This document shows, piece by piece, positions 1 to 64,000 of a stretch of DNA of 64,000 nt. Made by a program: the position numbers and the translations under genes. The notes below the pieces were generated by a model, which worked only from the letters and a program-made list of their open reading frames with translations, ran no database searches and was not told where the DNA came from. Source of the DNA: Candidatus Atabeyarchaeum deiterrae (GTDB lineage: Archaea > Asgardarchaeota > Atabeyarchaeia > Atabeyarchaeales > Atabeyarchaeaceae). The stretch spans positions 1,632,001 through 1,696,000 of the forward strand of contig CP147780.1 of assembly GCA_037310415.1 (NCBI GenBank). Reading direction: 5' to 3'. Numbering within the stretch: the stretch's first letter is position 1; every line of letters starts with the position of its first letter.

Positions 1-106
1 TTCAACGGAAGCCACCTATAGCCACCCTTATGTCAATAACCACGTTAATAATACTTGCGTCTCAAATCATAAAAAAGTCAAAGGATTGGGGTTTACCTGT
101 GGTCTG

Positions 107-1234
107 TCAATGGACTCGCATGTTTTGAACTTTCATCCATGCATCTCTGCCACTTTTCTCTGGAACGTCGTCTTTGACTTTGACGAGTTTGATCGCATCA
201 TTCGGGCATGCTCTCGCACAGACACCGCATCCAATGCACTGCTCTTTGTTGAAAACGACCTTTTCATCAGATAAGTCGCTCTTGTGCCCGAAGTGGAAGG
301 TCAATGCCTTGAATGGACATATCCTCACGCATGTCTTGCATTTCTTGCACGAGTCATAGTCTAGCTCAGGTTGATAGTTTGATCTGGCGAAGGCCCTCGG
401 ATTCTTCAACTCTGATAGCCCTCTCAGGATTCCACAGCAACACGTGCAACAGTTACAGATGAAGGTAACGTCCTCTTGGCTATTGTTAGTGGTGTGCACA
501 AGACCCTTTTTCTCCGTCAAATCAAGGATCTTCTCCGCTTCAGCCTTATCTATTGGTCTTCCTACTCCAGAGTCAACGGTCCAATCCGCGAATTTGTCAA
601 ATGTCAAGCAGACTTCAACTGGTCTGTCACATCTCTTTCTCTCGGTCCTGCAAGCGCAATTCATAACAGCAATCGAATCAGCCTTCTTGATGTATTCGCT
701 AACTCGCTCGTATGGCAAAACCTCAAGTTGCGGCGAAAAAGTCTTCTCAATGGGAATGACCCTGGCCCAAGGATAATTCGAGGATCCGATCTCAGTACCA
801 TATCCATCAGAGTAGAAGCGGTCAACCCACTTTCCCACCTCTGCCTTCTCGCTCTCGGGATTCCTACGGTCAGCGAAGTAAGCTTCAAAAACCCCGGGAA
901 TCAGAGGAAGCAAAGCAAAGTACTCAGTACCTGTTCTCCTACTCTTACTTCTGTAGATCATGCCCCGCCTTAGTAAGCCATCAAAGACCTTCTTGACCTT
1001 TGCTTTATCTATCCCAGTTGCCTTGGAGAAGTCTTCGACGGTTCTGGAGTCCATGTATGGGATATTGAAGTTTGAGAGCATCTTCGCCTCTTCCTCAGTG
1101 AACATCTTCCTTAAGAACTTCAGTATGTCCTCACCTCGAGGCAAACCGATCGGAAAGTTGTCCATCTTGCGCCGCAGCAATTCGTAAACATCATCACTGC
1201 CCTTAACTGCTCCCAAGAAATAACCACCACACAA
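107..1234 (-). CDS. 4Fe-4S dicluster (ferredoxin) domain protein with N-terminal winged helix
   Basis: Two CxxCxxCxxxCP motifs plus CACR and CNCCTCCC motifs; the true start may be a TTG a few codons downstream. Confidence 0.85.
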   Translation of the reverse strand: MCGGYFLGAVKGSDDVYELLRRKMDNFPIGLPRGEDILKFLRKMFTEEEAKMLSNFNIPYMDSRTVEDFSKATGIDKAKVKKVFDGLLRRGMIYRSKSRRTGTEYFALLPLIPGVFEAYFADRRNPESEKAEVGKWVDRFYSDGYGTEIGSSNYPWARVIPIEKTFSPQLEVLPYERVSEYIKKADSIAVMNCACRTERKRCDRPVEVCLTFDKFADWTVDSGVGRPIDKAEAEKILDLTEKKGLVHTTNNSQEDVTFICNCCTCCCGILRGLSELKNPRAFARSNYQPELDYDSCKKCKTCVRICPFKALTFHFGHKSDLSDEKVVFNKEQCIGCGVCARACPNDAIKLVKVKDDVPEKSGRDAWMKVQNMRVH

Positions 1235-1441
1235 ACATCTTTGCGGCTAAATGTGACAACATCCACCTAATAAAGATGAATATCGCCCGAAAAACTATCT
1301 CAGCCAATCAGCCTATGACTGGCTCAAGGAAGACCTCAACATTAGTGTTACAGATGCTAACCAAGAACCCCAACGGCACCCACACCGCCAAAATCAAGAA
1401 TCGTGGGTGGGAGCATGCTAATACGGTCCAACACAACACCT

Positions 1442-1897
1442 TCATACGGGCGCATTCTTCCTGTGCTGGGATTCAAGAATGCTCTGAAGTCGAGTTCCAA
1501 GCTTGCTTCTGCCCGGCATATCGTAATCCGAAAGAAGTTGACCGAACCCCAAAGGTTCCTCATTTATCGCATCACTTATGCTTCTTCGAAGCTGAGGTTC
1601 GATAGCTTCGAAGTCCCGATCAGACTCGGCATCAAGCACCGCCAAAAACCCTTTGTGCATGTAAATAGTCAGTGTAAGATCTTGGAACTGCACCCTGCGC
1701 GGCAGGTTCTCCTCCATCTCGGCCTCTCTTCCAAATCTCTTCATGGAGGCAGAAAGTAGTCCGGAAAGAAACTCCTTCTCGACCCTTTCCAACGAGTCCT
1801 TACCTTTCTTGATCTCGTCTATCCAATGGAAAATGCACTTGTTGAAGGGACCAAACAGCCACATTGCTCTAATCGTCCCTACCACCGCCTCTCCCAT
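1442..1897 (-). CDS. longin/roadblock-like domain protein
   Basis: IRAMWLFGPFNKCIFH...FLSGLLSA pattern typical of Asgard longin-like domains. Confidence 0.55.
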   Translation of the reverse strand: MGEAVVGTIRAMWLFGPFNKCIFHWIDEIKKGKDSLERVEKEFLSGLLSASMKRFGREAEMEENLPRRVQFQDLTLTIYMHKGFLAVLDAESDRDFEAIEPQLRRSISDAINEEPLGFGQLLSDYDMPGRSKLGTRLQSILESQHRKNAPV

Positions 1898-1987
1898 TTT
1901 CCCATCGTCTAGTTGATAATACTTTCATATAAAGTAATCGCTACCATGATACGGGAACATAATGCTAACCCCTTTTCGATCTCGAGA

Positions 1988-2518
1988 CTACGATGCGCTT
2001 ATCACTTTCCGTCCAACGTGAGCATAAGTAATAACCTTTGAAGCAGTCCTCGCGAGCTCGACAGGCGACCCCAGGCCAATAGCATCATCACCAACTCTGC
2101 CACCAACAACAAGCATTACTGGAATAGAGAATTCCTTGCATATGCTTCGAAGCAGTTCAGAGGCTGATTGAATGGTCTCCCAGTCAGACAATTCCAACAT
2201 GACAATCGCGGCCGTGGCACCCTGAAGGAAGGACACCTCAAACCCAAGGTTCTTCCCTGGACTCTTACTGAGGATCCAAAATGCAACACGACCATCATTC
2301 AAATCCACGACTCGAGTGCCGACGACGTGGCCTTCGCCTCTATCGAAACTGTCCGTACCTGGTCTCTCATATTCCCGATTTTCCTGCAAGCTAGCACGTT
2401 CGTACCCGCCTCTGCTCTTAACCTGTATTACGACAACCTTTCGGACTGTTCTTGATGAGGCGTTGTCGCCTCCAATGGGAGGATTATTCTCTACTACTTT
2501 GTCGCTAACTGTCAACAT
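1988..2518 (-). CDS. degenerate Ras/Rab-like small GTPase-fold protein
   Basis: KVVVI, VAFWIL, FLQGATAAIVMLELSDWETIQS and IPVMLVVG match the Rab scaffold; G1/G3/G4 motifs absent. Confidence 0.6.
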   Translation of the reverse strand: MLTVSDKVVENNPPIGGDNASSRTVRKVVVIQVKSRGGYERASLQENREYERPGTDSFDRGEGHVVGTRVVDLNDGRVAFWILSKSPGKNLGFEVSFLQGATAAIVMLELSDWETIQSASELLRSICKEFSIPVMLVVGGRVGDDAIGLGSPVELARTASKVITYAHVGRKVISAS

Positions 2519-2729
2519 TACTCACACCTTCCAATGCCTTTCAGAGCAACTTCTCCAACCTACACTATGGTCGAAGGCTTTAAATACCGACAAAATCATG
2601 TATGAATAAAGGAGTACTGTGTCTCGGAAAGACAGAATGGGGAAAAGATAGAGACAATTTGCCGAGAAAAGCACTAGTTTGACTCGAATGCGTCGGGAGA
2701 AGCCCTGCTGTGTCTTATTCTCTCCCAGG

Positions 2730-2781
2730 GCGTGAACCATTTTAAACCGATTTTGTCGGAGCATTTTAATTTGGTTCACGC
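2730..2781. promoter_or_regulatory. inverted-repeat operator-like element upstream of the peptide gene
   Basis: GCGTGAACCATTTTAAA (2730-2746) and TTTAATTTGGTTCACGC (2765-2781) are 15/17 inverted matches; the left arm is repeated exactly (16 bp) at 4703-4718. Confidence 0.65.
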
Positions 2782-2799
2782 AGGAATAACCTTTCTATG

Positions 2800-2812
2800 A
2801 AAAAGTTTAATA
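2800..2812 (+). promoter_or_regulatory. BRE/TATA promoter of the small peptide gene
   Basis: AAAAAGTTTAATA ~50 nt before ATG 2862; GGAGG at 2846-2850 and AGAGG at 2856-2860. Confidence 0.6.
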
Positions 2813-2861
2813 GACACATTTCTTTAAGACGTACCAGGAAGAACCGGAGGGCAGAAGAGGA

Positions 2862-2999
2862 ATGAAAATAGGCGAATTCTTCATAGAGTACAATAGACTA
2901 CTAGTCATCGGAGCGATTCTAACAATACTACTGATGGCTACGCTTCTAGGCGCGCCTGCGGCTGCATTGCCGACGGCTGGAAGCGGGTCACCGGCATAG
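2862..2999 (+). CDS. small secreted pre-peptide (45 aa), not in the ORF track
   Basis: MKIGEFFIEYNRLLVIGAILTILLMATLLGAPAAALPTAGSGSPA*: SD, promoter, hydrophobic h-region and AxA cleavage motif. Confidence 0.75.
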   Translation: MKIGEFFIEYNRLLVIGAILTILLMATLLGAPAAALPTAGSGSPA

Positions 3000-3133
3000 T
3001 TAGTCTAACCAAGAAGCGATCTCTGTGCAAAGAGCCGTGCGCAGCCTTCGTACGGGACCGTATAGATCTTGTGCTGTCCCCCATATTCTTCTTTTTCGTT
3101 TAGGGTCAATTCCTTAGTTTGCAGACTTCGGCC

Positions 3134-4627
3134 TCAGGGTAATGACTCGTAGCGTCTTAGGAAGTTCAGCTCGCCATCTAGACGGGTCCATTGTTGTCTA
3201 CTATCATTCCACTTTTCATACAAGTGAATAAGGCTTCGTCCTCCAATGTTCTCAAACCTGTTAGAAGAAGCAACAACTGTGATCTCGTTTATTCCTTTTA
3301 TCATGTAGTTGATTTTCGCCGCTTCGCTGGCTGCGGATTTGATAAACAGCAGGACGCCCCTGTCCGTTCTATATAGGAAGTAGTAAGGCAGGTACCCCAC
3401 AGCGTAACGCAGTTCCTCGACTTGCTCTTCATCACACTCAATTAGGTATGCATTCAAGTTGTCAAGGCCAAGGCCCCAATATGTCATGTAAGGATAGATG
3501 GCTGGTTGTTTTTCTCCTCCGCCATTCAATGATTGGTTCTCAGCTGACATAAGCCTGTTAATCTTGCGAGTGACTGTTGGCCTGGATATGCCATAGCCAA
3601 ACTGTGTAAGCCGTTTTTTGATCTCGCTGTGGGAGATCAGCGGGTCGGTTGCACATATTGCGGCGATCAGGAAGTCCTTTCTGTCAAACACAAGTGGCTC
3701 AGCTGAATAGTGAAACTCCGCGGCTTTTCTTGATATCTCCTTGTTCTCTCGTATAAATTCGAAGAAGCCATATGCCCATAGTTGCGGATCGAAAAACCAA
3801 CTTCTGCCATCAAAGAATTCCAAGTTTGAACCTGTTGAGAAAGATTTCAGCTCGACTAGGTTGATATCCCGAAATACTTCACCCTTCAGCTCGTTTAGAC
3901 TTTCCTTGAACTCATTAAGCTCCTTGCTATGGTTAGGTATGACGAAACTTGCCCAACTGCTTCCCTCGTAAACGTCTGAATTCAAATTCAGTGCGAAAGG
4001 CAAGTTGTCGAAGAGTAGTCTCCTTAGATATTCATCCTTTCCTCTGTATTCCTCCAAGATGTTGAAAAAGACTATGAAATGTCTCAACTTGAACATTGGA
4101 TAATTGATGTATCCATAGAACCTCAAAAGGCTTGATTTCTGAAGAGAGTTACTCGCATGGGAGACTGCTTGAGGTGAGAACCCAAGCTGCTTCGCAATTT
4201 CAGTGTACGAACTACCCGGATTCTTCATGAAGGTATCTAAGTACAACTTCTGCTTTGTGCGTATTCTCCTCCCTTCGGGCGCAAGGCAAGTGATGAGCGT
4301 TCTTCGGACTACTTCTGGTTTCGTTATTCTATACTTTCTAATACTGGTTAATCTCGAGATCAAAGCATCTCTAATGTTACGGGTTGCTGGCGCAGTGAAT
4401 GGATCAAAATAAGTGAGGGCCAACCTTTTCGTTAAACTCGGGTCAATCATTATTTGCTCTTGCTTTAGCTTGGGGTTATCACATCTCGCCAGGTAAATTC
4501 TTGTGAGAGCAAAAAGCACCTTAAGTTCTCCGTTTTCAACCTGTGGAAACAGGTTATCATACAAGTTTAGCTGTTGAGATATCGACTCTATTAGGTTTGA
4601 GTCTGTTTGCTCGTACTGTTTGCTCAT
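3134..4627 (-). CDS. large transcriptional regulator with tandem Lrp/AsnC-like HTH + RAM modules
   Basis: HTH SYTEIAKQLGFSPQAVSHASNSL followed by INYPMFKL; second HTH ISHSEIKKRL...ISRPTVTRKINRL. Confidence 0.75.
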   Translation of the reverse strand: MSKQYEQTDSNLIESISQQLNLYDNLFPQVENGELKVLFALTRIYLARCDNPKLKQEQIMIDPSLTKRLALTYFDPFTAPATRNIRDALISRLTSIRKYRITKPEVVRRTLITCLAPEGRRIRTKQKLYLDTFMKNPGSSYTEIAKQLGFSPQAVSHASNSLQKSSLLRFYGYINYPMFKLRHFIVFFNILEEYRGKDEYLRRLLFDNLPFALNLNSDVYEGSSWASFVIPNHSKELNEFKESLNELKGEVFRDINLVELKSFSTGSNLEFFDGRSWFFDPQLWAYGFFEFIRENKEISRKAAEFHYSAEPLVFDRKDFLIAAICATDPLISHSEIKKRLTQFGYGISRPTVTRKINRLMSAENQSLNGGGEKQPAIYPYMTYWGLGLDNLNAYLIECDEEQVEELRYAVGYLPYYFLYRTDRGVLLFIKSAASEAAKINYMIKGINEITVVASSNRFENIGGRSLIHLYEKWNDSRQQWTRLDGELNFLRRYESLP

Positions 4628-4702
4628 CTACCTCACCCCATGCCCACAGGTACAGACTGGACGCTGTGACCTGTACGTGGAGTAACCTTTCTCTCTCCTA
4701 GT

Positions 4703-4718
4703 GTTTAAAATGGTTCAC
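4703..4718 (-). promoter_or_regulatory. operator-like motif upstream of the regulator
   Basis: GTTTAAAATGGTTCAC is the exact reverse complement of 2732-2747. Confidence 0.6.
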
Positions 4719-4943
4719 CGACTATTAGTAATTTGTCTCAATGAAATTTGATTTATGTATCGAAAATTATTGTTAGCCATGTTTTGTCTCCAATGTAAGG
4801 GTAGAAAACCTGAACTCTTGCAGTGACTGAGATGGATTAACGCACCAATCGTCAACAAAGCATTGTACGATGAGAATCAGCATCAAGTCCCGCAAGCCTA
4901 TTTAAGTTACATCACCGAATAAGCAAGCTATTGTCTTAGAAGG

Positions 4944-5747
4944 ATGGTGTTAGAACTCATGACATTATCTGAAAAGGTCGCCCTTCTCGTCGGATCTGGG
5001 AAGGGTCTTGGGCAGGCTATCGCTTCCGCTCTTGCCAAGAATGGTGCCGATGTCGCGATTGCAGATTTAGAGGAGAATGTTGCCAAGGAAACAGCAAAAC
5101 TTGTCAACGAACAAGGGAGAAAATCCTTGGCAATGAAGGTCGATCCTCGCTCCGGCAATGAGGTCGAGAACCTCGTTAGAAAAGTAGTTGACGAGTTCGG
5201 AAAGATCGACATACTTGTCAACGCCCTAAGCGCTGCGACCTCAGCCCAGTATATTGATACAACTGAAGATGACTACGATCTCAACATGGATTTCAACGCC
5301 AAAGGTGTCTATTTTACCTGCAAATCTGTATCAAAACGCATGATTGAACAAGGAAGAGGAAAGATCATTAACATTTCATCCATGTACGGGAAATCTGGCG
5401 GGCTACTGCTCGCTGCATATGCAGCTTCAAAGGCAGCCGTGATCGGATTCACTCAATGCTTGGCCGTCGAACTAGCTGAGTACGGAATATGTGTTAACGC
5501 CATCTGCTCCGGACTAATTGAGAGGCGGGAACTTGAACTTGCCGCTACACTTAAAGGTATGTCGCCGACCCAGATTGAAGGAGAGGGATTTTCAGCGTCA
5601 CCTGAGAGGAGTATCGGCGAACCCCAAGACATCGCAAAGCTAGTAGTCTTTTTAGCATCTGACGAGTCTAATTACATCACTGGTCAGGCGCTTAACTTGG
5701 CTGATGACGAAGTCACCTACATGCGGTCGTTGACTATCGCAAGGTAA
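4944..5747 (+). CDS. short-chain dehydrogenase/reductase
   Basis: GSGKGLG, YAASK, YITGQ. Confidence 0.9.
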   Translation: MVLELMTLSEKVALLVGSGKGLGQAIASALAKNGADVAIADLEENVAKETAKLVNEQGRKSLAMKVDPRSGNEVENLVRKVVDEFGKIDILVNALSAATSAQYIDTTEDDYDLNMDFNAKGVYFTCKSVSKRMIEQGRGKIINISSMYGKSGGLLLAAYAASKAAVIGFTQCLAVELAEYGICVNAICSGLIERRELELAATLKGMSPTQIEGEGFSASPERSIGEPQDIAKLVVFLASDESNYITGQALNLADDEVTYMRSLTIAR

Positions 5748-5993
5748 TTCCTGCGCTGGTGAGAAATCTATTCACACCTTCTTTGGTCATTCCTGATGCT
5801 TCTTGCCGATCTTGTTTATTCTCAATCGTTTCACCTTGCTAGAAGCAAAAGAAGCAAAGCTAAAGTACTAGCGATCGGCATAACTGAAAACAGGGGTAAG
5901 GGAAGCTCGATAGGAAGGAGCTTGGAAAGACTTCACCTGGATTATTGCACAGTATGGAACCTGAATATGAGACTTTTAAGAGGTCGATGATAG

Positions 5994-6332
5994 ATGACGG
6001 ATGCCATCAAGGTTATGCGAAAGAGAGAGATCAAAACTTTCATGGATGTTGATGAGCTATGCAGACTCTATGTTAAGACAAACCAAATTACCTTCGGAAC
6101 ATCCACACTTGAGCCAGGAAAAAAGGGCGGTACTGACCCTGGACATAAGAATGGCGAAGAGATCTTCTATGTCGCAAAAGGAAAGGTCATCTGCAGCTTC
6201 CCAAAAAGCGGGGTCAAAAAAGAGTTGAATGAAGGCGACATTGTCATAATTCCCAAGATGGAGCCTCATGAACTTCATAATCCCGGTAAAACTGATGTAG
6301 TAGTAGTCTGGAGTCTTGCGCCTTCAGATTGA
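5994..6332 (+). CDS. cupin domain protein
   Basis: GHKNGEEIFYV...GD...P..EPHELHN. Confidence 0.9.
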   Translation: MTDAIKVMRKREIKTFMDVDELCRLYVKTNQITFGTSTLEPGKKGGTDPGHKNGEEIFYVAKGKVICSFPKSGVKKELNEGDIVIIPKMEPHELHNPGKTDVVVVWSLAPSD

Positions 6333-6381
6333 GATCCAAGCCATACTCAATCCCAGAAGATAGGAAGAGGTTGAGCTAACA

Positions 6382-7905
6382 ATGAGCGGTGGTTATCTGC
6401 TAAGTGTCGACTCTGGAACGACGGCAACGAAAGTTGCCCTCTTCAACGATAAAGGTGAACTTCAAGCCATTTCAACGCACGAATACAAGCTTATCACACC
6501 CAGCGCTCTTGCAGTGGAGATCGATGCAGATACTCTGTGGAATGCCTTCAAAGCTGGAGTAGCTGAAGTCGTCAAAAAGACGAAGACAAACACAAAGGAC
6601 ATCGCCGCAATAGGGATTTCGGCTCAAGGAGAAACACTAATCCTACTAGACAGGAACGGGAAGCCTCTCAGGCGAGCCATCTCATGGATGGACAACAGAG
6701 CCCAAGGAGAAGCCGAGAAGCTTGACAAGGAATTTGACGATGGAACAAGTTACCGAATAACTGGCCAAGTGAAACTTGTGCCAACGTGGCCAGCATCAAA
6801 AATACTCTGGATAAAAAGAAATGAACCTGACCTGTACAAGAAAGTCTACAAGTATCTTCTTGTTGAGGATTACTTGATCTATAAGATGACTAGCAACTTT
6901 GCCTGTGAAGGTTCATTGATCTGCTCCACCTGTTATTGGAATATCATTACTGAGAAATGGTGGGACGAAATGCTTGAATGCCTAGGCATTTCTCTGGAGC
7001 AGCTGCCCGAAATCAAGCTATCCGGCGAAGCTGTTGGCGAGCTTACACGCGAAGCAGCTTCCGAGCTTGGACTGACAACCAAGACCGTTGTATCGATGGG
7101 AGCACTTGACCAAGCATGTGGTGCGATCGGAGTTGGAAACACTCGGCAAGGAATGTTCTCAGAGAATACTGGGGCAGCTCTGGCAATATGTGCCCCCGTA
7201 GAAGAACCCATTTTTGACGAGGAGCGCAGGATGCCAGTTCACTACTTTGCCATTCCTCACAGGTATATGGAGCACACGTTCACGACTGGCGGAATGGTCC
7301 TACGTTGGTATCGGGACACGTTCTGTCAACCTGAGATTGCTGCTGCATCCCTGTCAAAGGTGGATCCGTATGATACAATTGGAGATGAGGCTGAACAGGT
7401 TCCACCAGGATGCGAGGGGCTAGTTATGTTGCCTCACCTTCAAGGAGCGATGGCACCTGAAGCAAATCAGAAAGCCAAGGGTGTCTTCTACGGCTTCACA
7501 CTGAAACACACGAAAGCTCACTTCGCCAGGGCTATCATGGAAGCAATTGCGTGCATCGTTCGAAGAAACATAGACGTAATCGAAGACCTTGGAACAAAGG
7601 TAAATGAGATCAGAGCGCTGGGAGGGGGCGCGAGGTCTCGAGTCTGGAAGCAGATAGAAGCCGACATTACAAAAAGACCCGTCGTCACCACAAAGAATGA
7701 GGAAGCAGCGTGTCTGGGGGCGGCGATTCTGGCTGGGAAGGCGATTGGTCTCTACCATAACATAGAACAGGCCTCTGAAAACATGGTGGCGATAAAAGAA
7801 AGATTCGAGCCCAATTACAGGAATTTCAGCATTTATGACCATAGTTATGAGAAGTATGTCAAGTTGTACTCGGATCTATGTGACTTGTTCTCAAAGGAAG
7901 AATAA
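6382..7905 (+). CDS. FGGY-family carbohydrate kinase (xylulokinase-like)
   Basis: DSGTTATK, WMDNRA, GALDQAC, GGGARS. Confidence 0.92.
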   Translation: MSGGYLLSVDSGTTATKVALFNDKGELQAISTHEYKLITPSALAVEIDADTLWNAFKAGVAEVVKKTKTNTKDIAAIGISAQGETLILLDRNGKPLRRAISWMDNRAQGEAEKLDKEFDDGTSYRITGQVKLVPTWPASKILWIKRNEPDLYKKVYKYLLVEDYLIYKMTSNFACEGSLICSTCYWNIITEKWWDEMLECLGISLEQLPEIKLSGEAVGELTREAASELGLTTKTVVSMGALDQACGAIGVGNTRQGMFSENTGAALAICAPVEEPIFDEERRMPVHYFAIPHRYMEHTFTTGGMVLRWYRDTFCQPEIAAASLSKVDPYDTIGDEAEQVPPGCEGLVMLPHLQGAMAPEANQKAKGVFYGFTLKHTKAHFARAIMEAIACIVRRNIDVIEDLGTKVNEIRALGGGARSRVWKQIEADITKRPVVTTKNEEAACLGAAILAGKAIGLYHNIEQASENMVAIKERFEPNYRNFSIYDHSYEKYVKLYSDLCDLFSKEE

Positions 7906-7958
7906 CTGAGTGAGAACAGTTTTTTTCATCCTTTTTTGGTGTATTGACGATAGTTCAC

Positions 7959-8624
7959 TCACTTGTTTGTCTCTTCTAGCACCGCTTTCAATTGGTCACT
8001 CAACGATCCCCGTGGGATGAATCTCCTTTCAAGTATTGCTCCACCAATTGTGAAAGCCCACACATTGAGTTTAACCATTTCGCGGACTCGTTCATAGCTG
8101 TCTATGCTTCCTGCTATTATTAATGGGATATTCACGGCTTTCTTGACAGCCATGATCAGCTTTCTGACATCCCCATCATAACGGTATGCGAGCAAGTTGA
8201 TCCCATGTGCTCCCATTTTCTCCACTTTCTTTGCGTCCTCGACTATCTCACTAATGGTTCCTCTGAGAAGACAAGGGTGACCAATGATCTTTCCAATGTA
8301 GGGAAAATACTTGACTCCACTTCCTTTTACCAATGGCAGAGTCTGTTTAGGAAAAGTTCCTCCAATAAGGTAGTCCACACGGAGGTCTAGGGCAGCTTTG
8401 GCTGATCTTAGGTTTTCCTCTTCAGATCCGCTCACTACCTCGAGGAACGTTTTCATCTTCTGGTTTTTCATCATTTTGACGAGTTCCATGAGCTTCTCAT
8501 TCGGCAGACCGATATCCTTGAATCCAACGCACTTGAAACCGGCTCCTTTAGTTTCCCTATACACTTCTATCGCGTTGGAAATAGTGAAGTCGTTTTGTGT
8601 TAGCATGAAGATGAACTCAACCAT
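7959..8624 (-). CDS. uncharacterised TIM-barrel protein (phosphate-binding barrel type)
   Basis: FIFMLT, GFKDIG, LLAYRY, IAGSI and FTIGGA motifs. Confidence 0.65.
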   Translation of the reverse strand: MVEFIFMLTQNDFTISNAIEVYRETKGAGFKCVGFKDIGLPNEKLMELVKMMKNQKMKTFLEVVSGSEEENLRSAKAALDLRVDYLIGGTFPKQTLPLVKGSGVKYFPYIGKIIGHPCLLRGTISEIVEDAKKVEKMGAHGINLLAYRYDGDVRKLIMAVKKAVNIPLIIAGSIDSYERVREMVKLNVWAFTIGGAILERRFIPRGSLSDQLKAVLEETNK

Positions 8625-8741
8625 CCAATCATACCTCCTGACTACTGTAAGGCGTCATGGGGCGGACAAAAATCTTGGCTGCGGAGGAAAGCTACGAACG
8701 ACCTTGAAGCATGTGTTTCCTCCCAGCCTCACAGTACGCTT

Positions 8742-9479
8742 CTATTTTTCTTCGAACTCTATCGCGAAAACCCTTCCAGGCGTTGCACTAAGGCCGACGA
8801 TCCTGAGAGGAGCTGCAACTAAGAAGACTCGCTTGTCAACAACCTCTGGGCAGTTTGTCATGCCTGTGACTATCGGAATTCCGTTCTCGAGTAGCGCCGA
8901 ATGTCCTCCTAACGACATTATTATGTGTTGCTCAGCCACTCCAACGCACTTGACACCTTTGTCTACAAGCCAGTGCGCAGCTGTGGCGCCAATCAATGGA
9001 ACATCGGGGATCTCAAAGTCAGTGTAGAAGAAGACTATGTCACCCTTCCTTATCTTTTTGTCCAGTGGTTTCATGTCTTCCTCTGTAAGGAGTTTTCCAG
9101 TGACGCCCATCCTCTCGGCTCTTTCTCTAATCTTGTCCATGTCATCTTCCATGCCAACATAACTCATGTTGATGACGATGCCCTCGCCGGCAAACAAGTC
9201 GATGGGCAGCTCGCCTATTGTCTTTCCTCCTTTGAACATATATTGGTGGTAAGGCGCCTCAATATGGGTTCCAAGATGGCTCCAGATCGTTATGTCCTCT
9301 ACCAAGCAACGATCAGGGACGTATATGTAAGGGTCAACTTTTATGAGCTTGTCACGATCATTTGCTCCCCATTGATCTTCTTTCTGCCAATTAGGATCCT
9401 TCGCGTCTATGATTTCAGTCATATCGATTATTCGTTTGATTTTCACTTTGTCTACCCTCCAATCAACAAATCTAATCAA
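8742..9479 (-). CDS. cyclase family / kynurenine formamidase-like metal hydrolase
   Basis: HLGTHIEAPYH, APLRIVG.SATPGRVFA. Confidence 0.85.
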   Translation of the reverse strand: MIRFVDWRVDKVKIKRIIDMTEIIDAKDPNWQKEDQWGANDRDKLIKVDPYIYVPDRCLVEDITIWSHLGTHIEAPYHQYMFKGGKTIGELPIDLFAGEGIVINMSYVGMEDDMDKIRERAERMGVTGKLLTEEDMKPLDKKIRKGDIVFFYTDFEIPDVPLIGATAAHWLVDKGVKCVGVAEQHIIMSLGGHSALLENGIPIVTGMTNCPEVVDKRVFLVAAPLRIVGLSATPGRVFAIEFEEK

Positions 9480-9599
9480 TTAGGATCTGGGATTGTATAA
9501 TTAGGCTTCCATGCTTCATCAATAATAAGGTTTCTAAAAGAAGATCCTTTTCCCATACGGCAACTGAAAGCAATGCACATACCCGGAAAGCTGCGTTGT

Positions 9600-10397
9600 C
9601 TACTTCACGGTGATTATTCCACCTGAGACATTTATCGCCTGACCAGTAATGAATTCAGAATCATCTGTAGCTAAGAACACGACTGCTTTTGCAACATCTT
9701 CAGGCTGTTCGAGTCTGCCGCACGGCGTGTACTCAATGAATTCCCTGTCAAGGTCTTCAGGTGTGCGTCCGTCAGCCTCAAGGTCACACATCCATTTCTT
9801 CTCCCTCTTTTGCATGTCTGTCTCCACCATTCCCGGGCAGATGGCATTAACTGTGATGTGGTGTGATGCTAGTTCTAAGGCTAAGCTGGCTGTCAATGCA
9901 ATGACAGCTGCCTTTGATGCGTTATAATGAGCATAGTACTTGGAGCCGGTCTTCCCAGCAACAGAGGCAATGTTGATGATTCGTCCACCTTCCCCACGGT
10001 CAATCAAATACTTCGCGACGCTCTTGGAGCAGAGGAACTGACCCTTGGAGTTCACATCCATGTTGAAATCCCAATCCTTCTCTGACAAGTCGACAACCCT
10101 CGCCATGCTTGAGACGCCCGCGTTGTTTACGAGAATATCGATCTTGCCAAACTCGGCAACTGTTCTTTTAACCATCGCTTCGACATCAGTTCTATTGGTT
10201 ACATCCACTTTCAGAGCCAAAGCCTTTCTACCCAGCGCCTCCACTTCAGAGGCAGTCTCCTTCGCGGTCTCTTTATTTATATCGGCTATGGCTACGGCTG
10301 CCCCTTCCTTTGACAGTGCGATCGCGATGGCCTTTCCTATCCCTTTGCCTGCTCCCGTTACTATTGCAACTCTGCTTTCAAGTCTCATCATTGGCAA
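9600..10397 (-). CDS. short-chain dehydrogenase/reductase (polyol dehydrogenase-like)
   Basis: TGAGKGIG, NNAG, YNASK. Confidence 0.92.
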   Translation of the reverse strand: MPMMRLESRVAIVTGAGKGIGKAIAIALSKEGAAVAIADINKETAKETASEVEALGRKALALKVDVTNRTDVEAMVKRTVAEFGKIDILVNNAGVSSMARVVDLSEKDWDFNMDVNSKGQFLCSKSVAKYLIDRGEGGRIINIASVAGKTGSKYYAHYNASKAAVIALTASLALELASHHITVNAICPGMVETDMQKREKKWMCDLEADGRTPEDLDREFIEYTPCGRLEQPEDVAKAVVFLATDDSEFITGQAINVSGGIITVK

Positions 10398-10497
10398 ACA
10401 ACCTCATTGAATACAGCCATCATATTACTGCCTCCAACTATGCAAAGTCAATGGATAAATCTCTTGCCGTCAATCGATCTCGCTTGAAAGCATCAGT

Positions 10498-11604
10498 TCA
10501 CGGCACTCCAATCATGTGTTGTTTCCAGCAATACCATGGATCTTCAAATGGGGGAAGCGAGAATTCATGCCTCAAAGGAAGACACATGAACGTAGCCGAT
10601 ATGAAGCTGAAGTATCCGCACGGGCGAAGTGACTTCACAATCGCTGTGTCAAATTGACTTGCAAGCGCCATGTGCCACGAGCAGTCCCGCATTTCCCCAT
10701 CCTGTGTCAAGTCTTCGATCACGGACCGTACATATGTTTCCTTCTGGGGACTCTGCAGATCATTTGAGGCAAACAAGTCATTGATGACCCACGTATTGAA
10801 AGTTCTTCCAAAGAACCTCATTCTGAAGACTGATGCCTCAGCTCCACAGATAATTCTGCCAGATTTCTCAATGTACCTGGCCGCAGGCGAGATGGAATTC
10901 GGTGCATCCCTGATGAGCCAGTTCCAAGACTCTCTTGAATAAGGGTGGAAAAGCGGTATTCTTTGAAGAGAATCGTTCATGGCATCGAGGTAATGCTCGC
11001 ATTCTGTCTTATCACTGCAATCGAGTTTTCGTGTTCTTGCTTGACTTTTGGCGAGTCTGCATCGCCTTGAGGATATTCCTGATACCACAACCATGATTGG
11101 AGCAGCGATATTCATTGGTAGAGGAAGATTCCTGATCGCTGATCGGAGTCTTCCACTTTTGCCATGGATGTAGGAGTAGTGAACATCTTTGAATCCGAGT
11201 CTTCTATAGATGCGAGCTCCTCTACCCGAAGGATTGGCGTAAAGAAACATGGCCGAGTATCCTCTCTTATTGGACTCGCTTATTGCCATGCTCATCAAAT
11301 GACCCGCTATTCCTCTTCCTCGCCAATTAGGGGAAGTCGATACGTCATCAATCCATCCGACAACTTGTCTCCGACCATTAACGGATATTTCGCCTTCGCT
11401 GAGCACAAGAGATCCGACAATCTGACCAGTACCTTGATCCTCAGCAAGAAGTATCCCAGAAGGGTCAAACCCAGGCATCCTGAGATACATCCAGATCCAC
11501 TCTTCAAGGGTCCTGTAGGCTTCAAAACATGTATTGAATAGGTCAACCACAGCCTTTGCATCCTTGTTTTCGAACGTTCGGAAGAGCAGTTTCATGGAAT
11601 GCAC
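10498..11604 (-). CDS. GNAT N-acetyltransferase
   Basis: VSTSPNWRGRGIAG, IYRRLGF. Confidence 0.85.
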   Translation of the reverse strand: MHSMKLLFRTFENKDAKAVVDLFNTCFEAYRTLEEWIWMYLRMPGFDPSGILLAEDQGTGQIVGSLVLSEGEISVNGRRQVVGWIDDVSTSPNWRGRGIAGHLMSMAISESNKRGYSAMFLYANPSGRGARIYRRLGFKDVHYSYIHGKSGRLRSAIRNLPLPMNIAAPIMVVVSGISSRRCRLAKSQARTRKLDCSDKTECEHYLDAMNDSLQRIPLFHPYSRESWNWLIRDAPNSISPAARYIEKSGRIICGAEASVFRMRFFGRTFNTWVINDLFASNDLQSPQKETYVRSVIEDLTQDGEMRDCSWHMALASQFDTAIVKSLRPCGYFSFISATFMCLPLRHEFSLPPFEDPWYCWKQHMIGVP

Positions 11605-11764
11605 CTTCGGATTATACGCTAGATTTCACTTCAATGGGGCGGGAAAGGAATGACATGATGTGACCCCATAGCTGGTTTCACCTTACGAGTTCACTCTCTG
11701 ACCATGCACTAGTCTTTTATATGTGAAGGTTTTAACCATATGCTTTAGAAGGTGATTTAAGTCT

Positions 11765-12091
11765 ATGCCAACAATCGCAGAACAAATGAAGGGTCTAGTG
11801 TCAAAATTCAAAGCAGCTGAAGCTAAAGGCTGGAACAGAATTCTCCAGATCACAGTGACTGGAACAGGCGGAGGAGTTTGGCACTTCATAATACAAGACC
11901 AAAAAGTTGAGTTCAAGGAAGGAGAGAATCCAAAGGCCAACATGAAGGTTACAACTGACGTCGCCACTTGGAAATCAATGGGCGAAGGAAAACTTAGCGG
12001 AACAAGCGCATTCATGTCTGGAAAGCTGAAAGCGCAAGGTCCGATGGCCGACCTCATAAAGACGGGCAAAGTATTCCCAGGCATGTTCTAG
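11765..12091 (+). CDS. SCP2 sterol/lipid carrier domain protein
   Basis: GGGVWHF, AFMSGKLKAQG. Confidence 0.9.
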   Translation: MPTIAEQMKGLVSKFKAAEAKGWNRILQITVTGTGGGVWHFIIQDQKVEFKEGENPKANMKVTTDVATWKSMGEGKLSGTSAFMSGKLKAQGPMADLIKTGKVFPGMF

Positions 12092-12215
12092 GTAGGCGGT
12101 GAACGACGACTTCTGGGGTCGACAGGTGAATTAGCCATCCGTTTCCCCTTCTCCTACACTTCTTTTTTGTTCAATCTCGAAATCGCAGAGGTTACTATAT
12201 GTGCCTTGTACAGTT

Positions 12216-12641
12216 TCATGATTTCCTTGGCGGCAATTTCACCATAAGCAACTTCTTAACATCGCCAATATCTTCCTTTGACTCAATTGGCATGAAGAGC
12301 CCGCCCCCTTCGCGAAACTCGTGCGCATCTTCAAGAACTTTCCTCACTTTCCTGCTAAGGGTCAAGTTGAAAGCATTCTCTTTCTCGGCAGATCCAACTA
12401 TGATTTGTACAGTGAACATGCCTCTCCCGGGATACATTGATAATAGTGCTTTGCCTCCTTTTCGATAACGGAGTGCCCATCCATAGTTCTTTCCGTAGAA
12501 ACCAAAATCGCTTTGAATTCCATGATCGTCTGCAATGAATTGAATCAGGTCTTCCCACAACTCTCGTTCGGAACCTACAACCCTCGACATATCCCCGAGC
12601 GTCGGTTGATGCTTCTTGTCTACAAACACGCTAACACCCAT
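12216..12641 (-). CDS. DUF3788-like protein
   Basis: YGKNYGWALRYRKGGKAL, DVKKLLMVK. Confidence 0.75.
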   Translation of the reverse strand: MGVSVFVDKKHQPTLGDMSRVVGSERELWEDLIQFIADDHGIQSDFGFYGKNYGWALRYRKGGKALLSMYPGRGMFTVQIIVGSAEKENAFNLTLSRKVRKVLEDAHEFREGGGLFMPIESKEDIGDVKKLLMVKLPPRKS

Positions 12642-12687
12642 GACAATATTCCCTCAATACTTCTTGTGATGCCTCGCTACAATATGC

Positions 12688-13509
12688 CTAAAGAATCGAC
12701 ACCAAGAAACGGTTAAGACCGTATGCGTCTATCCTTCGGGATTCGGTTTTCATGAGCGGTATTACTCCGGAACGAATAATCTCCCGAGCTTCACCTGCGG
12801 GGAGATGCTTCTTTAGAATCTCTACAAACTGGGTCAACAATAGACCAAGCCTCTTTTTTACCGTCTCATAGTTTGCAGAAAAGACGTCAACCCCGATCAA
12901 GTCCAAAACTGGTCTTGCGCCAGAGAAGTCATACGAGGCCGAAGCCTTGCATCTCTTGCCGAAATCGTCAACATAAGGCTTGAATTCGAACCATAACTGG
13001 TTGTTGCGACTGGGTATCTTCGCGAAAATGGCATCAAAGATCTTCTGGTAGATTTCAAGCACGTCTAGTGCTTTGGCACCCTTGATTACACCGCCTATTT
13101 TGCTCCACTGCTGTACTAGTTGGTCAGCGACCGCCTCAAATGCCTTGAAGTCTGATGACGCTCCCGACCAACTCTTAAGAAACGTCTCCGCCTTTGCCCC
13201 TCTCAAATGCGGGAACATTTCGAGAAAAGAGCTACTCAAATAGCTTACTTGAGCCTTCAAATGGGATTCTGAATCGCTCTTGGCTCCCGTAACCACGAAT
13301 ATAAGGGGATCCGCGTAACGGTAAATCCACTTCGTACCCTTGGTTTCAAGAGCAGAGATCCTGTCGCCCTTCAACCCCGAATCAGAGAAACTCGTGAGGG
13401 CCGAAAGAAACATGGGAATCAGTTCTGTCCCACCTGTCTTCTTGGTGTAACATCTTTCAAGAAGGCAACGTCCGCTGATTTTCTCGATCACCCAGAAATC
13501 TCGAATCAT
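12688..13509 (-). CDS. longin-domain protein with C-terminal helical domain
   Basis: IRDFWVIEKISGRCLLE...FLSALTSFS...FLEMF. Confidence 0.7.
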   Translation of the reverse strand: MIRDFWVIEKISGRCLLERCYTKKTGGTELIPMFLSALTSFSDSGLKGDRISALETKGTKWIYRYADPLIFVVTGAKSDSESHLKAQVSYLSSSFLEMFPHLRGAKAETFLKSWSGASSDFKAFEAVADQLVQQWSKIGGVIKGAKALDVLEIYQKIFDAIFAKIPSRNNQLWFEFKPYVDDFGKRCKASASYDFSGARPVLDLIGVDVFSANYETVKKRLGLLLTQFVEILKKHLPAGEAREIIRSGVIPLMKTESRRIDAYGLNRFLVSIL

Positions 13510-13669
13510 GCGGATGACCCCTCTCCTGCTTCAGATAACGATAGAATCAGAATAATAAATCTGGTGTCGGAGGGGACGTTCTACGTATGAGTTCATTGGA
13601 TCTCGTAGTAATATCGAAAAAGAAAAAGACAGAACTGATCGTTCGTCCTAGTCTGCGCATGAATGCTCT

Positions 13670-14029
13670 CTATTGCTCATCCTCACTTTCTTCAGTCTTT
13701 TCAGCTTCGTGAGGCGCTTCGTCGCTCACTCGTTCACTTTTGCTCTTCAAGGATTCACTCGCTGTCTTACTCATCTTCTTTCCTGCTTGACTCGTTGCAT
13801 CTCCCAGCTTCGTAACCGCAGAACCTGTCGCAATGGTTAGTTTCTTGCCAGTCTCGCTTGTCGCCTCACCCATCTTCTTCGCTGCCGAGCCAAATGCCGC
13901 GCTCGCCTTCTTTCCAGCTTGACCTAATGCTTCGCCCGCCTTCCTCCCAGCGTCGCCTGCCGCCTTACCTGCTTTGTCTGCCGTTTCCTTGAGCTTTTTC
14001 TTGACCTTTTCATCCATTCCCAATTCCAT
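13670..14029 (-). CDS. Lys/Ala-rich 11-mer repeat protein (LEA/apolipoprotein-like)
   Basis: ~7 tandem 11-aa repeats, e.g. KAGEALGQAGK. Confidence 0.7.
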   Translation of the reverse strand: MELGMDEKVKKKLKETADKAGKAAGDAGRKAGEALGQAGKKASAAFGSAAKKMGEATSETGKKLTIATGSAVTKLGDATSQAGKKMSKTASESLKSKSERVSDEAPHEAEKTEESEDEQ

Positions 14030-14167
14030 TCACCTATTCATAGTACTGCCTCTGCATGACAGATAAACATATAGGACGTTACAGCCGTAGAGGCGAAGAG
14101 GCTTTCGTTGACAAAGGGTGGTCGAGGAAGCTCCCACTGAGGCACTAGTGTCGCCAGGAATGCGTTT

Positions 14168-16918
14168 TCACTTCTTCAATGCTCTGAGAATGAGCTTGCG
14201 TAATTCCTCAGCGGCGACCACGACTAACGTTACCAAAAGGAGGTAACCCCAATCGACAGCATTGAGAGCGATCGTTCCAAAGATAGGTTGTAGCCATGGC
14301 AGATAGATTATGGTGGCAAGGATTCCAACCTGAGCGGCGATTCCTGCCAGGATCCACTTGTTGCGCGAGAATCCCATGCGAAACATAGAAACTCGGTTCG
14401 TCCTGCACGAGAGAACATTGGCTACCTGTCCAAGCACGATGCCCGCAAGTGTCATCGTGGTTCCTTTAATGTAGACAAGATCCGAAGTGTCCAACATCGT
14501 TCCCCATTTCCACCCGCCGGCACTCCAAGTCGTTAGACACCCGTACATCGCTCCAGCACCAATAATAAGCCCCACATAGAGAGACCGGAATAGAACCCCT
14601 CTATCAAATAGATGCTGTAGAGTGCTCCTCGGTGGCTTATTCATAATTCCTGGTTCAGCCGGTTCACGACTGATGGCGAGAGATGGGAGGATGTCTATGA
14701 ACAAGTCGATCGCCAAGACCTGCATTACGAGCAAGGGGAGCGGAATTCCGAGGAATGTGTACAAGAAGAAAGGAACAAGTTCAGCCCAGTTGTGAGAGAA
14801 TACGTAGACTATGAAACGCCGAATATTATCGTAGATCGCTCGTCCAGACTCAACCGCCTTAACAATGGAAGCGAAACTGTCATCCAAAAGCACTAGATCC
14901 GCACTCTCATGGGCAATATCTGTCGCAGATGCGCCCATCGCGACTCCGATATTTGCTTCCTTGAGTGAAGGAGCGTCATTAGCACCATCGCCAGTAACAG
15001 CAACGATTTCTCCAGCATCTTTGAGGGATTTGACAATTCGGAATTTCTCCTGAGGAGAAACGCGAGCAAAAATGCAAATTCCATTGCGCACCAGCTTCGC
15101 AATTTCGGGATCACTGAGCTTGTCCAAGTCTACACCACGGAGCAAACGATTATCTCCTGGTTCTATGATGCCCACTTCAATTGCGATGGCTTCCGTCGTG
15201 AACGCCGAGTCTCCCGTGATGATGACGACTTCGATGCCAGCTTGCTTTGCGATCTGAACAGCTTCCTTCACCTCACGGCGAGGCGGATCATACATCGCGA
15301 TCAGTCCAGCAAATACCAAGTCTTCCTCCACGTTACGATCTTTGGAGAACGACTCATTCTGTATTTCCTTATACGCGCATCCAATGATCCGTAGCCCGTT
15401 CCCTGCAAGATCTTTGTAGATGTTCTCTACGTAGGAGAGGTATTCGGGAGTCATGTTGTCGATGGTCCCATCTACCCGAAGTGCTTTAGTGCATGCGGGA
15501 AGTACGCTGAAGGGTGCACCTTTAACACACACGAGGAACTTGTCCTTGAATCGATGCACGGTCGTTTCGCGCTTCCGTTCAGAATCAAATGGAATAAGGT
15601 GGACAATGGGTCTTTCTTCCCGTATGGCCTGAATGTCAAGTCCGTATTTCACAGCTGCAATCAAAAGTGCCCCATCTAGGGTGTCCCCGATGATAGTCCA
15701 GCTTCTCTCAGGTTTTAGTTCTGGAGGAGGTTCAACTTTAGCCAAGTTGCACAGAGCAGCAATTTCAACGAGCTTATCCAGCGTCTGATATTCGCCAAGT
15801 TCAATATCATTGCCCTCCCGAGAGAATACGCCATCGGGACGGTAACCTAAGCCCGACACATCGAAAATGGAATCGCTAGAAAAAAGCTTGCGAACGGTCA
15901 TTTCTCCTTTCGTTATCGTTCCTGTCTTATCCGTGCAAATAGCTGTGACGCTGCCCAGCGTCTGCACCGCTGACAACCTCTTTACTAGTACATTCTGCCG
16001 AGCCATTTGTGCCATGCTGATTGCCAAAGCAGAAGACACAGTCAACTGCAGTCCCTCGGGCATGAGAGAAATAATTACTCCGATCATGAAAAGGATTCCA
16101 GTATAAAGCGAGAGTTGTAGCCAGACCAGTGCAATAACGAAAAAGACTATCCCAACAAACATGCCAAGGACAAAATCCCATTTCGCGGCAGCAGCGATCT
16201 CCTTTTCTAACGGACTCGGAGGATCCCTGATTTCCAAGGTCAGACCTGCAATCTCACCAAACTTCGTGCTCGCACCTGTTGCGAGGACGACCGCTTTTCC
16301 GTGGCCACGTACTACGCTCGTGCTCATAAAGACGAGGTTAGGCGCATCGAGGTATGAACCGTTTTCGTATCTAGCCGCGCCAGCAGTACGGGGTTGAGGC
16401 TCAGCTTCTCCTGTGAGAGGTATGTTATTTACCCATATGTCGTAAGCTTCCGCGAGGCGGGCGTCAGCAGGGACTCGGTCCCCCTGATCCAATGATATCA
16501 TGTCCCCTGGCACCAAATTCTCCACGTGTGTTTTTTGGAGGCGCCCGTCGCGAAATACTTTCGCCGATTCTGGCACCCAACCCTTCAGAGCATCCATGGC
16601 CTTCTCCGCTCGCACTTCCTGCAAAACGCTAGCAAAGGCATTCACTAAGACGATTCCAAGTATTACAACACCGACCACTGGCGTCCCGCTAAGAAATGAT
16701 AAGGCACTCGCAATCAAAAGCAGGAGACTAAACCCATCCTTCAGATAAGCAAAGAACCGCGTAAAAGATAGGTGAGTCGACCTGTGCGGAATTTCATTCC
16801 GTCCGAATTCTGCCAGGCGCCTGGAAGCTTCGCTCGATGTCAGACCCTCTGGAGAGGTTCGAACCTTGAGCAATACCTCTTCTAAAGACGACTCGATGAA
16901 TGCTTTCATATACTTCAC
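14168..16918 (-). CDS. cation-transporting P-type ATPase (P2 type)
   Basis: PEGL, DKTGT, TGD, GDGANDAP. Confidence 0.95.
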   Translation of the reverse strand: MKYMKAFIESSLEEVLLKVRTSPEGLTSSEASRRLAEFGRNEIPHRSTHLSFTRFFAYLKDGFSLLLLIASALSFLSGTPVVGVVILGIVLVNAFASVLQEVRAEKAMDALKGWVPESAKVFRDGRLQKTHVENLVPGDMISLDQGDRVPADARLAEAYDIWVNNIPLTGEAEPQPRTAGAARYENGSYLDAPNLVFMSTSVVRGHGKAVVLATGASTKFGEIAGLTLEIRDPPSPLEKEIAAAAKWDFVLGMFVGIVFFVIALVWLQLSLYTGILFMIGVIISLMPEGLQLTVSSALAISMAQMARQNVLVKRLSAVQTLGSVTAICTDKTGTITKGEMTVRKLFSSDSIFDVSGLGYRPDGVFSREGNDIELGEYQTLDKLVEIAALCNLAKVEPPPELKPERSWTIIGDTLDGALLIAAVKYGLDIQAIREERPIVHLIPFDSERKRETTVHRFKDKFLVCVKGAPFSVLPACTKALRVDGTIDNMTPEYLSYVENIYKDLAGNGLRIIGCAYKEIQNESFSKDRNVEEDLVFAGLIAMYDPPRREVKEAVQIAKQAGIEVVIITGDSAFTTEAIAIEVGIIEPGDNRLLRGVDLDKLSDPEIAKLVRNGICIFARVSPQEKFRIVKSLKDAGEIVAVTGDGANDAPSLKEANIGVAMGASATDIAHESADLVLLDDSFASIVKAVESGRAIYDNIRRFIVYVFSHNWAELVPFFLYTFLGIPLPLLVMQVLAIDLFIDILPSLAISREPAEPGIMNKPPRSTLQHLFDRGVLFRSLYVGLIIGAGAMYGCLTTWSAGGWKWGTMLDTSDLVYIKGTTMTLAGIVLGQVANVLSCRTNRVSMFRMGFSRNKWILAGIAAQVGILATIIYLPWLQPIFGTIALNAVDWGYLLLVTLVVVAAEELRKLILRALKK

Positions 16919-17232
16919 ACTTGTCGTTCAAAGTACAGTCGTCCATGGGAGGATACCTACCCAACTAACTGTTTTCCTAGAATTCTCAGCAGATGGTTCT
17001 TTGCTTACAACAATAATAGGTTCAACCCTAAATGATACAACGCTGTCCGCGTTCACATAGGTCTCAGCATTTAGTAGCTTTCCATATATATCTCTTTTGC
17101 TGGGCAGTACTTTCACGCCAATTCAGAACTCGAATGTACCCACGAATATTGTCACTAAGAAAAAAAGTCATGCGCGCTGGTCGCTAGTTAAGATTCAATG
17201 TTTGCATCATGATTGATCTCGATCAGGTATTG

Positions 17233-18018
17233 CTAGAAGATGATTGAAAGGCATGTTATGCTTCCCTCGCATTTCTTGAATTCCGAAACGTTTAGTTCTT
17301 CCGTTTCAAAGCCTTCCTTCTCAATCAGTTTCTTCGTCTTCGGGTAGCCTTTTGAAACGAAGACCACCCCGTTGATTGCGAGGCAGTTGGCAGCGTAAGC
17401 TTCTTTCTTTGGTAGTTCTATCAGTTTGAAAGATGTGAACACTCGTAGATCGAAGTATCCTGGGTTCACCACGATGCAGTCGTCGCCTATGTAGGAGCAT
17501 GCTGACTTGAAGTGCAGTGCTTTTTCAACTCTCACGGGCATGATATTGCAGCCCTCGTTTATTAGCGCTTCTTTGAGCTTGTTTGCGCCAGCAATATTCG
17601 TCCGGCTTGTGAGTCCAACGAACAGGTTATCCTTGACTTTCAACACGTCTCCCCCTTCGATGGTGCCAGGCGGACGAATGTCTACTAAGGTTTTGAAATG
17701 TCGTTTGAGTGTTTTCCTTAATTCCGCTGTCTCTCCTGATCTTGACTTTGCCCCCATATTGCATATGATCGCAGTTTTCTTATACACTACAGCAGGATCC
17801 TCAACGAAGACGCAATCCGGAAAGGAGTTGTCCGTTAACACTGTTATGAGTTTCAGTTTCCTGTCTTCTAGCGCTCTGCAATAGGCTTGGTGTTGCTTCT
17901 TAGCCTGCTCAACCATGACTTCCTCTCTTAGTGAAAAAGTCCTTACGCATCTATCGAGGGTGTCTGGGACGTTTCGAACGATGGCGAAAGTGCCTTCTGG
18001 TGTGACTTGGCCAGCCAG
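17233..18018 (-). CDS. dimethylarginine dimethylaminohydrolase / amidinotransferase family
   Basis: FPDCVFVED, EGGD, HFKS, GSITCLS; the frame extends to a CTG at 18018 and includes AIVRNVP. Confidence 0.88.
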   Translation of the reverse strand: MAGQVTPEGTFAIVRNVPDTLDRCVRTFSLREEVMVEQAKKQHQAYCRALEDRKLKLITVLTDNSFPDCVFVEDPAVVYKKTAIICNMGAKSRSGETAELRKTLKRHFKTLVDIRPPGTIEGGDVLKVKDNLFVGLTSRTNIAGANKLKEALINEGCNIMPVRVEKALHFKSACSYIGDDCIVVNPGYFDLRVFTSFKLIELPKKEAYAANCLAINGVVFVSKGYPKTKKLIEKEGFETEELNVSEFKKCEGSITCLSIIF

Positions 18019-18284
18019 TTTCTCATCCCACCTATTTGCTTTTGCTTTGCCAGGACGAGCATCTCATTCAAGAGAAAAGAAGCTTTCCCTACTCATATAC
18101 AATATTCAGCTGACTTCCAGAGACGCTGCCTTAACTAGGACCCCGTCTTCGTCGATGGCAGAAGCACGACGACGGAAGAAAGGACAGTTGAACATATAAT
18201 TAGGTTGCTTCGCTTGAGCAATCAGTGCATAGCCTGTTTTGTCTTTGAACGGTGCTTCAAGAACGCGACGGTGAGAGCGGTGTG

Positions 18285-19391
18285 TCATTTGATGAATTCT
18301 GAGAGATCCCACAGGTTGAGACCTCCCATATCTCCGCCAGACACAAGGTGCTTCCCATCTGGGAGAAATGCCATTGTCTCTACCGGTTCCCTCGGACTAT
18401 TGTACTTAGATTCCATTCCGAAGTCATCATGGGAAGGTTTCATCTCGAACTCAGCAATATACTCTCCAGTTTTGAGATCCCACAAGATCAGCAAGGTGTA
18501 ACTAGGTGTAACGAGATAGCGGCCGTTTGGGGAGAGGGCTATGCCACTGCAGCTGCTCAGCCCGCCCTTGTATTCTATTGAATCCAATTGGCTCATCGTG
18601 TGCAGTTCCCAGAATGTTATCTTCGACTCAGAGTCTGCAACAAGATAGTCGCCATTGGGCATCACCGCGATTCCCCCAAGCGGGTCTTGAAGCGTCTTCT
18701 CATATTGCTTTTTGCCACTATGCGTATCCCATAAGACAAGTTTCCTAGACTGGCGTGAGCCAGACGCAAAGAATTTGCCATTCGGTGTGAATGACAACCA
18801 TTGGACGGGTTCCTTGGCCTTTATATCATGCACTTCATCGACAGGTTTGATTCTCTTCAGTTCTGTGGGAGTAATCTGGGAGTCTTCAAGGAAACTCAAA
18901 TCCAGTTTGTACGTGAATACATGCTCGTCGTTGTCTGTAGCCAGCAGATAGCGTTCATCAGGAGAAATAGTGAGACGAAAGATGCTTTTTGCTTTGGTGC
19001 GAAGTACGTAGAAGGCAGCATGTTCAAAAGGCGGCCTCATGGACATGAAGGCAATTGTCCCGTCACTCAGACCCTGAATCAGGCATGGCTTGTGTGGTGT
19101 GATGGCTGAGCAGTATACTTTCGCATCGATGCCCTTGGGGCTGGGTGCACCTATTCCCCGGTTCTCGAAAACTCTCCAGACAAATGTACAACAATTCCAG
19201 TGGGTTCCGAGAATAGCGTCATTGCTAATAGGAACGATATCTCTGATCGGTGTCTGTGCCCCGCGCGGAGGGATGAAGTACTTACGTTCCGTATTGTGTT
19301 CGCCCCAAAAACGCGTTTGATAGTCGGTTAAGTAAAGCTTTTCCCAGTCAGGATTCAGTTTGACTGGATGCCACACGTTGACGATCGACAT
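18285..19391 (-). CDS. WD40 repeat protein
   Basis: Repeated FTPNG/LSPNG/FLPDG...LWD blades. Confidence 0.9.
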   Translation of the reverse strand: MSIVNVWHPVKLNPDWEKLYLTDYQTRFWGEHNTERKYFIPPRGAQTPIRDIVPISNDAILGTHWNCCTFVWRVFENRGIGAPSPKGIDAKVYCSAITPHKPCLIQGLSDGTIAFMSMRPPFEHAAFYVLRTKAKSIFRLTISPDERYLLATDNDEHVFTYKLDLSFLEDSQITPTELKRIKPVDEVHDIKAKEPVQWLSFTPNGKFFASGSRQSRKLVLWDTHSGKKQYEKTLQDPLGGIAVMPNGDYLVADSESKITFWELHTMSQLDSIEYKGGLSSCSGIALSPNGRYLVTPSYTLLILWDLKTGEYIAEFEMKPSHDDFGMESKYNSPREPVETMAFLPDGKHLVSGGDMGGLNLWDLSEFIK

Positions 19392-19727
19392 GCCCCTGAC
19401 CTCCGCTTATCATCAGTAATCGAAGTCATGTTCTTTTCTAAAAAGGCTTTTGATGAGAAGGAGAAAACTAGTCATCATTGGTTATGTCGCTTTGGCAAAG
19501 GAAGAATGAACCTAGTTCGATTCTTGTACTTGAGTTATGAGGATCCAAACCTGGAGACAAGTTCCTTTTCTTCAACCAATTTAATGTAATCATAGACCGT
19601 AAGTATAAATGATGTCAATATGCTGGCTAGGAACGGAAAGCATTTATCAGAGAAATAAATCAAAGTAAATGACAGAAGGCAAGTGCTGTTGGAAATCATT
19701 CTGTTTAGATTAGGGTTATGACGGTCC

Positions 19728-20381
19728 ATGCCACGAGATAAAAGGTACTCGGAGCCTACGCCACGGATCGAGAGTCTATCCGATATGATATTCGGATTAG
19801 CGTTGTCAATCGGAGCGTTCGTTCTGGTCAACAAGCTGCCGGGCAACCTAACCGACATGGTCAGTGATGTGGTACTGTTTGGCTTCAGTTTCTTGATTCT
19901 GATATCTGTGTGGATTAGGTACACAGCCATGATGTCCGTCCTCCCGATGGAAAACAGGACAACGAGACTACTGAACATTATCATGCTTTTTCTCGTGTCA
20001 ATGGAGCCATACGCATTCAATCTGGTAAGCTTAATTGGGCAACCCGAGAGCATCGGACTCGAAGACTATTCCTCTGTCCTTTATTCTATTGACATGGGTG
20101 GGCTAATGCTGATCTTGGCTTTCTTCTCGCACGAACTCTCGATTGAAGAAAAGGAAATCGTGTCTCCGCAGCATGCCTCAAGGTACAGAAATGTCAGAAA
20201 CGTGCTATTTGCTTCTGCCGCAATCTACTTCATCGCAATACTGCCACAGTTTTGGACAATGACTCTTGTGGGTTTACCATTGAGGTTCTATTTCTGGATC
20301 ATTGCCCTCATCGTTTCTTTGCTCAGGAGGGCTTACCAAGTTCCCGGAGAAGTGGCATTGAAGAGAAAGAAAAGAAAGTAG
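19728..20381 (+). CDS. TMEM175 (DUF1211) family channel
   Basis: RIESLSDMIFGLALSI, ~6 TM helices. Confidence 0.8.
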   Translation: MPRDKRYSEPTPRIESLSDMIFGLALSIGAFVLVNKLPGNLTDMVSDVVLFGFSFLILISVWIRYTAMMSVLPMENRTTRLLNIIMLFLVSMEPYAFNLVSLIGQPESIGLEDYSSVLYSIDMGGLMLILAFFSHELSIEEKEIVSPQHASRYRNVRNVLFASAAIYFIAILPQFWTMTLVGLPLRFYFWIIALIVSLLRRAYQVPGEVALKRKKRK

Positions 20382-20392
20382 TTGATCGGGAT

Positions 20393-21325
20393 TCATTTTA
20401 TTACTCTCTTCTCGCCCTCAAGCTTCTTTATGTCAGTTATGTCTTGAACAACTTCGATCGTTCCCAAGTATTTTCCATGGGCGTCTTTCACGGCGAAGTA
20501 CCCGATGTGCACTTTCCTGCCTTTGACGTCGATCCAGGATTCTGCGAAACTCTTCCTTCCTCTTCTTAGATCGTCCAGCAGCTGGTTCACGGTGGCTATG
20601 CTCTTTTGTGGGTGGCATTTCTGCACTTTTCTACCTATAGCTGCTCTCGGCCTCGCGAAATACTTCTTTTCATTCTCCTTGTTAAAGTACGTCAGAGTGT
20701 CCTCGGCATCGATGAAGGTCACTTCAAAGGGAAGTGTGTCCAGAATTGCGTCTAATACTTGAGTTGATAGATTCTTAACTAGAGGCTCTGCGCCTTCTTG
20801 TTTTCTAAGTTTATCAGCTAGTTCCTGATACTTTTCGTGAACTCCCTTGCCAAGTTGCTTCTCGATCCCATCAAAACCTGTAACGAGTTTGCTAGCGTCG
20901 TTTTCACTCAGAATCCTCTTACCCATGGGATAAAGCGTATCATCTTCCTTCCAGACGTGATCCTTGACAAGTTCAGCGAAATCCTTGGTTTCTTTCACAG
21001 TCGACTCTGGCTTATTCTCATCTAAACTTTTCTTGATGCTTTTCAGGAATTCTCTTTCTTTCTGGTGTTCGAGTAGCATCATTCCGATGGGTCCACCTTC
21101 ATTGGGTATACCACGCTCCTCAAGCTTCGGAAAAAGGATTTTCTCCTCCTTCATGTTGTGACACTTGTCCATATAGATATCGAAGAAGTCGAGATCCTCA
21201 GCAATCCTCGACTTTGAGTCCTTGTTTCCCTCAGCCAATTTCTTGGTCTCTCCGACGAGAGCTGTGAGCACTTCCTCCATAACTCTGTGTTCTCCCGACA
21301 GAACATCATCCCAATGATGCGTCAT
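20393..21325 (-). CDS. hemerythrin-like + PAS domain protein
   Basis: EH, HNMKEE, EHQ, HVWKED; PAS with IGRKVQKCHP. Confidence 0.88.
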   Translation of the reverse strand: MTHHWDDVLSGEHRVMEEVLTALVGETKKLAEGNKDSKSRIAEDLDFFDIYMDKCHNMKEEKILFPKLEERGIPNEGGPIGMMLLEHQKEREFLKSIKKSLDENKPESTVKETKDFAELVKDHVWKEDDTLYPMGKRILSENDASKLVTGFDGIEKQLGKGVHEKYQELADKLRKQEGAEPLVKNLSTQVLDAILDTLPFEVTFIDAEDTLTYFNKENEKKYFARPRAAIGRKVQKCHPQKSIATVNQLLDDLRRGRKSFAESWIDVKGRKVHIGYFAVKDAHGKYLGTIEVVQDITDIKKLEGEKRVIK

Positions 21326-21517
21326 TCTCTCTATTCACCTCAAGAAACCGTCCATGTTTATTGAAGCTGCAGCAGCAAGATTTGTGATTCTAATCTTCTT
21401 AGGGGTTTGAATGTCTCTTCCTTAGATTTGACTTACTTAAAAACTTCGTCGTAAGGAGTATCGCTTTGCAACTGAGAATCGTGTTTTCAATCCGCACAGG
21501 ATTCATCTTGGTGAGGG

Positions 21518-22402
21518 TTAGATTTCATCATGCTGCTTAGCTAGCCTGTCGTAAAGTTCGCGACGAATATCCTTCGCGAGCATCGGCAAGAACGGCCTTG
21601 TTCTTCTAACTTCGGAGAGATCAAGCTCAGCGACGACCACGTCCTCTTCGTCATACTTGGCTTTGGCAATTACAGCTCCTGACGGGGAGACTATATGTGA
21701 ACCACCCCAGAACAGAAGATTTTCCTCGATCCCTGCCAAGTTACATAGAATCACGAAGACACCATTCTCCAACGCCCTCGCCTTCGTCAGCACCTCAAAG
21801 AAGTCCTTTCTAGCACTCGGTGAAGCAGTGGGATATATCAAAATCTCCGCACCTTTCATTGCGTACAATCGCGGCAGTTCTGGAAAATAGATGTCATAAC
21901 ATATTGAGAGACCGATTTTCCCAAGACAGGTCGCGAAAACCTCAGCATTGGATCCGGGTGTGAAGTAGCGCTTCTCGTCGAAGACGCTATGTCCAGGCAA
22001 AAACCATTTTCTGTACTTCCCGATTAGCCCTTTTTTCCCACCAATCATGACGACAGTGTTGTACAATGTTCCTTCAACTTCAGTACTGGCTTCAGGCATG
22101 CCAAAAACGACATGAACTTTCGTGTTCCTCAGAAACTCGGCAATCTTGGAGGTGAAAGGCCCTGGAATAGGCTCAGCTAGCCTGTAGTGAGAGTCGTAGC
22201 ACAGATACCCTGTAGCGCTCAGCTCAGGGAAAACGAGAAGGTTAACATTTTGGTTTCTTGCCTTATTGATGAACTTCTTGAAGATTTCAAAGTTGGCATC
22301 TTTGTCTCCTACAATTGGAGAGATCTGAGCGAGCATGACTTTCACAGTTTCCGTTCCATCCTGATTCAGCTCGCTCGCGTCGGTACAAATACTCGGCGTC
22401 AA
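21518..22402 (-). CDS. carbon-nitrogen hydrolase (nitrilase family)
   Basis: FPE, YRK and ICYD catalytic triad motifs. Confidence 0.92.
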   Translation of the reverse strand: MTPSICTDASELNQDGTETVKVMLAQISPIVGDKDANFEIFKKFINKARNQNVNLLVFPELSATGYLCYDSHYRLAEPIPGPFTSKIAEFLRNTKVHVVFGMPEASTEVEGTLYNTVVMIGGKKGLIGKYRKWFLPGHSVFDEKRYFTPGSNAEVFATCLGKIGLSICYDIYFPELPRLYAMKGAEILIYPTASPSARKDFFEVLTKARALENGVFVILCNLAGIEENLLFWGGSHIVSPSGAVIAKAKYDEEDVVVAELDLSEVRRTRPFLPMLAKDIRRELYDRLAKQHDEI

Positions 22403-22469
22403 GACGAACCACCACTCGTTCGAAGACTAAATATTCGTTCGACTTATATAGCTATGATGGTCTCCATAC

Positions 22470-23120
22470 TTGAGGAAGGCGGAACATAAGACGGATCCGA
22501 AAAACGCGAAAGAATGGACAAAGATTCCTTCGTCGACAACCTTAGACAAAACTATTGAAGCGTTGAGAAAGCGTAACTACACTGTAGTTCTACTCGAAAA
22601 CAAAGTCCAGGCGTTGCAGAAACTGAAAGAATCAATTCCTGCTGGCGCGGAAGTAATGACTGGCTCTTCCACGACCCTACAGCAGATCGGGTTCATGGAT
22701 TACTACTTGTCAGGCAAGAATCCATGGAAGTGCCTAGCTGTGCAAGTTCGCGAGGAAAATGATGCCGAGAGGCGCAACACCTTGCGCCGTAAGTCTGTTA
22801 CAGCAGAATATTTCCTTGGCAGCGTTGGGGCTGTCGCAGAAACTGGCGAACTGGTGGCAGTTGATCAATCTGGGTCAAGAGTTGGCGCCTATCCATTTGC
22901 TGCGAAAAAAGTGATGCTTGTTGTTGGCTATCAGAAGATAACACCAAATTTGGAACAGGCGATGCGCCGCATTAGAGAATATGTCTACTACCTAGAGGAC
23001 GAACGGGCGAGAAAGGCTTATGGTGTAGGGACAACATTCGGGAAATGGGTAATTATCGAACGCGAAATCATGAAGGACCGCATTACGATACTCTTGGTGA
23101 GAGAGCCACTTGGATTCTGA
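22470..23120 (+). CDS. LUD (lactate utilisation) domain protein
   Basis: GSSTTLQQIG, GELVAVDQSGSRV, VVGYQKI. Confidence 0.85.
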   Translation: MRKAEHKTDPKNAKEWTKIPSSTTLDKTIEALRKRNYTVVLLENKVQALQKLKESIPAGAEVMTGSSTTLQQIGFMDYYLSGKNPWKCLAVQVREENDAERRNTLRRKSVTAEYFLGSVGAVAETGELVAVDQSGSRVGAYPFAAKKVMLVVGYQKITPNLEQAMRRIREYVYYLEDERARKAYGVGTTFGKWVIIEREIMKDRITILLVREPLGF

Positions 23121-23210
23121 GGAATCTATTTCTGGTACTGAGGGTTGTCTGAACAAGCCTAACGTTAGCAACACATCGCCACTAATTTTCTCTGCTTCAG
23201 CGCAAGATGC

Positions 23211-23864
23211 CTACAGCTTGAATATTCTCGCGACGCAATTAGGAGGCTTGAGTTCAGTAATCTCATAGTCATGTGGAACCTTCGTCACGAGTTCAGCGGT
23301 CACGGCACTTCCTAAGCTTATGGTACATAGCGGTTTTCGTGTTCCAATGCGCATGACCCCCTCTTCTAACATGCTCCTGCAACCATCACCATTAGGACAA
23401 TTCACAATTCGTGCCTCGGAAGCGTCTGCGTCTCCTGTGCACTGATAGGAATTCTCATCCAGCATTTCCATTGAGACAGCAACCTTCTTGAAATCCGAAA
23501 GTGCATTAATCGTCTTGTCGGTTTTGCCAATTATCTCGCTGAGCCCGTCGAGCTCAGTCATTCGTCTCAAAATTGTTCCCAACATGACCCTAATTGCGGG
23601 TCCAGCTGAGCCTTGAATCTGGGTTTCTGCCTTTCCTATTCCATACCAGAAGGCGCAATGTCCCATAGGATACTTTTGCAGGTTGTTTCTGACGTAGCCA
23701 GCCGTGTCTTCCATGGTTTCAAGTCTGGGAGCTTGCTCTCCAACCTTCTTGCTTATAAAATCAGCCACAGCCTGTCGGACCAACTTCGAGAACACTTCGC
23801 CATAGAGCTCCGTTAGTTTTTCAACGCTCATGAGTCCAAAATTAATCAGAACTTCAGAATCCAA
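23211..23864 (-). CDS. V4R-like / heme-NO-binding-fold hypothetical protein
   Basis: C-terminal NCP...C...C...C arrangement typical of V4R-like domains. Confidence 0.55.
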   Translation of the reverse strand: MDSEVLINFGLMSVEKLTELYGEVFSKLVRQAVADFISKKVGEQAPRLETMEDTAGYVRNNLQKYPMGHCAFWYGIGKAETQIQGSAGPAIRVMLGTILRRMTELDGLSEIIGKTDKTINALSDFKKVAVSMEMLDENSYQCTGDADASEARIVNCPNGDGCRSMLEEGVMRIGTRKPLCTISLGSAVTAELVTKVPHDYEITELKPPNCVARIFKL

Positions 23865-24057
23865 ATACAGTCACCTTGATCGAAAACTCGTAGGGGAGGG
23901 GGATGATGGAACATATTTCGTGAAGAAGCTTAAAAGGCAATTGATCTCTGTGCGACCCTCGCAAACCATTTTCTTGGGTTGTCGACAATCAAGATTCGGA
24001 GCATGGATACGCGGCAATGCCAAGCGACAACTCACGCTAGCACGGAGCATCGCAATT

Positions 24058-24384
24058 TCAACTGTTCCTGAGTACACTATTAAGCCATCTCAAGTAGCCC
24101 GCGCTACCTGCAGTTATGGGCGTCACAGTGATCTCAGGAAGCTCATAAGGGTGAATCTTTTTGATAGCTTCTTCAAGTTTCTTGTAAAGAGCCTTTTTGC
24201 TCTTGACTATGCATAGCCATTCTTTATCCTTCACGATCTTTCCTTCCCACCAATAGGTGCTCAACACGGGTCCGACAACCTGTATGCAACCTGCTAGCTT
24301 TCTTTCCACCAATAATTCTGCTATATTCTCAGCATCTTGCTTCTTACCAACGGTGGTGAAAACCTGAATATACTCTCGGGTCAA
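24058..24384 (-). CDS. cutA: divalent cation tolerance protein CutA
   Basis: LAGCIQV, YWWEG, HPYELPEI. Confidence 0.93.
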   Translation of the reverse strand: MTREYIQVFTTVGKKQDAENIAELLVERKLAGCIQVVGPVLSTYWWEGKIVKDKEWLCIVKSKKALYKKLEEAIKKIHPYELPEITVTPITAGSAGYLRWLNSVLRNS

Positions 24385-24526
24385 AACAGATTCTCCTCCA
24401 TCGCAAAAGGACTCAATGGTAGTTTTGATGAAAACACTGAGTAGTCACAGCAAGAGATAAGAATATAGTCATGATTCCATGTCATACTTATATGACACAT
24501 CAGAAACGAGGCGGTGGTCCAATCAG

Positions 24527-25384
24527 ATGAGGCTGAATGCCGAATCTTTGGTAATTGACCCAGAGTCGGTTGCTGAAAGGATCGTGAAGTTTCTCCGTGC
24601 AAGGTTGTCAGAAAGCAAGCAGAAGGGTTTCGTTTTCGGCATGTCGGGAGGCCTTGACAGTTCAACGGTTGCAGGTCTTTGCGCTAAAACTTTGAGGGCG
24701 TCGGACAATTTAGCGTTGATAATGCCTCACACGGAGAGCGCCAAAGAAGACAAAGAACATGCTCTACTCGTCGCGGAGAAGTTCAAGATCCCTTACAGAA
24801 TCATCGACATAACTGGCGCGGTGCACGCAGTTCAGGAAAACATGTTTCAACTTGACTCGGAAAGTACCGTACACAGCAAGGAGCCCATGCTTAGGAATGC
24901 AGTTGGTAATATCAAGGCAAGAATCAGAATGATCAACCTCTATTTAGCTGCTAACACAACAGACCGCCTCGTGGTTGGATCAAGTGACAAAAGTGAGTTA
25001 CTGGTGGGATACTACACGAAATATGGTGACGGAGGAACCGATATCCTACCTATTGCTGATCTCTATAAAACTCAGGTGAGGTCGCTTGCGAGCCATCTTG
25101 GCGTTCCGGAGGTCGTCATAATGAAACCCTCCTCGCCTGGACTATGGAAAGATCAGACAGCTGAGAAAGAAATCGGAATGGAATACGAACAACTCGACCT
25201 TATCCTCTATGGACTAGAGCGATTCATGAGACCGAAGGAAATTGCAGACGAGCTAGGACTGTCGGTCGGAATTGTGAACGACGTTATCAATAGAATCACG
25301 AACGCTGAACACAAACGGAGAGGTGGAATAGTCTTCAAGATAGGATACAGAACGCCGACCCTCGACTGGAGAATTCCGCTATGA
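24527..25384 (+). CDS. nadE: NH3-dependent NAD+ synthetase
   Basis: SGGLDS, NIKARIRM, GYYTKYGD, KPSSPGLW. Confidence 0.95.
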   Translation: MRLNAESLVIDPESVAERIVKFLRARLSESKQKGFVFGMSGGLDSSTVAGLCAKTLRASDNLALIMPHTESAKEDKEHALLVAEKFKIPYRIIDITGAVHAVQENMFQLDSESTVHSKEPMLRNAVGNIKARIRMINLYLAANTTDRLVVGSSDKSELLVGYYTKYGDGGTDILPIADLYKTQVRSLASHLGVPEVVIMKPSSPGLWKDQTAEKEIGMEYEQLDLILYGLERFMRPKEIADELGLSVGIVNDVINRITNAEHKRRGGIVFKIGYRTPTLDWRIPL

Positions 25385-25451
25385 TAAAGTCCCTCAATGC
25401 GACATGTATCCCGTCTGCTCTGTCGCGTCTGGTCTAGGGGGTTGTACGACA

Positions 25452-25871
25452 TTGACGTTGCATATCAATTATGATCACCAATGCCCAAAATGTGAAGCAT
25501 ACTATATCCCGTACGACGACGTACCTTGCCCCAGATGTGGTTTGGTCGAGAAGGAAAGGTTCGACCACATCACAAGGGCAACCAGATCACTGCTTTTCAA
25601 CCTCGACAACTATGGTTCATATGTACCTCCAGCGTGGTAGGTAAGTTCCTTGGGCGATCACATACTTCAGATACTCTTCGGCATCTTTGAGAAGTTCGAA
25701 AAGTCAGAGGAAAAAGATATCAGGAAGTTCTCCGAAGACTGCCTCTCAGAAGCGGATTGGACCGGCCAGAAATACTTTGAAAGCCACATTTCGCGAATAG
25801 CATCAAGAGTCCACGAAGAGATAGACAAAATGAGCAGACTTAGTGCGAATCAAAACCAATCAGACAACTGA
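25452..25871 (+). pseudogene. Zn-finger hypothetical protein interrupted by an in-frame TAG at 25638-25640
   Basis: ORFs 25404-25640 and 25650-25871 share a frame: CPKC..CPRC..YVPPAW*VSSLGDHIL. Confidence 0.65.
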
Positions 25872-25944
25872 ATATCCATCAATATTATCAAGTCGAGACT
25901 TCCTTTAATCTGCCCGCCACAAACATTGTTACCCGGTGACCTAA

Positions 25945-26673
25945 TTGCCAATGAAGATTATTGTCCACAAAGACTATGCTCTTGCGAACACAGGATCACG
26001 ATTCCTCATCTATCCATTAAGCACTTCCTTCATCAACAACCTGGACCCTGTATTCATGGATAGATGGATGCGTGGAGGCTGGGGTGTAAACAATACTGTT
26101 CTACTTGAACTTAGATACATGACCATTCCAGCTTATGACTGTCCAAAGGGTCCCGCTTCAAGCCTCTTCTCAGGAGTGATCTACGCTTGGAACGCAAACA
26201 AATACATCAAATTCATTGCATTCACGAAAGGATACTTCAGCAACATCGACGAGGTCAATCTGAAGGTGGATTGTTGGCATGAACAGAGACACTTGAAGAG
26301 TGCAGAAGAATACATCTACGATGGTTCGATGCCTCCGCCCGAGGATACTGTTGCTGAAGAAGAGTTGATGCATGTCTACCTGTCAATGGGTGAAGACGCG
26401 GTCGAGGCGAGAGACAATCACATTATGAGATCTATTGAAAAGAATAGATACGTTGACGCCATACCCGGCGAGGTAGCTGTGCTTTGGCTAAGAGAATTCT
26501 TCGAGGACAAGGTCGCCAATTACAGATCTTGTTCAACAACAATCCCACGGAATGACTACACTACCAGAATGGAGAAGATACATTCTAGATTGAGAGATTC
26601 AGTTGCTCACTTCTACCAGAATGTTCTACGTATCGATCCGAGAGCAATCCTTAATCACTCTCTGAAACCATAG
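25945..26673 (+). CDS. hypothetical protein with HExxH motif
   Basis: WHEQRH followed downstream by EEE. Confidence 0.6.
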   Translation: MPMKIIVHKDYALANTGSRFLIYPLSTSFINNLDPVFMDRWMRGGWGVNNTVLLELRYMTIPAYDCPKGPASSLFSGVIYAWNANKYIKFIAFTKGYFSNIDEVNLKVDCWHEQRHLKSAEEYIYDGSMPPPEDTVAEEELMHVYLSMGEDAVEARDNHIMRSIEKNRYVDAIPGEVAVLWLREFFEDKVANYRSCSTTIPRNDYTTRMEKIHSRLRDSVAHFYQNVLRIDPRAILNHSLKP

Positions 26674-26726
26674 TTGGTCGAGTCACTAGGTGTCTTCAGA
26701 TTTGTCAGAGAGAAAAAGTGAGAACA

Positions 26727-26915
26727 CTATATGTTTGCAGTCCTTCGCTTCATCTCTTTCATGATGTTTGTGATCTCGTTTTCCACTCGAACTACTGTCT
26801 TCTTGTAAACATCTTGAGGTATCCTTCCGTCAGCGAAAGCCTCTGACAGCCTAGTCTTCTCTTCTCTGAGCTCATGTATTTTTTCCTCAAGCTCCTCATT
26901 TTTGAAAGCTCGCAT
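26727..26915 (-). CDS. small helical (SHOCT-like) protein
   Basis: DGRIPQDVYKK within amphipathic helices. Confidence 0.55.
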   Translation of the reverse strand: MRAFKNEELEEKIHELREEKTRLSEAFADGRIPQDVYKKTVVRVENEITNIMKEMKRRTANI

Positions 26916-26992
26916 GCTTGCCTTGCCCTCGCTTTAGTTGAATCATTGCACAAATGATCTTAGTTCCGAAGCGTTGAATGTGGCTCGATGGC

Positions 26993-27802
26993 TCACAGAG
27001 GAGTCATAGTAACATTGCTCCGGTCTTTTCTGTCCTCATGAATAGCGTCGTCGATAGCGATGGCAAGCGGAACGATGAGCCGTCGGTCAATGTTCGTGTT
27101 GATGACGACCCCATATTTCTGGCTAAAGTCAAAAACGCTTCCCCCGACAAAGATGTCCTTCCACATGTCCGTTTTATCTATCTCAGCGACGAGATTCTTC
27201 TCCATGTCATATACTTTGAAAGTGAAACCCATAAAGTCGCCTTGAGCTTCGAGAATCTTCTTTCCACGTGGATCTTCCATCCATACAAGAGGTCTTAACA
27301 CTGCGAGTATTTTCTGCTTCACCCGACCAAGAGCATTTTCATGGGCATCTTCTATGTCGAAGGTATCCCTGATGGCGACGAGTTTCTTATGAATGATCGC
27401 TGAGACCGTTTGGTCATCAGCTTCTCGGAATTCTATGGCTTTGCGCGCCGAAATGGCACGGCGATGCATGTGTCCAACGGCAATTCCTTTCTCATCGTAA
27501 ATTGCACCGGATCCCCATCCCCACCAGCGACGATCAATCACATAGTAACGTCGACTCACATCAAAAAGCGGCGCCACTGGTTCAGTCGCCTTGACAGGCG
27601 ATGGTTGGGGTTCATATTCTGGAACTGGTGTTTCAGGCGTTTGAAAAGGCTCTTCAGTAGTCTCATAAGGCTCGACCGGTCTGGATTCAGACCTGTCTCT
27701 GAAGACAGGAGCGCCACACTCGAAGCAGAAGCGCGCGTCGGGCTTGAGCCTCGCGCCACACCGCGTGCAAAATCTAGCGCCACTTTCCATGGTTAGGACC
27801 AA
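26993..27802 (-). CDS. zinc-ribbon + LURP-one/scramblase-like domain protein
   Basis: FCTRCG..FCFECG, Pro/Glu linker, tubby-C-like beta repeats ending LAIAID. Confidence 0.78.
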   Translation of the reverse strand: MVLTMESGARFCTRCGARLKPDARFCFECGAPVFRDRSESRPVEPYETTEEPFQTPETPVPEYEPQPSPVKATEPVAPLFDVSRRYYVIDRRWWGWGSGAIYDEKGIAVGHMHRRAISARKAIEFREADDQTVSAIIHKKLVAIRDTFDIEDAHENALGRVKQKILAVLRPLVWMEDPRGKKILEAQGDFMGFTFKVYDMEKNLVAEIDKTDMWKDIFVGGSVFDFSQKYGVVINTNIDRRLIVPLAIAIDDAIHEDRKDRSNVTMTPL

Positions 27803-28000
27803 TCTCCACGATTAGTTTGGCTGGTTTCAGATACTCTGGTTGTCGTGAGACAGTAACAGTCTGGGCTGTTGTTGAAGGGACAATATTGGTTTCGAAGATA
27901 TTAAGTCTCTCCTTCGGACGATCTGCGACGGCTGACATGATGAGTGTTCATCTCGTGAGAATCTTGGCCACTGCTGTCTGATGATTCATCACTCCAAGGA

Positions 28001-28786
28001 TCATCCTTCAGAGGTTGCGCCAGTCGCTGCCGAACCACTAAGCTCCTCGTGAAGGGCTACGTCTATCGCGATTGCCAGCCCCACGACCAATCGTCGGTCA
28101 ATATCACGATAGATGACAATCGCATGCTTCTGACTGAAGTCGAATGCATCGCTACTCACAAAGAGGTCAAGCCACATGCTTGCTTTGTCGCATTCTGCAA
28201 CAATTTGCCCTTCCATATCGTAGACTTTGAAAGTGAAGCCGAGGAAGTCTCCCTTTGTCTCCAAGATCCTGTTTCCGTCGTGGTCTTCTAGCCAGACTTC
28301 TCGTTCGAAATCCTCGCTCATTTTCTGCCTAATGTGAGCTATCGTGTTTTCTTGTTCATCTTTGATATCTAACGAGGGTCTAGGTGCTCCAATCTTCCAA
28401 CGGATTACCGCAGACACGATCTTGCCGTCTGCTTCACGGAATTCAAGGGCCCTGAATTTGGAGATGATCTTACGATAGAGATGGCCAACGATCTTGCCCT
28501 TCTCGTCATAGATAGGACCAGACCCCGATTCCCACCATTTGTGATCAATAACGTAATGATGTCGACTACGATCAAAAAGTGCCAACATCATTTTAGTGGA
28601 TGCAATCGGTTCGGCTGAAGGCCTTACCTCTGGCTGGGTAGATGCAGTCTCTGAAGGGACATGTGTATCTTCGCCAACCTCAGCGCCACACTCATCGCAG
28701 AATTCCGCGTCTGGATCGAGTTCCGCACCGCAACTCGTACAATGGCGTTGACGACCTTCCATAGATGGAACAACCTCCATGATCAA
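28001..28786 (-). CDS. zinc-ribbon + LURP-one/scramblase-like domain protein (paralogue)
   Basis: CTSCG..FCDECG; clearly similar to the neighbouring gene. Confidence 0.78.
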   Translation of the reverse strand: MIMEVVPSMEGRQRHCTSCGAELDPDAEFCDECGAEVGEDTHVPSETASTQPEVRPSAEPIASTKMMLALFDRSRHHYVIDHKWWESGSGPIYDEKGKIVGHLYRKIISKFRALEFREADGKIVSAVIRWKIGAPRPSLDIKDEQENTIAHIRQKMSEDFEREVWLEDHDGNRILETKGDFLGFTFKVYDMEGQIVAECDKASMWLDLFVSSDAFDFSQKHAIVIYRDIDRRLVVGLAIAIDVALHEELSGSAATGATSEG

Positions 28787-28921
28787 AGCTCATTCGACGT
28801 ATTATTGGTATACACATCGGGAATCTAATACTTGTGAGAGTCATTGACATAGATATATTCGTCTCTTCCAGCATCTTAGCGGAATAGTTTCGAGAGCTAG
28901 TGACTCCCCTGCAACCAAAAT

Positions 28922-30568
28922 CTACTGCTTATTTGGCAGTTCCCTAATTGCGCCCTTGTTTGCTGAAGATGTTGTTATTGCGTAAAGCGCCAAAAATCCT
29001 CTTCTCACCTTGGGTTCAGGAGGGGACCATGCTTCTCGCCTTTTCTTAATCTCTTGATCGCTCAATTTAACGTTAAGTTCCCTGTTCGGAAGATCTATCT
29101 CAACATTGTCTCCCTCTCTAATTAGGGCAATTGGTCCACCCTCCACTGCCTCTGGGGACACATGACCTATGCAAAGACCCGCTGTTCCACCTGAGAACCT
29201 TCCATCGGTAACAAGGGCCACAGAATCATTCATCTTCGTCTCGGAAATCCTCATGGTTATCATCAGCATCTCCCGCATGCCGGGACCACCCTTCGGACCC
29301 TCATATCTTATGACAACCACATCTCTAGGTTTTATTTGGTTATTGTCAAAAGCATTTGTGCAATCTTCTTCGGAGTCAAACACTCTCGCGGGTCCAGTGT
29401 GAACTAGCATCCTCGGGTGCACAGCTGACATCTTCACCACTGCACCGTTGGGCGCAAGATTGCCGTAGAGAACCGCTATGCCCCCTTCCTTCATGTATGG
29501 TCTTTCAATAGGCCTGATTATCTCATCATTGACAATGACTACATCCTTTATGTTCTCACCGACTGTCTTACCCGTGACAGTGTTGGCTCCAAGGTGCAAT
29601 ATGTGTTGGAGCCTCTTCATGACCGCCGGGACTCCACCTGCCTTCTCAAGTTCAGTGAAGTTGTTTGGACCATTTGGCTTGAATCTACATAGGTTAGGGG
29701 TGTCTCGGCTCAGCCTGTCAAAGTCGGTGAGATCAATACTGATATTCGCGTCATTTGCTATGGCGGGCAAGTGAAGCGTGGTATTGGTTGATCCGCCAAT
29801 CGCCATATCGACTCGAATTGCGTTCTCAAAAGCCTCTTTGGTTAATATTTCAGAGGATTTGATGCCTTTCTCAACAAGCTTCATGATTTGGAGACCCGAT
29901 TCCTTTGCAAAACGAAGCTCCTTGGATTCACCAGCAATGTGCGTTGCACAGCCAGGAAGAGACATGCCCAAAGCCTCAGTCATACATGCCATGGTGGTAG
30001 CAGTGCCAAGAAGATTACATGCACCTGGACCTGGGCAGGCAGATGTGACTTTGCCGAAAAACTCTTCAGCTTCTAGTTCTCCGCTGGAGAACTGTCTATA
30101 GATTCTAGCGAGATCGAAAACCACAATTTCCTCACCCTTGTAGCGACCAGGATTCATTTGGCCTCCCGTAACAAATATGGTGGGTCTGTTCACGCGAGCG
30201 GCTCCCATTAGCATGCCAGGCACTATTTTATCACATGTGCATATACAGACTATCCCATCGAATAGGTCCGCATGACCTTCCACCATTGCTTCAATCGAAT
30301 CGGCAATCAGATCTCGACTGGGGAGCGGATAACGCATTCCCAATGATCCCTCAGAGACTCCATCGCATAGGGCGATGGTGTTGAACTCCATTGGGGTTCC
30401 TCCGCCTTCTCTTATCCCTGCTTTGACCGACTCCGATACTTTGTTCAGATGTACGTGACCAACAACAAATTCATTCCACGAATTTGCTATGCCTATTATG
30501 GGTCGCTGCATCTCTTCCTCAGTGAAACCAGCTCCCCTGAATGTTGGAAAAATAGCTTTCCTAGACAA
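28922..30568 (-). CDS. ilvD: dihydroxy-acid dehydratase (IlvD/Edd family)
   Basis: CDG, CDKIVPG, GGSTN, GPGMREM, TDGRFSG; TTG start with GGAGGT SD. Confidence 0.9.
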   Translation of the reverse strand: MSRKAIFPTFRGAGFTEEEMQRPIIGIANSWNEFVVGHVHLNKVSESVKAGIREGGGTPMEFNTIALCDGVSEGSLGMRYPLPSRDLIADSIEAMVEGHADLFDGIVCICTCDKIVPGMLMGAARVNRPTIFVTGGQMNPGRYKGEEIVVFDLARIYRQFSSGELEAEEFFGKVTSACPGPGACNLLGTATTMACMTEALGMSLPGCATHIAGESKELRFAKESGLQIMKLVEKGIKSSEILTKEAFENAIRVDMAIGGSTNTTLHLPAIANDANISIDLTDFDRLSRDTPNLCRFKPNGPNNFTELEKAGGVPAVMKRLQHILHLGANTVTGKTVGENIKDVVIVNDEIIRPIERPYMKEGGIAVLYGNLAPNGAVVKMSAVHPRMLVHTGPARVFDSEEDCTNAFDNNQIKPRDVVVIRYEGPKGGPGMREMLMITMRISETKMNDSVALVTDGRFSGGTAGLCIGHVSPEAVEGGPIALIREGDNVEIDLPNRELNVKLSDQEIKKRREAWSPPEPKVRRGFLALYAITTSSANKGAIRELPNKQ

Positions 30569-30778
30569 GGTCGGACCTCCACAATCACTTCGTCCTCGTC
30601 AGACGGCAGAACTGATTGCCGTGCTATTTGTTCCTCTTGCTATTTCTGTTTTGCTAATCGCCATAGGACTTATCAAGTGCCTTCTGAGAAATCGCTTCTA
30701 CATAAGAGTTAATATATTTGTATGAGATAATGAAACCTAAATAAAGCACAATGGCGCCAGAATTAACCAAACACAATT

Positions 30779-31351
30779 ATGGAGGAATTCATCGTTATGC
30801 GTTTTTGGAAGATCTTCTTGCTACACACGGATAGAGATTGGGGTAGGTACGTCAAAGAGAAATCCATCTTCGTCGGCCAGTTTGGACCAGAGGGATTTCA
30901 GAACCTAGACAAGTACAGCTGCAAAGAAGATATGGCGGAATTTATTCCAGAAGGGGCTGCCACTCAACTCTGGCAATTCTCCAATGACATAAAAAAGGGA
31001 GATCTTGTGGTCGCTTATGGCCCCAGGCGCGTGCTTGGCGTTGGAAGAGCAATTGGCAGCTACCGTTTCGATCCTATCCTTGACCCGGTAGACCAATGCT
31101 ACCACAAGTCGCATATTAGAGGAATCAAGTGGGTCGAGCTGAAGCCACACGTGGACGCCAGCACTGACAAGGTTTTGTTCTGTGATCCGCCGATAGGGCT
31201 TGAAACACTGAACGATCAAATCAAGATACTAGAAATATCCCGCGAAGAATGGGGTAATGTGCTCAAACAGTATCCCACACTCAAGAAAGCGTACCAGAAG
31301 CTAGCTAAACCTGTCAAGTCATCCAAGCCTGCCAAACCGTCTAAGAAATAG
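30779..31351 (+). CDS. stand-alone EVE/PUA-like domain (McrB/Mrr N-terminal type)
   Basis: FWKI...QLWQFSNDIKKGDLVVAY...GVG...Y.F...HIRGIKW. Confidence 0.65.
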   Translation: MEEFIVMRFWKIFLLHTDRDWGRYVKEKSIFVGQFGPEGFQNLDKYSCKEDMAEFIPEGAATQLWQFSNDIKKGDLVVAYGPRRVLGVGRAIGSYRFDPILDPVDQCYHKSHIRGIKWVELKPHVDASTDKVLFCDPPIGLETLNDQIKILEISREEWGNVLKQYPTLKKAYQKLAKPVKSSKPAKPSKK

Positions 31352-31465
31352 GTTCTCGACCGCAAGGCTGGGCAACCTATTGAACTTCATTTTGTTTTCC
31401 ATCCCGACTGCCGTACCCTGTCCTCTGCTAGTCATTTTGGTTACTCGGAGGAGTGAGCTCAGATC

Positions 31466-32386
31466 GTGAATACTGCTATCCGAGAAGCATGCCACAAAGT
31501 GGTTTTTGGAGACAGCAGGACGATGAGTGAAGTCGAAGATGGATCAGTCCACCTGATTGTAACATCTCCACCATATCCAATGATCGAAATGTGGGATGGG
31601 ATATTCCGCAACCTAGATGACCAGATAGACCGCTTGTGGCTGCAACTGGAAAAGGAAGAAGATAGGAACAAGCGTGAAGGGATAGTCGGCAAGATCTATG
31701 ATTCCATGCATGAGAATCTGGCGAAAGTATGGAGTGAAGTGCATAGAGTCTTAATTGACGGAGGTATCGCATGCATCAACATTGGAGACGCCACGAGAAA
31801 TATCAACGGCATCTTCAGACTATTCCCTAATCACGTGAGAGTCGTCGACTGGTGCGAGAGAATCGGGTTCGTTACCCTGCCCTACCTGCTATGGAGGAAA
31901 CCGACAACCAAACCCAAGTACAAGGGAAAGGGCGCGTTTCTAGGATCAGGCATGTTGCCTCCAAATGCCTACGTAACCTTGGACTGCGAATACATTCTGA
32001 TTCTAAGGAAAGGCGGCCTCAGACAATTCGCGTCAAAAGATCCGATAAGATATTCAAGTAAATACACGAAAGAAGAAAGAGACAAGTGGTTCACCCAGAT
32101 ATGGGATATCACAGGCATGAAGCAACATCTCTCTGAAGTTGAGAGAAGAGCAGCAGCTTTCCCAGAAGAGATACCAAAAAGACTCATCAGAATGTTCTCC
32201 GTAGCTGGCGATACAATACTTGACCCTTTTCTTGGAACTGGGACCAGCCTGAAAGTAGCCATAGCACTCAACAGAAGCATGATCGGGTATGAGATAGACA
32301 ATAGATTCGGAGAGATGATTCAGAAGGAAATAACCTCAGCAAAAGCAAGATTTCCAGATATGAAATTCGAGGTCATCAGTAGATAA
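31466..32386 (+). CDS. N4C/N6A DNA methyltransferase (beta class)
   Basis: TSPPY precedes DPFLGTGTS. Confidence 0.9.
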   Translation: MNTAIREACHKVVFGDSRTMSEVEDGSVHLIVTSPPYPMIEMWDGIFRNLDDQIDRLWLQLEKEEDRNKREGIVGKIYDSMHENLAKVWSEVHRVLIDGGIACINIGDATRNINGIFRLFPNHVRVVDWCERIGFVTLPYLLWRKPTTKPKYKGKGAFLGSGMLPPNAYVTLDCEYILILRKGGLRQFASKDPIRYSSKYTKEERDKWFTQIWDITGMKQHLSEVERRAAAFPEEIPKRLIRMFSVAGDTILDPFLGTGTSLKVAIALNRSMIGYEIDNRFGEMIQKEITSAKARFPDMKFEVISR

Positions 32387-32593
32387 GAAAATTCCCCGGG
32401 GGTATCACTGTCAGTCTTTCCATGTCCAGATATTGCAGGTAGTTTTCCGCCTAGCCAAAAGGATCCATCGAAAGGTATATGAAAATCAAGTGTCGTATTT
32501 TAAGTTGCCCGTCTCATAATCCGATCTGTTTAACAAACTTGAGATCACGGCAGCAGCTCTGGACGCAAGAGCCAGGGGAGTGCATGAGCAAGA

Positions 32594-33658
32594 TTGAGCT
32601 ATATCGAGAGCGCGAAGAAATGGTGTGACGATAAGTTCGGCGGCAGAGCAAAAGTCACCTACGACCAAGTACTCACTGGAAGTAAGGGTGAAAAACACAA
32701 TATCGATGTTCTCGTTGCTGGTGCCGCGAAGAACATTCCAGCCAAATATCGACTCCTCAGATTGACTGAGACTAGACACGCATACAGCAACGAAGTCTCA
32801 TTTGTCAAGATAATTGACGGAGTCTGTCACCTAAAGGAATTTGACATCTTCCTCAAGACATGTGAGGATTTTGGAGACGGATTCATGGTTAAGATTGACA
32901 CAAATTCAGATGGCGCTCATCTCTTCCCTGGCGCTGCAATCATAATGGCAAAAGATGGCTACGACTCGGACATACTTACTGATTGGTGGTTGGAAAAAGA
33001 AACCAGCCTGAAACTGGATTATGGCGCTGGTAAGATCTACCTCTTCAGCAAATACGCAGATGTCTGGGTCCGAACAGCGAAACCGGATGCATGCAAATGT
33101 TTTCTTGAGTTGTGGACGTGGAATGGCGGAAACCCACTTCAATTACTTCCCAATATGGATGAGAAAGGAAGAGAAAGACTGAATTTCAAAGAAGCAAGAG
33201 ACATAGGCCTCCCCAAGGTAGCAGAGTATGCAAGGAGAGAAGAGAAGTTTCTGGCTGATGCGGAAGGACTGAGTATCCTAGATGAGTTGCTTGGTGTCTA
33301 TGTGTTCATGGCTGAGGGAAGCTGTGTCTTCGATCACAAGTTCAGAGCGATTAAGGGTGACGCAAGCCTCCTTACAGGTGCACTCACAGCGATATCCTCG
33401 ATCATAAAGGAAACCACACGAAGCGAAGGCGAACTGAGGTTCGTCGACCATGGAGATGTAAAATTCATATTCGCCGAAGCACCAAACATGATTTCGGTAC
33501 TCGTATCAACCCAATACCGCCAACTTTTCAGGGCAAAGCTTGAGCGGTTCACTCAAGCATTCTACGACACATTCAGGGAACAGATAGAGAATTGGAAAGG
33601 CAACCTACGTGTATTTAGCGGTGCACACGACTTCATAAGAGACATATTCGAGCTCTAA
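32594..33658 (+). CDS. Mrr-like PD-(D/E)xK-fold domain fused to a C-terminal longin-like domain
   Basis: VLTGSKGEKHNIDVLV at the N-terminus; GVYVFMAEGSCVF...LLTGALTAISSIIKE...WKGN at the C-terminus. Confidence 0.65.
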   Translation: MSYIESAKKWCDDKFGGRAKVTYDQVLTGSKGEKHNIDVLVAGAAKNIPAKYRLLRLTETRHAYSNEVSFVKIIDGVCHLKEFDIFLKTCEDFGDGFMVKIDTNSDGAHLFPGAAIIMAKDGYDSDILTDWWLEKETSLKLDYGAGKIYLFSKYADVWVRTAKPDACKCFLELWTWNGGNPLQLLPNMDEKGRERLNFKEARDIGLPKVAEYARREEKFLADAEGLSILDELLGVYVFMAEGSCVFDHKFRAIKGDASLLTGALTAISSIIKETTRSEGELRFVDHGDVKFIFAEAPNMISVLVSTQYRQLFRAKLERFTQAFYDTFREQIENWKGNLRVFSGAHDFIRDIFEL

Positions 33659-33678
33659 ACACCTCACCTTAACAGAAA

Positions 33679-34455
33679 TCACATCTTCCTTGTCGGAAAC
33701 TTGATTTCCCATTCACTTCTCACATATTGAACCCTTTCCTTCAGAAAGACACTCTTTCTCATTTTCTTTATCTGAATGAAGTTCTCCGTCATCCTTCTAT
33801 CTCCGACTTCGCGACCTTGAAAGTCAATAACCCCATCTGCCAGACGCTCAAATGATTCTGCCTCTCCAGGCAGGTTCATTCCAGGATAGTACATCCCCAT
33901 TGTGGTGCAACCCGTCATACGATGAAGTGGCTGAAGTCCCAACATCAGATTCCAGACCTTTTGGAAACCCGCAGTCGCGACCAGTGTCGAGACACTGTCC
34001 ACAATCATTCGGATTCTGTTCCGAAAGCCTTGTCCATCAAATGCCATTAGCAAGTTGCGCACTTCATCAAAGAGCTTGACAGTATTGGTTGGACTTTCAA
34101 TAGTGATGTCCGCTTCGTTCTCTGAAAGCTTGGGCATCAATCCTGCATAACCTGAGAATGCGTCAATAAGTGTCAGCAGCTTAGCGCTTCTATAGGGAAC
34201 CAAGTTAGCCCCGAGGCGCGCACTCGCCTGCATGTACTCTGGGACTGAATGCTCTGTGAGAAGTATGATGCCATATTCTTTGTTTAATAGACCTTCCTTC
34301 AAGAAGTTCATACAAATGAAGAAACTCGGATAGTTGCTCCTTTCACTTCCCGTCTCTTCGACCAGAACAAGCGTCCCTCTGGGGCAACCGCCACCCAGAA
34401 CATGATCGATCTCGGGAACACCCGTGCTTGCAGTCTCTAGTCCTGAAGAGTTCAA
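33679..34455 (-). CDS. KaiC/RAD55-like RecA-superfamily protein with degenerate Walker A
   Basis: STGVPEIDHVLGGG, IVDSVST, LADGVI, KKMR; no GKT. Confidence 0.8.
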   Translation of the reverse strand: MNSSGLETASTGVPEIDHVLGGGCPRGTLVLVEETGSERSNYPSFFICMNFLKEGLLNKEYGIILLTEHSVPEYMQASARLGANLVPYRSAKLLTLIDAFSGYAGLMPKLSENEADITIESPTNTVKLFDEVRNLLMAFDGQGFRNRIRMIVDSVSTLVATAGFQKVWNLMLGLQPLHRMTGCTTMGMYYPGMNLPGEAESFERLADGVIDFQGREVGDRRMTENFIQIKKMRKSVFLKERVQYVRSEWEIKFPTRKM

Positions 34456-34719
34456 GATTCGATCCTCCTAGAACGTTAAAGTTGTCGAATCTATGGAAGT
34501 CATACCAAGAACTGAGCAACGGACTACAATCGTTTATGTGTATTTTAACTTTTTCAAAGCCTCAAAGTGACTGATTCTACCAGCTTAATACAAAGCTGAG
34601 CACAACAACAGACCCTCGATGGGGTAGGTCGATTGCAGTAATTGATATTACTGCGAATAGATATAGGTGAATCATATTGTGCTCTCAGGAGGATTGGATC
34701 TATCGGAGGTTAGGGTTCT

Positions 34720-35886
34720 ATGATAGATTTTCAATTGACAGATGAGCAAATTGCCTTGCGAGACAGGGCGAGAAAGTTTGCTCTAGAAGAAATGTTGCCA
34801 GTGTCAAAGAAATATGATCGAAGCGGTGAGTTTCCCCGTGGGGTCATCGAAAAAGCATTCAAAGCTGGGCTAATGAACCTGGGTATTCCCAAGAAGTATA
34901 ATGGACCAGGCTATGGCTCGATCGAATCAGTGATTGTAGTAGAAGAAATGGCCGCAGCCTGCGCAGGAATTACCACATCAATATATGTGAACGACCTGGG
35001 ACTTGCGCCAATAGTTCTTGGCGGCAACGAGACTCAGAAGCGGAAATTCTTGACTCCGCTGACCGAGAAGCTTAGCTTAACTGCATTTGCCACCTCAGAG
35101 CCAGGAATGGGATCAGATGTTGCAGGTATTCAATCCACCTGCGATCGAGACGGTAACGACTATGTCTTGAATGGGAATAAGTTCTTTATCACCAATGGCG
35201 ACTTTGCAGATCTGTACGTTATCTTCGCTAGGAAGAAAGGCACAAAGCGCCATGAAGGGATATCCGGATTCGTTGTTCCACGCGGGACCGAAGGGTTGTC
35301 CACAGCCAAGCCCCTTGAGAAACTGGGGCATCGTGCGTCCGACACAGCAGCTGTTTCTCTCAAGAATGTTCGGGTCCCAGCTGAGAACCTGATTGGCGGG
35401 GAAGGTGGCGGATTCCTACTGGCAATGATGACTTTCATGCACACCAGACCAGGAATTGGCGCAATGGCAACTGGACTCGCACGCTCGGCAATGGAATACG
35501 CCTTAAACTACGCCAAACAAAGAGACGCTTTCGAACACAAGATCTCCAGTTTCCAAGCGATCCAAGACATGGTAGCTGACATGTACGCTCGCATTGAAGC
35601 AATGAGGCTGCTAACTTGGAAAGCAGCATGGGCCTTGGATCACGGGCAGCAAGACAACATAGCATCAAGCTGCGCGAAACTCGTAGGCGCTGAAGATGCG
35701 ATGAAAATCGCAACAGATGCACTCCAGATCTACGGAGGAAGAGGTTACCTTGAGAGTTACGCCATCGCGAAACTATTCCGAGACGCCAAGCTCTACCAGA
35801 TCTACGAAGGAACATCACAGGTACAACGTTACGTTATCTCGCGCTACCTCTTCAAAGAATATCAACCTATCATGACTGGCTTCTAG
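34720..35886 (+). CDS. acyl-CoA dehydrogenase
   Basis: SEPGMGSD, GNKFFITNG, IYEGTSQVQR. Confidence 0.95.
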   Translation: MIDFQLTDEQIALRDRARKFALEEMLPVSKKYDRSGEFPRGVIEKAFKAGLMNLGIPKKYNGPGYGSIESVIVVEEMAAACAGITTSIYVNDLGLAPIVLGGNETQKRKFLTPLTEKLSLTAFATSEPGMGSDVAGIQSTCDRDGNDYVLNGNKFFITNGDFADLYVIFARKKGTKRHEGISGFVVPRGTEGLSTAKPLEKLGHRASDTAAVSLKNVRVPAENLIGGEGGGFLLAMMTFMHTRPGIGAMATGLARSAMEYALNYAKQRDAFEHKISSFQAIQDMVADMYARIEAMRLLTWKAAWALDHGQQDNIASSCAKLVGAEDAMKIATDALQIYGGRGYLESYAIAKLFRDAKLYQIYEGTSQVQRYVISRYLFKEYQPIMTGF

Positions 35887-35905
35887 TCGAAGAGGGAATG
35901 TTACT

Positions 35906-36517
35906 TTGATCCACAAAGGGAAGAGGATGACTGGTGGGGCACCTCACTCTCCCTACTCCATCCACGGTCTTGGGAAACTGTTTGCAGACAGGATAAAGGG
36001 TTCGGTTGAAGACTGGAATGAACTACGCGTTCTCGATGTCGGAACTGGTTCAGCTGCTAATGCCATCTTTCTAGCTGAATTGGTAGGTATAAGAGGTAAG
36101 GTATACTCGATCGACCCCTCAAAAGAGGTACTGCAAAACGCGGGCAAAACGATCAAAGCAAAGGGACTGTCAAAGCGCATAAAACTGTCAGAAGGAGAGG
36201 CTGAAAATATACCTCTAGAGAGTTCGTTCTTTGATGTCGTGGTCACGCTCATGGCACTTCATCACCTCAAAAGCCTAGGAAAAGCAATCAAGGAATTCGG
36301 TCGTGTGCTCGAGGAAAAAGGAGTATTTGTCGCAGTTGAGTGGACTACCAAAGCATCAGAATTCATTCCTCACCCCAAGACCGACTTCATCTCGCCGGAG
36401 CTAGCAAAGAAACTCTTGGTTGAAAATGGCTTCGATATAACTGACTTCGAAGAGTCAGGCTACTACTTCTTCATCAAAGCCCAAAAAAGAAAAAACGAAG
36501 AAGCGGAGGTTCGCTAG
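35906..36517 (+). CDS. class I SAM-dependent methyltransferase
   Basis: VLDVGTGS, FDVV, LHH. Confidence 0.88.
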   Translation: MIHKGKRMTGGAPHSPYSIHGLGKLFADRIKGSVEDWNELRVLDVGTGSAANAIFLAELVGIRGKVYSIDPSKEVLQNAGKTIKAKGLSKRIKLSEGEAENIPLESSFFDVVVTLMALHHLKSLGKAIKEFGRVLEEKGVFVAVEWTTKASEFIPHPKTDFISPELAKKLLVENGFDITDFEESGYYFFIKAQKRKNEEAEVR

Positions 36518-37015
36518 CTAATCAACTGAACTCCCGCAACTGGGACAGAACTTGGCGCCTGGCGGCAATGGATACCTGCAGTAAGCACAATAGACGGGGA
36601 CCGACGCTTTGGCAACTCCTTTGGGCTCACCGATCATAACCTGACCCGTGTTCTTGTCAAATCCAGCATTTATTCTTCCCTCAGCCCTCAAATCAACAAT
36701 AGCTGCCCTAAGCTCTTTCTCACTCATCTCTAACTCTTCAGCTAGCTTGCTGAGTTCAACCTTCTCCCCATTGTGGTCGCTAAGAGTTCCTTGAACAGTT
36801 CTAGAAGTGGCCCTCCTGTTGTAGAAGACGCTTATCGAGATAAGAATCAAGACTCCTCCAGCAAAAGCAATCCAAGGAGTTCCATCCACTATCCTGAAGT
36901 ATGCGAGGCTTCCCCAAGCTACGAAAAGCAGACCTAACCCGATTAAGAAATACGGTGGCTCCTCGTACCTCATTCTGTGCCGGTGATGGTTATGTTCACT
37001 CATGACTAAGGTCAC
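36518..37015 (-). CDS. membrane protein with PCI-like winged helix and zinc ribbon
   Basis: 2 TM helices; LSKLAEELEMSEKELRAAIVDLRAEGRINAGFD; CAYC..CPSC. Confidence 0.7.
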   Translation of the reverse strand: MTLVMSEHNHHRHRMRYEEPPYFLIGLGLLFVAWGSLAYFRIVDGTPWIAFAGGVLILISISVFYNRRATSRTVQGTLSDHNGEKVELSKLAEELEMSEKELRAAIVDLRAEGRINAGFDKNTGQVMIGEPKGVAKASVPVYCAYCRYPLPPGAKFCPSCGSSVD

Positions 37016-37098
37016 CTTTTGCAGACCGAGAAAGCGATTATTCTATCTTAAATGTTTCTCCAAAGCCTGCAACACGTGTACTATTTCTTGCTTTTCAT

Positions 37099-37425
37099 TC
37101 ATTCCACCGAACTTCCACAGCTCGGACAGAATCGTGCGCCGGGAGGTAGCTGGTAGTCACAGGAAGCACAAGCTGTTTTCGTTTCTGAGTCAACTGCGGC
37201 TCTTCTAGGCTCGCCGATCACCAGTTCGCCCGTACTACCGTCAAACGAAGTTTCGATTACACTCCTGCCTCTAAGCTTGATGATAGTCGCCCTCAGTTCT
37301 CCTTCATCAATGCCCAACTCATTAGCGAGATCACTAAGCTGGATTCTTTCCCCCGCATGTTCAAGAAGTGCTACAAGCACCTCGCTTTCAATGTCTCTTC
37401 CGCTATCGCAACAGCATGGACCCAT
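37099..37425 (-). CDS. PCI-like winged helix + zinc ribbon protein (paralogue)
   Basis: LSDLANELGIDEGELRATII; CASC..CPSC. Confidence 0.7.
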   Translation of the reverse strand: MGPCCCDSGRDIESEVLVALLEHAGERIQLSDLANELGIDEGELRATIIKLRGRSVIETSFDGSTGELVIGEPRRAAVDSETKTACASCDYQLPPGARFCPSCGSSVE

Positions 37426-37602
37426 GAATTAAATCACCATTCTGAAACAATTCCTCTGACAAACAGATTGTCGTGTCTTAATAAATATCTTTGTTCAAGA
37501 CAGAAATAGCAACTTACGTTGCATGACTGCGTCTGACCAATCAGAAAAAGAGTGTAGTTTCCATTTGGAAACTCTCCTGATCAACACAATGCGCCTAACA
37601 TT

Positions 37603-38067
37603 TTAGGGACCTTTCAGTGCCATCATGATTCCGAAAATGACCAACAGGATACCAGCAATCATGTCAATGTATAGACCGATTCCCACGGATACAAAGGCAA
37701 TCGGAAAACCAAAAATAGTTGCTGTTGCTCCAAGCAATTGAACTGTGCTCAGGTAAACGATCATGCTTCCTGCGAACACAAGAAGTCCCATAACTAATAC
37801 CAAGACTGACAGCATCTTTGCCCTGCCTGCCATAGACGGAACAATTGCAAGACCTGAGAACACTATTGCGAGTATGGCTCCTATTGGGATAACGTACACG
37901 AAAAGGAACGCTCCGGCAAGACTGGCCAACTGAAAACTGCTGATTGGCCAAATGAGAAAGAGTAAGAAAATCGTTAGGTAGGGTAAGAACATCCCGACGA
38001 AGCTAATGATGCCAAACAAGAGGTTAAGGATCGCCCAGACAGGTATCCCGCCTTTCTTTGAACTCAT
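37603..38067 (-). CDS. 4-TM membrane protein
   Basis: Hydrophobic helices, GIGLY motif. Confidence 0.7.
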   Translation of the reverse strand: MSSKKGGIPVWAILNLLFGIISFVGMFLPYLTIFLLFLIWPISSFQLASLAGAFLFVYVIPIGAILAIVFSGLAIVPSMAGRAKMLSVLVLVMGLLVFAGSMIVYLSTVQLLGATATIFGFPIAFVSVGIGLYIDMIAGILLVIFGIMMALKGP

Positions 38068-38355
38068 TTATTATTGATCTCTCCATCTACCTTTTCCATA
38101 CTGTGTTGTCTATTGGCTTCTCCAATATTAATAGGTATTCCAAGAGTTTCCCGATTGGGCTGAACATGCAAGAAATGAAACGAAGGGCCGCTGATCGCCA
38201 TCGAAAGAATGCTTGCCGCGAATTTGATATGTAAATCCTACTGCGGTTTTCTTTCTGCGATCTATCTCCTCCTCTCACTATAGTTTCATTTTCTCGTGCC
38301 ATCAGAATGGTGTTAATAGGGAGTTAGACACCAATTATGTAGAATGTGAGCAACA

Positions 38356-39285
38356 ATGGTTCAGTCCATGAAGGAAATTACTCACTCAGACTATCTCGAG
38401 TTCATTGGAGATCACAGTGAAGTAGCCATAGGGGACACGGGAGTGAAGCTGAGTCACGAATGGTGTATAGAAGCTTACACTCCACCTGATAATTATCACC
38501 CTGAGAAGGAAACTGTATGGAGTTTCCCAAGTAGAGGTAATTGGGCTACTCACCAAGGCGACTACAGGGGGAACTGGTCCCCCTACGTTCCGAGAAACCT
38601 CATACTAAAATACACAAAACAGGGAGACTGGGTTCTGGATCAAATGGTAGGCAGCGGGACAACACTCGTTGAGTGCAAGCTGCTGGGCAGGAATGCTATC
38701 GGCGTAGATGTGAATCCAAACGCGATAATGGTTACAAGAGACCGCCTAAACTTCAGATACGCGCCACCTAACGTAGACGAAGCTGAGAGCACAATAAGGA
38801 CTTACGTGGGAGATGCAAGAAACTTAAATGAGCTATCTTCAGAGAGCATAGACTTGGTAGCTACACATCCACCATATGCCCGCATTATCTCATACACGAA
38901 AAAGACCACCGGGGTCGTTGAGGGAGACCTGTCGCGGCTACCTCTTAACAATTACTTGACAGAGATGCGAAAAGTTGCGGGGGAATCTCTGCGCGTCCTC
39001 AAGCCAGACAAGTATTGTGCGATACTGATGGGCGATACGAGAAAGCAACGGCACTATGTTCCGATAGCCTTCAAGATCATGCAGATCTTCCTGGAGGCTG
39101 GTTTTATTCTTAAAGAAGACATAATCAAGCGGCAGTGGAAAATGAAAGGCACAAGAGAAAAATGGAGAGGAAGATACCAAGACTTCTACCTAATTGCACA
39201 TGAACATATTTTCGTTTTCAGAAAACCTTTGGACAGCAAGGAATTCTCCAAACATAAGAATAGCAGTTCGACCATAATATTCTAA
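38356..39285 (+). CDS. N4C/N6A DNA (or RNA) methyltransferase
   Basis: DQMVGSGTT precedes THPPY; HEHIFVFRK. Confidence 0.85.
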   Translation: MVQSMKEITHSDYLEFIGDHSEVAIGDTGVKLSHEWCIEAYTPPDNYHPEKETVWSFPSRGNWATHQGDYRGNWSPYVPRNLILKYTKQGDWVLDQMVGSGTTLVECKLLGRNAIGVDVNPNAIMVTRDRLNFRYAPPNVDEAESTIRTYVGDARNLNELSSESIDLVATHPPYARIISYTKKTTGVVEGDLSRLPLNNYLTEMRKVAGESLRVLKPDKYCAILMGDTRKQRHYVPIAFKIMQIFLEAGFILKEDIIKRQWKMKGTREKWRGRYQDFYLIAHEHIFVFRKPLDSKEFSKHKNSSSTIIF

Positions 39286-39367
39286 AAGACTAGCCACGAA
39301 TTGGTTTTGAGAAACAATAGGCATTTATCGGAGTTCTCGGAGATCCCTATTAGGTCAATTCTCGGAA

Positions 39368-39733
39368 TTGGGGAGAAGGAGCCTAAGAAGTATGGAACAG
39401 GTCACGCAAGTAATAAAGGAAGCAGTAATGGAAGCATCGAACAGAAAAATCGAGAACATACTACGTGAGACATTTTCGCCGAAACGTGAGTCAATCTGTA
39501 GGGAGTGTTCACTGAGACCAGAATTCTGCTTCGGAAGCGTTGCAGACTGGCATAGATGTAGATATGCATTGAGAATACGAAATGATAGAGTTTTCTTCCC
39601 ATCGGATCAGCCCACTTTGGCTGGTGAAGGAGAAAAGCGCGAAGGGATAGAAAAAGAGATGGAAGAACTGATCGTGAAGACCCTGCAGAGGGTCAGAACC
39701 CTAACACACTACAGAGTAGCTGTTAGCACATAG
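39368..39733 (+). CDS. hypothetical protein with Cys cluster
   Basis: CRECSLRPEFC...C; plausible coding composition. Confidence 0.5.
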   Translation: MGRRSLRSMEQVTQVIKEAVMEASNRKIENILRETFSPKRESICRECSLRPEFCFGSVADWHRCRYALRIRNDRVFFPSDQPTLAGEGEKREGIEKEMEELIVKTLQRVRTLTHYRVAVST

Positions 39734-40211
39734 AGCAGCTAAGAACTCGTGCCACATTCATGAAAGTCGGCAGTCGGTCGCAATTCTTTATAATCTTTCG
39801 GCTTATGTGACAATTCATTGATCACTCTTTCCTCTAGCTATCTGTTTGAGAGCAAATGGTATCCGTCTCGTAAGCCGATGGCTCATTATTTATGCGCAAT
39901 CTTCCGGTGAACTATTTCATAGCTCAGAGTTGTTCATTCTGTCCAGCCCTGCGCTTCTAGGATTTTCCAGTCTTCTTCTGACCCAGTGCGCGTTGAAGTG
40001 GTTACTTGTGTTCACAGTAATCATTCGCTTTTGTGTCGATCTCTAGCGGATCGGTCCGGAGTTTGCCTGAACACTAGGGAAATTGCTTGGGTGGGCTGCG
40101 TTGCAGACGCTTTCCCCAAAAAACGGAAAATTGACTTGGATAGAAGAGCCAGCGACTGAAGCCTGCTGTAGCCGATAGTGCATTTATAAGCGAACTGAGA
40201 AGTTTAACCGT

Positions 40212-41321
40212 TTGAGGGTGAAGCACCAATTGTACGAAGAAATGGCGAAATTGATAGTAAAGGATGCTTTGAGGATCAAATCCAGCGACGTCGTTTCGAT
40301 CCTGACCTTCCCCCACACTGTCGACGCAGCAAACGCGATTGCGATAGAATGCTTCAAGCAAGGGGCAGACGCGATGCTTGTCCTCTGGACTGATGACTAT
40401 TACTATGGGCAGCTTGAGCACCTTTCTGAAGACAGCTTGAAAGAGCCATCGAAGTTTTGCCAGGCACTAACGGAAGCTGTTACTGCGCAGGTCAATATGT
40501 TTGGTCTCGAGGATCCAGATGGTCTGAAGAAGATATCCTACTCGAAGTCAGCCGCATGGAATGAGGGTGAGAGAAGGGCACATTTCCCGAGAGGACAGGA
40601 GCGGAAGATAAGAACCGCCAACCTTACTCTTCCGCTAGTAACTAAGGCCAGAGCAAAAACATATGGCTTCAATTTTGGAGCATGGAAGAAGGCGGTCGAC
40701 GAAGCTACAACAGCAGACTTGAAAGAGATATCCCAGAAGTGCCATCGAGTCGCGTCTTCCCTTGAGAAAGCAAACGACGTTCGTATTACAGCGCCGAATG
40801 GAACTGATCTGACTTTCGAACTTGCTGGGAGACCTGTACATATAGATGATGGTATAATCGATGAAGATGATATTGCCAACAACTCGCTCGAAACCCAGCT
40901 GCCTACAGGTTTCGTACAGACAACGGTTGTTGAGTCAAGCGCAAATGGCAAGATTTTCTTCGACCTACCGCTCCAGGCGCTTGGGGTTAATGTTGTTGAT
41001 TTGGAATGGGGGTTCAAAGAAGGTAGACTAACATCGATGATGGCAAGGAAAAACATTGAATCTCTTGCTACAGAGATGCAAAGCGCTACAGGAGACAAGG
41101 ACATCATAGCGTTCCTAGGAATAGGTCTCAACCGCAAAGCAAAGCAGGGCTTCATGATGAATAACATTGTTGAAGGGGCTGTTACTATAGGAGTCGGAGA
41201 TAACGAAGCTCTGGGTGGTCAGAACAAATCCCCATATGGGGCGGCCGCAACAATAGGAGAGGCGACACTGGAGATCGATGGCAAGGCAATTGTCAAAGCT
41301 GGTCGTTTGGTTGAAGAGTGA
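40212..41321 (+). CDS. M29 (AmpT/AmpS-like) aminopeptidase homologue, metal ligands apparently lost
   Basis: GTDLTF, LPTG, GIGLN, IDG scaffold. Confidence 0.8.
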   Translation: MRVKHQLYEEMAKLIVKDALRIKSSDVVSILTFPHTVDAANAIAIECFKQGADAMLVLWTDDYYYGQLEHLSEDSLKEPSKFCQALTEAVTAQVNMFGLEDPDGLKKISYSKSAAWNEGERRAHFPRGQERKIRTANLTLPLVTKARAKTYGFNFGAWKKAVDEATTADLKEISQKCHRVASSLEKANDVRITAPNGTDLTFELAGRPVHIDDGIIDEDDIANNSLETQLPTGFVQTTVVESSANGKIFFDLPLQALGVNVVDLEWGFKEGRLTSMMARKNIESLATEMQSATGDKDIIAFLGIGLNRKAKQGFMMNNIVEGAVTIGVGDNEALGGQNKSPYGAAATIGEATLEIDGKAIVKAGRLVEE

Positions 41322-41670
41322 TTAACCGATCCCAGAAGCTGACCAGTCTGTAACTCTATGTCACGATGGGAGTGTAGACACAAGAGACAGTTGACCACAG
41401 GGCTGGAACCGAGGCTCGTGCCCCATTTTTGAATGCAGCTAGTCTACAGAGGACAAAAACGATGCCGTGGAGTCCTCAATTTGAGTACTCGCCCCAAGGG
41501 AAATGATCTAAGTAGTCTAACTTGTGAGCGGGAGGTTATCGCGTTTATTCTTGCACTGTTCTCCACTCTGGTCCTAGCACGCTGCAAGATTTTTGAAACT
41601 CACCCCGAACAAGAGGGAAGAGTTATTATCTTTGCATAACTTGATCCAAAGATATGTGCGGGGATAGAAA

Positions 41671-42747
41671 ATGACAAAGAGAATAGTCGCTATGGGTGGT
41701 GATGGAGTAGGTCCCGAAGTAGTCAATGCCACCACGCACATCTTGAGGAACATGGACTTGGATATTGAAATAGCAGATGCTCCTTGTGGCGAGACCGCCA
41801 TTAAGACCTATGGCACGCCGCTCCCTGAAGAAACGAAGGATCTTTGCGAAGAAGCCGACGCCATACTCTTCGGAGCAATTGGCGACAAGAGTACGATTAT
41901 CATAACATACCTTCGCTGGATCCTTGACACTTACGCCAACATCAGACCAGCAAAATACTACGAAGGTGTCCAGTCTCCTCTGAAAGAGGCGACTGGAGTA
42001 GACTTCGTTATAATCAGGGAAAACAGTGAAGGTCTCTACCCAGCAAGGGAAGGAGACCTGTCAATGCTTGCAGGGAGTCTCCCCGACTACAAAGATCTTC
42101 TTGGCAGATCGTTCGCAGATTTCGGGAAAGGAAAATTCGCGATAAGAGTGATCACCGAGCAAGGCACAAGAAGAATCGCCAAATTCGCGTGCGAATACAC
42201 CAAGAAAAGAAAGGGCGCGGGGTTCCCAGGTAAGCTAACATGCGTCACCAAATCTAATCTCTTGACTCAAAGTTGCGGCCTCTTTCAAAGCATAACTGAA
42301 CAGGAGTTCAGGAAAAGAATCCCAGATCTAACCTATGAGCACTACTATGTGGATGACGCTGCAAGGAGGCTCGTCCGGTACCCAAGGGAACTGGATGTCA
42401 TCGTCACCTCAAACATGTTTGGTGACATATTGTCAGACCTCGCTGCCGAGATCGTGGGCGGTTTAGGGTTGGCCCCCAGCGCCTGCATCGGTGACAGAAA
42501 AGCGTACTTTGAGCCTGTTCACGGTTCCGCTCCTAAGTATGCTGGCAAGAATATGGTGAATCCTACAGCCACAATTCTCTCAGCGAAGCTGATGCTCGAA
42601 TACCTTGGAATGAATGGTGCTGCGGATTCGTTGGAGCAGGCAATCTCTGAGATCTACAAGGAAGGCAGAACTCTAACATATGATCAAGGGGGAAAAGCCA
42701 CAACCGCCGAGTTTGCCGAGGCTGTATTGAAGAAGCTCTCAGAATAG
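41671..42747 (+). CDS. isocitrate/isopropylmalate dehydrogenase family
   Basis: GDGVGPE, IRENSEGLY, NMFGDILSD, FEPVHGSAP. Confidence 0.93.
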   Translation: MTKRIVAMGGDGVGPEVVNATTHILRNMDLDIEIADAPCGETAIKTYGTPLPEETKDLCEEADAILFGAIGDKSTIIITYLRWILDTYANIRPAKYYEGVQSPLKEATGVDFVIIRENSEGLYPAREGDLSMLAGSLPDYKDLLGRSFADFGKGKFAIRVITEQGTRRIAKFACEYTKKRKGAGFPGKLTCVTKSNLLTQSCGLFQSITEQEFRKRIPDLTYEHYYVDDAARRLVRYPRELDVIVTSNMFGDILSDLAAEIVGGLGLAPSACIGDRKAYFEPVHGSAPKYAGKNMVNPTATILSAKLMLEYLGMNGAADSLEQAISEIYKEGRTLTYDQGGKATTAEFAEAVLKKLSE

Positions 42748-43656
42748 GTCAAAACTTGTTGCATAGAACCTTCTCCCATAGACTTCATCAAAGGTTGCTT
42801 TTGTCAGGGGTTTGACCATTAGAAGACCGTGACTTTCCATCTGAGTAACGTACCCTCTTGACCTGTATGTTTCGAGCAAATTGTGGTTAAGCACGCATCT
42901 ATCGGAGACAACATCTTTTGCTCTGCTCTCAATTATGGTGACGAGATTCTTTGTTTCATCTTCATTGCTCGGAACAACTTCGTCAACAGTTAGCGCTCCG
43001 CCTGTCATACCGAAGAAGACGTAGCCTTCTTCTCTGACTATAACTCTCTCCGCCCTTCCTTGATCAAGACTCGCAAAACGAGGGAGTGACTTGAAGAAGC
43101 CAATATCTCTCACCACAAAGCCAGTTCTCGGCGAAGTGAAGTCACTGTAAAGGTTCATAACACTCTTCCAGCGTATTCTTGCGTCGCCCTTTGCAGCCGC
43201 TTTCCTTTTCTTCATGAGGAACTTGAATGCACTTGGAAACTGCAGCGCATCCTCGTATGCAAGGTGCCGGTAGAAGGCGTACGCTATGAACGTTTTGCGG
43301 GTAACTAGAAATGAGAATCTGTAACCCTTCTCAGTGAAATACTCGTGCGCGGCACCCATGAGAGCAGTTGAGATACCTCTTCTTGCATTTCCTGGGTGGG
43401 TTGAGACGCCCCAGATGCCACCGACAACCTCTGTGTCGCCACTTATGTTCTTCGTGGGTATCTCCATTATGCCAACGAAACCAATAACACGGTCATTTTC
43501 CAAAGCACAGAACCCTACAGGCCCGTTGTGTGTTCTCGGATCTACCTTAATCATTCCTTCCATCTGACGTGGGTTCGGCGATCCGCCAAAACTCAAGCTA
43601 AGGATCGGCAGAACCTCGTCTTTGTTCTCAAGTTCTTTGTACGTTACTATTCTCAT
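42739..43656 (-). CDS. GNAT N-acetyltransferase
   Basis: VSTHPGNARRGIS. Confidence 0.85.
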   Translation of the reverse strand: MRIVTYKELENKDEVLPILSLSFGGSPNPRQMEGMIKVDPRTHNGPVGFCALENDRVIGFVGIMEIPTKNISGDTEVVGGIWGVSTHPGNARRGISTALMGAAHEYFTEKGYRFSFLVTRKTFIAYAFYRHLAYEDALQFPSAFKFLMKKRKAAAKGDARIRWKSVMNLYSDFTSPRTGFVVRDIGFFKSLPRFASLDQGRAERVIVREEGYVFFGMTGGALTVDEVVPSNEDETKNLVTIIESRAKDVVSDRCVLNHNLLETYRSRGYVTQMESHGLLMVKPLTKATFDEVYGRRFYATSFDLF

Positions 43657-44038
43657 CCCATGTGACCTCTGCGTAAGGAGATAGCGACCAGTATTATTGT
43701 CTTTCTAGCAGTAGAGCGATTCGACTCAGGAGATCTTAGAATATCTCAGCGGCACGGCATTGGTTTCCATCGTCATGAATATTGACCTCTCAAAGAGAGG
43801 TTCTAGGTCGGTAACAAATTTATAAGGGTCTAACCATACCTTGCGGGTGTGATCAGAGGCTCGAAAGAAAGTGGAATCGGAAGACTTTCACCGTCTCACT
43901 CTATCTCTACTGTTGATCTTCGCATTATGAATATGAGTTTTATTTCGGAATACTGAATCGTTTGCTTGGAACGGAACAATTATAAACCTTTGAAGAGTAT
44001 CAAAGCTTCTGGAGAAACCAATTGGTGGTGTTTCAATA

Positions 44039-44869
44039 TTGAAGAAGCAAGATGGCAAGAAGAAAGGTGGCAGCTCTAACGGTGTCGCAATCAAGGTGGA
44101 GAACCTCGTTAAGTACTACGGTGACAAGCCTGCTGTGAACGGTCTATCATTTCAAGTCAAAACAGGAGAGATCTACGGTCTCCTTGGCCCCAATGGGGCA
44201 GGCAAGTCCACGACACTGAAGATCGTCACTGGGCTTCTGGATCCAACTGAAGGCAATATATCCGTTTTTGGCTTCAACCCTGTGGAGGATGCCATCAAGG
44301 TCAAGAGCATGCTAGGCTATGTGCCTGAAGCCGTTCAACTCTATGACTCTCTATCTGTCCGTGAGTTCCTACAGTTTGTCGCTTCGATTAGGCGGATGGA
44401 TTCCAATACTGCTAACAACCGCGCTAAAGAAGTCATCAAAGCCTTTGATCTTGGAAAGTACTTCGATGCACCGATAATGACTCTGTCTGCTGGAACAAAG
44501 CAGAAGGTTGCAGTCATAGCAGCGATCTTGCATGATCCTCCGTTGCTCGTACTCGACGAGCCCATGACGGGCCTTGACGTCCGATCTTCGAAGATTCTGA
44601 AAGAGCACCTCACTCACCACAATGAACGAGGAGGAGCAGTACTATTCTCAACTCATATAATGGAAGTCGCGGAGCGAATCTGCACGAGAGTCGGCATAAT
44701 CAATAATGGCAGACTCGTAGCTGAAGGAACCGTCAACGAGTTGAGAGACTTGATCCACGGAGCTGGTGCATCACTAGAGGAGATCTTCCTGAAAGTGACT
44801 GAACAAGAGGAAGGCGTAGCGGACACAGTGAGGATACTGGAGGAGGCGTTCAAGGAACGTGAAACTTAG
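44039..44869 (+). CDS. ABC-2 transporter ATP-binding protein
   Basis: GPNGAGKS, LSAG, LDEP, STH. Confidence 0.95.
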   Translation: MKKQDGKKKGGSSNGVAIKVENLVKYYGDKPAVNGLSFQVKTGEIYGLLGPNGAGKSTTLKIVTGLLDPTEGNISVFGFNPVEDAIKVKSMLGYVPEAVQLYDSLSVREFLQFVASIRRMDSNTANNRAKEVIKAFDLGKYFDAPIMTLSAGTKQKVAVIAAILHDPPLLVLDEPMTGLDVRSSKILKEHLTHHNERGGAVLFSTHIMEVAERICTRVGIINNGRLVAEGTVNELRDLIHGAGASLEEIFLKVTEQEEGVADTVRILEEAFKERET

Positions 44870-46520
44870 AGAAGCATGGAGACTGTCCAGAACAATTGCG
44901 GTTGAATCCATGCTCAGAGGCACAGTTCTCATGAGAGGAGGACAGGCATCTATCCTCGCCCAGCAGGATCCAGCTAAACTTGTTAGACGCGCCCGGTCTT
45001 CACTCAGAATAAACAAAATCGTTTTTGCTTTCGTCTATGGTGCCCTTTCGCTTTTCATGCCATTCGGGTTGGTTTTCATTGGCAACACGCAAGTAGTGCA
45101 GTTTGCCTTGATTTCTTTGTTCTACATCTTCGGGTTGGTCTTCCTCATTACTTTCAACCTCATGGCAACGACTTCTTTTGTTACTGGAGATGTGATGAAG
45201 CCGATCGAATCGCTTCCATTTTCACGCGGAGACCTCGCCCAATTGAGTGTACTTTCATTTCTGCATCTGCTTGACCTACAATTAGCGGTCTTCATCGCAG
45301 CTTACCCGATCACTTACGGACTCGTAACTGGTTCGCTCATTGGAGCGATTTTCGTCCTTCTGTTCAACTCCGTCAATGCGATCGTAGCAGTGTTTCTTAC
45401 ATTCTTCCTGGCTAGAGGTTTCTACAGAAGGATTCTCTCAGTCGGTGGCTCAAGAATAAAAAGCGCGATAAGGACTTTCGTCACGCTTCTCTTTGGTATA
45501 GCCACCTTGGGCATGTCATATTTCGTCACTTTCCTAATTCAGGGGGCTTTTCAGATAGTGCAATTGTTCACCCTCATTCAAAGCCCAGGATATAACTTGA
45601 TTATTCTCGTCTATCCATTTTCCTTTGGCTATCTCGCAGCCGAGCTGACAACTGCATTTTCATCGCCAAGTCCGCTTCCTATCCTGCTATCCACGGAATC
45701 GATCATGGCAATACTAGCTTCAGCATTCTACGTCATTCTCAGCTATTTTGTGTATAAAAGAGGAATGGGTGCACTAAGACAAATCTCGCTTGGCGAAGTC
45801 GAAATGGCTCCAAAACTGACTCAAAAGCTCTCAGACGTAAGAATAAACGTCGGAGGAGTATTCTCATCAATCTTCAAAAAAGACATTAGACTCGCTTCAA
45901 GGAACGTGGGGTATGCAGTATTCCTTGCAATGCCAATCATGGGTGTAATAATCTTCACCATAGCAACGTGGGAACTCGAGGTGATTCGAGTTATAGCCGT
46001 GCTCGGCGCCTTACTATACTCTTCAGAATTCATGGTGTTCTTCGCGGTATCGACAATGTGGTTTGAGGGGAGAGGCGTCTCAGTTCTGGCACAGCTTCCA
46101 ATCTCAACCAGAAAGGTCGTGCAAGCCAAATCATTCGCGTCAACCGCACTATCCGTCATGATGCCAGCCACGCTTCTCGTAGTCTCGTTCTTCAAGCCGC
46201 TCACAACATTCTACTCTATCGTGATATCGATCATTGAGGTGGGCGCAGTGTACGCCAGCGCCTATATCGCCACTACGCTCGTGTGTAAGCTCTTTGGAGA
46301 AGGAAGAATGCCTTTCGCTACCTTCGAGGGTCACCTGCTGCAATACATGGTCGTGATGATAATTGGAGGCATATTCGTAGCGGCTCCTGTGGGAGTCTAT
46401 GCAATTGCATATTCCTTTCTACACTATGACCACTTGTATAGCACACTAGCAATGGGAATCGCCGTAGCGCTGGAAGTCCTACTAGCGAGCGCGATTGCAA
46501 GGAAGGCGCTGAAAGACTAA
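44859..46520 (+). CDS. ABC-2-type permease
   Basis: ~12+ TM helices; overlaps the ATPase gene; KKDIRLASR. Confidence 0.8.
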   Translation: MKLREAWRLSRTIAVESMLRGTVLMRGGQASILAQQDPAKLVRRARSSLRINKIVFAFVYGALSLFMPFGLVFIGNTQVVQFALISLFYIFGLVFLITFNLMATTSFVTGDVMKPIESLPFSRGDLAQLSVLSFLHLLDLQLAVFIAAYPITYGLVTGSLIGAIFVLLFNSVNAIVAVFLTFFLARGFYRRILSVGGSRIKSAIRTFVTLLFGIATLGMSYFVTFLIQGAFQIVQLFTLIQSPGYNLIILVYPFSFGYLAAELTTAFSSPSPLPILLSTESIMAILASAFYVILSYFVYKRGMGALRQISLGEVEMAPKLTQKLSDVRINVGGVFSSIFKKDIRLASRNVGYAVFLAMPIMGVIIFTIATWELEVIRVIAVLGALLYSSEFMVFFAVSTMWFEGRGVSVLAQLPISTRKVVQAKSFASTALSVMMPATLLVVSFFKPLTTFYSIVISIIEVGAVYASAYIATTLVCKLFGEGRMPFATFEGHLLQYMVVMIIGGIFVAAPVGVYAIAYSFLHYDHLYSTLAMGIAVALEVLLASAIARKALKD

Positions 46521-46623
46521 CCATATATCCAGTATAACCTACGTGGTACCTCATCAGGAAAAACCAGTTGGAAGAGGACCAAAAAAGGAAGAGACAGTCC
46601 ATTCGCTTGTCTCTTTTCCCAAT

Positions 46624-47508
46624 CTATGTTTTGACGGCGCGGATCTCTGCGTGTGACACTTTAAGATTCTTCTTGATCGCGTCAGCTCGATTTAGTAGTC
46701 TTCCAAGATCAGCGTCTCCCTGACCGGACTTTATTTCTTGAATCGCGTTATCGATAAGTTCTCTCGAATACTCTTCATTGTTGACTACATCAACTTGGGT
46801 GAATCCTGCTTCCCTTATCTTCTTCAAGTACTCATCTAACCCTATGGCACCCCCAATACAAGAGGCCCATGCCGTGAGATTTCGTCTTACTTCATTAGGC
46901 ATGCCTTGTACCATCATATCCGACACGAGTATTCGCCCGCCTTTCTTCAGCACTCTATGCGCTTCTTGAAACACTTTCTCTTTCTCAGGAGACAAGTTGA
47001 TAACACAGTTGCTGATTATCACGTCAACGCTTTCATCTGGGACTGGAAGGTGCTCAATTTCACCGAGCCTGAACTCAACATTCTTTAACCCGCTCTTGCG
47101 TGCATTTGCCCTTGCTCTGTCAATCATCTCAGGTGTCATGTCGACGCCTATTGCCTTCCCTTCGGGCCCAACTTTCCTCGCTGCAAGAAAAACATCAATT
47201 CCACCACCAGACCCTAAGTCTAAAACGACTTCCCCTGATTTCAGATCAGCTAATGCGGTAGGGTTCCCACAGCCTGCGGATACGTTCCGCGCGGATTCAG
47301 GTAACAGATTTAGTTCCTCTTGGCTGTATCCTGCTTGCGCGATCACGGAAACAGGCTCGCAGCAGGACCCTTCGGTCGGGCGTTTAGCTCGCTGAGCGTA
47401 CGCCTTTCTTACCCCTTTTCTCATGTCTTCGCTAGTCAACTCTCCTTCAGTATTGCTCGCGATTGGTGGTTGAGAGCAACCACATGTTCTCGCATTCTTC
47501 GATTTCAT
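46624..47508 (-). CDS. arsM: arsenite methyltransferase
   Basis: SCC, GCGNP, LDLGSGGG, SNCVINL, WASCIGG. Confidence 0.9.
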   Translation of the reverse strand: MKSKNARTCGCSQPPIASNTEGELTSEDMRKGVRKAYAQRAKRPTEGSCCEPVSVIAQAGYSQEELNLLPESARNVSAGCGNPTALADLKSGEVVLDLGSGGGIDVFLAARKVGPEGKAIGVDMTPEMIDRARANARKSGLKNVEFRLGEIEHLPVPDESVDVIISNCVINLSPEKEKVFQEAHRVLKKGGRILVSDMMVQGMPNEVRRNLTAWASCIGGAIGLDEYLKKIREAGFTQVDVVNNEEYSRELIDNAIQEIKSGQGDADLGRLLNRADAIKKNLKVSHAEIRAVKT

Positions 47509-47599
47509 GTTCGCACCCCTTTTTAGGCACATAGCATAAATACTGTAGTAGGTAAACTATTTAAGTTGTAAAGAGTAAAGTATTGCGGTTGGTGTAACA

Positions 47600-48034
47600 A
47601 TGGAAAGTATTAGGTTAACAGAAGCTGAACTGGCGGATATAGGAAAAGACACATTAAGATTCATAGGCAACAGGGGAACGCTGGAGATTCTTTCATTGTT
47701 CTGTTGCTCAGATAGGAAGATCAGGTTCGGCGAACTCAGCAGCCTACTTAAACACATTAGCACTAAAACATTGGCTTCTAGACTTAAGGAACTTGAGAAA
47801 AACGGTTTGCTAAATAGAGTCGCCTATAACGAGATCCCGCCTAGAGTCGAGTACTCTATGACTGAGAAGGGTCAATCGTTGGCTGAAGCATTGAGTCCAT
47901 TGATAAGATGGATGATCCAGGGGCCAAAGATTGGAAAACCATCGGTGGCGCATCCCAAGAAATCTGGGGACTTCGACGATCCCCCTGGTTGTTGTCCAAG
48001 TGCTACAAGTAACCGCTCGGCGTCCGATGAGTAG
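47600..48034 (+). CDS. HxlR-family winged-helix regulator with CC motifs
   Basis: ISTKTLASRLKELE...PPRVEYSMT; divergent from arsM. Confidence 0.9.
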   Translation: MESIRLTEAELADIGKDTLRFIGNRGTLEILSLFCCSDRKIRFGELSSLLKHISTKTLASRLKELEKNGLLNRVAYNEIPPRVEYSMTEKGQSLAEALSPLIRWMIQGPKIGKPSVAHPKKSGDFDDPPGCCPSATSNRSASDE

Positions 48035-48335
48035 CAGGGTATCATTCATATTTCCAGCTTGTTACGGTCGTGAATTCGATCTTACACTTCGGGCAACTTC
48101 CAACATGGACAAATTGGCCAATATGATGATGAACTTCGACTTCAGTTCCACATTTCGGGCACGCTGCGAAGAACTTAGACCCTGGCAAACTTTCTCACCG
48201 CCTAAATGTGTGTCTGTAGAAGATAAAAGTATATTTTCTCGGGCAATAGCAAGCTACAAGGTTTGAGGGAAAGAGTTCACTGGACTATCATACTAAGAAA
48301 AAGATAGGAAATATCTGAAAAAGAAAAAACCAATT

Positions 48336-48497
48336 CTAGACAGCCTTCTTCTTGGCTGCGGGTGGTGCTGCTGCCTTCTGTTCTTTCATCGGTTCACCGC
48401 AACACACCATGTCACACGGACTGCATCCGCATGCTTCGTCAACTACGACGACTACTCCGCATTGCCCACACTTGTATTTTGCTCCCTTCTTTGCCAT
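48336..48497 (-). CDS. 53-aa Cys-rich desulforedoxin/metallothionein-like protein (not in the ORF track)
   Basis: MAKKGAKYKCGQCGVVVVVDEACGCSPCDMVCCGEPMKEQK...; GGAGG SD. Confidence 0.85.
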   Translation of the reverse strand: MAKKGAKYKCGQCGVVVVVDEACGCSPCDMVCCGEPMKEQKAAAPPAAKKKAV

Positions 48498-48647
48498 ACT
48501 CATCTCCTCCTACTTGTTTGTCATGCAAGATGTTCAATTCTGGATTCTTATAAGGCTATTTTCCCTTTTAAACATGAGTAAGATGCTGAATCTAGTATCT
48601 ATCCTTCTTATTGGTGAGTATCAGAAAAGATGTGAAGACACAAAGGG

Positions 48648-49379
48648 CTAATCCCGTTTGAGCTTGAACAATTCTCCGAGGTCTAACCATGTATAGTCTT
48701 GCGTTATCGTCTTCAGCATTGACCACAGGGTTGCCGTGTTGCTCGAGACAACTGGTTTCCCCAGGGTTTGTTCTAAACGCTTAATGATGTCAAACGTCGG
48801 TAGATTCGTGCAACTGATGAACACAGCATCAGCTTCATCTTCGTTCACCTCTGAAGCGAGCTTCACTGTCTTCTGCTCTTTGGTTCTGCCAATCTCTAGG
48901 TTGTCTTGTATCCCCAACCCCCTGATCTTGACCACCTCAAATCCGTTGTCACTGAGAAACTTCTGCTCAACCTTATTGACTTCATCGATGTACGGTGTTG
49001 CTACAGCTACCGCGTTTATATTTAGGTGTCTAAACGCATTTACTACGCATCCAGCAGTAGCAACCGCAGGCACGTCGGTCTTCTTCTTTATTCTGTCGAC
49101 TAGTTCAAAATCATGACCAATCCCTCGAAAGAGACTGCCGCTGGTGCATCCGTATGCTATAACGTCAACATCTGCATCCGCAAGCAAGGATGCTGCTTCT
49201 ACAACATCTCTCTCCATTGCCTCAAGTTCGACGAGAGTCACTTTGCTAAGCTTGATTCTGGTCGTGTGCACGGTGAATCTGTTTCTGCCCAACCAACTGA
49301 ACTCCCTCTCCATGGTCGTATTCGATGAGGGCACTATTATCCCGAGTTTAGGAACAGTGCAGTTATTTCGAGAGGACAT
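48648..49379 (-). CDS. maleate cis-trans isomerase / Asp-Glu racemase family
   Basis: IVPSSNTTME, YGCTSGS, ISCTNL, SSNTAT. Confidence 0.9.
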   Translation of the reverse strand: MSSRNNCTVPKLGIIVPSSNTTMEREFSWLGRNRFTVHTTRIKLSKVTLVELEAMERDVVEAASLLADADVDVIAYGCTSGSLFRGIGHDFELVDRIKKKTDVPAVATAGCVVNAFRHLNINAVAVATPYIDEVNKVEQKFLSDNGFEVVKIRGLGIQDNLEIGRTKEQKTVKLASEVNEDEADAVFISCTNLPTFDIIKRLEQTLGKPVVSSNTATLWSMLKTITQDYTWLDLGELFKLKRD

Positions 49380-49411
49380 CAGAAGTCTTTCCCCTTTTCT
49401 GTAGTAGCATT

Positions 49412-50653
49412 CTACTTTGGCATTCTCTTTATTTCGAATTTGCATTTGGGGTTGCCTTTCGCTAAGCACTCTGTTTCTTTGACTATATACCTTGGGCCGA
49501 AAGCGCGCTCCATGAGAGCGGAGAGTATCCCCACTACAAAGTAGCATACTGCCTTGTCTCCCCTGGGATATTCCTCGGCGAAGGCACTTCGCTCGCAGGT
49601 GACTTCTCCCCCATTCTCATTGATGTTCCCGACATGAAACATCCCCCATCCCGCAGTTGCCATGAACCTCAAGTATTCCTCGACAAGTGGCTTGCCATTG
49701 CTACCATATCTCTTGACATCCTCCACGGCAAACAAGTTGCCAGTTCTAACAAAGACAGCCCTGACAGTTCCCTCTCCTAGAGCGTCAGATGCTCGGAAGG
49801 TCAGCCCGACAATGCTCTTAACGTCTTTCGTTGCCACTTGAACGTCGCCATGAATGTCTTTGAAGATAAGTTTTCCCTCGTCGAACATGTTCGTGTTTTT
49901 GAGGGCTTCTTTGAAGTCGTTTTTCAAAGTAAGAGTCTCTGGGGGAGCTGCAGTTTCAGCTTTTGCGTTCTCTTCGAATGTGACGGCAGGAATTGGTTCA
50001 CTTGGCTTGTCTGTTGCCTCGGCTTTCTTCCAAGTGAATTCGCAAAAAGGATCTCCTTTGGCAATACACTTTGTCTCCTTAACTTCGAGAGCCACGTGGA
50101 ATGCCTCGTCTCCTGCCGCGATTATCTCCCCTTTGAAGTTATCATGAAACGTAACATCCTTCGGTGCATTCTTCGGCAAGAGCCCCTTGTACTCTATTTG
50201 CCAAAGCCCCTCCTTTTTCTCAAAGTCGAACTTGAATTCCTTTATCTCGCCCCATCCGATAGCAGAGATTAACCAGAAGTAGAACTGAAAAGCATACTTG
50301 TCTTCCAGTTTGAAGTTTCGTCTTCCAACCTGAACGATCGTCTTCCCCGTATCTCTGTGGAAGGACGTTATTATCTTCGGTGCGAGCTTCTTCCCTAAGA
50401 TCTCGTAAAGAGCGGACCATATACCCAATACAAATATTGAAGGGTAAGTTATGACGTGAAGACCAGTCATTTTTTCAACGATTTTCCCATCTGCAGGCAT
50501 CGTGACAAGACTCTTCATTACGTTAAACGAGGTTTTGATATTTGGCATGCGAAGCTTGTCAGCAAGTTCCTTCATTGGATACTCTGGGGTGCCTTGCTTG
50601 GCTCCAACAGCCGACGAACTTACTGCACGTTCTGTTTGGTTCATTCCAGCCAC
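49412..50653 (-). CDS. tandem V4R domain protein
   Basis: Two ETKCIAKGDPFC / ETECLAKGNPKC ends and two GWG motifs. Confidence 0.85.
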   Translation of the reverse strand: MAGMNQTERAVSSSAVGAKQGTPEYPMKELADKLRMPNIKTSFNVMKSLVTMPADGKIVEKMTGLHVITYPSIFVLGIWSALYEILGKKLAPKIITSFHRDTGKTIVQVGRRNFKLEDKYAFQFYFWLISAIGWGEIKEFKFDFEKKEGLWQIEYKGLLPKNAPKDVTFHDNFKGEIIAAGDEAFHVALEVKETKCIAKGDPFCEFTWKKAEATDKPSEPIPAVTFEENAKAETAAPPETLTLKNDFKEALKNTNMFDEGKLIFKDIHGDVQVATKDVKSIVGLTFRASDALGEGTVRAVFVRTGNLFAVEDVKRYGSNGKPLVEEYLRFMATAGWGMFHVGNINENGGEVTCERSAFAEEYPRGDKAVCYFVVGILSALMERAFGPRYIVKETECLAKGNPKCKFEIKRMPK

Positions 50654-50800
50654 GCCCCATGTACTCCTAGATTAGTAGAAAAAGTGAATGGCTCCTACAA
50701 TATGCATCAACCTGAATATACATGATTGAGACCAGTAAAAAAGCATTTTCGACCCCGACCCCACGCATCACAGCAATATAGCGAACTTCACGATGGTCGT

Positions 50801-51050
50801 TGCGAGGAAGCCCACGCTCTTCGGGGGTGGGGGGGAAATCGCAGTATGATTCCAGCTGAGAGCCTTGAATACTGCACTCCCTAACATCCTGTAGGGATAC
50901 TATGAGAGAGTGTCTGTCTCTGAACCTCCTCGAACCAACAAGGAAAAAGAGAAGGATCCTCAGGAAGACACACACCACTTACCTGGGTATAGTGAGGGAG
51001 GCGCTCTGTGGCCTTGACAGCGTCAAGAGCAGAGCTCTTAATCAGCCAAA
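50801..51050 (+). mobile_element. IS200/IS605-family remnant: end hairpin + TnpB-like N-terminal fragment
   Basis: GAAGCCCACGCTCTTCGGGGGTGGG hairpin; ORF at 50902 reads MRECLSLNLLEPTRKKRRILRKTHTTY. Confidence 0.55.
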
Positions 51051-51567
51051 ACAATTCAAATCAATTCGATTATCATTCCTCACTCTGACCCGAATAATCC
51101 TGATTTATCTTCATTCGATGTAGGATAATAACCTAATTCATGTTCTTCTCCTAATTTCGAGACAATATCCTCTGCCTCTGGTCTCTCTAAATTCAATTGT
51201 CACACGGCAAAGAGACAGCTTCATCTGTGGGTAGACTCTACCCTCTATACTCCGCTCTCCACTTCGAGACTGGACATCTGGAGGAGAGCGCGCTTGAAGA
51301 GCTTATGCTACAATTGCCGTTCTCAAATCTATCCGTAACACTTAGGTTGTTACGTCGCGGAGGGCGGACTAGAAGAGATGCTTGCAGATGGAATTGTTGG
51401 AATCGAGACTCCACAGCTCGGAGACGGACGCGAAGCGACAGAAGCAAGATTCCGGGAGTTCCGTTTCGGAAACTAGTCGCATAAATGTGAAACCCTGGTT
51501 TCCCAAGTATTCTACCTTTTTGTGTCGCGATACTCATCGATGCCCTTGTTGTCGAACTTTCTTTCTA

Positions 51568-53520
51568 TCAGCTCATTAGATGCTTCTGGAAGAAGTCTTT
51601 GATCTTTGTGTAACAGGTTACTCGGTTCTTATACTTCAAGACATCATGTCCTTCATCCTCGAATAATAGGAAGTCCACGTCTAAGCCCCTTCCCTTCAGT
51701 TTCTCAGCGATCTCAGCAGACTCTTCTTTCAGCACGCGAGGGTCATTCTTACCTTGGATAATGAGCATCGGGCACGAGATATTATCCAAGTAAGTTCGGG
51801 GGGAGCGTTCTATCAGGAAATCACGGTCCTTGTCAGGATGGCCAACTTCGAGGTAGAAGAATGTCTTCCATGATTCCGGTAGCCTGTTAATAAACGCTGG
51901 CAGGTCATAGGGACCGAACATATCACAGGCGGCCTTCCAGAGTTCGGGGTGACGAGATACAAGTGTGAGGGTCATATATCCTCCGTAGGATCTGCCGATA
52001 ACTGCTCTTCTTGAGGAGTCGATTCGTGGATCTGTTTCCAGCGACTTCAGTCCCTCAATCTGATCGAGCCTGTCATTCCCACCATAGTCGTGGTCAACCA
52101 TTTTCATGTATCGCAATCCATATCCGGCGCTGCCCCGGACGTTTGGCACGAAGACAGCGAACCCGTTAAGTGTCAAGTACTGTATTAGGGGCATTGAGAA
52201 CCATGTGAAGTCGGGACGCTCCTGACCTTGTGGTCCTCCATGCACATACAGAACCAGTGGCCTAGGTCCCCGGAAGTCTAGATGCTCAGAAGGCATGTAG
52301 AGGCGCGCTGAGATCCGCAGTCCGTCGAAACTTGTGTAGCTCTTGTCCTCGCCCTCTGAGAGATATTTCTTGTCGATCCCAAGTATACGCTCATTTGACA
52401 GAACCTTGTACTGTCTTTCCTTTTTTGATGTATTGTGGGGGTCGAAGAGATAGAGCTGAGATGGACTGGTGGCTTTTGTGAAGGAGAGGATGTATTCCGC
52501 GTCGGGTTCCCGCTTGCTCTTGTTCAGCTCATATTCCCATTCAAGAACAACGCCATTGGAAACAGGGGGCAGGCCAGATACGACTTGCTCAGCGTCGAAG
52601 TGCAGGCTCTTCTTGGTGGAAAACAGTCCTTCGTAAAGCCATGAGCACCCGTCAATATTGTATTCTAGAATAAATCTGTTTCCATGGATGTGTCGAGTTT
52701 CAACGAGTTCTCCTTTCCCTTCATGTTGGAGCCCTGAGACGGGAACCTCTAGTACTAAGCTGGGGTCGTCCAGCCTAAGATAGCCGAGTCCTGCTTCGTC
52801 GTGGAAGAGAGTTGTTCTGAAGAGAAGTCCCTTGTTATCGTCGGTGAAGTGGCATGCGCCTATGCCCGAAAACTTCACTTGTTGACCGGGTTCACGCTTG
52901 TCGATGGGTGTGCCGTAAAGTAGTTCCCTCTCTGAGGCGCCACGCTTCCAAATAAAAATAACGTTATCTTGAGCCGTGTATTGGTCGACTAGGACAACCT
53001 TGGAATGATCTTTGTTGACTCCATTGAAAAAGTTCCCGTATATGCTCTTACCGAGCGAGTTAGTTTCGAGTGTTCGGAGATTCGTCTGCAAGCATTCTAT
53101 GTCAGGGGTCTTCCTATCATCGCGAAAGAAGTACGCGATATTCTGCTCCACGTCGCAGTGTAGGCAGGCCAATTTCTCTCCCTTGTATTTATCCCCGAAT
53201 ATGGGTTCAGGGATGCCACCTTCTTCTGGGATAAAGGAAGGCTGGTAGTTCTCATTGCCGTTCTCATCAATCATTACTAGTATCTTCTGCAGTTGTGGCA
53301 GCGCATAGAAGACTCTTCCATCCATTAAGTGGGGGTTCTGGAGAGCAAGCCCGCCAGGAAGCAGCGGCTCAGGTATACTGCTATCTTTGCTCATCCGGTA
53401 GAGGCTAATCAGGCCACTCATATCACTCAGGAAGTAGATCCTGTCCCCGCATAATTGAGGAGACACGAGTCGACGAGCTGAAAGCAGAGATTCAATAGGG
53501 AATTTATTTTGGTTTGACAT
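51568..53520 (-). CDS. S9 family (acylaminoacyl/dipeptidyl) peptidase
   Basis: HGGP, GRSYGG, NDPRV, DEGH. Confidence 0.93.
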   Translation of the reverse strand: MSNQNKFPIESLLSARRLVSPQLCGDRIYFLSDMSGLISLYRMSKDSSIPEPLLPGGLALQNPHLMDGRVFYALPQLQKILVMIDENGNENYQPSFIPEEGGIPEPIFGDKYKGEKLACLHCDVEQNIAYFFRDDRKTPDIECLQTNLRTLETNSLGKSIYGNFFNGVNKDHSKVVLVDQYTAQDNVIFIWKRGASERELLYGTPIDKREPGQQVKFSGIGACHFTDDNKGLLFRTTLFHDEAGLGYLRLDDPSLVLEVPVSGLQHEGKGELVETRHIHGNRFILEYNIDGCSWLYEGLFSTKKSLHFDAEQVVSGLPPVSNGVVLEWEYELNKSKREPDAEYILSFTKATSPSQLYLFDPHNTSKKERQYKVLSNERILGIDKKYLSEGEDKSYTSFDGLRISARLYMPSEHLDFRGPRPLVLYVHGGPQGQERPDFTWFSMPLIQYLTLNGFAVFVPNVRGSAGYGLRYMKMVDHDYGGNDRLDQIEGLKSLETDPRIDSSRRAVIGRSYGGYMTLTLVSRHPELWKAACDMFGPYDLPAFINRLPESWKTFFYLEVGHPDKDRDFLIERSPRTYLDNISCPMLIIQGKNDPRVLKEESAEIAEKLKGRGLDVDFLLFEDEGHDVLKYKNRVTCYTKIKDFFQKHLMS

Positions 53521-53599
53521 GGTTAGGATGACACCAGACTTCAGAATGATGGTGCTGTCTCCCCAATACCCAACGGTTCAATATACGTTTTTCGAAAAC

Positions 53600-53761
53600 A
53601 GCGTTCATCTTTCCATCTGGAAGAGGCTCAAGGAAAGAAAGTGGGCGGTAGGTGAGCTCAAGGAATCACTACGCATAGTGATCCTGCCCCACATTGAACG
53701 CGAACATGTGGACGCCTTCCTAACCGACCTGCAAGCGATCCTGGGAGAGTTGAGAGGGTAA
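53600..53761 (+). pseudogene. C-terminal fragment of a PLP decarboxylase (MfnA-like)
   Basis: LKERKWAV...SLRIVILPHIEREHVDAFLTDL; the rest of the gene is absent. Confidence 0.55.
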
Positions 53762-53851
53762 GGCTTCCATGCAAGAGCAAATTCGTATACGTCAGTAGGC
53801 GCGTTTGGCAAGATGAAGGGTTTGAAAGGTCGCACCAAACAACCCCGAGTT

Positions 53852-53885
53852 GCAAGCCCACCAGCTTCAGCGGTGGGTAACTGAC
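53852..53885 (+). mobile_element. IS200/IS605-type end hairpin
   Basis: GCAAGCCCACCAGCTTCAGCGGTGGGTAACTGAC. Confidence 0.65.
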
Positions 53886-54072
53886 AATCCCCGTAATATC
53901 TGTGAACTCGACCACATTGAGGCTCCTACTGGATCCGAATTCCTCAGGCACTGTACTAATACCGCCGAAGAGAATAGTATATGAGAAGTGGCAATCAGTC
54001 TGTTGTTTGACTCGAATTGACCGCCATGAAAGAACGGCAGACAAAGAATACCTACGAGGAAGTGACCTGCTG

Positions 54073-54765
54073 GTGAAGACAGCGGTCTTGTATTCTGGTG
54101 GAAAGGATTCAAACAGAGCGTTGCATTGGTCTCTCAACCAAGGATATGACATCAAATGCCTCGTTACTATGTATCCAAGAACAATGGACTCATTAATGTA
54201 TCATACACCTGCTTTGAATCTCGTCGAACTGCAATCTCAAGCTACGGGAATACCACTTATCAGAGGAAAAACCACCGGGATTACAATTGAAGAAGAAGTC
54301 CAGGATCTCACGAGAGCGCTTAGACCTCTGAATGTGGAGTGTGTTGTGACTGGAGCTCTTGAAAGTGTCTATCAAAAATCTAGAGTCGATCTTGTCTGTG
54401 AGACCCTTGGTTTGAAGGCGTACGCACCATTCTGGCATTGTGATATAGAGAAACACCTCATGCAGACGATTGATCTGGGGTTCGACGTGAGGTTTGTTGG
54501 TGTGGCCGCGTTGGGCTTGGACGAGAACTGGCTTGGAAGGAGACTTGATTATGAAGCGCTCGGTGAGCTCAAGGAGCTCCACAGGAAATACAAGGTCAAC
54601 GTAGGGGGAGAAGGAGGCGAATACGAAACTTTCGCCTGCGATGCACCTATCTTCAGTCACAGGATACAATTCGAAAAGGCAAAGCGAATATGGGACAGGA
54701 AAACGGGAAGCGGTTACCTGGAAATTGCAGAAGCGAAATTGGTCGAGAAGAGCGATCACACTTAA
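54073..54765 (+). CDS. dph6: diphthine--ammonia ligase (diphthamide synthase)
   Basis: SGGKDS, YQKSR, GEGGEYETF. Confidence 0.92.
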   Translation: MKTAVLYSGGKDSNRALHWSLNQGYDIKCLVTMYPRTMDSLMYHTPALNLVELQSQATGIPLIRGKTTGITIEEEVQDLTRALRPLNVECVVTGALESVYQKSRVDLVCETLGLKAYAPFWHCDIEKHLMQTIDLGFDVRFVGVAALGLDENWLGRRLDYEALGELKELHRKYKVNVGGEGGEYETFACDAPIFSHRIQFEKAKRIWDRKTGSGYLEIAEAKLVEKSDHT

Positions 54766-54847
54766 AATCTGGATCTGCTCGGCAAACCCTGGAGATCCAT
54801 TGCTTTACAAATCTGAGACATGAAGACTGAATTCATATCTCAAGAGA

Positions 54848-55393
54848 TTAGATCAAGGTCTTCAAAGCGCCATATGATACTATCTCCGTTATGTCTTCCA
54901 CGAATTTGATGCGCTCTGGGTTTTCGGACGCAAGGGAGCCCTTCAATACCATTGGTCTAAAGTCGTAGTCTTGAGCGCCCCCGTATGTAGACAAGACACA
55001 GAACTCTGCGCAGAACCCCGTCACGATGACAGTGTCAACTCCGAGTTTCCTCAATTTCTCTGCAAGTCCCGTCTTTGTGAAAGAGTTGCCATAAGTCTTC
55101 ACGATGCGCATGTCACCAGGATCAAGCTTGACGCTCTCAGTGAAATCAAAACCTGGCTTCCCTGGTACAAGGCCTTCCTCCTCGCTCTTGTGCTGTATGA
55201 CAACGATGGGAAGATTCTTCCCTCTGAAAAGGTCTATTGCCGCATTTATGTACTCAACGGCCGAGTTCAACGAGTCTAAGCGAATCTGACTTCTGATGGA
55301 AGAAAGTCCTGAGAACGGTTTGAAGAACTCCTTCTGCATATCTATTACGAGCAAGGCTGGTTTCATTAAGTTCACCTTCGTTAAACGCCACAC
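54848..55393 (-). CDS. isochorismatase-family cysteine hydrolase
   Basis: ALLVIDMQ, K, GFCAEFCV. Confidence 0.9.
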   Translation of the reverse strand: MWRLTKVNLMKPALLVIDMQKEFFKPFSGLSSIRSQIRLDSLNSAVEYINAAIDLFRGKNLPIVVIQHKSEEEGLVPGKPGFDFTESVKLDPGDMRIVKTYGNSFTKTGLAEKLRKLGVDTVIVTGFCAEFCVLSTYGGAQDYDFRPMVLKGSLASENPERIKFVEDITEIVSYGALKTLI

Positions 55394-55399
55394 GGATCA

Positions 55400-56662
55400 C
55401 TACTCATAGACCTTCTCGTCTTCCTTGTCCGCTTCAGGCGCATCGTGTTCCACATCTCTGACCTTGTCTTTTCTCTCGGAAAGTTCTTTGTAGTATTCAT
55501 GCTGGATTATGAGGTTCATTATCTCGCTTGTACCTGTCCAAATCAATGCCAACCTTGCATCCCTAAGTAGTCTCTCGATTGGGTAGACGTTTGTATACCC
55601 AATTCCACCTAATACCTGCATGGCGTTGTTCAGTATCTGCCATCCTGCTTCAGTTGCAAACTTCTTAGCTTCGGATGCCAAGCGGCGTTGCAGGCCAGAG
55701 TCCTTCCTCTCGTCAACCGTGCGAGCTGCGGCGTAGACTATCCCCCTAGCTGCGTCAAGTTGCGTGATGGAGTTGGCAACCATGAAACTCACTGCCTCGA
55801 ATTTGTTAATCGGTTTGCCGAATGCCTTTCTTTTCTCGCTGTACCTCGCCGCTATTTCGATTGCTGCCCTGGCTGTTCCAAGCGCTCCTCCAGCGCTAGT
55901 CATTCTCTCAGGTATCATCATCTGCCAGAACACGTCACTAGCGGAGTTCTCTTTCCATAGCAAGTTCTCTTCAGGTACGGCTGCGTTGTCGAATACAAGT
56001 CTCCCAGCTCCTCCACCGCGAGTTCCCATCAAGCCGTAAACATATTCAGCCTTAACGCCGGGTCCTCTGTCAACAAGGAAAGCGCTGAGTGATTCATGAC
56101 CAGGTCCCCCACTTTTTGTCCTTGCATACACGAGGAAGTAGTCTGCTCCCTCCGCGCCAACCACAAACCTTTTCTGACCCTTGAGTATGAAGTTCTTCCC
56201 TTCTCTCCTCGCCATCGTCGTTGATCCGAAGAAGTCTGAGCCTCCTCTTGGCTCGGTCAGCGCTTCGGCGCACATGAGCTTACCTTCAAGAGTAGGTTTA
56301 AGGTATTTCATTTTCTGCTCATTAGTGCCGAACACGTTGAGAGCCTCACCAACTATGATTGGAAGAGAGAATAGACAACCGAGGGATGTTCCGAGTACTC
56401 CGATCTCCTCTAAAGCGATTATGTCGTCAACCCACTTTAGACCCCTGCCGCCATACTTGGACGGAAATCGAAGACCCAAAAGATTTCTTTTTGCAAGCTT
56501 CTGAACATACTCTTTCGGGTACCTGACCCTATCGGCGTCCATGTCAATGAGCAAGCTTCGAGGAACCTCAGTTCTCACGAAGTCTCTTACCTCATCTCTT
56601 AGTTTCATCTGTTCAGGAGTCAGCAGCGCATCAAAAACCATTAACTTCACCCTCCAGCTCAA
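55400..56662 (-). CDS. acyl-CoA dehydrogenase
   Basis: [23 protein letters not shown]. Confidence 0.93.
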
Positions 56663-56697
56663 TGCACAATCTGAATTCAGTTGATGTTGCAGTTATC

Positions 56698-57471
56698 TCA
56701 TTTTTCAATCGCGTCCATAATGCCTCTCAGTAGGTTTTCCCTTTCAACTAGTTGAGCCCCTTGGATATCATCCTTTCTCATGGTAAATCGGCTTCTGATG
56801 ATAATTACTCTGATGCCCAACTGTTGTGGACCAGAAATGTCGGTTTCAGGGTCATCCCCGATGAAAACACTGTTCTCAGGCGGCACTTTCAATAGTCTAC
56901 ATGCCATGCTAAAAGGCTGCATACTAGGCTTGACATCAGAGGTGTCTTCTCCAGCAACCACGATTGCATCGAAGTTTGGGCTTAGGCCTGACATTTCAAT
57001 CCGTTTCGCCTTTAATCCTTTGATTCCATCAGTGTCGCTTATCAGTCCCAGCTTTATTCCTTCAACCTTAAGCGCTTGAAGCATGGATTTGACTCCAGGG
57101 AACAACTCGGTTCCCTTCATCACTACTTCCCAGTGGAGATCTGAAGCATCGCTGAGAATTGACTCAGAGACCCGAACGTTCTTGCCAGCATACTGCCTCA
57201 GGGCCTCCCTCCACCAGAGATTCCTATCATATCCTTTCTTCTTGTGAGACTGCTTCTCGATTCCTGCTATGATTTCAGCCATCGACAGTCTTTCAGACTC
57301 GCGTCCTTGAAGTTTCAGGCGAGCCAGTAGAAGCTCTGAAACCTTCATTTGCGCGCTCTTTCGCGGTGCGTAGGAATCTACGAGTGTGCCGTCGAAATCG
57401 AATATCGCCGCTCTCTCACCAGTCTTATTCGTTGTCATGATTCGGAACTCACCGCTTTTGTTCTTGGTCAC
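56698..57471 (-). CDS. HAD-superfamily hydrolase
   Basis: FDFDGTL, KP, IGDDPETD. Confidence 0.9.
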   Translation of the reverse strand: MTKNKSGEFRIMTTNKTGERAAIFDFDGTLVDSYAPRKSAQMKVSELLLARLKLQGRESERLSMAEIIAGIEKQSHKKKGYDRNLWWREALRQYAGKNVRVSESILSDASDLHWEVVMKGTELFPGVKSMLQALKVEGIKLGLISDTDGIKGLKAKRIEMSGLSPNFDAIVVAGEDTSDVKPSMQPFSMACRLLKVPPENSVFIGDDPETDISGPQQLGIRVIIIRSRFTMRKDDIQGAQLVERENLLRGIMDAIEK

Positions 57472-57666
57472 GATACTTGGGATCCAGAAAAGGGACGCTG
57501 GAGACTAATACCATGACCTCCTAGATTAATAGTGATCATAGACTAAATAATCCTTTTTCAGAGAGCCATTAATTCGAATTCGATTTCAGGTGATCATTCC
57601 GCGAGGACTGCAAGACTCAACCATCCAACCTCATCCTGACCGTAAACGACCGTCTCCGGGGCTTCA

Positions 57667-57945
57667 CTACAAGTCTTGACTCGGTTCCTCATAGACCGAA
57701 CTTTGTGAAGGTACCTTGTCCCCAGGTCTTCTATCTGGGAGTTGCGAGTACCTTCCGTCAGCTGTTCGGTACACAGCGATCCTCGCGACGGATTGCCATT
57801 CTTGGTTTTCGCTGAGACCTCTTATCTCAACTCTTATAATTTCAGCCTTTGGATCACTCTTACCTTGCCAAACTGACAGATTTAGGAATTCACCTGACGG
57901 CAGCCTTGCCGAAAAACGAGCCTTTGGTTGATTGCGTTTCTCCAT
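57667..57945 (-). CDS. small conserved archaeal hypothetical protein
   Basis: Beta-rich LSVWQGKSDP...RIAVYRTADGRYSQLP; SD-like GGGTAAGGG. Confidence 0.65.
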   Translation of the reverse strand: MEKRNQPKARFSARLPSGEFLNLSVWQGKSDPKAEIIRVEIRGLSENQEWQSVARIAVYRTADGRYSQLPDRRPGDKVPSQSSVYEEPSQDL

Positions 57946-58014
57946 TTTTCCCTTACCCCAATCACGCTCATTGAAGATATATTGCCTCGAAACATAGCTA
58001 AGAAGGTTACTGAA

Positions 58015-58329
58015 TCATTCGCTACCGCTTGCCTTCTCCATTAACGAGATGCGAAAGGGATGTAGCTCCGCCGTCATAATCCGCTTCCTAACGGCCGGAT
58101 CGTTCTTCATGAAATATTCCGCCTCTGTTTGCGATTTCGCTCGAAAAATCACAATACCGAACTGCCCATCTAGACACGGTCCAGCCAGAATCACTTTCTT
58201 CTTAGCTATTCCTTTCTGCTGATATTCAAAATGCTCATCGACAATAGCTTCGTCCTCGGGAGACATATTTCCGTATGTATCGGGCTTCACAAGCTTCAAG
58301 AGATAGACGAAAGTGGATATCCCACTCAG
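58015..58329 (-). CDS. YciI/YCII-related protein
   Basis: EHFEY, AGPC, NDPAV, ELHPF; the N-terminal strand FVYLLK implies a CTG start at 58329. Confidence 0.85.
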   Translation of the reverse strand: MSGISTFVYLLKLVKPDTYGNMSPEDEAIVDEHFEYQQKGIAKKKVILAGPCLDGQFGIVIFRAKSQTEAEYFMKNDPAVRKRIMTAELHPFRISLMEKASGSE

Positions 58330-58533
58330 CTAGATCACTCTTCTATTCCCCAAAGGTCAAACTAATTTCTTGGTATACGCTTGGATTGAGTGTTCAACGC
58401 TAGTTCTATTAAAGCTTTTCAGGCAATAAACATCTGGCATTCCTACAGTCCAAAAAACCCTTAATAATGTGACCCATAGTATGGTCTATAAGCGATTCTG
58501 AGATCCCGAAGGGAAACGAGGGCTAAGGGCGAA

Positions 58534-59799
58534 ATGACTCTACTCGTATACAACACGAAGTCCAAGCAAAAGGAGAACTTTGAGCCCCTAGAGGACAATA
58601 GAGTGAAGATGTATGTATGTGGACCGACCGTCTACGATGTTCCACACATAGGACATGGTAGATCATACGTTTTCTTTGACGTTGTCAGAAGATACTTAGA
58701 GTTCCTGGGATACGATGTTACATTGGTCACAAATTTCACGGACACAGAGGCTAGCATCAACAAGCGGGCACATGAACTTGGCAAGAATCCACTGAAACTA
58801 GCAGACGAGATGATCGAGGTTTTCCTGAGAGAAATGGATCGACTTGGCGTCAAGAGAGCCAACTACTATCCTCGCGTAACCCAGCACATAAAGGAAATCA
58901 TCGACATGACTGAGAGACTTATCGAGATGGGCTATGCTTACGTAGTTAATGACGAAGTGTTCTTCGAAGTTCAAAAAACCAGAGGATATGGGACGCTAGT
59001 TGACCTACCTATTGAGGAACTCATAGCCGGTCAGAGCGCAGAGACGGGGGAAACAGAATCAAGCGGGAAACGCAGCTCTCAAGACTTCGCATTGTGGCGA
59101 AAGAGCAAGCCTGGTGAACCGTCATGGAGCAGTCCTTGGGGAGAAGGAAGACCAGGCTGGCATATTGAGTGCTCAGCCATGTCAACTAAGTACCTGGGTT
59201 CCCAGATCGATATTCAGGGTGGTGGAACTGACCTCATATTCCCGCACCATGAAAGCTCGAGCCTCATTTGCCAAACCCTCTTCGGGAAACCCTTCGCGAA
59301 ATACTACATTCACAATGGATTCATAACCGTGAACCGAAAGAAGATGTCAAAGTCACTTGCAAACTTTGTAACTCTCAAAGAGGTCTTGAAGAAATATGAC
59401 CACGAAGTTGTCAGGTTCTTCTTACTTGGCAAACGATACAGGGAGCAGCTTGAGTACGATGATAAAGAGATGGCTAAAGCGGAGACAAATCTTAGAAGAA
59501 TACAGGGAGCGATCAATAAGACGATCAAGACCCCGACAGTCAAGACTGGGAAGGAGTGCATGGAAGCGGAAAAATGTTTGATTAATAGGTTGGTTGAGGC
59601 AAAGAGCAAGTTCATTGAGGCCATGAACGACGACTTCAACACAGAGGAAGCAATAAAGAGACTGCTTAAAGCTTCACAGCACATTGAAGAGTTCACGGAG
59701 ACATGCAAACAATTTACGACTGAAGAAACAGGTGAACAGGCCAAAGCGATATGTAAGCAGTTCAATGATGTGATGGGGGTTTGCAGGAAGCTGAAATAG
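58534..59799 (+). CDS. cysS: cysteinyl-tRNA synthetase-like protein lacking the C-terminal anticodon-binding domain
   Basis: VCGPTVY, HIGH, GWHIECS, FPHHE, KMSKS, MNDDFNT; ends at 421 aa. Confidence 0.85.
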   Translation: MTLLVYNTKSKQKENFEPLEDNRVKMYVCGPTVYDVPHIGHGRSYVFFDVVRRYLEFLGYDVTLVTNFTDTEASINKRAHELGKNPLKLADEMIEVFLREMDRLGVKRANYYPRVTQHIKEIIDMTERLIEMGYAYVVNDEVFFEVQKTRGYGTLVDLPIEELIAGQSAETGETESSGKRSSQDFALWRKSKPGEPSWSSPWGEGRPGWHIECSAMSTKYLGSQIDIQGGGTDLIFPHHESSSLICQTLFGKPFAKYYIHNGFITVNRKKMSKSLANFVTLKEVLKKYDHEVVRFFLLGKRYREQLEYDDKEMAKAETNLRRIQGAINKTIKTPTVKTGKECMEAEKCLINRLVEAKSKFIEAMNDDFNTEEAIKRLLKASQHIEEFTETCKQFTTEETGEQAKAICKQFNDVMGVCRKLK

Positions 59800-60033
59800 C
59801 ATATGCTCGATGGCTAAATCATAGTGAATAGAACCTTGTACTCTTACTCGAAGAAGCTTTGACCTTGTCGGTGGGAACATCATCTTGGCTTCGTCCCCAG
59901 AAAAAAGGGAAGATGATTGAGGTTTCGGCAATCTGAACCTGACCGGAGCATCAGAGATTGTCCCCGCGTCCTGGCGATCTGATCCGAGATTAGCTCCATA
60001 AAGTCCCCATTTCGGAATTCCTGCGCAGGCTTT

Positions 60034-60222
60034 TTAGGCTTCTTTTGTTAGGTCCTTTGTTTGAGCGTTGGCATTCTTCTTAACGGACTCTATGCCTTTG
60101 ATACAGGATTCCTTCCTTTCATAGGCTTCGCCAGTGGCGATTGTCTCGCCATTCGTTGCCTTCAACCTGAACCTGAATTTCCCAGACTTGTCCTTGAAGA
60201 TCTCATAAATAGCTTCTGGCAT
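60034..60222 (-). CDS. YegP/DUF1508 family protein
   Basis: FRFRLKATNGETIATGEAY...GIESVKKNA. Confidence 0.9.
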   Translation of the reverse strand: MPEAIYEIFKDKSGKFRFRLKATNGETIATGEAYERKESCIKGIESVKKNANAQTKDLTKEA

Positions 60223-60498
60223 ATCTAACTCCCCATTCTTTGTGGTTGTTACTCTGTCTGTCCATGTATAAAAATGCTCCCAATCGGGCGGTGTCTAACT
60301 GTCCTGCAAGATGTCTATAAGGGGTTGTGAGAGAATTGCATCTCTACATCCAGAGATACCTCAGTTGACATTTCACGAGGTATCCATATCTTTATAAGCG
60401 ACGTTTCATTTCGCGTGAGTGAAATCTCAGATACAGATGGGAGAAAGCGCACTACTTTTGGCACGACCAGAAGTTCTGGATTTTTGTTTGGTGGAAAT

Positions 60499-61869
60499 AT
60501 GGGCAGGAACGAAAAGCAGCGCGCTACTATTATCGGAGTGGTTGCAGCATCATTTCTGACTGGCATCAAGCTATTTGCGGGCATAATAAGCAACAGCCTC
60601 GCGGTACTGGCTGAAGCCGCGCATTCCGCCCTGGACCTTGCCTCGGCAGGTATTGGTTTCTTCGCTATAAGAGCTTCTGATAGACCCGCAGACTCCGAAC
60701 ACATGTACGGACATGGCAAAGCAGACACAGTGGGGGGATTCTTTGCTGCACTATTGCTGCTCGTAACTTGCGGCTGGATTATGCTTGAAGGAATCAACAG
60801 GCTGCTCTTCTACAGCGTGGTCTTGGATATTACTCTCTTGACGTTTGTCGTGATTGCTGTCTCAATAGCAGTGGATAGTGAGAGAACCTATGTGTTCCGC
60901 AAGATAGGGAAGAAGACAGGCAGCCCGACCATTCAGGGAGAATCCCTGCATTTCGCGAGCGATATCGCAAGCTCAGCGGCCGTACTTGGTGGACTATTCT
61001 TTGTAACCATGGGCTATACGACTATGGATACTTATCTAGCACTGGCAATTGCCGTGTATTTCGGGTATACAAGCTTGCGTCTGATGGCGGCAAGAATCAA
61101 TGATCTTCTGGATAAGACACCAGCTTTGCTTCGCACCCAAGTCGAAGAAGTAGTCAGCAAAGTCAAGGGAGTGAAGAGGTCTGAACGTATTAGAGTTAGG
61201 AAAAGCGGTTCCAAGGTGTTTGTAGACGTGGTGGTGGATGTCGACCCTAGAATGTCCTTTGTTGCCTCCCATTCAATTGGTTCCGCTGTTGAAGATGCTG
61301 TGACAGAGAAGTTCAAAGACAGCGACGTCTTAGTGCATGTCAACCCGACCTCGGGTCGCGAAGATATCCTAGACACGATCAGAAGGATAGCTCTAAATGC
61401 GGGGGCGGAAGGAGCTCACGGAGTGGACATAGAATCCTACGGCAACGATCTGCGTGTTAGCTTACACTTGGAGTTCTCTCCCTCAACCAAGATCGGTGAA
61501 GCGCACAAAATCGCCTCCAATATAGAGACCGAAGTCCGTAAGGCTTTACCTAAGGTTACCGAGGTGACTACTCATATCGAACCAGACGAGCAGGAGGAAG
61601 GCGCGCTCGAGACTGAGAGCAAGGGGGCTGCTGATGAGATCCGCAGAATAGCTATGTCCCAGAGGGGTATAGAGAGTTGCCATAATGTTTTCGTGGCTAA
61701 GGTTGGAAGCGAGTTGCATGTGACTATGCATTGCACATTTGACGAAGGTCTCACAGTAAACAGAGTACACCGGTTAATCTCGGACTTGGAAAAGGAAATA
61801 AAGAGCAACATGAGAGACGTTGGAGATGTAGTAATTCACCCAGAGCCTATCCAGCCAAGGAAAAAGTGA
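60499..61869 (+). CDS. cation diffusion facilitator with three C-terminal dimerisation domains
   Basis: AEAAHSALD, HMYGHGK, HFASD; repeated H..(L/I)E...H.EP modules. Confidence 0.9.
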   Translation: MGRNEKQRATIIGVVAASFLTGIKLFAGIISNSLAVLAEAAHSALDLASAGIGFFAIRASDRPADSEHMYGHGKADTVGGFFAALLLLVTCGWIMLEGINRLLFYSVVLDITLLTFVVIAVSIAVDSERTYVFRKIGKKTGSPTIQGESLHFASDIASSAAVLGGLFFVTMGYTTMDTYLALAIAVYFGYTSLRLMAARINDLLDKTPALLRTQVEEVVSKVKGVKRSERIRVRKSGSKVFVDVVVDVDPRMSFVASHSIGSAVEDAVTEKFKDSDVLVHVNPTSGREDILDTIRRIALNAGAEGAHGVDIESYGNDLRVSLHLEFSPSTKIGEAHKIASNIETEVRKALPKVTEVTTHIEPDEQEEGALETESKGAADEIRRIAMSQRGIESCHNVFVAKVGSELHVTMHCTFDEGLTVNRVHRLISDLEKEIKSNMRDVGDVVIHPEPIQPRKK

Positions 61870-62052
61870 TCTACCCAACGAATAGAGAAACAACTTCTAT
61901 AGACCTAGAGGATCTGGCTCTGATGGTGGCTCTATTCTACTCAGCATTCTATTCTAGCGGAAAAGCGCAAGGCATGCCGTTGGATAGACTTATATGAGCA
62001 GAGTGGCGCACTCAGTTGAACGCTGTAAACGGATCATGTTTGGTTAACAATT

Positions 62053-62847
62053 TTGGAAATGGCTAAGGTCGAAGGCGATAGTATGAAGGACAATCCAATT
62101 GTCAGAACCATATTGGCGCATAAGTCGATTCGGAAATACACTGAAGAATTGCCAACTGACGAGGTGATAGAGACAATCGTCAGAGCGGGGCAACAAGCGC
62201 CTTTTGCATCTCAGTATTACAGCGTGCTACTGTCAAGAAATGCAAAGCATAACCCTTGGCATGCCCCCCTACTATTCACAATCTGCATTGATTCTCATAA
62301 ATTCGAATTGATCATGGCAAAGAGAAACTGGAGACTTCTAACAAATGACTTGGCGTTGCTTTTCTTTGGAATACAGGATGCCTCCTTGATGGCTGAAAAC
62401 ATGGTCGTCGCAGGCAGGAGCCTGGGACTTGGAAGTTGCTTTCTTGGAAGCGCGATGTTCAGGGCAGACAAGATCGCAGAGGAATATAAACTGCCGAAGA
62501 GAGTCTTTCCACTGGTGCAGCTAGCAATGGGATTTCCTGCCGAAGATCCACCGCCAAGACCACGTTATCCAATTGACTATTCACTGTTCGAAGACAAGTA
62601 TCCAGAACTAGACGACGAAAAGATATCAAGAGCGATGCGGGCCATGGATGAAGGATACCTTGCACAGGATTACTACAGAAAAGCCAAGGCAAAGATAAAG
62701 CTAGAGGGAGATCGGAGAGAAACTTTTACCTACGACAATTACAGTTGGACGGAGCATATCTGTAGAAAGTGGGGTCAATGGTACCCAGATTCGAAGGGGC
62801 TTCTTGAACAACTCGAAAAAAGAGGATTTCTCATCACTCGAAAGTAA
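62053..62847 (+). CDS. nitroreductase family
   Basis: HKSIRKY, SLGLGSC, PRPRYP. Confidence 0.9.
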   Translation: MEMAKVEGDSMKDNPIVRTILAHKSIRKYTEELPTDEVIETIVRAGQQAPFASQYYSVLLSRNAKHNPWHAPLLFTICIDSHKFELIMAKRNWRLLTNDLALLFFGIQDASLMAENMVVAGRSLGLGSCFLGSAMFRADKIAEEYKLPKRVFPLVQLAMGFPAEDPPPRPRYPIDYSLFEDKYPELDDEKISRAMRAMDEGYLAQDYYRKAKAKIKLEGDRRETFTYDNYSWTEHICRKWGQWYPDSKGLLEQLEKRGFLITRK

Positions 62848-62940
62848 CACCGATTGCGCCCGACTCTACTGACTGGGATTTGAAGATTGGCTACTAAATA
62901 AAAAGAAGAAGGGCGTGTGCATCGTGTTCTGATGGGCATT

Positions 62941-63678
62941 TCACTTTTTCAGAAGTCTAATGTTGTCTTTGTCGATTTTGGAAACTATACCTTTCTGCTC
63001 AAGTAGCTCGATTGTTCTAGCTGCGGTAGCAGAATTGATCTTGGTCGCCTTTTTGAGGTCATCGATTAGTATCTGTCCGTTCTCCTTGATCAGCTCCGCA
63101 ACTATCGTGACTTCAGGAGGCTCAGACTCTGCCTCAATCAGGAGGAAGTCTGTGATCGGCTCCTTTTCCGACAGCTCCTTGGTTTTTTGCTGGAACTCGT
63201 TTTTCTGCTTCTCGAGGTCCTCGAATTCCTTTTCATTTGATTGTTTCATATTCTCGAAGTTTCCGCGGAGGTCAGTCGTTTCCTTGCTGAGTTTCTCAAG
63301 TTCTGCCTTGAGTGTTTCGATCTTGGTCTTGTACTGGTCAAGCGTGTTCTGTGCCTTCGCGATTTCCTTTTGGGTGGAGACTATTTCAGAAACTGCTGAT
63401 GATCTCTTCTTCTCCACTTCCTTGCTTTTCTGCTCAAGTTGACTGATCTCGGATTTCAGACCCTGTCTTTTTTCTTCTAGTCGAGAGATGTCATCATCGC
63501 GCGTGCGCATCTTTCTATCCCATTCTTCGAGTTCGATGTTCACTCTTCCCGCCACTTCTGCCACTTTGCGGCTTTCACTTGAGAAGGTATCTCGCGCCCT
63601 TAGGATTGACTTCTCTAGGTCGGCTATCCTCAACTCGTGTCTGCTTATGAGTTCTCTTATTTTCTCAATTTCGGACAT
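62941..63678 (-). CDS. long coiled-coil protein with C-terminal winged helix
   Basis: Heptad E/K-rich region followed by IDDLKKATKINSATAARTIELLEQKGIV. Confidence 0.75.
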   Translation of the reverse strand: MSEIEKIRELISRHELRIADLEKSILRARDTFSSESRKVAEVAGRVNIELEEWDRKMRTRDDDISRLEEKRQGLKSEISQLEQKSKEVEKKRSSAVSEIVSTQKEIAKAQNTLDQYKTKIETLKAELEKLSKETTDLRGNFENMKQSNEKEFEDLEKQKNEFQQKTKELSEKEPITDFLLIEAESEPPEVTIVAELIKENGQILIDDLKKATKINSATAARTIELLEQKGIVSKIDKDNIRLLKK

Positions 63679-63706
63679 TTGAGTTCATCCTCCTATCTTT
63701 TGTCTC

Positions 63707-64000
63707 TCAAGGTTCCAAGGGGCGGAGAGCTTTGACTTCTCCAGCCTTCGAATCGTACTGCAGTACTGTCTTCTTGACAAGCTTTTTCACCAAGGACTCG
63801 ATGTCATTTCTTTTCAACTGTGTCGTTGTCTGAAGATGCTCCATGGTTGTCGTAGGTTGGTCGCGTATAGCTTCTATGATCTTGAGTTCAGGGAACGAAG
63901 CGGCCTTCTCCTTCATAAGTAGTTGGAGAGCCTTGTGCTTAGCTTCTTTCGAGGCTAGATCGAATTGTGCTTCATCATGGGATCCCCTTAGTGATCGGAT
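63707..64000 (-). CDS. partial coiled-coil + winged-helix protein (runs off the window)
   Basis: Frame open to position 64000; PELKII...LVKKLVKKTVLQYD. Confidence 0.65.
   Translation of the reverse strand: MRSLRGSHDEAQFDLASKEAKHKALQLLMKEKAASFPELKIIEAIRDQPTTTMEHLQTTTQLKRNDIESLVKKLVKKTVLQYDSKAGEVKALRPLEP

Follow-up and report, generated by a model that had tools for sequence, protein, structure and literature searches.

The window analyzed here, a stretch of 64,000 nucleotides of the wetland Asgard archaeon Candidatus Atabeyarchaeum deiterrae (contig CP147780.1), carries a compact locus in which a gene for a micro-protein of 45 aa (positions 2862-2999, + strand) converges on the gene for a tandem Lrp/AsnC-like regulator of 497 aa (3134-4627, - strand). 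The intergenic region between them (3000-3133) holds a T-run on the + strand at about 3085-3100, which is probably the archaeal terminator of the micro-protein gene. Upstream of the micro-protein gene lie a Shine-Dalgarno sequence, GGAGGGC (2846-2852, + strand, 9 nt before the ATG), a TATA-like box, TTTAATAG (2806-2813, + strand, about 50 nt 5' of the start codon), that would serve as its promoter, and a predicted operator in the form of a 48-bp palindrome (2732-2779), whose left half-site (2732-2747, + strand) and right half-site (2764-2779, - strand) are separated by 16-17 nt. The promoter of the regulator gene itself also contains a predicted half-site (4703-4718, - strand), which overlaps a TATA-like TTTTAAA and lies 76-91 nt 5' of the ATG. 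On the far side of the palindrome, and divergent from the micro-protein gene, a conserved BRE/TATA box (2573-2585, - strand) precedes a two-gene unit (1442-2518, - strand) encoding a Ras/Arf-fold-like protein of 176 aa and a protein of 151 aa, a unit whose synteny holds at every locus. All four genes (micro-protein, regulator, 17x-aa and 151-aa) in fact keep their order throughout the loci of both clades, and SDR, cupin, FGGY kinase and Fer4 protein genes make up the neighborhood. All TATA and BRE assignments at the locus were made by pattern only; a scan for sigma-70 promoters and intrinsic terminators, models not applicable to archaea, performed at the level of shuffled sequence, and neither Rfam nor a tRNA scan, each applied to three loci, found anything. 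The small ORF, the regulator and a 16-mer shared by their upstream regions, on which a preliminary description of this DNA was built, are thus all present, in an arrangement that goes beyond chance given that the 16-mer is unique in the genome.

In terms of its conservation, the small ORF is a genuine gene. It was found in eight distinct orthologous loci, among which the differences at codon positions 1, 2 and 3 number 189, 21 and 345, respectively; substitutions fall mostly at the third position, which argues for purifying selection, and 19 columns of the peptide alignment are invariant. The view that this ORF is real was hence borne out, as was the claim that it has a TATA box and a Shine-Dalgarno sequence of its own, because both the TTAA.A block of the box (identified by pattern) and the Shine-Dalgarno sequence are invariant upstream of the gene in the alignment of the eight loci. 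One contig from an RNA library (run X1) spans positions 2863-3082, where it ends, and hence the small gene, while a second one (4098-4365) lies within the regulator gene; since DNA can occur in such a library, this is weak evidence of expression. Runs X5, X8 and X9 gave no cover of the stretch and are uninformative, as is the lack of cover over the remainder of the stretch in run X1. An identical copy of the peptide is already present in two protein collections. A Pfam search with the 45-aa sequence found no family, a search of the ESM Atlas gave no usable match, and a word-index search retrieved the peptide itself and one orthologue only, which is why the orthologues were collected by six-frame reading of the loci.

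The peptide begins with an EFFIEYNR motif, followed by about 17 hydrophobic residues, a G-A-P-A-A-A segment and a G/P-rich tail of 10 aa. This n-h-c layout with a cleavage-like site agrees with what had been described from the first inspection, and the site proved to be invariant as G-x-P-A-x-A: G30, P32 and A33 are fixed, and the -1 residue is small in all eight sequences. The most conserved part of the peptide, however, is the presumably cytoplasmic N-terminal motif, EFF[VI]EYNR, and not the tail, which evolves faster (mean identity of 41%, while the core stands at 80% and the regulator at 67%) yet retains a P..G..P pattern followed by a hydrophobic C-terminal residue. The n-region contains two acidic residues and has zero net charge. 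Lys and Arg flank the hydrophobic stretch on its N side; in the tail, Lys is absent and Arg occurs only once across the eight sequences. By the positive-inside rule, the most likely topology is that of a membrane peptide whose EFF[VI]EYNR end faces the cytoplasm and whose short G/P-rich tail is exposed outside. An invariant G-x-P-A-x-A would be hard to account for, however, if the micro-protein were an uncleaved anchor.

In its model, the regulator consists of an extra helical domain followed by two wHTH+RAM (Lrp/AsnC) modules fused in tandem, with approximate boundaries at residues 1-120 (N-terminal helical domain), 124-174 (wHTH1), 181-267 (RAM1), 316-383 (wHTH2) and 390-463 (RAM2). Pfam recognizes HTH_24 at residues 130-165 (E 6.7e-8), and this match recurs in 54 of the 85 members of the regulator family. 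In profile searches against solved structures, positions 111-236 matched PH0061 (E 8.9e-8) over both the HTH and the RAM part, and positions 298-391, which cover the second HTH, matched PH0140 and LrpC. The AF2 model used here has a pLDDT of 86.8 (an earlier one, built from a shallow alignment, reached 52.5 and was set aside), and with it Foldseek returned NirDL as the best hit (E 6.4e-8, 394 columns), followed by PH0061, PH0140 and AsnC, with a probability of 1.00 to many full-length Lrp structures. The Pfam RAM model AsnC_trans_reg has no match in the regulator or in the family members searched, and the RAM assignment rests on the fold and on the profile matches to solved structures. These same matches uphold the tandem HTH and Lrp/AsnC-like architecture that had been proposed. 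No TPR repeats are detected in the regulator by Pfam, and the fold found by Foldseek is that of a tandem Lrp protein, so that a receptor of this kind would be, as already suggested, not homologous to those of the RRNPP family.

The shared 16-mer, GTGAACCATTTTAAAC, occurs exactly at 2732-2747 (+) and 4703-4718 (-), that is, upstream of each gene and in the same orientation relative to transcription, as had been noted; a third copy with three mismatches (2764-2779, -) completes the palindrome. The half-site form is GTGAACCAWWTTMAA, with its inverted copy at 16-17 nt, and the palindrome sits 5' of the small gene's TATA box. A search of the 2.757-Mb genome allowing up to two mismatches found the 16-mer in only two places, both at this locus. 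In a genome-wide weight-matrix scan the three sites scored 25.0 (2732-2747), 23.3 (2764-2779) and 25.0 bits (4703-4718), the next best site in the genome 16.2 bits, and the control with reversed sequence gave 17 matches at 14 bits or above. Across loci the half-sites are invariant while their flanks vary, both halves of the palindrome standing out as invariant blocks in the eight-locus alignment (A4), and each orthologous locus has one or more half-sites at -61 to -105 in the regulator promoter. With a footprint at all orthologous loci and no occurrence elsewhere in the genome, this motif behaves like an operator and, being carried by both genes, points to a regulator and its target. Read from sequence, the arrangement is a closed circuit made of an autoregulated factor and a target gene. 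The distance between the palindrome and the TATA box of the small gene falls into two classes, of about 22 and about 65 nt, which would be unusual for a position-dependent activator.

The small gene, on the other hand, is probably not the sole target of the palindrome, because the latter is rigidly spaced from the promoter of the GTPase-like operon: the distance is 145-147 nt in 12 loci from the two clades. This spacer shows little sequence conservation and no conserved ORF, no frame being open in all loci. As the palindrome lies both upstream of the small gene and at 146±1 nt from the divergent unit's promoter, one bound complex probably controls both, and the two-gene GTPase-like unit is a probable second target. 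A search of the Atlas with the 176-aa protein leads to small GTPases of the Ras/Arf fold, to be taken as a lead only, and Pfam has no match in the two-gene unit.

The small gene adjoins the regulator gene in 13 loci from two related clades. The expectation that regulator homologues would come with an adjacent small signal-peptide ORF holds within one narrow clade but not beyond it: no small hydrophobic ORF is found beside the 27 best family matches from other Asgard families, or beside either of the two regulator paralogues of the same genome (2137274-2140300), which also have no comparable palindrome. Adjacency to a peptide gene, typical of RRNPP systems, is therefore not a property of the regulator family. 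In the sister clade, moreover, the probable homologue (form B, as opposed to form A in the clade of the window) is encoded on the opposite strand, lacks a full hydrophobic core and A-x-A, and is not membrane-spanning. The two forms share a helix core, R-L-x-V-L-x3-L-T-x-L-L, and the C-terminal pattern of the tail, whereas their N-terminal motifs differ; hhalign aligned them with a probability of 74% (E 2.7e-5, 17 columns, 59% identity), and the alignment scores above shuffles (z 4-8). Their homology is hence moderately supported. The form B gene points towards the palindrome and not away from it, so that the palindrome may govern the small gene only in the clade of the window. Covariation between tail and regulator gave a correlation of 0.12 over 21 pairs, a sample too small to be read.

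Taken together, we consider it reasonably probable, though far from assured, that the locus represents a lineage-restricted regulatory cassette of Atabeyarchaeia-like Asgard archaea, composed of a fused Lrp factor, its predicted sites and a membrane micro-protein. What is established are the genes, the fold and sites that are conserved and genome-unique; we infer DNA binding, the sign of regulation, the topology of the peptide and the ligand. With its two Lrp/AsnC-type modules, preceded by the extra helical domain, the regulator would act as a built-in pseudo-dimer and bind 15-16-bp sites of the half-site form. The site on the TATA-like box of its own promoter would most likely mediate autorepression, and the inverted pair, the 48-bp palindrome that precedes the TATA box of a 41-45-codon gene by 22-65 nt, would hold a single complex that probably controls this gene together with the divergent GTPase-like operon. 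The micro-protein might either stay as a bitopic membrane protein or be cut at G-x-P-A-x-A, and the RAM domains would most likely sense a small ligand, as they do in the rest of the family.

A different role for the peptide was envisioned in the preliminary description, namely a pheromone loop in which the pre-peptide is exported and cut after A-x-A, and the tail of 8-10 aa builds up outside the cell and is re-imported to bind the tandem-Lrp regulator and alter its expression and that of the peptide gene. The n-h-c layout with its invariant cleavage-like site, a tail that diverges quickly while keeping a pattern that recurs in form B, and the closed circuit with a genome-unique predicted operator all fit such a loop; the genome also encodes an archaeal signal peptidase I and Opp/Dpp-type binding proteins, and putative signal peptides of the same genome have similarly long n- and h-regions. 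However, an ordinary signal peptide needs no motif such as EFF[VI]EYNR, nor does an acidic n-region without net charge favor export, and form B, the homologues from other Asgard families and the paralogues depart from this scheme in the ways seen above. RAM pockets, furthermore, bind free amino acids, the regulator is devoid of TPR repeats, and the tails follow relatedness with no abrupt pherotype switches, albeit in a small sample. A chain of 45 aa is also finished before its signal leaves the ribosome, and to our knowledge SecA is absent from archaea. Our literature search on archaeal peptide signaling with Lrp found nothing relevant. We therefore regard the pheromone loop as rather unlikely, and its fullest version, in which the form A tail released by signal peptidase would be the ligand of a non-RRNPP tandem-Lrp receptor that switches a small-GTPase-like module, hence the first peptide-based cell-cell or autocrine signaling in archaea, as a little more doubtful still. 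Complex prediction bears both on this loop and on the idea that the micro-protein is a direct protein partner of the regulator, acting with feedback as a membrane-tethered (form A) or soluble (form B) co- or anti-regulator. The full-length peptide and the regulator passed weakly, with 0.33 against 0.00 for the best of three controls, at a contact agreement of at least 52% and a partner pLDDT of at least 41. Of 80 solved complexes 58 cleared the pass mark, as did 2 of 110 mismatched pairs; at scores of 0.60 or less, only 7 of the 80 solved complexes reached it, along with both passing mismatches. That the small gene adjoins the regulator in both clades despite its inversion, and that both forms share the helix core and the C-terminal pattern, would suit a direct partner. 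Nonetheless, the pass comes without a reported interface, prediction models dock hydrophobic helices easily, the two forms have unlike N-terminal motifs and their homology is itself only moderately supported, and we hold direct partnership to be improbable as well.

The micro-protein could instead be a membrane anchor or partner of the GTPase-like and 151-aa proteins, with the regulator controlling both from the shared palindrome. The constant order of the four genes, a palindrome flanked by the small gene and the 17x-aa gene and rigidly spaced from the promoter of the latter, and the Ras/Arf-fold leads are consistent with such a function, for which a conserved cytoplasmic motif on a bitopic peptide might provide a docking site. 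Because form B does not span the membrane, and the GTPase assignment is a lead with no Pfam match, we deem this role quite unlikely. One could also argue that the perfect 16-bp inverted pair, which brackets 1,987 bp with one large gene, marks the termini of a 2-kb mobile element, or that it is a chance repeat and the ORF spurious. Purifying selection on the ORF contradicts this reading, and a mobile element with terminal inverted repeats was ruled out by its single copy in the genome, by synteny on both flanks in relatives, by an arrangement of the motif that varies among orthologues and by the Lrp fold of the protein, which is not that of a transposase; we give the whole reading next to no credence.

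Micro-proteins and gene regulation are almost unexplored in Asgard archaea, and the cassette proposed here is compact and experimentally tractable: it comprises a single regulator with one unique predicted operator and one 45-codon target, plus a GTPase-like operon at a rigid spacing, and its binding sites, effector and peptide fate are amenable to in vitro work that needs no culture. A role of the peptide as a signal, or as a partner of the two GTPase-like-unit proteins, would have implications for how membranes are sensed and organized in the closest relatives of eukaryotes; if it had neither role, the cassette would still offer a clean case of a dedicated regulon under a fused, pseudo-dimeric Lrp factor. 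Among known systems, the archaeal Lrp/AsnC (FFRP) regulators, with examples such as Ss-LrpB, LrpA, Ptr2, LysM and BarR, resemble the cassette in the wHTH and RAM fold, the AT-centered sites of about 15 bp, the sites in their own promoters (autoregulation), a dedicated target gene nearby and regularly phased multiple sites. The winged HTH (by HTH_24, profile and model) and the RAM domain (by fold and profile) of this family are both found here, but the family's chain of about 140-170 aa, which assembles into homodimers or octamers, is not: two modules and a helical domain of about 120 aa make up one 497-aa chain, the target gene has 45 codons and the Pfam RAM model has no match. The best structural match, NirDL, belongs with AhbA-AhbB to the siroheme decarboxylases (PDB 4ch7, 4czd) and is the sole solved fused tandem Lrp/AsnC fold; the regulator, however, shares 10-11% identity with it, has no NirD-type Pfam match and no heme-biosynthesis neighbors, and thus falls outside that family and its pathway context, while the conserved predicted operator in its own promoter points to DNA binding and not to catalysis. 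The RRNPP pairs of Firmicutes and phages (Rap-Phr, PlcR-PapR, AimR-AimP) are similar in the 40-48 aa size class, the hydrophobic export-like N-terminal segment and the variable short C-terminal tail of the peptide, as well as in a peptide gene placed beside an autoregulated cytoplasmic DNA-binding protein in a closed circuit, which here is read from sequence. In contrast to those pairs, this locus has no TPR, its genes are convergent and not co-directional, its pre-peptide has a strongly conserved N-terminus, the sister-clade form carries no export signal, and export, cleavage and re-import would all be putative. Finally, the bacterial small membrane proteins MgrB, AcrZ, MgtS and KdpF are likewise single helices of 30-50 aa, each under a specific transcription factor, although the micro-protein described here bears no sequence relation to them.

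Both frames claimed in the preliminary description are present: a 45-aa ORF (2862-2999, +) and, converging on it, a 497-aa regulator (3134-4627, -). The 16-mer GTGAACCATTTTAAAC lies upstream of each, at 2732-2747 (+) and 4703-4718 (-), and is oriented the same way with respect to transcription. An additional copy at 2764-2779 (-), which differs at three positions, pairs with the copy before the small gene to form a palindrome. Allowing two mismatches at most, the 16-mer is found at only the first two places in the whole 2.757-Mb single-contig genome, and in a scan with a weight matrix built from 18 sites of orthologous loci the three local sites scored 23-25 bits and the next best 16.2, the reversed-sequence control giving 17 matches at 14 bits or more; the motif is shared by the two genes beyond chance. 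Upstream of the small gene, all loci with the form seen in the window (form A) read GTGAACCATTTT.AA, 17 nt, then TT.AAT..GGTTCA. At least one good half-site is kept at -61 to -105 upstream of the regulator in every locus, which half is retained differing between loci, and in most it sits on a TTTAAA box that is likely the TATA element. A site on a factor's own TATA box is the classic autorepression layout of archaeal Lrp-type regulators, and by this analogy the regulator would repress its own gene. A further shared 14-mer, GGARTAACCTTTCT, occurs near the operator copies at 2783-2796 and 4679-4692, both on the + strand; it falls in unconserved blocks of the eight-locus upstream alignment and may represent a half-site that has degenerated.

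The small gene is genuine. When orthologous loci (L-numbers denote loci with regulator homologues) were read in six frames, eight distinct sequences emerged, from the window, L006 (=L020), L007, L008, L009 (=L012, L013), L010, L011 and L015, and in each the gene is located downstream of the regulator, in convergent orientation. Pairwise differences across its 29-codon core are 189/21/345 at codon positions 1/2/3, and 19 columns are invariant, comprising E-F-F-x-E-Y-N-R, several helix positions, L-L-G-x-P-A, and a G and a P in the tail. Four invariant islands stand out amid variable sequence in the upstream alignment, namely both half-sites, a TTAA.A box some 50 nt upstream of the start and, 9 nt from the start, CYGGAGGGC; the start codon is TTG in two loci. 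Contigs from a small wetland metatranscriptome run cover 2863-3082, which is the small ORF and its 3' region as far as a T-run, and 4098-4365, at 99% identity or more, a slight indication of expression given that DNA can occur in an RNA library.

As the preliminary description held, the regulator carries two HTH and Lrp/AsnC-like modules. Pfam detects HTH_24 at residues 130-165 only; each half of a profile built from 85 family members finds full-length Lrp/AsnC structures (PH0061 at positions 111-236, E 8.9e-8; PH0140 and LrpC at 298-391). Because these matches agree with an AlphaFold2 model (pLDDT 86.8, deep alignment) and with a Foldseek ranking headed by the fused tandem NirDL (E 6.4e-8 over 394 columns) and followed by a long list of Lrp/AsnC-family members, the protein joins two wHTH+RAM modules in a single chain, preceded by a helical N-terminal domain of about 120 aa. 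Globally the family is small, with 77 clusters (50% identity) in a set of 1.84 billion representatives, and it is common in the phylum, where 120 of 201 sampled genomes carry it, often in several copies and tandem arrays. Outside the window's own genome the best match is a complete Atabeyarchaeia MAG at 62% identity; another close homologue carries the label Njordarchaeum. Two tandem paralogues (31-32% identity) lie in the same genome at C1:2137274-2140300, and some other Asgard genomes hold arrays of up to 8 copies, many of those matches containing a single in-frame stop.

Form A starts with 10-12 n-region residues, two of them basic and two acidic; some 17 hydrophobic residues follow, and then G-[AV]-P-A-x-A (in L008, V-L-A two residues further on). 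To judge from sequence, this is the layout canonical for signal peptidase I. The n- and h-regions are comparably long in putative signal peptides of large ORFs of this genome, which elsewhere encodes an archaeal signal peptidase I and binding proteins of the Opp/Dpp type. Speaking against a simple signal peptide are the invariance of the N-terminal motif, the presence of acidic residues in the n-region, and the form found in a sister clade (form B). The EFF motif is absent from L014, L016, L049, L050 and L051, whose regulators are 56-59% identical, and in all five an ORF of 37-39 codons occupies the place of the small gene on the regulator's strand (L014:5785-5898, L016:4315-4428, L049:2803-2916, L050:2964-3077 and L051:2914-3033, all +), with its own ATTAATA box and GGAGG, mostly a TTG start, and codon-position differences of 65/41/132. 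Its pattern is M-D-S-x-E-x-D-R-L-R-V-L-G-S-x-L-T-x-L-L-P-T-K-E-G-E-S-K-M, then x-P-x-x-G-x-P, ending in a hydrophobic residue. Comparison of its profile with that of form A (probability 74%, E 2.7e-5, 17 columns, 59% identity), local alignment scores above shuffles (z 4-8) and the common tail pattern P..G..P-hydrophobic make form B a probable inverted homologue. Since its hydrophobic residues number only about 13 and it lacks an A-x-A site, form B would not be exportable by Sec, and whatever the two forms have in common is not secretion-dependent; the common tail could be the functional part in both. For form A itself, we consider an uncleaved anchor slightly the likelier outcome and cleavage a close second, neither reaching an even chance.

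In a secreted-peptide loop the tail would be the part released. Mean identity is 41% in the tail versus 80% in the core and 67% in the regulator, and between loci with 91% identical regulators the tails share just 50%, a pattern that would fit either a loose tail or a specificity determinant. A single prediction of the regulator with the peptide, both entered as alignments, gave weak support, scoring 0.33 against 0.00 for the best of three controls. Of 80 solved complexes 58 reach that mark, and of 110 mismatched pairs 2 do; with a score of 0.60 or below, it is reached by only 7 of the 80 and by both passing mismatches. Runs agreed in at least 52% of contacts with a partner pLDDT of 41 or more, and the output named no interface. 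This prediction makes both binding readings slightly more probable and is not decisive; we regard the secreted-peptide loop as unlikely, and equally so a micro-protein that acts as direct protein partner of the regulator. That it is instead a partner of the neighbouring GTPase-like pair appears more improbable still.

This syntenic pair, of 176 aa (1988-2518, -) and 151 aa (1442-1897, -), lies on the other side of the palindrome. Neither protein has a Pfam match; Atlas gave Ras/Arf/Rab-like leads for the 176-aa one from language-model features and structure. From the conserved promoter box of the 176-aa gene, GAAGGCTTTAAAT, to the left half-site the distance is 145-147 nt in 12 of 12 loci of both clades (2573-2747 in the window; also L006-L009, L011, L014-L016 and L049-L051), across a spacer of little sequence conservation in which no frame stays open across loci. 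As about 146 nt equals 14 helical turns, the spacing suggests same-face coupling or wrapping between bound regulator and the promoter of the 176-aa gene, and on account of it the palindrome is probably not the operator of the small gene alone. In the sister clade the small gene is directed towards the palindrome, and there the main target of the palindrome may be the GTPase-like operon. Further along, at 107-1234 (-), a 375-aa protein combines a TrmB/MarR-like HTH (residues 62-105) with a C-terminal 2x[4Fe-4S] ferredoxin domain, and is syntenic in several relatives (L011, L012, L013).

The expectation that regulator homologues would have an adjacent small ORF holds in one narrow lineage and fails outside it, because no related small hydrophobic ORF lies beside the homologues in 27 genomes of other Asgard families or beside the two tandem paralogues of this genome. 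In those 27, a gene of 350-400 aa, GNAT (Acetyltransf_9) where annotated, stands directly upstream of the best family match; directly downstream, most carry a gene of about 300-330 aa in convergent orientation, and in none is there an unoccupied gap between the regulator and that downstream position. In most relatives the position directly upstream of the regulator is taken by a co-directional gene of about 365 aa for a GNAT (Acetyltransf_9), frequently with an SCP2 gene beside it (L011:2623-3720, L014:2743-3840, L015:1138-2253, L016:1160-2257, L017:1243-2340, L018:620-1717, L020:3161-4258); L021-L048, from other Asgard families, have a similar-sized gene there, and a divergent SDR gene replaces it in the window.

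Taken together, the reading of regulator, operator and target is well supported and we consider it highly probable, and the fuller statement, that a membrane-inserted product is controlled by a ligand-sensing tandem Lrp factor, is as a whole moderately favoured. RRNPP pairs resemble this arrangement in layout only, their defining receptor feature being absent here. With the autoregulated factors of the Lrp/AsnC type it shares the class, and it differs from them in the unusual fused form of the regulator and in its unusual target.
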